A stretch of 33,094 nt of DNA from a virus (Duplodnaviria; Caudoviricetes). A program made the translations under genes and the position numbers. This document shows, piece after piece, positions 1-33,094 of the stretch. The stretch spans positions 1-33,094 of IMG/VR virus record IMGVR_UViG_3300036793_000015; one strand, given 5' to 3'. How positions within the stretch are numbered: the stretch's first letter is position 1; every line of letters begins with the position of its first letter. The notes under the pieces were generated by a model. The model was not told where the DNA came from. It was given only the letters and a program-made list of their open reading frames with translations, and did no database searches.

Positions 1-42
1 ATCCAATGCCTTGCCGAATTGCTGCTTCGTCATATCACGCAT
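1..42 (-). CDS. 5' end of a leftward gene (MRDMTKQQFGKALD...), possibly an HTH repressor; runs off the window
   Basis: ATG at 42 on the minus strand with AGGGAGG RBS (50-56); divergent from the small DNA-binding ORF at 199; only 14 codons visible. Confidence 0.5.
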   Translation of the reverse strand, partial: MRDMTKQQFGKALD

Positions 43-60
43 TTTGCGGCCTCCCTAAGC

Positions 61-72
61 TGCAAATTTGCA
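61..72. repeat. Palindrome TGCAAATTTGCA, copy 1
   Basis: Exact 12-bp palindrome just upstream of the RBS of the leftward gene. Confidence 0.9.
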
Positions 73-163
73 CCTCGTCATCGCACCCATGTTTTCTCAT
101 AAGCCCGGAAGTATGTCAATATAAATCTGCACTTAGTTCGCAGATTATTTAATCCGTTAGGAC

Positions 164-192
164 TTGACAGACTTTCAGGACTGCGGTAAGTT
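164..192 (+). promoter_or_regulatory. Sigma70-type promoter for the 199 ORF, probably giving a leaderless transcript
   Basis: TTGACA (164-169), 17-nt spacer, TAAGTT (187-192); GTG start at 199 with no RBS. Confidence 0.7.
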
Positions 193-198
193 GAGCGG

Positions 199-456
199 GT
201 GAAGATTATCCATGTCCAAGTTCAGGAAGATGTACTGGCAGCGATCAAGGTAAATTGTGCGAATCGCCGAATCACGCAGAAGGAGTGGATGTTATGGGCT
301 ATCGATGATGCGCTAGAGACTGTAGAACGCAGCAATGGGCAAAAGGCCGCATCCGCTCCCAAAAAAGACAAACCGAAAGATCGGGCTGTGGCTCGCGGCG
401 AGAAATCATCTAAGCGGCTTACGGCGGAGCAGTTGGGCAAACACAACAACTGCTAA
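199..456 (+). CDS. Small putative DNA-binding protein (ribbon-helix-helix-like N-terminus, basic tail)
   Basis: N-terminal alternating strand KIIHVQVQ followed by two predicted helices; own promoter; downstream hairpin. Confidence 0.55.
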   Translation: MKIIHVQVQEDVLAAIKVNCANRRITQKEWMLWAIDDALETVERSNGQKAASAPKKDKPKDRAVARGEKSSKRLTAEQLGKHNNC

Positions 457-477
457 TCAACTAATGGCAGCTTAAAA

Positions 478-520
478 CTTGCAGCGGGGCAGGAACTAGT
501 GACGCCTGCCCCAAGCAAGT
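478..520 (+). terminator. GC-rich stem-loop after the 199 ORF, possible terminator
   Basis: GGGGCAGG (486-493) pairs with CCTGCCCC (505-512); outer ACTTGC/GCAAGT arms; U-tract weak. Confidence 0.4.
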
Positions 521-668
521 CATTTATGACCGGATTACGGTGGTAATTATCTTGTCTTACGAGGTGACTATGGCAATCCTCTCCGTCCAATTGCACAATT
601 TCCGGAGGTGCAAATTTGGGCACTTATATCTTTGGCTCACATGTATAATTATCCTTGCCGTGACAGGG

Positions 669-1496
669 CTAGTCGGCCTCGGTATTTTGTCCGCAATTGT
701 TAATCGTACCAACCGTGCCGACTGGAGCAACCAAGCAATAGTGCGTGTGGTGGGTCATTTTACCGAACTGGTCTCTGTAGGAGATGCAACCGACCAGTTG
801 AATGAATTGCCCGACTTGGAAATCGCTCTTCGTGAATCCAGGTATTCCGTGGCTGGTATAGGTCGTTACTTGCATTGGGAAAACCGAACCTCCATACATT
901 CTGGGATTATTTTTGGTGAACTCATTCCCGTCCGCGAGAGCGCAAGTGCTTTCTCCAAACTTTTGCAATTGGGCAAATGGATCACGAGGGGCAAATGGTT
1001 CTTTCGAGAAGTCCGGATCATATATCTCAATGAAATCGCTGACAGACAGTGCCGGAGAACTCCCGTAATTCTTAATCTTGATTTCAAGGGAGCCACTGAC
1101 GAAATAAGTAATGTCTTTCCCGCTTCCAGCTTTAATGAAACCAATTGGGGCAACGAGTCGCACGGTTTCAACTCCTACCCACGGGCGCTGACTGGTTTGA
1201 AGACTTTCCCGCGTGAGCCGATTAGATTCGATCATCTGATCGAGTTGGCCGGAATAAATACACGCGACTTTGATCGCAACCAAGAACGTACCGATAACAA
1301 ATACAAACTCCCACGCCTTAATGTCCTTCCAGAATGGCTTAGGCGGTTTATGGTGGTAGCAGGAGTATGCGCTTTCGGTTGGGGATTCTGGGTTTTTCAA
1401 CACAGGGATAGCGTCACGGAACGCACTGCTCTCTTTGGGATCATTTCTTTGCTCGGCGGTGTTATCTTGAGCTTTTGGAGTATCTGATTCGTTCAT
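669..1496 (-). CDS. IS passenger: hypothetical single-pass membrane protein (~275 aa)
   Basis: ORF wholly inside the IS; TM segment FVFVIGTFLVAIKVACIY followed by a coiled segment and a globular domain; ATG at 1496 chosen because it avoids overlap with the 1512 ORF. Confidence 0.7.
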   Translation of the reverse strand: MNESDTPKAQDNTAEQRNDPKESSAFRDAIPVLKNPESPTESAYSCYHHKPPKPFWKDIKAWEFVFVIGTFLVAIKVACIYSGQLDQMIESNRLTRESLQTSQRPWVGVETVRLVAPIGFIKAGSGKDITYFVSGSLEIKIKNYGSSPALSVSDFIEIYDPDFSKEPFAPRDPFAQLQKFGESTCALADGNEFTKNNPRMYGGSVFPMQVTTYTSHGIPGFTKSDFQVGQFIQLVGCISYRDQFGKMTHHTHYCLVAPVGTVGTINNCGQNTEAD

Positions 1497-1511
1497 GGGG
1501 TCACGCTCGCT

Positions 1512-1673
1512 ATGAAGCAACCTGAATACATCGAAGGCCCGGAAGCACACAGAAGATTTGAGCAGGGCATGATAGCACTGTTCAAGGTTCCCAAGAGTGC
1601 TGTCCCGCAAACGAAAAAGCAGCCGAAGAAGGCTGCTAGATCGCGCAAATCCAAGCGTGCCGACAAGGATTAA
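1512..1673 (+). CDS. Small basic IS-associated protein (53 aa, MKQPEYIEGPEAHRRFEQGMIALFKVPK...)
   Basis: Below the ORF-track cutoff; fills the gap between passenger and transposase; its TAA overlaps the transposase stop (TTAA 1670-1673). Confidence 0.6.
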   Translation: MKQPEYIEGPEAHRRFEQGMIALFKVPKSAVPQTKKQPKKAARSRKSKRADKD

Positions 1674-2662
1674 AAGGGAACTTGCGTTTCCCGCGTCCCT
1701 GTCGTTTCGTGGTGGAGCGAGTCGGTTCCTTTACCAGTGAGTTGAGCGTAAGTAAGTCGCTTGCCGAATACTTGGCTCATGGCGAGAGAGAATCGCTGAC
1801 CGTCGTTCATATCTTTGCGGTTGTTGTACCGGAAAGTCTGTTCATCAAGGTAGCGAAACAAATGAAACGGCTCAACCGATACGTAGGTTCCCGCGATACC
1901 GCGCTTCAACAGCGACCAGAAGTTCTCAAGGCCGTTGGTGTGTACGCGGCCGTCTACGTATTGAACGGCATGATCGACAACCTTGTGCGCGTAATCTGTT
2001 GCCAGTCCCTCGTAGGACAAGAGAGCGTCAGAGTACAACGCAGCGCCAGCTTCGACATGCTTGCGAACTTCGCCCTGCAATGCGTGCTTCTTGCGATTGG
2101 GTACAACCGTAGTCCTGATTTTTCCGCCGCGTTCCAAGATGCCCATGACAGCGGTTTTGTCTTTGGTTCCAGTTCCAGTGATTCGGCGCTTGCGCTCGCT
2201 GACATGCATGTTCCGCGCCTTGCCGCCGATGAACGATTCGTCTACTTCGACTTCTCCGCCACCGCCACCAAGTTTCGAGCCGTAGAAGTCATCTTGCAAA
2301 GCCAAGCGCAACCGCTGGAGCATGAACCATGCCGACTTCTGAGTTACGCCGATAGCGCGGTGAATCTCCATACTGGAAACACCGTTCTTGCAGTTGACGA
2401 GCATCCAGAACGCCGCCATCCACTTATCCAATGGAATCGCGGAATCTTCCATCACGGTGCCGACCTTAATGGAGAATTGCTTCTTGCACTCGTAGCAAAA
2501 CCAAATACGCCGCGTCTTGAGGAACGAATGCTTTGCCTTGCCACAACGCGGACAGGCGACGTTCCCATCCGGCCAGCGGTAGCGCACGGCATAGTCGAAG
2601 GCTTGCTGCGGATCGGCGAAGTGCGCGATGGCTTCTTGCAAGGTTTTGAGTTGCTTAACCAT
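1670..2662 (-). CDS. tnp: IS1595-family DDE transposase
   Basis: Zn ribbon CPRC...CYEC, HTH, catalytic motifs VEVDESFIGG, LYSD, VHTNGLENFW, and YLDEQTFRYN. Confidence 0.96.
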   Translation of the reverse strand: MVKQLKTLQEAIAHFADPQQAFDYAVRYRWPDGNVACPRCGKAKHSFLKTRRIWFCYECKKQFSIKVGTVMEDSAIPLDKWMAAFWMLVNCKNGVSSMEIHRAIGVTQKSAWFMLQRLRLALQDDFYGSKLGGGGGEVEVDESFIGGKARNMHVSERKRRITGTGTKDKTAVMGILERGGKIRTTVVPNRKKHALQGEVRKHVEAGAALYSDALLSYEGLATDYAHKVVDHAVQYVDGRVHTNGLENFWSLLKRGIAGTYVSVEPFHLFRYLDEQTFRYNNRKDMNDGQRFSLAMSQVFGKRLTYAQLTGKGTDSLHHETTGTRETQVPF

Positions 2663-2669
2663 GAATAAA

Positions 2670-2698
2670 ATCTTACACTAGGAACACATGTGTGTCAA
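2670..2698 (-). promoter_or_regulatory. Transposase promoter with its -35 inside the terminal inverted repeat; probably leaderless
   Basis: Minus strand TTGACA (2698-2693), 17 nt, TAAGAT (2675-2670), then 7 nt to the ATG. Confidence 0.75.
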
Positions 2699-2878
2699 GG
2701 ATATATTTGCCCAAATTTGCACCGATATTTCCACTCCCGGCGTGGTCGCTGAATTTTAATCTTTACAAAGCCTAGCATTATAAGGTATTTGTGAATCAAG
2801 TATTACCCCTACAACTTACTCCAGCGATCCCCTCGCTGTGATGCGTACTCCGATTCCTAATTCGGGGTAAAAGCACCA

Positions 2879-3289
2879 ATGCGTATAGGTATCATCCTAG
2901 CCAGCCATGATCCGAAGTTAGATCGGCCCTCCCATTTCATTTCCAGTTCCCTTTCCGCCTTGCTCTTAATCGAGCCCAAGGAAAACGGCGGCTTCATTGC
3001 GGTCAAAGTCTCGGAAGCTTTGATCTGGCTTAAGATCGATGAACCAATTTCGTCAATCAAGGCGCGCTACCGTTCCAGTAAGCCTAGCCTCAAGCCAATC
3101 CCACGACTGCTTCCGCCTCGCCGCCCGATCAATTTAGATTTGTCTTACCCAGAGCCCGGACGCACTTCTATCCATCATCCGCACGCGGCTTTCGTGAATG
3201 CCTGCAAATTTGCAGCCAGTTCCTCTTCGCTTAAGAAGAAATCCCGAACGGAAAGAATGGGTCGAATGGAACGTGAGTACCGCTGGTGA
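2879..3289 (+). CDS. Hypothetical phage protein
   Basis: 136-aa ORF whose stop overlaps the next GTG (GTGA). Confidence 0.55.
   Translation: MRIGIILASHDPKLDRPSHFISSSLSALLLIEPKENGGFIAVKVSEALIWLKIDEPISSIKARYRSSKPSLKPIPRLLPPRRPINLDLSYPEPGRTSIHHPHAAFVNACKFAASSSSLKKKSRTERMGRMEREYRW
3203..3214. repeat. Palindrome TGCAAATTTGCA, copy upstream of terS
   Basis: Exact match; extends to the 14-bp palindrome CTGCAAATTTGCAG (3202-3215). Confidence 0.9.
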
Positions 3290-3453
3290 GTATCTTGGGC
3301 CAAATCATCAAGGCAGAGCGCAGCCAGGTATTTGACCGCGGGAACTCGGCAACCGTTACGGTGCGCGAGATGCTGGAATCCAAAAATAAGTATTGCACCA
3401 ACTGTGACCTGCCTGAGTGTCTATGCAGGTGTATAAAGAGTAAACATGCCTAA
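3286..3453 (+). CDS. Small Cys-rich protein (55 aa, ...YCTNCDLPECLCRC...)
   Basis: Translated by hand; GTG overlaps the upstream stop and the end overlaps the terS start. Confidence 0.55.
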   Translation: MSILGQIIKAERSQVFDRGNSATVTVREMLESKNKYCTNCDLPECLCRCIKSKHA

Positions 3454-3871
3454 GGGAATCCCTAAGGACGGCAGTAAGGGTGGCCGTCCGCCTAAGACCA
3501 TTAACTGGATCGAGTTCGAAAAACTGTGCCGCATTCAGTGCACTCTTGAGGAAATTGCCGCCTACTTCGAAGTCACCCCGGAACTTATTGAGCGGAAGGT
3601 AGTTGAAGAGAAACAAACAACTTTTAAAGAATATTTCGGGGCAAAACATGGCCTCGGGAAAATTAGCCTTCGCCGGAAGATGAATCAGCTCGCCCTCAAG
3701 GGTGACAGAACCATGCTGATCTGGTTGAGCAAGAACAGATTAGGGATGCGAGACAAGCACGAACACTCAGGCCCAGACGGAGGGCCAATCCCCGTGAGCC
3801 TCGAAGGCGCGCAAGCGGCACTCGCCGATATGCTTGCGGAAGTGGCGTCTAGGAAATCCGAAACCAAGTGA
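3446..3871 (+). CDS. terS: Terminase small subunit
   Basis: GGRP N-terminal motif, HTH (CTLEEIAAYFEV), MLIWLSKNRLG, C-terminal HEHSGPDGGPI; coupled to terL. Confidence 0.85.
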   Translation: MPKGIPKDGSKGGRPPKTINWIEFEKLCRIQCTLEEIAAYFEVTPELIERKVVEEKQTTFKEYFGAKHGLGKISLRRKMNQLALKGDRTMLIWLSKNRLGMRDKHEHSGPDGGPIPVSLEGAQAALADMLAEVASRKSETK

Positions 3872-5430
3872 CAACGGAACTCTTCCCGCTTGACGAGATT
3901 AAGGCGCTCATGCCGTTCATGACGGTAGAGGAAACGCTGCGCGTCATTAAGCTCGTCAAGGTCATTCAGTTGTCCGCTCCGCCTCCAAAGCCAGTGTCCG
4001 AATTGGACATGCTGAACATGGAGATGGATCTAGCGGCATTCTTTCGTGCGGCTTGGACGATACTCGAACCTGGCAAGCCCCTACTTTGGTCATGGCATTA
4101 TTCGCTGATCGCTGAATATTTGACCTTGGTAGCGCAAAAGAAATTGCGGCGGCTGATAATTAATGTTCCGCCGAGGACCGCCAAAAGCGCCTATGTTACC
4201 AAGTGTTTCCCTGTTTGGATGTGGTTGCAAAATCCCGCTGTCTCGTTCCTGTTCGCTTCATATTCATCCGCCTTATCAACAGATCATTCCGTAGACCGTC
4301 GCAACCTGATTCAGTCGCAATGGTTTCAATCTCTGTGGGCTGACAAGTTCCAACTCGCCCCTGATCGAAACCTCACCACACAGTTCTCGAACGACAAAAT
4401 GGGTCAGATGGTAGCGACCTCGACTGGCTCCGGAGCAGAGGGCCGCGGCGGGGATATTGTCATTCTCGATGACCCAATGTCCAACAAACAGGCATTGTCG
4501 GATACCGAGCGCTATGCCGCGAATCGCTGGATATCGGCCACATTGAAACAACGCCTAAACGATCCAGCGACGGCCGCAATCATTGTGGTCATGCAGCGAC
4601 TTCACGAGATGGACACAACGGGCTACGTGCAAAAGGAAGACCCTGGCATGTGGGCAAAGATCGAATTGCCCCTCGTGGCTGAGAAGGATGAGCGCTGGGA
4701 GTTCCCCATCTCCGGACGAGTCGTTACGCGCAAAGAGGGTGACGTTCTTCAGCCTGAACGCTTTACCCCAGAGATTGTTAAGGAAAAGCAGGCCGACCGC
4801 CTTGTTTACGCTGGCCAGTACCAGCAGCACCCCACGCCGCTCGAGGGGAACCTGATCAAGCGCAGCGACATCAAGTATTACGGTGGAAGTGATCCGCTAA
4901 CCGGGGAGCGGGATGAGTCTTTGCCGGAAATCTTCGACAAGAAACTGATCAGCGTGGATTGCGCGTTCAAGGAAACCAAGACCTCTGATTATGTAGCTAT
5001 TGGAGTTATCGGCGTCAAAGGCCGCAAGCGATTCATTCTCGATATCGTCAACGAGCATCTTGATGTCATCGCAACCGAGTCAGTAATCCGCCGCAAGCGT
5101 GAGCAGTATTCAAACAAAGACGGATATGTTTCCGCCATCTTGGTTGAGGACAAAGCAAATGGGCCGGCCGTAATTCAGCGCCTTCGCCAGAACGTTACCG
5201 GAGTGATCCCTATTGAGCCTCTAGGCGGGAAGATCGCCAGGTTCTGTGCAGTGGCCCCGGAATGGCAATCTGGTGATTGGTACGTAGACCGAGCGGCCGC
5301 ATGGACGGAACCATTCGTACGGCAAATCACCATGTTTCCAATGGCCGAAAACGACGATATGGCCGACTGTATGTCACAGGTTGGGATTCACCTCGGAACC
5401 ACCAATCTCTCCGTATGGGCGAACCTGTAA
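3868..5430 (+). CDS. terL: Terminase large subunit
   Basis: Walker A INVPPRTAKS, Walker B IVILDDP, coupling motif VVMQRLH, nuclease motifs SVDCAFK...SDY, VEDKANG, DDMAD. Confidence 0.97.
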   Translation: MTTELFPLDEIKALMPFMTVEETLRVIKLVKVIQLSAPPPKPVSELDMLNMEMDLAAFFRAAWTILEPGKPLLWSWHYSLIAEYLTLVAQKKLRRLIINVPPRTAKSAYVTKCFPVWMWLQNPAVSFLFASYSSALSTDHSVDRRNLIQSQWFQSLWADKFQLAPDRNLTTQFSNDKMGQMVATSTGSGAEGRGGDIVILDDPMSNKQALSDTERYAANRWISATLKQRLNDPATAAIIVVMQRLHEMDTTGYVQKEDPGMWAKIELPLVAEKDERWEFPISGRVVTRKEGDVLQPERFTPEIVKEKQADRLVYAGQYQQHPTPLEGNLIKRSDIKYYGGSDPLTGERDESLPEIFDKKLISVDCAFKETKTSDYVAIGVIGVKGRKRFILDIVNEHLDVIATESVIRRKREQYSNKDGYVSAILVEDKANGPAVIQRLRQNVTGVIPIEPLGGKIARFCAVAPEWQSGDWYVDRAAAWTEPFVRQITMFPMAENDDMADCMSQVGIHLGTTNLSVWANL

Positions 5431-5603
5431 CCCCACTGTGGTCATGTTTACGCTGTCATCCAACCAAGCTATCGCCCGATCAGAGCGTGCGAGTTCTATT
5501 CTGTATCCAGTGCACAGCCTACCAGTCGCATTACCAGCCGAGCGCGGTGCGGGTAAAGGTCGAGGACTTGCCGGCCAACCTTCAGGTGTGGGCAAAGTTA
5601 TGA
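5415..5603 (+). CDS. Small zinc-ribbon protein (62 aa; CLRC...CIQC)
   Basis: ATG at 5415 overlaps the end of terL; two CxxC pairs; stop overlaps the next ATG. Confidence 0.55.
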   Translation: MGEPVTPLWSCLRCHPTKLSPDQSVRVLFCIQCTAYQSHYQPSAVRVKVEDLPANLQVWAKL

Positions 5604-5865
5604 GACGTTCGAAGTTAAATCCTATTGTTTGCGAGGAGAATCGAACGCCAGAGCGGGGCTGGGAATCGACTCTTGGTTTCCAGCCTTTTCCCAAAAATAG
5701 ATTAGGACCATGAAACTACCCCACGCCATTAATTCCCCGTATGTTCCACCACCGAATGATCTACAGGCTCCGGGGAACCTTTCGGCGGAGAGCCGAGCTA
5801 TGGCTGGGTAGTGGCACTCGCCATACTTGTATTCGCATTAATTGTGGCATGTTCCCACAACTGAA

Positions 5866-8022
5866 ATGGCCCGTTCGGTTAAATCCGTAGCAAAGCAGGC
5901 GTTGAAGGCAGATGAGAAGCTGCGCGCCAAGAATGCCACGACCAGCACGCAAGACTCGTTCCAGAACTTCAGCGCGAAACTCGGCATTGGCACCGCGAAC
6001 ATGTCGAGCGGGGCCACCTACGGCCTGAACGCGCTGACACGGCAGCGCACGCTGCTCGAGTGGATTCACCGCGGAACGTGGATAGGCGGCTTGGCCGTCG
6101 ACATCGTAGCGGACGATATGACCAAGCGCGGCATAGACATACGCGGGGATATCGATCCTGAGCACATTGATCATCTGGCGCGCGCCGCGGTCTCGTGGAA
6201 GATATGGCAAGCCATTAACTCAACTATCAAGTGGGCGCGGCTGTACGGCGGCGCGCTGGGCTTCTTGTTGATCGATGGGCAAGACCCCAAGACTCCGCTG
6301 CGGATCGAGACGATCAGGAAGGGTCAATTTAAGGGCATGCTGGCGCTCGACCGCTGGATGGTGGAACCAGACCTATCGAACCTTGTCACCGATCTCGGCC
6401 CGGAACTTGGACTGCCGAAGTATTACCACACCAACACCATGGCTCCGGCCATGCCTAATGCGACTATTCATCATTCCCGATGCCTGAGGATGGTTGGCAT
6501 CCAGCTTCCCTACTGGCAATCACTGATGGAAAACCTGTGGGGCATCTCGGTTATTGAGCGTCTTTATGATCGCATGGTAGCATTCGATTCTGCCTCGCAA
6601 GGCGCTGCGCAACTTGTTTATAAGTCATATCTTAGAACGGTAAACATTAAAGGCTTGCGTGAACTAGTAGCTGCTGGCGGCCCAGCTTTGGACGGCCTCG
6701 TGAAGTACATGGGGATGATCTCCAGTTTCCAGTCGATTGAAGGACTCACGATTCTCGACGGGGATGACATATTCAATGCCAGCAGCGCAGGCGGGAACTC
6801 AGCGCGTGGCCTTGCTGATCTCTTGTTGTCATTCGGTGAGCAGTTGAGCGGTTCCCTGCAAATCCCACTTGTTCGGTTATTTGGCCAATCGCCGCGTGGC
6901 ATGAACTCGAGCGGTGAATCGGAACTGAGGACCTACTACGACGGCATCAACATGCAGCAAGAGCAGTTCCTGCGGGTTGCGGTGACCATGATCTACCGCT
7001 GCCTTGCTGCGAGTGAGGGCATAACGCTCCCAGAGGGCTTCTGGTTCGACTTCCGGCCATTGTGGATACTGGATGATCTCCAGAAAGCGCAGGTAGCAGC
7101 GACTACGTTCTCTGCAATCGCTCAACTGGATCAAGCTGGAATCATTGACCGTGCTACTGGGTTGAAGGAAGTTAAACAATCGTCCAAGATTACCGGCATT
7201 GGGACTAACGTTTCCGATGAAGCTATCAAGGAAGCTGAGCAGGAGCCGCCACCATCGGCACAGGAAATGCTGTCCATGGAACAACAAAAACAGGCCATGG
7301 AAGAGGGGCAAGAGCCTGAGTCTCAACAGTCTAAAAAGACTCAATTGAATAAGTCTAATAAGACCAATAAGACTGGAAAGACTGTCGGAAAGACGAAAGA
7401 CAGGATGCTTGGCGATGTGGAAGTCTTTGGTTTGCCGGTAGTTATAGAGCACCTGAAGGGCGAAGAGCGCTATGGTGTCCGGCTGCCTGCCGATTACGGC
7501 TACATTCGCGGTACAGACAGCTCGGAGCGGGGAGAGCAGATGGACTGCTTTATCGGCCCTGACCCAAATGGCCTTATTTTCATCGTGGATGCGTATGACC
7601 GGTTTACCGGGGAATACGATGAATCGAAGATACTTATGGGCTTTGCGAGCGCGCAAGTCGCCCGAATGACCTTTTGGCAGTATTACGGGATGATGCCGCA
7701 GCAGCAGCTTGTCGGGAACGTCTATGACCCAGTTACGGCGGATGAGTTGAAGCGCTGGCTGGCTACCGGGGATGTGACTAAGCCGTATATTGAGCCCACG
7801 TATGTGGGGTACGTTTCGGCAACTTCAGATGCAAGCCAAAGGTGCGACCACTGCCAGAACTACGCCTCTGGCCTGTGTGCTGATCCTGCCGTCCAGCGCG
7901 ACCCGCGCGTGCCGTTCTCGTGGGACAGCCAAAACAAGAGCGTCTCGCCGGCTGGCTGGTGCACGCAGTTCATGACTAAAACCTCGTATTCAGGAAGGCG
8001 GGACGATGCTGCCACCTCGTAA
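5866..8022 (+). CDS. DUF1073/HI1409-like portal protein fused to a pyrophosphatase-like domain and a HiPIP-like domain
   Basis: Portal motifs VDIVADDMTKRG, WARLYGG, IHHSR, IPLVRLFGQSPRGMNSSGESE..YYD; then LPADYGYIRGT...DESKILMGF; then CDHC...C...GWC. Confidence 0.92.
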   Translation: MARSVKSVAKQALKADEKLRAKNATTSTQDSFQNFSAKLGIGTANMSSGATYGLNALTRQRTLLEWIHRGTWIGGLAVDIVADDMTKRGIDIRGDIDPEHIDHLARAAVSWKIWQAINSTIKWARLYGGALGFLLIDGQDPKTPLRIETIRKGQFKGMLALDRWMVEPDLSNLVTDLGPELGLPKYYHTNTMAPAMPNATIHHSRCLRMVGIQLPYWQSLMENLWGISVIERLYDRMVAFDSASQGAAQLVYKSYLRTVNIKGLRELVAAGGPALDGLVKYMGMISSFQSIEGLTILDGDDIFNASSAGGNSARGLADLLLSFGEQLSGSLQIPLVRLFGQSPRGMNSSGESELRTYYDGINMQQEQFLRVAVTMIYRCLAASEGITLPEGFWFDFRPLWILDDLQKAQVAATTFSAIAQLDQAGIIDRATGLKEVKQSSKITGIGTNVSDEAIKEAEQEPPPSAQEMLSMEQQKQAMEEGQEPESQQSKKTQLNKSNKTNKTGKTVGKTKDRMLGDVEVFGLPVVIEHLKGEERYGVRLPADYGYIRGTDSSERGEQMDCFIGPDPNGLIFIVDAYDRFTGEYDESKILMGFASAQVARMTFWQYYGMMPQQQLVGNVYDPVTADELKRWLATGDVTKPYIEPTYVGYVSATSDASQRCDHCQNYASGLCADPAVQRDPRVPFSWDSQNKSVSPAGWCTQFMTKTSYSGRRDDAATS

Positions 8023-8215
8023 CGCCCCCCTCTTCTTCGACCTGCTTCCATCTCTTCCGGGGGATGTTCCGTTAGGTCAGATGGTCGCATGTCCAGCCGT
8101 AGACGGTGACATGATCTTTTTCAACGGGGCCGCGTCTCTGGTGTTGGAATACCCGAACGGCGAACTTCGGTTTACGCCCCCATCTTGTATCGGCAGCAAG
8201 GAGTCGGGAAATTGA
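8006..8215 (+). CDS. Hypothetical protein
   Basis: Overlaps the portal stop; coupled to the next ORF. Confidence 0.5.
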   Translation: MLPPRNAPLFFDLLPSLPGDVPLGQMVACPAVDGDMIFFNGAASLVLEYPNGELRFTPPSCIGSKESGN

Positions 8216-8391
8216 ATACAGTCGTAGCAACCCTAAGCTTCCAGCGCTCAGTCGGTGATTTAAGCATTGAGCGAACCATTAAGCTGGAACTCCCAGCATC
8301 GTTCAGTGATGGAGAAGTTAGGAACGCGATCCGCCTCGGCTTTGAAGAACTGGAACGCCAAGACGGGCCACCAAAGGAATCGGCAAAGTGA
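8212..8391 (+). CDS. Hypothetical protein
   Basis: TTG overlaps the previous TGA, AAGGAG upstream; stop overlaps the MuF GTG. Confidence 0.5.
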   Translation: MNTVVATLSFQRSVGDLSIERTIKLELPASFSDGEVRNAIRLGFEELERQDGPPKESAK

Positions 8392-9167
8392 GCGGCATTG
8401 CCACGCTCGACGCAAGGGCAACATACCGTCAGGAGCGCCTACGTTTCGCCCGTTCCCGCTCGGTTGAGAGAACCTATGCCTCCAGGCTGTTCTCTGTGGC
8501 CCGTCAGATAGGGGCAATCATTCGCGGCTTCGCTCCAGATGGTGTGACTGACCTCAGCGGCTTCTTTCAACTGCGTGAGACGCTTAACCGCTACGCGGAA
8601 ATCCTACTGCCATGGTCAAGGAAAGTAGCCGAGGACATGGTAAACGAAGTCGCGCGCAAGGATGCTTCGGCTTGGGAAGAGCATGGCCGGAAGATGGGCA
8701 GAGCCTTGCGGAAGGAACTCGCGCACGCGCCCACGGGCGAGATATTGAAGCAGTACCTAGCAGATAATGTAGATCTCATCACCAGCCTACCAAGGGTCGC
8801 AGCCGAGCGTGTTCACAAATTGACACTGGAAGGATTAAGCCAAGGTGTCCGGGCAAATGAAATCGCTAAGGAAATCTTGCGCAGTGGGCATGTCTCGGCG
8901 TCAAGGGCTCAGCTTATCGCTAGGACGGAAGTGGCGCGCACGGCCTCAGGGCTGACTATGGCTCGGGCGAAGTATGTCGGAAGCACTCAATATTCGTGGG
9001 AAACGGCCCGTGACAGCGACGTAAGACCACTACATCGCAAACTACAAGGCAAGGTTTTTGATTGGGACGATCCGCCTGTCACCGGAGAAAACGGAGAGCG
9101 ATCGCTGCCGGGCGGAATCTACCGATGCAGGTGCGTAGCCTACCCGATCATCCCCGACCTTGAATGA
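8388..9167 (+). CDS. MuF / SPP1 gp7-like head morphogenesis protein
   Basis: NVDLITSLP, RAQLIARTE, YSWETARDSDVRPLH, PGGIYRCRC. Confidence 0.95.
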   Translation: MSGIATLDARATYRQERLRFARSRSVERTYASRLFSVARQIGAIIRGFAPDGVTDLSGFFQLRETLNRYAEILLPWSRKVAEDMVNEVARKDASAWEEHGRKMGRALRKELAHAPTGEILKQYLADNVDLITSLPRVAAERVHKLTLEGLSQGVRANEIAKEILRSGHVSASRAQLIARTEVARTASGLTMARAKYVGSTQYSWETARDSDVRPLHRKLQGKVFDWDDPPVTGENGERSLPGGIYRCRCVAYPIIPDLE

Positions 9168-9168
9168 A

Positions 9169-9181
9169 GTGCAAATTTGCA
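9169..9181. repeat. GTGCAAATTTGCA, left boundary of the accessory block
   Basis: One base separates it from the MuF stop; identical 13-mer at 15858-15870. Confidence 0.9.
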
Positions 9182-9207
9182 GCCAATCTTGAAGGGAGAA
9201 TTTAGAA

Positions 9208-9609
9208 ATGCCAACTCCATCGTATAACCAAACGTCGCTAGTTACACTTCCAGGTCTGTCGGGAGTGGTTGGGCAAAACATCAACAGCGCGAACATGGAT
9301 ACCGTTACTGACGGGATCACGGCGCAGCATACGTCTCCATCGCAGGCAACCGGGACGTTGCTCGTCTCCAAGATGAACCGGGTAACGACGGTCACAAGCG
9401 CCAATGATGCGGTAACCATCGGTGTTGCTGCCGTTCCCGGCGTCTCGTTAGCCGTGCGCAACAATGCCTCAGCTAACTCAATGAATGTCTATCCTGCGGT
9501 TGGCGACAAGATCAATGCGTTGTCAGCCAATGCGGCATTTGCGATGGCCGTTGCAGACGCCACTGTTGTGTTCCGTTGCTTTACGGCTGGAACTTGGTTG
9601 ACCACGTAA
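9208..9609 (+). CDS. Putative beta-rich virion/decoration protein
   Basis: AAGGGAG RBS; Thr/Ala/Val/Asn-rich composition typical of phage structural beta proteins. Confidence 0.65.
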   Translation: MPTPSYNQTSLVTLPGLSGVVGQNINSANMDTVTDGITAQHTSPSQATGTLLVSKMNRVTTVTSANDAVTIGVAAVPGVSLAVRNNASANSMNVYPAVGDKINALSANAAFAMAVADATVVFRCFTAGTWLTT

Positions 9610-9833
9610 TGCGCGTCAACGGGCAGTTGCGGTTGAGCTCTCGGGAGCGAGAAGTCATCCGCGCCGTTGTAGACGATTGCTTGTCCATGCAGGAAGCTGC
9701 CGCAAAGTTCTTCGTGTCGAAGCACACCATCGAAACCCACCTGAACAACATTTACTCGAAACTCGCTGTGCGTTCCAAGGTAGAACTCGCACGCTGGTAC
9801 TGGAATGAAGGACGCAATGGAACAGCCAATTAA
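9609..9833 (+). CDS. Stand-alone LuxR/GerE-type HTH regulator (74 aa)
   Basis: LSSREREVI...EAAAKFFVSKHTIETHLNNIYSKLAVRSKVEL; ATG overlaps the upstream TAA. Confidence 0.9.
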   Translation: MRVNGQLRLSSREREVIRAVVDDCLSMQEAAAKFFVSKHTIETHLNNIYSKLAVRSKVELARWYWNEGRNGTAN

Positions 9834-9978
9834 TCTGTGTTGCAGTTGCGGCGAGATTCCGTCCGACTGTCAATGTTTCAACTTGCCAACGCGCTCAACA
9901 GATGGTGAAGGAGGTTCAGATGATTGTCATCTTGTCGTTGCTGATAGCAATTTGCGGCCTGTTGCTGTATGCGCTTAG
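9817..9978 (+). CDS. Small Cys-rich protein (MEQPINLCCSCGEIPSDCQC...)
   Basis: GAAGGA RBS and overlap with the LuxR stop; also overlaps the next gene by 59 nt, so uncertain. Confidence 0.4.
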   Translation: MEQPINLCCSCGEIPSDCQCFNLPTRSTDGEGGSDDCHLVVADSNLRPVAVCA

Positions 9979-10090
9979 CGCCAATCCGCGCGTAGGCGAG
10001 ATTGGTCGTATCATGTTTTTCTGTGGGTTGTTCGTGTTTCTGCTCCAGTTCGGCCAAGGGGCGGTCTTGAACCTGTTTCCACACAGATAG
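9920..10090 (+). CDS. Small two-TM membrane protein
   Basis: GAAGGAGG RBS; two hydrophobic helices; stop overlaps the sigma factor GTG. Confidence 0.75.
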   Translation: MIVILSLLIAICGLLLYALSANPRVGEIGRIMFFCGLFVFLLQFGQGAVLNLFPHR

Positions 10091-10644
10091 TGACTCACGA
10101 AGAAAAGCTCGTCGCATTCGAGGCACTGTTGGCGCAAGGCACCATGATGCAGTGGAAGATCGCACTGCGATTTATGAAGAACGAAGCGGATGCCGATGAT
10201 TGCGTTCAGGATGCGCTTCTCGCTGCTTACCAGAAGATTGACCAATGGCGCGGGGATGCCAGCATTAAGACATGGTTCACGAGCATTGTGTTGAACCAGG
10301 CCCGGCAGAATTTGCGGTGCCGAGACAGTGCGAACTTCAAGGCGTGCTTGCCGTTGGATGATGAGATCGCCCGCGACTTGCGTTGTAAGAAGCCCAATGC
10401 GGAGCAGGTTTTACTACAAGAAGAAAAATACGAAATCATCTCGAAAACTGTCGAAGCCCTCCCCGCAGTACTTTACGAAACGATCAAGCTGAGTATTGTA
10501 TTGGAACTTTCGGTATCGCAGATAATGCGCAGAAAACGCATAAGCATCCCGGCTGCGAAGTCTCGGTTATATCGTGCTCGACGCTTGGTAATTACGAGGG
10601 TGCGAACGCAGATGCAAAATGAGCAGTGCTACACAGCGAGCTGA
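10090..10644 (+). CDS. ECF-type RNA polymerase sigma factor
   Basis: Region 2 ALRFMKNEADADDCVQDALLAAY...TWFTSIVLNQARQNLR; region 4 ending AAKSRLYRARR. Confidence 0.92.
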   Translation: MTHEEKLVAFEALLAQGTMMQWKIALRFMKNEADADDCVQDALLAAYQKIDQWRGDASIKTWFTSIVLNQARQNLRCRDSANFKACLPLDDEIARDLRCKKPNAEQVLLQEEKYEIISKTVEALPAVLYETIKLSIVLELSVSQIMRRKRISIPAAKSRLYRARRLVITRVRTQMQNEQCYTAS

Positions 10645-10819
10645 GTTTCTGGCTCTTGACAGACTGATAATCGCTTTCCGACGCTTGATTTCCATTGAAC
10701 ATAGTGAATATGACGAGAAGGTCTACCGGGATCGGTTCTATGCCTATGAGCGAGCGGCGGCTAACTTTATGGAAGCTTACAAGGACAACGTGGAAGGAGG
10801 TGACCGTGAGAAAACTTAG
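10619..10819 (+). CDS. Hypothetical protein
   Basis: Helical 66-aa ORF overlapping both neighbours. Confidence 0.5.
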   Translation: MSSATQRAEFLALDRLIIAFRRLISIEHSEYDEKVYRDRFYAYERAAANFMEAYKDNVEGGDREKT

Positions 10820-13085
10820 CATCTTGTTGCTGTTCTGTTTCTCCGCGCTTGCGTTGGCTCAAGTCAACAATGGCTCAGTATCAATTACGACTACAGGCGA
10901 CACGAAGAAAATCACGAACTTGTATGGAGGTTTGATCGGAACATTTGAAGAGGTTCCGACTGGAACGGTCTCGGCAGTGTCCATTACGATCCAAGGCTGC
11001 ATGAAGAATGGAACCTGCGATACGGCCGCCGATACCTACACCGGAACGACTGCCGCCGTCAGGAGCGTGAATTTTACCAAGGCGTACACTTATTACCTGA
11101 TTACAGCCACGTGGACGGGCTCAGGAACGTGGACGGTAAATTATTCCGTGACAACGGCCCAGAATGGAAACTCCGGTGGAGGGGCAGTCAGTTCAGTATT
11201 CGGGCGCACTGGCGCAGTTGTGGCGGTCAGCGGAGATTATTCGTGTGCTCAAGTAACGGGCTGCACGACGGCAGCGTTTCAAGCGAATGGCACGCCGCTT
11301 ACTTCATCGGCTACGATCAACTTTCAAAACTCAGCGGCCTTTAATGGGCTTACCGCGACGTTTGCGAATCCGTCAGCAGGGAACGTGCAACTTGGATTTA
11401 GTGGAACGCTTGGGCCGAGCGGTATAGGAACGCTCGTAGCGGGATCGAACGGCCTAGCAACTTCCGCTACGACAGACACTACTAACGCAACGAACATCAG
11501 TTCGGGAACGCTCAATTGCGCCCGCGAACCTGCTTACACTGGCGATGCAACCAGTACGGCTGGTACCTGCGCAACAACAGTGGGCGCGTTGAACGGTACC
11601 AGTTTAGGGGGACTTTCGACAGGCATATTGAAAAACACAACCGGAACGGGCGTGCCTTCTATTGCAGTAGCGGGGGATTTCCCTACGTTGAACCAAAATA
11701 CAACCGGTACATCAGCCAACTTGAGCGGCACGCAGACCGCGAATTTCTTCTACGCAGCGCCGAATGGCTCTAGTGGCACGGGAGCTTGGCGCGCGATCGT
11801 TGCTGCTGACATTCCGACCTTAAACCAAAATACTACAGGGACAGCGTCAAATCTCAGTGGCACTCCAGCTTTGCCAAACGGAACCACGGCTACGACGCAA
11901 ACTGCCGGAGATGTAACCACAAAAATCGCCACAGACGCTTTTGTCAGTACCATCTTTGCAGCGCCTCCTGGAATCGGCTCAACGACTCCAGCTTCAGGCG
12001 CGTTCACAACAGCGACAGCCAGCACTTCGATGACTAGTAGCACCTTCTACGGACTAAGCATCGCAGGTGCGGTGCAGATTTGCGGATCAAACAATGTTAA
12101 CTGCACGCAGTCATTTGCGGGTCAGCTGGGCTCCATGCTGATCGACGGCGCGCATAACTCATCGGTAAACGCTTCTGCCAATGCTGGCCCACTTCTTTTA
12201 ATGGGAGGCGTTCTCAACTCCACTCCGAATGCCGCTTCCCTCGAAGGAGCAATACAGATAGCCGCTGGCTACCTTAAGGGAACCACAATTACAGCCATTG
12301 GAGACATAGAGTGCGGAACGACCACTGCTTTCACGGTCACCGATTGCCCTGTCGGAACAGGAAACGTGATTGGGATAGCAGTTAAAATTACGAACCCCGT
12401 GGTTGTGGTTACCCACGGGACAGTCCCGGTTATCTTGGATAACACGGCGACTATAGGCGATTTTATTTGCAAAAGTTCTTCGGTGGCGGGTCAAGGTCAT
12501 GACAATGGCACGGTGCCATGCCCTCCAATGACACCGGAGATTGGAGTCGTAATCGCCGTTGCTGGAACGCTGCCTGGGCTTACTGGAATAGCTTCCGGGA
12601 CAACTGTCCTCTCCACTTCGCTCCCTGAAGTTGAACTGCATATTGGAGGTCAAGGGGTATCGCAGTCCGGAGCAGTTAATTCGACGGGGCAAACTGCTGC
12701 AATCTCCACCGCAACTCTTTGCGGCGCGACCTCCGATGCTTGCAATATTGCGGGTCAGTACCATCTCCACTGGAATTTCTGGGGATCAGGAACGGCGTGT
12801 TCTAGCGTCACGGCTGGTTCAGTGACTTTTCTTTTGACGTGGACAGATGAGAATGCGGTCGCTCACTCGGCTGTAGCGTTACAAATGATGGCCCAAACCG
12901 GAGCAGCTACTTCAGCCATGCAAGCCAGTTTCCCATTCCAAACTGCTCTGGCCAACGAGTCGGCAAGCGGAGATTTTACGTTCTCGACGAACGGATCGAT
13001 TGTGCAGTACGCGACTGGCTATACGGCGTGCACAACGGGAACGGGAACGTACAACTTAAGGGCGGCGGTCACAAGAGTGCAATGA
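10806..13085 (+). CDS. Fibre-like Thr/Gly/Ser-rich protein with N-terminal signal peptide (759 aa)
   Basis: GGAGGTGA RBS before GTG 10806; MRKLSILLLFCFSALALA|QV; fibre-type motifs VSSVFGRTGAV and TQTAGDVTTKIATDAFV; 16 Cys in the mature part. Confidence 0.85.
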   Translation: MRKLSILLLFCFSALALAQVNNGSVSITTTGDTKKITNLYGGLIGTFEEVPTGTVSAVSITIQGCMKNGTCDTAADTYTGTTAAVRSVNFTKAYTYYLITATWTGSGTWTVNYSVTTAQNGNSGGGAVSSVFGRTGAVVAVSGDYSCAQVTGCTTAAFQANGTPLTSSATINFQNSAAFNGLTATFANPSAGNVQLGFSGTLGPSGIGTLVAGSNGLATSATTDTTNATNISSGTLNCAREPAYTGDATSTAGTCATTVGALNGTSLGGLSTGILKNTTGTGVPSIAVAGDFPTLNQNTTGTSANLSGTQTANFFYAAPNGSSGTGAWRAIVAADIPTLNQNTTGTASNLSGTPALPNGTTATTQTAGDVTTKIATDAFVSTIFAAPPGIGSTTPASGAFTTATASTSMTSSTFYGLSIAGAVQICGSNNVNCTQSFAGQLGSMLIDGAHNSSVNASANAGPLLLMGGVLNSTPNAASLEGAIQIAAGYLKGTTITAIGDIECGTTTAFTVTDCPVGTGNVIGIAVKITNPVVVVTHGTVPVILDNTATIGDFICKSSSVAGQGHDNGTVPCPPMTPEIGVVIAVAGTLPGLTGIASGTTVLSTSLPEVELHIGGQGVSQSGAVNSTGQTAAISTATLCGATSDACNIAGQYHLHWNFWGSGTACSSVTAGSVTFLLTWTDENAVAHSAVALQMMAQTGAATSAMQASFPFQTALANESASGDFTFSTNGSIVQYATGYTACTTGTGTYNLRAAVTRVQ
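11676..11864 (+). repeat. Internal 19-aa duplication in the fibre-like protein
   Basis: DFPTLNQNTTGTSANLSGT (11676-11732) and DIPTLNQNTTGTASNLSGT (11808-11864). Confidence 0.9.
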
Positions 13086-13558
13086 TGCGGAAACTGTTTG
13101 CGTTAATCGTTGGTTGTGTACTGATAGGTTTTGTCCTAGCCGATTTGGTTGACTTGCACTCACATATGGTGCAAGCCGATTCCACGAGTTACGCCCTCGG
13201 TTCTGGGCAGTCTGGATTTGTTTCCTGCACTTAGGCTACTCCGTGCGCTTCGAGCGCGACGACAATTTACGTTACTCCGGTTACGACTTTATATCGTGTT
13301 GTTGCCGCTATTGCCTGCACTTCATCTACGGCAACCGCAACCGCTATTCTGGCGATTAAATACACCGATCCAAGCAGCACGGTGCAAACGGTAACCCTGG
13401 CCACAGCGACCTGCACCACTTTAGGAGTTGCTTCGGTGGCGAACATGAATCAAGAAGTGGTGGCAATTACCGGAACAAATATTCAGTACAGCGTAACAGT
13501 GGCGAACTCGCCGAGTTATCAGGCCCGTGTGGCGGTGTATCAGGAAGGCATGAATTAA
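13082..13558 (+). pseudogene. Exported beta protein interrupted by one in-frame TAG (13232-13234)
   Basis: Hydrophobic N-terminus MMRKLFALIVGCVLIGFVLA; frame stays open for 107 more codons after the TAG, to TAA 13558 just before the next RBS. Confidence 0.75.
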
Positions 13559-13572
13559 GGAGGATATAGAGA

Positions 13573-13959
13573 ATGAAACATCAACTATGGCTCTGGGGCT
13601 GGTTCTTTATGGGAGCGCTAATGTACTGGCTGAAGAGAGCTTTCTACCTCGTGACTGGGCCAAATCCGATAGCTAATACTTATGGCCAGTTCATCCAACG
13701 TTGCTGGATACCATTGATCGTCCGCTTCTTTCTCGACTCCCTTGTGTTCTGGGCGCTGTTTACCCCTGGATTCGCCGACAAGGCTCTTAACTATCTCGGT
13801 TGGTCAAGCTTTGCATGGGCAGTGCAGATGGTCACACAGTTCGCCGTGTTCGCGGCCGTGTTCGGGCATACAGTCGATTCAGGCATGGATTTTGCAGTCA
13901 GTAAAGTCCCGTGGATTAAAGACGTTCTTCCGCAAATGCCGCCGCCGCTAAAGACTTAA
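13573..13959 (+). CDS. Multi-TM membrane protein, candidate holin
   Basis: AAGGAGG RBS; about three hydrophobic segments; upstream of the endolysin. Confidence 0.6.
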   Translation: MKHQLWLWGWFFMGALMYWLKRAFYLVTGPNPIANTYGQFIQRCWIPLIVRFFLDSLVFWALFTPGFADKALNYLGWSSFAWAVQMVTQFAVFAAVFGHTVDSGMDFAVSKVPWIKDVLPQMPPPLKT

Positions 13960-14022
13960 CCATGATACCCGCAGGCCCGAACGTCAATGAAAGGAAGCCA
14001 GTGATCTCGGGCAACAAGGACA

Positions 14023-14250
14023 ATGGTTCATGACTGGACTGCAACTAGCGTCAACGGCCTACTCGGTCTCGCGTGTACTGGTCTGTGTTGGCTTGTTAAG
14101 CGTATTTTTAACCGCGTTGAAAGGTTATTTTCTGATAAGAAAGTTGACCGGGAAGCGATTATCTGTCTCGCAGAGTACCTTGCTATGCGAAGCGATTTCC
14201 AGTTCCCCCGCCATTTACACAACCGAATATTCGACCAAGGGGATCGCTAG
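14023..14250 (+). CDS. Small single-TM protein (holin/antiholin-like)
   Basis: AAGGA RBS; N-terminal hydrophobic segment then charged helix. Confidence 0.55.
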   Translation: MVHDWTATSVNGLLGLACTGLCWLVKRIFNRVERLFSDKKVDREAIICLAEYLAMRSDFQFPRHLHNRIFDQGDR

Positions 14251-14683
14251 TGTCGTTCTCATGTCGGTTTTGATCTCGCTGACTTCTTTTGGGATAAGCG
14301 TTTGGCTCTTGTACGACAGATTTGCAAGGCAGGAGTTAGTCAAGCTCGAAGATGTGCACGTACTGGAAAGATTCAATGGCCAGGATTTTTCAATGGAAGT
14401 GCAAACGCAACCCGGAAATGGAGACTGGAAAACATTCTCGGCGCATACCTGTGACCCGCTTGACAATGAAGTTGTCGATGGAGTCACGATGCTCGTTTTC
14501 TACTATGTAGTCGATAGCGGACTCGACTGTTTCGACTGGAAAGCGAAGCACGCAGGCTACACGTTATGGAGAGATCATGCGAATAAACCGATCGTTGGAA
14601 GTCGACCACCCGCCGCACACTCCCACTCCAACCCCACAACCGAAGCAGCCGAAACCAGACCCACAACCGCCGAAGGACGGTGA
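14030..14683 (+). CDS. Membrane-anchored hypothetical protein; start uncertain (14030 or 14261)
   Basis: TM segment SVVLMSVLISLTSFGISVWLLY followed by a globular domain with two Cys. Confidence 0.55.
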   Translation: MTGLQLASTAYSVSRVLVCVGLLSVFLTALKGYFLIRKLTGKRLSVSQSTLLCEAISSSPAIYTTEYSTKGIASVVLMSVLISLTSFGISVWLLYDRFARQELVKLEDVHVLERFNGQDFSMEVQTQPGNGDWKTFSAHTCDPLDNEVVDGVTMLVFYYVVDSGLDCFDWKAKHAGYTLWRDHANKPIVGSRPPAAHSHSNPTTEAAETRPTTAEGR

Positions 14684-14689
14684 GTAGCA

Positions 14690-15097
14690 ATGGATGACTT
14701 GCAGCGCGAGACGGAAGTAGCGCAGGTGTTACTCCGTCTCGCGCCTAAGATCATCGAGCAGTTGCACGAGGGAATCGTGATTGTCGATGACCATCTTGAT
14801 ATTCGCTTTGTGAACGGTTCGGCTGAGTTCCTGTTTGATTATCACCGCGACCAGTTGATTGGGCAGAACATCAACGTGCTTCTTCCAGAGCGATTCCGGC
14901 AAAAGCATTCTGAATACACGTCACACTATGTTGAGCGCCCTTCGCCTCGCACGATGGGCAGAGGGATCGCGCTATTCGGGGTCAATAGCAAGGGTCGCGA
15001 GTTCCCAGTTGAAATAAGTCTCTCGCCGTTTAAGACCATTCTCGGAACATTTGTGGTTGCGGTCGTACATGCGAAAGAAGTCGAACGTGAATTGTGA
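14690..15097 (+). CDS. Stand-alone PAS domain protein, FixL-like
   Basis: EGIVIVD...IRFVNGSAEFLFDY..DQLIGQNINVLLPERFRQKH...MGRG..LFG..SKGREFPVEISLSP; no output domain. Confidence 0.93.
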   Translation: MDDLQRETEVAQVLLRLAPKIIEQLHEGIVIVDDHLDIRFVNGSAEFLFDYHRDQLIGQNINVLLPERFRQKHSEYTSHYVERPSPRTMGRGIALFGVNSKGREFPVEISLSPFKTILGTFVVAVVHAKEVEREL

Positions 15098-15363
15098 CCA
15101 TACTGGAGTACGACGGCGTAAAGGAGATCGGACTCGGGGCAGCGCTGATGATGGCGCTATTGATCGTAAAGGAGACGGTGGCCGGGTTATTGAGACGAAG
15201 AAACGGTAACGGACACACAACAGTCAGTAGTGGCGATCTCCCGAAAGAGTACTGGGAGAAGAGATTCGACCAGCACGATACTAAACTCGAAAATGTTCAT
15301 AACGATCTGCGCGACATTAAGGCTTCGGTCATGATCCTGATTCGATGGAAGGGTGGAGATTAG
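15094..15363 (+). CDS. Single-TM plus coiled-coil protein, candidate holin
   Basis: TM IGLGAALMMALLIV; coiled C-terminus; overlaps the PAS stop and the endolysin start. Confidence 0.6.
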   Translation: MTILEYDGVKEIGLGAALMMALLIVKETVAGLLRRRNGNGHTTVSSGDLPKEYWEKRFDQHDTKLENVHNDLRDIKASVMILIRWKGGD

Positions 15364-15850
15364 ATTGAACGAAATTAGTGAGCAACGATTGGCCGAAGTC
15401 CATCCGCACTTAGCGAGGATTATTCGTATTCTGGCCTCCGATATGGAGGTGAATTATAACGAACCAATCCAAGTCGAACAGGCATTCAGGAACTGGGCCA
15501 CGCAAGAAAAACTATGGGAAAGTGGCCGAACCGCGCCGGGGCCGGTAGTTACGCATGCGCGGCCTGGACATTCATGGCACGAATTTGGATTGGCAGTTGA
15601 TGTCTGTCCTTTGTCGCTTCTGTCAAAACCGAACTGGGATTACAACTCTCCGCTTTGGCTGAGGCTCGGAGCGCTCGGAAAATCACTCGGACTCTTTTGG
15701 GGCGGCGACTTTGTACACTGCTCGCCCGATCGGCCTCATTTTCAGTTGACTGGTGTGTTGCCTGTATCGCCTGACGACGCAACGCGGCTGCTATTTCAGC
15801 AAGGTGGAATACAGGATGTTTGGGACGCGACAGGCTTAAGTCTGAGTTAG
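15353..15850 (+). CDS. Endolysin, M15-family metallopeptidase (CwlK/Ply500-like)
   Basis: FRNWATQEKLWESGRT.PG.VVTHA, SWHEFGLAVD, WGGDF, DRPHFQL. Confidence 0.93.
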   Translation: MEIRLNEISEQRLAEVHPHLARIIRILASDMEVNYNEPIQVEQAFRNWATQEKLWESGRTAPGPVVTHARPGHSWHEFGLAVDVCPLSLLSKPNWDYNSPLWLRLGALGKSLGLFWGGDFVHCSPDRPHFQLTGVLPVSPDDATRLLFQQGGIQDVWDATGLSLS

Positions 15851-15857
15851 ATAGTCG

Positions 15858-15870
15858 GTGCAAATTTGCA
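15858..15870. repeat. GTGCAAATTTGCA, right boundary of the accessory block
   Basis: Between the endolysin stop (15850) and the DUF2213 start (15884). Confidence 0.9.
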
Positions 15871-15883
15871 TCTCGTAAGTTAA

Positions 15884-17290
15884 ATGCTCGCCAAAACCAA
15901 TTTCTACACCACTGAGAAGATCGGGAACACCCTTCATCTCACTCCAGAAAAGTACCTCATTTGCGAAAACGTTCCTATCGCGCGTACCGGAGAAATGCTT
16001 TACAGCCCCCAAGAAATCCTGATCGCCTCGAACGGAACGCTGCACCTGAATCCTCCTGATGGAATTGTCAGAGTCACTCGAGATAGCGACGAAGTGTTCC
16101 GCAAGGAAACAATCGAGAGTATTCAAGGGAAACCAATTGTCGATGGCCATCCAGATGAAGACGTGGATGTTGATAACTGGAAGTCATTGGCGAAGGGGAT
16201 CGTTATTAACCCACGGCGTGGCCAAGGGGCGGACGATGATCTCTTGATCGCCGATTTCATCGTAACGGACAGCGATGCCATTAAGGCGATCTTGAATGGC
16301 ACAAAAGAAGTTTCCTGCGGCTACACCTGTGATTACGAAAAGATCAGCCACAATGCCGCCCGACAACGCATGATTCGTGTTAATCATGTTGCTTTTCTCG
16401 ATGCAGGTCGTTGCGGCCAGCGCTGTTCGATCGGTGACAAAAAGACTGTTGATAGACCAGTTAGAAAAACCAGGAGGACTGTAATGAAGTGGTTTGACAA
16501 GCTCAAAAAGGCGGTAGACAGCGGCGATCAGTCTGCAACCGCTGCCGTGATCGAGGAGATCAGCGAGACGGCAACGGACAGGCCCGAAATTCACACTCAC
16601 GTGCATCTGCGTGACAACGAGAAGGAAAAAGAGAAAGAAGAAGAAAAGAAGGAGACCCATGACTCGACCATGGACGCGATGTCGAAGGACATCAAGACCA
16701 TCAGGGACGCCGTGGGATCGATGGATGAGCGGCTGAAAAAGGTCGAGGGCAAGTTCCACGACGAAAGCGAAGAAGAGAAAAAGAAGAAAGAAGAGGAAGA
16801 GAAGGAGAAGGAAGGCAAGAAAACTGAGGATGACGAGATCGAGTTTGAAGCCGAGGCCCCTGCCGGCAGCGGTGACAAGGCTTGGAAGAAAACCAAGGAC
16901 TCGGCATTCATGGCCGAATCTTGGCAGGAGATGGTGTCCATGGCAGAAATCATCATGCCGGGGATTCAGGCTCCAACCTTCGACGCCAAGATGGACAAGG
17001 GCAAGACGCTGGACGCGTTCTGCGCTTTCCGGCGTCGCGTTCTCGCCAAGGCCTCGGACACTCAGCCCGATGTGAATGTCTACCTCGACAGTATTACCCG
17101 CAATCGGACTCTCGACAAACTGTCTTGCGGGGAAGTACGAACTGCCTTCAACGCTGTAGCGAGCATGAAGCGCGCGCTCAACAACGACTCGCTGCGTCCG
17201 GGAGAACGGACTCAGTTCGTTGGCAAACCCGTGGGAGCAATTAACTCGATCGCCGAACTGAATAAGCGTAATCAGGAACTTTACAAGTAG
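15884..17290 (+). CDS. DUF2213-domain prohead protease/scaffold
   Basis: TPEKYLICENVPIARTG, GKPIVDGHP, EVSCGY, NHVAFLDAGRCG..CSIGD; Glu/Lys-rich linker; C-terminal scaffold helix. Confidence 0.93.
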   Translation: MLAKTNFYTTEKIGNTLHLTPEKYLICENVPIARTGEMLYSPQEILIASNGTLHLNPPDGIVRVTRDSDEVFRKETIESIQGKPIVDGHPDEDVDVDNWKSLAKGIVINPRRGQGADDDLLIADFIVTDSDAIKAILNGTKEVSCGYTCDYEKISHNAARQRMIRVNHVAFLDAGRCGQRCSIGDKKTVDRPVRKTRRTVMKWFDKLKKAVDSGDQSATAAVIEEISETATDRPEIHTHVHLRDNEKEKEKEEEKKETHDSTMDAMSKDIKTIRDAVGSMDERLKKVEGKFHDESEEEKKKKEEEEKEKEGKKTEDDEIEFEAEAPAGSGDKAWKKTKDSAFMAESWQEMVSMAEIIMPGIQAPTFDAKMDKGKTLDAFCAFRRRVLAKASDTQPDVNVYLDSITRNRTLDKLSCGEVRTAFNAVASMKRALNNDSLRPGERTQFVGKPVGAINSIAELNKRNQELYK

Positions 17291-17338
17291 CTCCTGACAA
17301 CGTGCTGTACAACTTCGCAACAAAGGAGAATTAACCGA

Positions 17339-17932
17339 ATGAAATGGAAGAAAATTGCAGCTTTGTTCCTTCCTGAAGAAGAGAGGGAAATCTTGGGCCG
17401 CTTCAAATTTCGTGATGCTGCTGGCCCAGTATTCAAATTTCGTATGGGTGCAGGCTCTCCTGGAGATGTCAACCGCTCCCATCCAGTCACCATCGAGTCG
17501 TGCTTGATCGATGCGAGCGCTCCGCCAACGGCATACGGCCAGCCAGTCGTGGTCGATGCGACTACTCAAGGAGTTCGTCCGCTGGTAGCTGGAGATTCCG
17601 GACTGTCGGACATCTACGGCATCACAGTACGTCCGTTTCCGCTTCAGCAGAACACGGCCACTCCAACCTTCGGGTCGGGAACGCCTCCGACTTCAGGGGT
17701 GATTGATGTACTGCGCTCTGGATACATCATGGTGCAGTTGAACGTCACGGGAGCGGCGAAAGGCGGACAGGTGTTTATCTGGGTCGCTGCTACTTCCGGC
17801 TCGCACATTCAAGACCAATTCGAAATCGCCACAGGTGGCGGTTCCAACACCATCTCGCTCCCGATTCCCGCGACCAGTTTCAACGGGACTGAGGATGCCA
17901 GCAAAGTTGTAGAAGTAGGATTCCATATCTAA
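17339..17932 (+). CDS. Capsid cement/decoration protein
   Basis: FRMGAGSPGDVNR, YGITVRPFP, DVLRSGYIMV; sits between scaffold and capsid; AAGGAG RBS. Confidence 0.82.
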   Translation: MKWKKIAALFLPEEEREILGRFKFRDAAGPVFKFRMGAGSPGDVNRSHPVTIESCLIDASAPPTAYGQPVVVDATTQGVRPLVAGDSGLSDIYGITVRPFPLQQNTATPTFGSGTPPTSGVIDVLRSGYIMVQLNVTGAAKGGQVFIWVAATSGSHIQDQFEIATGGGSNTISLPIPATSFNGTEDASKVVEVGFHI

Positions 17933-17973
17933 ATTCCAGTTCCACATTTCGGGGTAAAGAGGAGCTAAAACAG

Positions 17974-19056
17974 ATGTCATTACTCACGTTCGACAACGCA
18001 CGACAATCAAGCTATTCGACTGGAGATGCTGTGGGCAAGCCGCTAGGCCAGCGCTACAGCACTCACGATGGTCGCACAGTCGATTCCACTGGCGCTTTCC
18101 TTGTTGGAGAGTTGGAGCGCCTCGATCAAACGCTTCACGAACCATTGGTCAGCGTGACATGGCCGCGAGATATCGACTTGCGGGAAGATGTTTCGCTCGC
18201 CGATGAAGTAACCAGCTTCACTCTGAGCACCTATGGAGCTCCGGGCGGATTGGGAACGGGCAACAGTATCGGGAACGGGAAATCGTGGGCCGGGAAAGAC
18301 ACGACCCAAATCACGAACACTTCGCTCGACATCGCGAAGTACACCTTCCCTCTGAACATCTGGGCTCAGGAAGTAAAGTTCACGATCCCAGAGCTCGAAT
18401 CGGCTATTCGTCTCGGCAGGCCGATCGACCAACAGAAATTCAGTGCGCTCAAGATGAAGCACCAGATGGACATCGACGAAATGGTGTACATCGGTGACAC
18501 TGGATACGGGCTGAAAGGACTTGTCAATCAGCCAAACACAGTCGTTGCAAACGTTGGAAACGTTGCCAACGGTGGTGGCGGCTCTCCGTTGTGGTCAACC
18601 AAATCGCCGGATGAAATTCTGGCCGACGTGAACACCTTGCTTACTTCGACCTGGGGCAACACGGGATGGTCTGTAATGTCTGGGGAATTGCGATTGCCTC
18701 CAGTCCAGTACGGACAAATCACAACTCAGAAGATCGGCACCTCTGGCAGCACGTCGGTGCTGAAGTACATTGAGGAGAACAATCTGATGACCACTGGCAC
18801 GGGCAGGAAGCTCCGCGTTCTGCCGCTGAAGTGGCTAATTGGAGCGGGTGCGGGCGGAACGGTTGGAACTGAGGGAGCATATGATCGCATGATGCTCTAC
18901 GACAAAAACAAAGATCGGGTCTGTTATCCGATGACGTTACTTCAGAAAACCCCCACGCAGTACGACGGGCTCTATCACAAGGTTGTTTATTTCTGCCGCC
19001 TTGGAGCAGTTGAGACAAGATACGGGTCGGTTATGGGGTACGCTGACGGTCTTTAG
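17974..19056 (+). CDS. Major capsid protein (DUF2184 family, HK97 fold)
   Basis: STGAFLVGELERLDQTLHEPL..VTW.RDI.LREDV, GRPIDQQK, DEMVYIGD; GAGGAG RBS. Confidence 0.95.
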   Translation: MSLLTFDNARQSSYSTGDAVGKPLGQRYSTHDGRTVDSTGAFLVGELERLDQTLHEPLVSVTWPRDIDLREDVSLADEVTSFTLSTYGAPGGLGTGNSIGNGKSWAGKDTTQITNTSLDIAKYTFPLNIWAQEVKFTIPELESAIRLGRPIDQQKFSALKMKHQMDIDEMVYIGDTGYGLKGLVNQPNTVVANVGNVANGGGGSPLWSTKSPDEILADVNTLLTSTWGNTGWSVMSGELRLPPVQYGQITTQKIGTSGSTSVLKYIEENNLMTTGTGRKLRVLPLKWLIGAGAGGTVGTEGAYDRMMLYDKNKDRVCYPMTLLQKTPTQYDGLYHKVVYFCRLGAVETRYGSVMGYADGL

Positions 19057-19064
19057 AAATAAGT

Positions 19065-19120
19065 TGTAGCTTCTACTATGGCGCGTTGAGTCTCAATCGA
19101 AGGATGGAGACTCCGCTACA
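19065..19120 (+). terminator. Stem-loop after the capsid gene (terminator or mRNA stabiliser)
   Basis: GAGTCTC (19088-19094) pairs with GAGACTC (19107-19113); outer TGTAGC/GCTACA; followed by GTTTCACTTTT. Confidence 0.45.
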
Positions 19121-19144
19121 GTTTCACTTTTGGAGAAAAGTAAA

Positions 19145-19537
19145 ATGGAACCAAATCGTTCAGTAGATCAATCAACCAAGGGGCCGTATGATCCACGGCC
19201 AGACATAGCGGATGCGGCGCGATTCTCGGGGCAGCGCTCTGTTCCCGCCGCATCCGTGCTCGACGCTTATTTCCCCAACGAAGAAACCGTGACCATGTTG
19301 TTCGAAAACCAGGTTAACTTGAGGCTCGACAATTTCAAGGTCATCACATTTGCTCCGGGCTATCAGGAGGTTCCTGTCAGTATCAAGGATCACTGGTATC
19401 TGAAAGCAAATGGGGCAAAGGAACACGTTGTACCCGCCAAGAAAGCTGCGGTGGTCACGGAAGCGCCGAAGCCAGCAGCAGAAGTCAAGCCTACTGTTCC
19501 AAACGGGAAGGCACAGGCTCCGGAAGCAAAGAAGTAG
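19145..19537 (+). CDS. Phage head-associated protein
   Basis: GGAG RBS; FAPGYQEVP...DHWYLKANG motif; position right after the capsid gene. Confidence 0.7.
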   Translation: MEPNRSVDQSTKGPYDPRPDIADAARFSGQRSVPAASVLDAYFPNEETVTMLFENQVNLRLDNFKVITFAPGYQEVPVSIKDHWYLKANGAKEHVVPAKKAAVVTEAPKPAAEVKPTVPNGKAQAPEAKK

Positions 19538-19545
19538 GAGTTTCT

Positions 19546-19758
19546 ATGCCACTTGCCAAGGGCAGCAGTAAGGCTACAGTCAAGAAGAATATTCACGAAA
19601 TGGTAGCCTCGGGACATTCGGTCAAGCAAAGTGTTGCTGCGGCTCTCCACACGGCGCATCCTAAAGGCGGCAAGGCATCCGATGAGGTTCTGTCTACGAC
19701 GGCCATGACACTTGCGGACATCAATGCTCAGCATCGGAAGTATTGGGACAAGGAGTAA
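19546..19758 (+). CDS. Small basic putative internal virion protein
   Basis: AGGAG RBS; MPLAKGSSKATVKKNIHEMVASG..QSVAAAL motif; scaffold-like C-terminus. Confidence 0.7.
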   Translation: MPLAKGSSKATVKKNIHEMVASGHSVKQSVAAALHTAHPKGGKASDEVLSTTAMTLADINAQHRKYWDKE

Positions 19759-19761
19759 AAC

Positions 19762-20274
19762 ATGGCGACACCCGCCGTTACGATAAGCCAATTTTTGTCC
19801 GATATCCCGGAACTCGATACATCGAACGTCACTGATCCGGCTCTCGTGCAAATCCCTAAATCAGCTATTCAGTATTGGTTGAATATCGCTTTGGCAATGG
19901 TCAACGTGGATCGCTGGGGCGGGCCAACGTCGGTAACGTACATCATGGGGGTCGAGATGTTCACTGCCCATAACGTAGTCCTCGAAGCCCTTGCGCAGCG
20001 GGACATGGACATGGCCGGGATACCAGGGATTGCGGTGGGCGCAGTGGCGGGGAAATCGTCTGGAGATGTTCAGATTTCCTACGATACGGCATCGGTGCTG
20101 GAAATGGATGGAGGGCATTGGAATTACAGCATTTTCGGCAAAAGATTCCTTCATGCGGCGAGAATGTTCGGAGCTGGCGGACTGCAAATTGGCACTCCGG
20201 GGTGTTCTCCAGCATTGAACGGGCCGGGATGGTCTGGGATTTGGGACTTCAACTTCCCGAATCCGAATATGTGA
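19762..20274 (+). CDS. Head-tail adaptor (DUF4054-like)
   Basis: FLSDIPEL, MFTAH, GDVQISYD, GHWNYSIFGKRF. Confidence 0.85.
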   Translation: MATPAVTISQFLSDIPELDTSNVTDPALVQIPKSAIQYWLNIALAMVNVDRWGGPTSVTYIMGVEMFTAHNVVLEALAQRDMDMAGIPGIAVGAVAGKSSGDVQISYDTASVLEMDGGHWNYSIFGKRFLHAARMFGAGGLQIGTPGCSPALNGPGWSGIWDFNFPNPNM

Positions 20275-20280
20275 TTTTCT

Positions 20281-20775
20281 GTGTTCAATCCAACAATCAA
20301 GATAGTTCGCGGCATCGACTTGAGCGGCAACTTCGCACAGGCCGTCAAGAAGCTCACCTCGAAGTCTGTCCTTGTGGGCGTGCCGAGAGCGACAGCGCAG
20401 CGCAAAGGTGATTCGATTAATAACGCGGCGCTGGCTTACGTGCACGATCAGGGCAGCCCCGCGCGCGGCATCCCAGCACGAGAATTTCTTCGTCCCGGTA
20501 TCAGGTCAGTTCAACCCGAACTTGCTAACCGTTTCAAGGCCATGGGACAAGGCGTGATTGCGGGGAAAGACAAGGAACTCGATAAGGGATTGGTTGCAAT
20601 TGGTTTGATTGCGCAGAAAGCTGTGAGGAAGAAAATAATCGATGGGCCGTTTAAGCCGCTGAGACCAGCCACAATCAGAGCGCGAAGGCGTAGAGGGGTC
20701 ACTAGAACTAAACCTCTGATCGATTCGGGCGCTATGATGGCGGCAATTTCCTTCGTCATCAACGATAAGAAATGA
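20281..20775 (+). CDS. Neck/virion morphogenesis protein
   Basis: VLVGVP, NAALAYVHDQGSP..GIPAREFLRP, KPLIDSG. Confidence 0.85.
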   Translation: MFNPTIKIVRGIDLSGNFAQAVKKLTSKSVLVGVPRATAQRKGDSINNAALAYVHDQGSPARGIPAREFLRPGIRSVQPELANRFKAMGQGVIAGKDKELDKGLVAIGLIAQKAVRKKIIDGPFKPLRPATIRARRRRGVTRTKPLIDSGAMMAAISFVINDKK

Positions 20776-21131
20776 ACCTCTCTCAAGCGCTCACCGATCC
20801 GCAGATGGCCGAATTCTTCCTCGTGCTCCGCTCGCAAGGACAGTTCGCCGCTGGTGGATGGACGGACACGAAAACAGAAATCAAGTTCCGCGGCATAATT
20901 CGTATTGCTCAAGCGGAAGATTTGAGCATGACAGAAGATGCTGACGTAGTGCTTGGAGCAATTGTTATCGAGAGTGGGCAGAAGATTTACCGCACCCACG
21001 CGGATGGACAGACCGCTGGAGTCTCGGACATTGTAGTTTGGAACGGAGAGAAATACCGCGTGTTTAGTGTTGCTCCATATCCAAACCGAGGATTTTGGAA
21101 GGCCCTAGCCGCTAGGATGTTGGCCGACTAA
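20772..21131 (+). CDS. Head closure / head-tail joining protein
   Basis: Position in neck module; SDIVVWNGEKYRV...GFWKA. Confidence 0.75.
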   Translation: MNLSQALTDPQMAEFFLVLRSQGQFAAGGWTDTKTEIKFRGIIRIAQAEDLSMTEDADVVLGAIVIESGQKIYRTHADGQTAGVSDIVVWNGEKYRVFSVAPYPNRGFWKALAARMLAD

Positions 21132-21134
21132 CAG

Positions 21135-21740
21135 ATGTCGAGCGTCCCTACATATCAAACTCCACTGACTCCCTCGATGGTGGAATCTGCCATACAGTCA
21201 GTCACGATCACGTTGCTTGGCCTAGGAGTGCCGAAATCGCCTACCGACCCGCTGTATTCTCAGGTTCGCATAGGATGGCAACCCGAAGGCCAGCCGTTCG
21301 ATGACAAGACCGCGGATGTAGTTTATATCAGGGCAATTGAGGATGACGATGAATACAACCAGCTACGCGACCTGGCAAACGATGTACTAGATGTTGAGAC
21401 CATTCAGCAGCATTTCGTTTATACCCGTGTCTGGAAAATCTTCTGGTGCTTCTATGGCCCAAACTCGTTTGATCGCGCGAGACAGCTTCATTCTGGGCTC
21501 TTGACGCAAGCGGGCCACGATCTCATGGCTGGCACTTATCTCTATCAGATCACAGATGAGTCTTGTCCAAGGCGTATTCCGGAATTGATTCAGAAGCAGT
21601 GGTTTGAGCGCGTGGATTTTGAAGTGAGATTTAACGAACTTGTGAATGAAACGCCACCTGTGCCTGCTATTAGTTCGGTAGAAATCATTGTCGAAACAGC
21701 AAGCAAAATCGTGGCAGACATCGATATCACCATCCCGTAA
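21135..21740 (+). CDS. Tail terminator/completion protein
   Basis: Directly before the sheath; FYGPNSFDRA, PELIQKQWFERVD. Confidence 0.8.
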   Translation: MSSVPTYQTPLTPSMVESAIQSVTITLLGLGVPKSPTDPLYSQVRIGWQPEGQPFDDKTADVVYIRAIEDDDEYNQLRDLANDVLDVETIQQHFVYTRVWKIFWCFYGPNSFDRARQLHSGLLTQAGHDLMAGTYLYQITDESCPRRIPELIQKQWFERVDFEVRFNELVNETPPVPAISSVEIIVETASKIVADIDITIP

Positions 21741-21755
21741 CTCCAGAGGCCAACA

Positions 21756-23144
21756 ATGAGCAGTCCTATAACTTTGCCGTTAGATTCAATTATTAATGTC
21801 ACGGTGCTCGTGTCGCCGCAAGCGCCGCAAGCGCCCACATTCAATCAGGGCATCGTTGTTGGCCCATCCTCTGTGATCCCATCGTCGCAGCGTGTTCGCA
21901 CCTATGCGGTGAGCACGGCGCTCGCGCAGATGCTGGCAGATGGATTCTCCTCGACATCGGGAGAGTATTTGGCTGTGACCGCTTACGTGAGCCAAGTTCC
22001 AGCGCCAAGTACGGTTCAGGTTGGACGGCAGGATTTGTCCGCAATCTTTGCCTTGAATCCACATTCGGCCAACCAAGGCACGGGTTATGTGGTGAACGAT
22101 GTTGTTGGCATTACTCAATCTGGTGCAAGCGGCGGTACCGCGATTGTGACAACGATTTCTGGCGGTGGCGCAGTCACAGGGTTGCAACTTGTGAATCAAG
22201 GAACGGGCTACGCAATTGCGACAAGTCTCGCGACAACTGGCGGAACTGGCACGGGCCTCGAAGTGGATATCACGCAGATCGGGGAAACGCCATTACAGGC
22301 ACTGACCGCTTGCCGACTGGCGAGCTTTACCTGGTGGGCAGCGTTTGTTACTTCCGCTGTTACCGCAGATCACGAAGCGATTGCCGCCTACATGCAGGCA
22401 GTCACACCCGTAGGCTGCTATTTCTACACCACGCAGGATGCAAATGTGCCAACGAACGGCGCGGGAAACATCTTCGCTTACCTCAAGGCGCAAAGCTACA
22501 GCCGCGTTTATGGGCTGTACTCAACCACGCAGGGCGGGTTGTTCCCAAACAACATCTACGCTGGCGCAGCGGCCATGGGCGTTGCCATGGGGCTCAATAC
22601 GGGCCTTGACGGGTCATTCTTCACTATGGCCTTTAAAACGCTTGTGGGGATCGCTACCGAGCCGCTCTCGGTTACTTCGGTGCAGAACATTCAGGCAAAC
22701 AACGGCAACGCCTATCTCGACTATGCCAACTCTTACAAGTTCGACATGCAGGGCGTGGTCGCAAACAAACAGTATTTCGATGAAATTCTGAATATCGATA
22801 TGCTCGTATCCGATATCCAGTTCACTGAAGCAAACATTCTGGCAACGCTTCTGGCCGTGCCGCAAACCGATCCTGGCCAGACGACGCTGATTCATGGCGT
22901 CAATCAAGCATGCGAACGGGCGCGGGCGAGAGGCTTCCTTGCGGGCGGTAATTGGACAGGGCCGATAGTGCTAAACCTGAATCCTGGCGATTCGGTTCCT
23001 ACGGGTTACATCTGCCAGTCGCCGTCTTATAGCACGCAATCAACATCGGATCGACAGGCTCGCAAGGCAGTACCGATCTATTGCTCCATTCTTGAGGCTG
23101 GAGCGGTTCAATCACTCACGATTGGCGTTTACGTAAGGCGTTGA
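21756..23144 (+). CDS. Contractile tail sheath (DUF3383 family) with an inserted domain
   Basis: LPLDSIINVTV, FTMAFKTLVGI, YFDEILNIDML, VPQTDPG, DRQARK, AGAVQS. Confidence 0.93.
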   Translation: MSSPITLPLDSIINVTVLVSPQAPQAPTFNQGIVVGPSSVIPSSQRVRTYAVSTALAQMLADGFSSTSGEYLAVTAYVSQVPAPSTVQVGRQDLSAIFALNPHSANQGTGYVVNDVVGITQSGASGGTAIVTTISGGGAVTGLQLVNQGTGYAIATSLATTGGTGTGLEVDITQIGETPLQALTACRLASFTWWAAFVTSAVTADHEAIAAYMQAVTPVGCYFYTTQDANVPTNGAGNIFAYLKAQSYSRVYGLYSTTQGGLFPNNIYAGAAAMGVAMGLNTGLDGSFFTMAFKTLVGIATEPLSVTSVQNIQANNGNAYLDYANSYKFDMQGVVANKQYFDEILNIDMLVSDIQFTEANILATLLAVPQTDPGQTTLIHGVNQACERARARGFLAGGNWTGPIVLNLNPGDSVPTGYICQSPSYSTQSTSDRQARKAVPIYCSILEAGAVQSLTIGVYVRR

Positions 23145-23173
23145 CAACACAGACATTGCACTAGGAGGAAAAC

Positions 23174-23635
23174 ATGGCAGGAAGTAGTTCGGCATCGGTT
23201 TACAGCTTCAAGGATTTATCGGGTGCGCTCGATTCGGTCATCGGGCCGTTCGCGTTTTCAGGCAAGATCGGCGCTGGGCAAATCAGTATCGACATGGACA
23301 CGGAAAAGACCGCCGTGGACACTGCCGCTGATGGGGCGATTATGCTCTCGCACATGGCAGGCGACAGTGGCTCTATCCAGATCGAAGTACAGCAAACCTC
23401 AATCTTCCACAAGTTCCTGTTACGGCTTTACAACACGCTCAAGACTGCGGCCGATGCCGGGGATGATTCGAACTGGGCCTCGACAGGCTTGAGCCTCAGG
23501 AACGTAACTGACGGCACATCCCATGTGCTCACGGGAATCTGTTTCAGTAAGATTCCAACCAAGGTCTACACGGCGCAGGGTCAGAAATTGACCTGGAAGC
23601 TGATCGCTGCCGATGTTCAGAACCTGACTTCGTAG
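23174..23635 (+). CDS. Tail tube protein (DUF3277-like)
   Basis: YSFKD, AADGAIMLS...SGSIQIEVQQTS..HKFL; AGGAGG RBS; follows the sheath. Confidence 0.88.
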   Translation: MAGSSSASVYSFKDLSGALDSVIGPFAFSGKIGAGQISIDMDTEKTAVDTAADGAIMLSHMAGDSGSIQIEVQQTSIFHKFLLRLYNTLKTAADAGDDSNWASTGLSLRNVTDGTSHVLTGICFSKIPTKVYTAQGQKLTWKLIAADVQNLTS

Positions 23636-23648
23636 TAGAAAGGACGCA

Positions 23649-24131
23649 ATGCGAGAAACATCTAAGGTCATCGTGATCGATGACAAGAATTACAAACTGA
23701 CCAAGATGACGCCTTACGTGGCGTCACAGATTCATAATCGGCTACTCATGGCGGGATCGAAGGCCGCTACCAAGCCTGAGACCGAAAACGTCGAAGTGGC
23801 AGAGGAAGTTGTACCAGAAGGGGAAGCGGCAGTCGCTTTCGCTCGCTCAGCCGTCGAGTTTACCTTCATCTGTGCTTCGACCGTCCTCACTCCCGAAGTG
23901 TTCCAGCAGATTCAGCAGCAGGCCCTCCGTGCGGCAAGCTACGAGGTCAGCCCTGATACGTTTGCTCCGGTGATGATGGATGATGGACGCTTCGCCGCTC
24001 CGGAGATCAAGGATGACCCAATCGTGTTCTCGCAACTAGTGAAGGAGTCGCTGTGGTTTAATATTTGCCCTTTTTTCGAGTACGCATCCAGAGCGGCGGC
24101 GAAGAAGTTGGCTTCCAGCCAACAATCGTAG
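23649..24131 (+). CDS. Tail assembly chaperone
   Basis: Between tube and tape measure; slippery site near the 3' end. Confidence 0.8.
   Translation: MRETSKVIVIDDKNYKLTKMTPYVASQIHNRLLMAGSKAATKPETENVEVAEEVVPEGEAAVAFARSAVEFTFICASTVLTPEVFQQIQQQALRAASYEVSPDTFAPVMMDDGRFAAPEIKDDPIVFSQLVKESLWFNICPFFEYASRAAAKKLASSQQS
24068..24074 (+). other. -1 ribosomal frameshift heptamer C CCT TTT
   Basis: X XXY YYZ in the correct phase of the chaperone ORF; the -1 frame is open to 24304. Confidence 0.8.
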
Positions 24132-24304
24132 AGCATGTCGATGCGTTTTTGTGGAGGCCCGTTCTGGAGGGCCTCTGGCGGCAACATGAACTGTGGGACA
24201 AAACCTACACTGTGGACGATCTGGTGGATGTTAACGAGGCGCTCGATTTGAAGGCAGTGAATGAACGACTCTATGAAGTATGGTGCGAGGAGAACAGGAA
24301 ATGA
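24068..24304 (+). CDS. Frameshift-extended second tail chaperone segment
   Basis: FLWRPV...EL..KTYTVDDLVDVNEALD...NE; no convincing independent RBS/start. Confidence 0.75.
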   Translation, partial: PFFRVRIQSGGEEVGFQPTIVEHVDAFLWRPVLEGLWRQHELWDKTYTVDDLVDVNEALDLKAVNERLYEVWCEENRK

Positions 24305-24444
24305 GAATGCGGTGGCGATTATTTAAGCATTGGTTGCGGAAGCCTAGCGCACGCGGTTACGCGCGCGGCAGAGCTCCTGTCGAATGGTATCTAGATGCAT
24401 TGAGACAATGGCAAATCGAACGGGAATACATTCTTAATGAATAA
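24301..24444 (+). CDS. Small basic hypothetical protein (47 aa)
   Basis: ATGA overlap with the upstream stop and 8-nt overlap with the tape measure start. Confidence 0.45.
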   Translation: MRMRWRLFKHWLRKPSARGYARGRAPVEWYLDALRQWQIEREYILNE

Positions 24445-25975
24445 TCAGATTTTCCAGCAATACGTGGTGGAGCTTGGCTGGGATATCAATTCGAACCAGT
24501 TTGCCAAGTTCAATGAAGTCCTGCGGCAAACGGGGCGCGCGGTTTCAGAATTGACTAGCGGGTTAGCTTCAGAGTTCATCTTGGCAGGCACCGCCGTCAC
24601 GGGCGCTCTTGTCTCCATGGCAGGGGCAACTATTGGCCTGATCGACCACGTAGCGCAATCCGATTTGCAGTTCCAGATTTACGCGCGGCGTATGTTTGCC
24701 AGCACAGACGCAGCCAAGCAGATGAAGATTGCCACAGATGCCTTGGGAGTATCGCTTGGAGACATTCTCTGGGGGCCGCCGGAACTCCGGGAGCGCTACC
24801 AGCAGTTAATCAAAGATCAAGGCGTTCTAAATCGAGGACTAGGCGGAGAGAGTTTCGAAGAGCAGATGCGGCATATTCGGGACATTCGCTTTGAATTTAC
24901 GCGGATGACGATCGCTGGGCAGTATCTGGCTATGAGCCTAGTCAAGAACCTGAGCATGGCACTCTTTGGAGATGAGAACGGTATCTTGCGTAAACTGCGG
25001 GAATTCAACGATTGGTTCGAGACGAACATCCCCACTATTTCAGCGGCTATTTCAAAGTATCTCGTTCCGGCACTGCATGATACGTGGAGCATTCTTCAGG
25101 ACATTGGTGACATCGGGAAAATGGGACTCTCGTTTGTGCTCAAGATTATCGGGGAATTTTACAACGATCCCGGCTTGAAAACGGGAACTGTGAATCTCGA
25201 CAACATGGGCAAGGCACTCGATCACATTTCAGGCTCGCTCAAAACTATCTTCGACGGTCTTGATGCCATTGCAAAGGCCATAAGCGCTAATCCGTGGCTC
25301 TCCCATATTTTAGGTGGGGCAGCGGTCGGAGCTGCGGCTGGGAGCTTTATTCCGGGCATAGGAACACTCGGCGGAGCAGCGATTGGCGGCGTTCTCGGCG
25401 GCATGGATCAAGCGTTCAATGAGCACGAATACAAGAATGCTGGCAGCGCCAAGATGATGGCCTACCTTGCCGCACAACGGCATGGCGTCGATCCCGCTCT
25501 TTTCATGGCTCTAATCGAGCGCGAGTCTGGATGGAATGCCCACGCGCAGAATCCGAATAGCTCAGCTTACGGCTACGGGCAGTTCATCAAAAAGAACTGG
25601 AATATGTACGGCATGAATGCGCTCGATCCTGAGCAGAACATGGACATGGCTGCGCATTACCTCTCGGATCTGATTAGGAATAATCGAGGGGATGTCAGTA
25701 AAGCCTTGCGGCAATACGGCCCATCTCCAGCCGAGCAGCCTGCGTATCAGGACTACATCTTCAAGCACCGGGAACGCTATAACGAGGCGATTGGCGCTGG
25801 AGCGTTCCGGCCAACAAGCGGCACGGCGGGAAATGTTTCAATCCAGGTTGGTGACACTCATGTCCACGTGGAAAAGCCCAATGCGTCAAAGGAAGAGATT
25901 GCGGCCGTTGTACGCACCGAGAATGAACGCTCAGCCAAGGTAATCATGGCCCAGTTCCAAGGGGTGTATGCGTGA
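24437..25975 (+). CDS. Tape measure protein with lytic transglycosylase (SLT) domain
   Basis: Helical N-terminal part, Gly/Ala zipper, then LFMALIERESGWN...SSAYGYGQF...NMDMAAHYL. Confidence 0.9.
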   Translation: MNNQIFQQYVVELGWDINSNQFAKFNEVLRQTGRAVSELTSGLASEFILAGTAVTGALVSMAGATIGLIDHVAQSDLQFQIYARRMFASTDAAKQMKIATDALGVSLGDILWGPPELRERYQQLIKDQGVLNRGLGGESFEEQMRHIRDIRFEFTRMTIAGQYLAMSLVKNLSMALFGDENGILRKLREFNDWFETNIPTISAAISKYLVPALHDTWSILQDIGDIGKMGLSFVLKIIGEFYNDPGLKTGTVNLDNMGKALDHISGSLKTIFDGLDAIAKAISANPWLSHILGGAAVGAAAGSFIPGIGTLGGAAIGGVLGGMDQAFNEHEYKNAGSAKMMAYLAAQRHGVDPALFMALIERESGWNAHAQNPNSSAYGYGQFIKKNWNMYGMNALDPEQNMDMAAHYLSDLIRNNRGDVSKALRQYGPSPAEQPAYQDYIFKHRERYNEAIGAGAFRPTSGTAGNVSIQVGDTHVHVEKPNASKEEIAAVVRTENERSAKVIMAQFQGVYA

Positions 25976-26694
25976 GCAGTTTCTTCTTTCAGGTTGCGCC
26001 GATCTCGGTAGCCCCTACTCCGGGAGACGCTCCATCGGTTAAGCCGTGGTCTCCACCGCAGCGGAACCTGCCACAGAAGTTCTATATCACCGCGAACATT
26101 CCGACAACTGAAGTCGTACAGTCCTCAATCGTATTTAACGGTCAAAGTCAAACGAATACTCCCACAACTACAACGAAGTTGACGCCAACCAGTTACTTCT
26201 TCGACGCGCTGTTGATGTCTGACCATATTCAGCGACTCACAATGACGCGACATCCAACCCAGGCAGGCGCTTCTATCGTCGATCACGCCTACCTTGAACC
26301 ATCTGAGTTGACGCTGGAAATTGGAATGTCGGACTGCATGTCGAGTTACAAGGCAGGGCAATTTACGGATGCTGGATCGCGGTCGGTTTCCGCGTTTCAG
26401 ACACTTGAGATGTTGCAAGCGCTCCGTTCACCATTGCAGGTGTTCACAAAGTTAAAGTGGTACAGCAATATGTTCGTCACGATGGTGCGCGCCGTCGATA
26501 CTTCCCGAACAAGGTCGGCTTTGAGGGCGCACGTGACGCTATCGCAGGTAATCTCTGGAACTGTGCTCTCGACTCCGGTGTCTGCTCGGTCCGCCCAGAC
26601 TGGAACAACCAATGAAGGGCCGAAAAGCGCTCAGCCCATCTCGCCCGATTTACAGAAAGCGCTCAATTCCATGAAAAGCGGCGTTGGATTTTAA
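25972..26694 (+). CDS. Baseplate/tube initiator (Dit-like) protein
   Basis: MTRHPTQAGASIVDHAYLEPSEL; follows the tape measure. Confidence 0.8.
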   Translation: MSSFFFQVAPISVAPTPGDAPSVKPWSPPQRNLPQKFYITANIPTTEVVQSSIVFNGQSQTNTPTTTTKLTPTSYFFDALLMSDHIQRLTMTRHPTQAGASIVDHAYLEPSELTLEIGMSDCMSSYKAGQFTDAGSRSVSAFQTLEMLQALRSPLQVFTKLKWYSNMFVTMVRAVDTSRTRSALRAHVTLSQVISGTVLSTPVSARSAQTGTTNEGPKSAQPISPDLQKALNSMKSGVGF

Positions 26695-26699
26695 CCAGC

Positions 26700-27041
26700 A
26701 TGGATCAGGTCATTCCGCTGGATGCTGCCCCAAATCAAACATGGTCAGCCGTGGTCGATATTTCGGGTGGACTGCAAACCTTCGTTTGCGTTCTCCGTTA
26801 CAACGATGTCGCTGGATATTGGGTGTTAACGATTAGCGATAGCAATAACCAATTACTACTTGATTCCGTTCCGCTTGTAGGCGGCTTCTTCCCTGCTGGA
26901 AACCTGCTTGGACAGTTCGCGTATTTAAACATCGGATCACTTTATCTCATGAATATCTCCGGCCGGAATGCCGATCATCCAGACGCTACATCGTTAGGCA
27001 GCGATTTCATTTTGGTATGGAGTGATATGCCTAAAGCATGA
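26700..27041 (+). CDS. Small baseplate (plug-like) protein
   Basis: IPLDAAPNQT, LRYNDVAGYW, NLLGQFAYLNIG, LGSDFILVW. Confidence 0.8.
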   Translation: MDQVIPLDAAPNQTWSAVVDISGGLQTFVCVLRYNDVAGYWVLTISDSNNQLLLDSVPLVGGFFPAGNLLGQFAYLNIGSLYLMNISGRNADHPDATSLGSDFILVWSDMPKA

Positions 27042-28093
27042 GCACGACTGGAACAACGCCACTCTTCGGCAGGCGCTACGACATTCAGGTCACTCTCCAG
27101 AAAGAAGTGCTGACTATCGCATCCGATTCCTTCGAGCCAGAGCAGTTAAAAGTCACATTCGACATTCAGCAAGTCGCATTCCAGACGCTGTGGACGGCTT
27201 ATATATCCGTTTACAACCTCGATCAGGAAACCAATGCGAAGATCATGCGCGAGGTCAACTGGCAAGGGATGCGCGTTACGGTACGGGCTGGTTATCAAGG
27301 CTATCCACGCGGGTATGGAGTCATTTGGGATGGGCCAGTATTTCAGACCTTGTTCGAGCGGGAAAACGTGGTCGATTACAAATTGACACTCGTGTGCATT
27401 CTTGGTCTGTGGGACGTGGCTGGGAACTTCGTCAATAAGACATTCGCAGCTGGATTCACCCAAGCGGACTATGCAGCGAAAATCGCTGACTCTGCTTTCA
27501 ATAAGATCGGGGTCGCAAGAATCGCCTCGACCATTAAACCCAACAAACTCTCCCGCGCGAAAACGGTGTTCGGTAATCCGGGCCGCTATTTTACCCAGAT
27601 CGCAGAAGACAACAATCTTCAGTGGTGGCTCTCGAATAAAGGTTTGAGCATTACTGGTATCACGGATGCGAACGCAATCCCCGCGGAACCATCACTGACA
27701 TTCTCTCCTCCGTCGCTGCCAGTTGGCAACTTCGCTGGGCAAGGTTCAACACCGACCGATGGCATCATTATTGGCACTCCACAGCAGACGCCGTTCGGCA
27801 TCACCATGATGGCGCTCTTAGACGCGCGAATGCAGGTACAGGTTCCGTTCGTGAAGTTCAAGATTGACAACACCCTGATTCGTCGCATGAAGCAGTTAAT
27901 TAACCCGAACGATTCGCAGATTCCCGTGCTTGACGAAGATGGCATTTATATCGTTTCAGGGGCTAGATTCTACGGCGACACGCGCGGGAACGATTGGTAC
28001 GTGCAGGTTGATGGATTTACCAGTCTCGAAGCGAAAACGGCCCTCATGCGCCTTGCGGCAACGGCAAATACGAATAATGCAGGGCCACAATGA
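27038..28093 (+). CDS. Baseplate hub protein
   Basis: VYNL, AGYQ...GVIWDG, IIGTPQQT, DGIY...GDTRGNDWY. Confidence 0.85.
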   Translation: MSTTGTTPLFGRRYDIQVTLQKEVLTIASDSFEPEQLKVTFDIQQVAFQTLWTAYISVYNLDQETNAKIMREVNWQGMRVTVRAGYQGYPRGYGVIWDGPVFQTLFERENVVDYKLTLVCILGLWDVAGNFVNKTFAAGFTQADYAAKIADSAFNKIGVARIASTIKPNKLSRAKTVFGNPGRYFTQIAEDNNLQWWLSNKGLSITGITDANAIPAEPSLTFSPPSLPVGNFAGQGSTPTDGIIIGTPQQTPFGITMMALLDARMQVQVPFVKFKIDNTLIRRMKQLINPNDSQIPVLDEDGIYIVSGARFYGDTRGNDWYVQVDGFTSLEAKTALMRLAATANTNNAGPQ

Positions 28094-28776
28094 CCGAAGC
28101 TAGCAGCAGTTTCCTTAATCTCGCGCAGCGGCTAGGTATAAATGCTGAGCAGTGGAACATGCTGCTCTGGCAAGCGCTCTGCGATCTCCGGGTAGCAATG
28201 CCGTGCCAAGTCGTATCATTCGATGCCACAAAGCAGACGGTCAGTGTTCAGCCGACCATCCGCGAGAACATCAATCTGCATTCAGTTCCAACGCCCACTG
28301 CGCTCCCGGTGCTTGAGGATGTCCCGATTCATATTCTTGGAGCTGGGAACTTTGTCGTAACTGTGCCGATTCAGGCTGGCGATGAGTGCGTAGTTCTTTT
28401 CGCGGATATGTGTATTAACGCTTGGTGGGAAAAGGGCGACATACAGAATCAGGAAGATCGCCGCAGACATGACCTCTCGGACGGCATTGCCATCTTCGGA
28501 TTGAAGTCACAGCCAAACCGCATCACGAATTACTCAACCGACAAGATGCAAGCGCGATCGCTTGATGGCACGGTTGTGGTCGAGTTGGGGACAAATGAAA
28601 TAGCGGTGACAGCGCCAACTGTGACCATCAATGGTTCGACGAAAGTGGAAATTGATTCCGCCAATCTCGTGAACATTAATGGTTCTGGACAGACCCACGT
28701 GGATGGGAAGATTTTTCTCCAGCACAAACATACAGGTGTACAAACTGGAGGCGGCGTGAGCGGCCCAGTATTCTAA
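28090..28776 (+). CDS. Baseplate spike (Gp138-like, membrane piercing)
   Basis: VAMPCQVVSFD...VSVQP, GDECVVLFADMCINAWW, RRHDLSDG, metal-binding HKH apex (HKHTGVQTG). Confidence 0.92.
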   Translation: MTEASSSFLNLAQRLGINAEQWNMLLWQALCDLRVAMPCQVVSFDATKQTVSVQPTIRENINLHSVPTPTALPVLEDVPIHILGAGNFVVTVPIQAGDECVVLFADMCINAWWEKGDIQNQEDRRRHDLSDGIAIFGLKSQPNRITNYSTDKMQARSLDGTVVVELGTNEIAVTAPTVTINGSTKVEIDSANLVNINGSGQTHVDGKIFLQHKHTGVQTGGGVSGPVF

Positions 28777-29172
28777 ATGTCCGCCACCATCACATGCCGC
28801 GCGCTCGGGCCATCCAACGATCCACAGCAGGGACAAGGTCAAGCAAACTTCCTCAGCGATCTGGACGCTGTTGCTCAAATCATCCACCAAAGACTCCTGC
28901 TATTTCAGGGCGAGTGGTGGGAGAACGCGATTGAAGGACTCCCGCTCTGGCAGAAGATATTAGGGGTTGGCGGCGCGAACAATACGCAAACCATCTCACT
29001 GATTCTTCAAGCGAGAATTCTGGCTACGCCCTACGTCACAGGCCTCAGCAATGTATCAGCAACCTTCAATGCGTCATCTCGTGCATTCACGTTTTATTGT
29101 GAAGTGCAGACACAGTTCGGATCACTCGCAGTGACTAATTCTCCAACCCCTACCAGCAGCGGACAGATTTAA
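28777..29172 (+). CDS. Baseplate wedge/sheath initiator (gp25/gp46-like)
   Basis: AVAQII.QRLLLFQGEWW...GLP, RILATPYV, VQTQFG. Confidence 0.85.
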   Translation: MSATITCRALGPSNDPQQGQGQANFLSDLDAVAQIIHQRLLLFQGEWWENAIEGLPLWQKILGVGGANNTQTISLILQARILATPYVTGLSNVSATFNASSRAFTFYCEVQTQFGSLAVTNSPTPTSSGQI

Positions 29173-29175
29173 CCT

Positions 29176-30366
29176 ATGGGAAGCTACGCACCGCCATCAA
29201 TCAGTGCCGCAGGGCTCACGATTCCTAGCTACACGCAGATTTTAAATTATCTAATCGCTCAGTATCAGGCGATCTACGGTCAAAGCGTGTATTTAGGAGT
29301 TGATTCGGCAGACTATCAGGAGATATCCCTCTTCGCTTCGATGGCCGCTGATGTTCTAAAAACAGCGCAGCTCACATGGAACAATCAGTCTCCGCAGACG
29401 GCTGTTGGTGCGGGCCTCGACAGCATTATCAAACTGAATGGCCTGCAAAGGCTGATTGCAAGCTATTCAACAGTTGTACTCACAATCACAGGAACGCCGG
29501 GAACGGTCATCACGAACGGCATCGTGCAAGATTCGATCTATGGCTACAACTGGAACCTGCCAGCAAGTGTGACTATTCCAAATACAGGAACTATAACGGC
29601 AGTTGCTCTTTGCCAGCAGATTGGGGCAGTCGCTATCTTGGCAGGGCAGATTTCTACCAGCGGGATAGTGACACCGACGCTGGGATGGTTGACGGTCACA
29701 AATGCAGGGCCATCGGTACCAGGTCAGCCAGTTGAAGTCGATGCCAAGCTACGCTCCAGGCAAGCATTATCAGTCGCGTTACCTTCGATTTCCCTGCCGG
29801 CTGGAACGCTCGCTGCTATTGCTGCCGTCTCTGGAGTTACGCGTTACGCGATGGATGAAAACAGTACAGCGACAACAAATGGGAACGGAACGCCGAGCCA
29901 CTCGATTGCTCCCGTAGTCGAAGGTGGAACAGATTTAGATGTGGCGAGTGCGATTTATTACAACCGCGGATTAGGTTGCGGAACTTACGGCACGACAACC
30001 GTTGCGGTCACGGATGCCATTTCGCAAATTGTTTCGAACATCAATTTCTATCGCCCTACATATGCGCCGATTTATGTTGTCATCACCGCTCACCTGTTGC
30101 CGGGAGGATCGTCAGCAACCCTGACAGCAATGTCGGATGCGCTCGTCACGTATTTGAATAGTCTGCAAATAGGTGAGTTGGTGAGCTACGGAGCATTGGT
30201 CTCCGTTGCGATGTCAGTAAATCCAAACCTCACGCTTCCGATTGTCTCTGTGCGGACACTCTTCTTTGGCACCTCTGCATCCCCAACGACTACAACCGAC
30301 GTTGTCATGGCCTTTAATGCAGTCGTGCAGGGCATTGCTGGAGACATCTCGATCACTGCGGTATAA
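29176..30366 (+). CDS. Baseplate J/gp47-family protein
   Basis: SPQTAVGAGLD, EVDAKLRSRQ, PSHSIAPVVEGG, INFYRP. Confidence 0.92.
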   Translation: MGSYAPPSISAAGLTIPSYTQILNYLIAQYQAIYGQSVYLGVDSADYQEISLFASMAADVLKTAQLTWNNQSPQTAVGAGLDSIIKLNGLQRLIASYSTVVLTITGTPGTVITNGIVQDSIYGYNWNLPASVTIPNTGTITAVALCQQIGAVAILAGQISTSGIVTPTLGWLTVTNAGPSVPGQPVEVDAKLRSRQALSVALPSISLPAGTLAAIAAVSGVTRYAMDENSTATTNGNGTPSHSIAPVVEGGTDLDVASAIYYNRGLGCGTYGTTTVAVTDAISQIVSNINFYRPTYAPIYVVITAHLLPGGSSATLTAMSDALVTYLNSLQIGELVSYGALVSVAMSVNPNLTLPIVSVRTLFFGTSASPTTTTDVVMAFNAVVQGIAGDISITAV

Positions 30367-30378
30367 GGGAGAACTCTC

Positions 30379-31554
30379 TTGAAAAGTGCATTCCTATTTG
30401 GATTATTGATTCTGTTGTCAGCTGTTGCGCTGGCGCAACCTCCAGGCGGTACAGCGGCGATAGTCGAAGGCCCGAACACATTCGTTCAGCAGCAAACTTT
30501 CGATGTACCTGCCGTGTTTATGGAAAGTGGCTGTATATCTGGCATCCCCGGCGCTGACATTTTGTGCGCAGATTCCACGTCTCACCGTTTCAAGATTACC
30601 TTGAACAATGGCACGGCAGTGTTTGTTCCGGGTATTTCTCCGGGAGCCAACGGCCACGTTCCAGTATTCGATTCCACAGGCTATAACTTAGTGGACAGCA
30701 ATACTGTGCCTGGCAATGGAACCTTAACGCTTCCTATCTATCTGAACACGACAACGCCCACATCGCAGTCAAATGAGTGCCAATTCGTTTCAGATGCTCA
30801 AGGCGGAACGGTAACCGCTACGCCTGTCATGCGTACCGTAGACGCATCTAGCGTTGGTCACGACGTTATGTGCGCCGTGACAGCAGCATCGAACTCGACA
30901 CAGGTAGGCAGTATCATTTTCCCTTATTACTCTTCGTTCGGGGCCATTGACTCTTCGCTGAACGGCGTCGGATCTCTTGACGTTGGCAAGCCCGGTACTA
31001 CCGCTTCTAACGGTATAGGTGGGTTACTTGTCTTAACGGATACAGGCGGAGTAGTTAGAAGAGTGGGTATTCACTTTCGCGCTTGTAATGGCCCCGGTAT
31101 TGGCGTCAGTTGCGGAACAGACTTCATCATGGAAGAAGATCCGCTGCACTTAGCGCGCGAAGAAATGTCAGCAGGCTTCGTGGGGGACGGTACAGCGCTT
31201 TATATCGGAAGCGTGCTCAATTCTACTTATCCTGGCATTTGCTTCGGGGGCTCGGACGCGCGCGCAGCGGGGCTGCTTTGCATTGACCGTGTATTAGGGC
31301 AGCCTAGTCATTTTGTGCGGCACACGACTAACGCTGACATGTGGGGGACGGTCACGATGGCCTCTGGTGTTGCCAGTTACACCTTTGGACGCTCGTTTTC
31401 GTCCACTCCAATCGTTACTTATTCTTGGCAGGGCGGGACGCTGAACGGAACGAAAGTTACGCCCGTGATTTCCGCCAGCGGCTTCTCGCTCACTTCGAGC
31501 AACACTTCTGACACGGCAACGTTTGCTTACACGGTCATGGGGAACCCAAACTAA
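30379..31554 (+). CDS. Fibre-like protein with N-terminal signal peptide
   Basis: AAGGGGAG RBS, TTG start; MKSAFLFGLLILLSAVALA|QP; fibre-type motif GHVPVFDSTGYNLVDS; C-terminal beta knob (YTFGRSFSSTPIV...GFSL...AYTVMG); 8 Cys. Confidence 0.8.
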   Translation: MKSAFLFGLLILLSAVALAQPPGGTAAIVEGPNTFVQQQTFDVPAVFMESGCISGIPGADILCADSTSHRFKITLNNGTAVFVPGISPGANGHVPVFDSTGYNLVDSNTVPGNGTLTLPIYLNTTTPTSQSNECQFVSDAQGGTVTATPVMRTVDASSVGHDVMCAVTAASNSTQVGSIIFPYYSSFGAIDSSLNGVGSLDVGKPGTTASNGIGGLLVLTDTGGVVRRVGIHFRACNGPGIGVSCGTDFIMEEDPLHLAREEMSAGFVGDGTALYIGSVLNSTYPGICFGGSDARAAGLLCIDRVLGQPSHFVRHTTNADMWGTVTMASGVASYTFGRSFSSTPIVTYSWQGGTLNGTKVTPVISASGFSLTSSNTSDTATFAYTVMGNPN

Positions 31555-32016
31555 ATGAAACTACTCTGGTTGTTACTTCTTGTACCGTTATTTGCTGCGG
31601 CGCAGACCTTACCCGATGTGCCTACTCCACAGCGCCAACAATGCGGATCGGTGCCTTGCTGGGACTATAGCGAGCCACACTGGACGAACATGCAGACGCT
31701 CAAGAGTAAACGTTTTGTTATTCCGCTCGGCGTGATCGTCGCTTCTGATATCGCTGACCGCATTTACAGCGTGCAAGTCATCCACAATACGTCCTGTGTG
31801 GAAGGAAACTCCAATCTTCCGCTAAAGCCAACTTACTCGGATATGTTTAAGAATTGGGGCGCGGAAGTTGGCGGAGAGGCTATGCTTGCCGGAATGAACT
31901 TTATGCTCATCAAAACAGGCCACAAGGCTTTTTCCTACATGTGGGCTGGCGAAGCGGGCTACGCTGCGTTTATTCATCTCAAGGCTATTCACAACGGCTT
32001 TGCCTGTAGGCGATAA
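31555..32016 (+). CDS. Exported/membrane hypothetical protein
   Basis: MKLLWLLLLVPLFAAA|QT signal peptide; amphipathic helices; 4 Cys. Confidence 0.75.
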   Translation: MKLLWLLLLVPLFAAAQTLPDVPTPQRQQCGSVPCWDYSEPHWTNMQTLKSKRFVIPLGVIVASDIADRIYSVQVIHNTSCVEGNSNLPLKPTYSDMFKNWGAEVGGEAMLAGMNFMLIKTGHKAFSYMWAGEAGYAAFIHLKAIHNGFACRR

Positions 32017-32019
32017 GTT

Positions 32020-33094
32020 TTGTCCAGTCCAATCCTGTTCTATTTTGTCGATACGTCTGGAGCGCAGTGGCAGGCAACTGCGTTTGAAGGCAGACCTCGG
32101 ACTATTGGGCCAACATCCGGCCAGCCGAATGCCGTTGCGTCTGTCTCCCTGAACGATACAGTACTGCCACGACAGAGTTGGAAGATAGTCATAGCGACCA
32201 ACCCTCCCCCATCCGGCGAAACGTGGGGCGCTCCACATTGGGATTCAATCACCTACAGCAGACTTTACCCAAAGCAGTTGTTGTTGAATGATGTCGATTC
32301 GAATGGCTTGCCGATCACGTACTTCTGGCAAGTGGCAAATGGACGATTGCAGGGTGGCACTTACATTCCAGACTGCTTCCCGTCGATAGATTACTACCGG
32401 AACCTGCTGACCTCGGAGTACCAGAACGCGCCACTACTGAAACGCTGGCTGACGGTATTGCTGACGCTTCTGTGTCAGGCATCGGTGTGCATTCAATCAA
32501 TCACCAGCAACTTTGATCTTGATGAGGCAGTTGGTGTTCAGCTTGACGTGCTCGGGGTAATTGTTGGTGTTTCCCGCACGATTGCATTCCAGCCAACTGG
32601 AGGATCACTGCTCAGTGCTAGTCCTCACAATAACTGGGCGACGTTAGGCTACACGAATGGCGATGTGGTGACAGTTGTTCAAGCAGGCGCTTCGGGTGGC
32701 CAGATTAAATTGCGGATTTACACCCCTCCTTATGTTCCGCCTCACACGTTTTATTCTTTCTCGGTTGTAACCGCTGGAGTTGGTTACCTGAGCGCAACTA
32801 ATTTAGCCATCACAGGCGGTACGGGAACGGGCGGGATGGTTGATATCACATCTTCCCCGCAGACAGGTTCTGGAGCGGCTGTGCTCGATGATGACACTTT
32901 CCGCATTCTCATTCGCGCGAAGATCGCACAGAACAACTGGGATGGACAGCTAGCTTCTCTCTATAGGATCTGGCAGCAACTATTTCCCGGTGGGCAGATC
33001 ATCGTTGTTGATAACTTCAACATGAGTGCGACTATTTTCCTGACTGGAGTATTTACCCCCATCTTGCAGCAATTGGTGCAGGCAGGCTATATCA
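32020..33094 (+). CDS. DUF2612-like baseplate wedge protein with N-terminal extension and inserted domain (3' truncated)
   Basis: Absent from the ORF track because there is no stop in the window; hand translation from TTG 32020 gives YYRNLLTSEYQNAP, FDLDEAVGVQLDVLGVIVGVSR, LDDDTFRILIRAKIAQNNWDG, DNFNMS. Confidence 0.9.
   Translation, partial: MSSPILFYFVDTSGAQWQATAFEGRPRTIGPTSGQPNAVASVSLNDTVLPRQSWKIVIATNPPPSGETWGAPHWDSITYSRLYPKQLLLNDVDSNGLPITYFWQVANGRLQGGTYIPDCFPSIDYYRNLLTSEYQNAPLLKRWLTVLLTLLCQASVCIQSITSNFDLDEAVGVQLDVLGVIVGVSRTIAFQPTGGSLLSASPHNNWATLGYTNGDVVTVVQAGASGGQIKLRIYTPPYVPPHTFYSFSVVTAGVGYLSATNLAITGGTGTGGMVDITSSPQTGSGAAVLDDDTFRILIRAKIAQNNWDGQLASLYRIWQQLFPGGQIIVVDNFNMSATIFLTGVFTPILQQLVQAGYI

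Follow-up and report, generated by a model that had tools for sequence, protein, structure and literature searches.

An uncultured soil phage encodes a portal protein that continues, in a single 718-residue reading frame, through a Gln/Lys-rich linker into a pyrophosphatase-like InPase domain (PF18823) and ends in a four-Cys segment, which profile evidence supports as a remote homologue of high-potential iron-sulfur proteins (HiPIPs). Cargo enzymes borne on portals and MuF proteins are known, and a HiPIP-like Cys domain on a portal-InPase protein is a real new variant of that arrangement. We found no description of a HiPIP-like iron-sulfur domain among portal or MuF cargo in the open-access literature, and HiPIPs are absent from the main text of both Iyer papers, which is the part of those sources considered here.

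The 33,094-base stretch analysed, hereafter the window, forms a linear viral record that CheckV rates as 46% complete; it carries a myovirus-type morphogenesis module. Its portal ORF (5866..8022, + strand) is open from TTG 5842 or ATG 5866, giving 726 or 718 aa respectively, to the stop at 8020-8022. The HI1409-type portal core (6067..7119) matched PF06381 over aa 68-418 (E 2e-86) and phrog_146 over aa 19-506, while its TIGR01555 score of 198.6 bits lay barely over the cut-off of 196.25. The linker (7273..7392) lies C-terminal of this core. Both the profile scores and the position of the gene, between the terminase large subunit (3868..5430, + strand) upstream and a MuF/SPP1 gp7-like minor head protein (8388..9167, + strand) in which no cargo domain was detected, place the protein among HI1409-type portals. 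The same strand also encodes a DUF2213 head maturation protease-scaffold (15884..17290; phrog_530), which is the predicted processing enzyme, and a PF09950 major capsid protein (17974..19056).

The first-pass annotation had read this gene as a one-frame fusion and had named a missed stop before 7405 among the findings that would refute that reading. All of the motifs it quoted were found, the frame is open, and Pfam recognizes both the portal and the InPase. Six further proteins (P0002, P0003, P0004, P0011, P0022 and the 5'-truncated L010) carry portal, InPase and Cys domain in the same order and in one frame, with 45-49% tail identity to the window in the three homologues measured, and a missed stop is therefore unlikely. 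The locus L024 repeats the fusion separately with a shorter subtype of the Cys domain. A single public sequencing run contains this DNA; it covers 5700-8500 at a depth of ~9 with zero mismatched letters or indels, but the window may itself derive from that run, and so the agreement does not count as independent. That is the one point in favor of an assembly or sequencing artefact, a reading that we consider refuted by the homologous sequences and to which we assign a negligible probability.

The InPase domain (7411..7794, + strand) scored 65.9 bits against PF18823, whose cut-off is 26.8, over aa 516-632, with a conserved tail extending to ~aa 643. An AlphaFold2 model of the portal tail was confident across most of aa 516-632. 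When the InPase model was searched with Foldseek, all PDB matches listed were family I pyrophosphatases (best E 6e-4), with low TM-scores to these enzymes (~0.3 for the two-domain model), and viral InPase domains were paired with it as well. The proposed likeness to family I pyrophosphatases was thus borne out by Pfam and by the structural match it had led one to expect, and we assign the modelled domain to the family I pyrophosphatase fold. Like those enzymes, it has the last Asp of the metal motif, YG[YF] and DExK. Unlike them, it is a shorter phage form in which two of the three aspartates of the D-x-D-x-x-D motif are replaced, so that R-G-E-Q-M-D stands in place of DGDxxD.

This change is real and common to the whole Cys-linked clade. 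In an alignment of 18 InPase rows, both of the first motif aspartates were retained in none of the 11 Cys-linked rows (two near-duplicates among them) compared with six of the seven others; the last motif Asp, YG[YF] and [DN]ExK were retained in all 18. Because no Cys-linked copy holds both aspartates, canonical pyrophosphatase activity in this clade is doubtful as judged from its sequences. The earlier suggestion that the domain may be inactive stands to that extent, but the window InPase retains the Glu of xIEH as well as YG[YF], the final motif Asp and DExK. In five of the 11 Cys-linked copies the motif is one residue longer and reads E-x-x-[DE]-x-x-D, which might restore an acid and compensate for the loss. 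The short-subtype fusion L024 keeps DGDRVD.

The portal-InPase half of the protein is not new, because the same fusion is found in BcepF1.124, which is among the examples in the available text of Iyer et al., 2017 (PMC5512222), and in Pa193 gp19 (PDB 9b41), a PF06381 portal with a PF18823 InPase as in the window. An enzyme-type domain fused to a head protein, the hallmark of portal and MuF virion cargo in Iyer et al., 2017, is accordingly present. The same available text proposes that phage InPases act on PPi or nucleotide signals after injection, the injection itself being a prediction (Iyer et al., 2017). The window resembles these Pbunavirus-like phages in the order PF06381 portal, linker and PF18823 InPase, and in having a DUF2213 protease and a MuF protein within the same module. 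The Pa193 portal, unlike that of the window, has the InPase as its last domain and retains DGDEVD. In the window a Cys domain follows the InPase, the motif is RGEQMD, and DESK takes the place of the Pa193 DEHK. A tblastn search with the portal tail matched 467 of 50,697 phage records, 293 of which are Pseudomonas phages.

The four-Cys domain spans 64 residues (aa 644-707; 7795..7986, + strand), with Cys at aa 660, 663, 671 and 699 (codons at 7843, 7852, 7876 and 7960) in the spacing C-x2-C-x7-C-x27-C. Searched alone against profiles and families, the window domain gave no match. Among 12 close relatives (alignment A3), the four Cys, an upstream Tyr, DPxVP, K-x-V and GWC are invariant, so every row has the HiPIP order CxxC...C...G[WY]C; P0012, which lies outside A3, has GGC in place of GWC. 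Of the 17 PDB matches to the A3 profile at E<=10, 13 were HiPIPs, with E values of 0.036 and 0.048 for the two strongest. A second alignment (A4) holds 106 distinct viral domains gathered independently by scanning viral contigs with a short-HiPIP pattern, a scan that yielded at least 120 loci, 119 of the 120 listed having the domain in frame, and that leads to an estimate of ~500 viral stretches. The A4 profile matched PioC at E 3.1e-14, all 12 of its PDB matches were HiPIPs, and 47 of the 106 members matched PF01355 at E<=0.001. An hhalign comparison of A3 with A4 gave 97.5% (E 6.7e-12), the match being broken by a single insert that falls between Cys3 and the GWC strand. The pattern used to collect A4 was itself HiPIP-shaped, so part of the resemblance between A4 and PioC follows from the selection. 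We addressed this with shuffles in which Cys and GWC were kept fixed: the window domain scored 23.0 bits on the A4 profile, compared with a maximum of 21.6 and a mean of 5.1 over 2000 shuffles, a HiPIP likeness beyond chance.

Aromatic residues shield the cluster in HiPIPs. Through A4, a Tyr before CxxC, an aromatic residue at Cys2+3, the Trp before Cys4 and an aromatic residue at Cys4+3 align with PioC, and at these positions the window has Tyr, Tyr, Trp and Phe. The domain therefore shares with short HiPIPs (PioC, PDB 6xyv; 3h31; 1isu) the pattern Tyr...CxxC-x-x-aromatic...C...GWC-x-x-aromatic. It differs from PioC-type HiPIPs in that Cys3 and Cys4 are 27 residues apart in the window and 26 in most homologues, versus 12 in PioC, with a 15-residue insert between them that carries its own invariant DPxVP. 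Classical HiPIPs are exported periplasmic carriers with a signal peptide; the window domain is instead fused to a virion protein as the C-terminus of the portal, and has no export signal. It also falls below the PF01355 gathering cut-off (22 bits). Weak PF01355 matches were obtained for five of the 11 A1 members (best E 0.037) and a weak zf-CCCH match for one of 11, and a fold search with a low-confidence model of the Cys domain gave no match. Because of the insert, the PF01355 score and this lack of a fold match, we did not file the domain as a HiPIP. What survives of the initial HiPIP-like assignment is remote homology, supported by the A3 and A4 profiles and the shuffles, and not family membership.

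The Cys domain is not portal-specific, because it also occurs on proteases and on a MuF protein. Four XkdF-like prohead proteases (L003, 3125-4837; L004, 5668-7194; L005, 2032-3885; and P0016) and the MuF protein P0017/L016 have the DPxVP subtype close to their N-terminus. Weak PF14550 and phrog_9427 matches were seen in L004 and L005; L003, L004 and L005 have DUF6582, and two of these three have a ChaB-like N-terminus, with a weak Pfam match in L005 only. In P0013 the InPase and Cys domain follow an unrelated N-terminus, and P0025 is a protein of 121 aa. The short subtype is carried by PF06381 portals (L024, L035), by a portal of another kind (L084), by DUF2213 proteases (L027, L044, L107, L141), by 2H-containing proteins and by cytidylyltransferase-like proteins. 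This distribution marks the domain as a mobile cassette. In one family of tail proteins (L030, L031, L033, L045, L049, L051, L058; phrog_5939, some laminin-G-like) a short HiPIP-like domain stands at the start, so the domain may also occur outside the head. Small stand-alone genes make up 68 of the 120 copies among the loci listed, and 25 of the 68 are of the type found in the cultured Synechococcus phage S-SRM01 (MW015081; L144:4959-5162), where a 67-aa 'hypothetical protein' (QPX48026) scores 23.7 bits against PF01355, over the cut-off. A terminase or portal neighbour (E<=1e-12) was found for stand-alone copies at eight of the 30 loci tested, where the scan covered 58 of the 90 neighbours picked; this rate does not stand out clearly from chance. 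One ORF (L085:377-4261) combines HiPIP-like, 2H-like and RNA polymerase beta-like domains, and L098 has a tandem pair of HiPIP-like genes. Within the annotated collection we found no cultured phage with the DPxVP subtype.

Motif-directed maturation of phage heads has an analogue in T4 gp21, and the window portal has candidate sites of this kind. T-K-D512 (7393..7401, + strand) is a predicted DUF2213 protease site at which a cut would free the InPase and Cys domain, and T-Q-D30 (5947..5955, + strand) is a predicted N-terminal site. All nine Cys-linked proteins have [TSAV][KR]D at a distance of 12-17 residues upstream of the InPase xIEH motif, and seven of the 10 proteins examined have an x-x-D|S[FI] junction at the portal N-terminus. 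T-x-D is dense in the DUF2213 protease-scaffold and at the capsid N-terminus, where four [TS]-x-D sites fall within the first 37 residues. Although the motif was picked after viewing the data, there were 21 T-x-D in 2072 head-protein residues of the window versus 18 in 6498 elsewhere (p 6e-5), with no enrichment of T-x-E or T-x-N in the same comparison. Shuffling within proteins gave 9.1 versus the 21 observed in the five window head proteins, and 20.2 versus 38 in related head proteins; none of 1000 shuffles reached the observed count in either set, the tested proteins being related to each other. Plain T-x-D was not significantly enriched relative to non-head ORFs of related loci (p 0.19).

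The T1-like phage TLS has the protease, capsid and portal families of the window (DUF2213, PF09950 and PF06381), and like the window it pairs a DUF2213 protease (gp33) with a PF09950 capsid (gp36). According to the text available for TLS, Edman degradation of its capsid read ASDMGIW (PMC11447400), which maps to residue 28 of gp36 (L145:7088-8062), directly after K-N-D27; the same text surmises removal of 45 residues, as against the Edman read at residue 28. Unlike TLS, the window has T-x-D as its preferred site, which also flanks the portal cargo, and a cut in the window phage is a prediction. In the Pa193 material available, the capsid model begins at residue 66, after A-M-D64-S65. With T-K-D-type motifs in nine of nine proteins and a TLS N-terminus after Asp, we consider it likely that the DUF2213 protease frees a cargo of 23 kDa inside the head. 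The XkdF-like carriers have no T-x-D[SAG], and V-x-K-[AG] is enriched in them (9 vs 2.5), as a different protease code would predict. Within the Cys domain, immediately ahead of CxxC, the window has a T-S-D-A word (7822-7833) that homologues do not conserve; were it exposed, it might serve as another site of cleavage. Elsewhere, between terminase and portal, L002:3914-4966 (+) encodes a 351-aa low-complexity protein with 11 Asp, nearly all in x-x-D-[AVESK] words (TRDA, GQDA, AQDA, ARDA) that resemble a polyprotein punctuated by cut sites.

We lean towards an account in which the portal tail, InPase together with HiPIP-related Cys domain, enters the prohead in twelve copies, a number that we infer from the dodecameric portal. 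The DUF2213 protease would cut after T-K-D512, and the released aa 513-718 (23.1 kDa, pI 4.7) would stay in the head as free cargo, its Cys domain likely binding a [4Fe-4S] cluster. The interior location, the cleavage and the cluster are all predictions. Travelling with the DNA, the Cys domain would be a one-electron redox or iron-carrying module and the InPase a binder of PPi or nucleotide phosphates whose hydrolytic activity is weak or altered; this function is the least certain part of the account, and we favor it weakly.

The Cys domain could alternatively be HiPIP-derived and yet hold Zn or another single metal, or simply be a small stable fold, carried along on head proteins as a tag for structure or protein binding and playing no part in redox chemistry. 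The DPxVP insert, the missing PF01355 and fold matches and the cytoplasmic synthesis implied by the lack of an export signal would all fit such a domain, but its Tyr, Trp and other aromatics match PioC position by position around the Cys, and zf-CCCH barely touches the family; we consider this alternative unlikely, if the one most deserving of attention. It is also conceivable that the tail is never cut and remains on a flexible tether, or that free InPase-Cys protein arises from an internal Met (aa 514) and not by proteolysis. According to the available text on Pa193 (PMC11456595), its portal lacks density for residues 529-765, a segment beyond the C-terminal barrel that contains the InPase, and this fits a flexible tether as well as it fits the favored account. 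A Met lies two residues past the Asp in four of the five DNA loci checked, with weak anti-SD pairing (-2.0 to -3.9 kcal/mol). However, the Asp is retained even where there is no Met (L006, P0002), the same motif recurs at the portal N-terminus, at the capsid N-terminus and in the scaffold, and TLS capsid matures after Asp in the presence of the same protease family, all of which leaves these alternatives with a rather low probability.

A tail that works during assembly, for instance by sensing PPi or redox state at the portal so as to tune packaging, and that is lost together with the scaffold afterwards, seems to us quite improbable. The domain is indeed fused to assembly proteins (portal, protease and MuF), and some stand-alone relatives adjoin terminase or portal genes. 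On the other hand, portals generally have their C-terminus pointing into the head and not towards the terminase; the domain passes freely between proteins that are unrelated, tail proteins included; and many PF06381 portals, such as those of TLS and vB_EpM_ZHS, have no such tail.

If the predicted cluster is real, it would place a redox cofactor within phage heads, and a domain estimated to occur in ~500 viral stretches would gain a function. More tentatively, and with a good deal of doubt, we propose that tailed phages load HiPIP-type [4Fe-4S] modules into heads purposely, with portal, MuF or protease as the carrier and with release switched on by the head protease. The cluster and a repurposed pyrophosphatase fold, serving as a phosphate or nucleotide binder, might then travel as a unit, forming a redox reservoir to shield the DNA in the head or to alter host redox or nucleotide signalling at injection. 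Cultured phages hold each half of the system (the Pa193 portal-InPase and the short HiPIP-like gene of S-SRM01), D512 is a defined predicted site for a little-studied protease family, and the 64-residue Cys domain is small enough for easy testing.

The surroundings of the module have features of their own. An IS1595-family transposase (PF12762 plus Zn ribbon; 1670-2662, - strand) lies directly upstream of the packaging genes, and the MuF and protease genes are separated by a 6.6-kb block (9208-15850, + strand) that encodes a sigma-70-like factor (10090-10644), a 796-aa Thr/Gly-rich protein, a stand-alone PAS domain (14690-15097) and an M15 peptidase endolysin (15353-15850).
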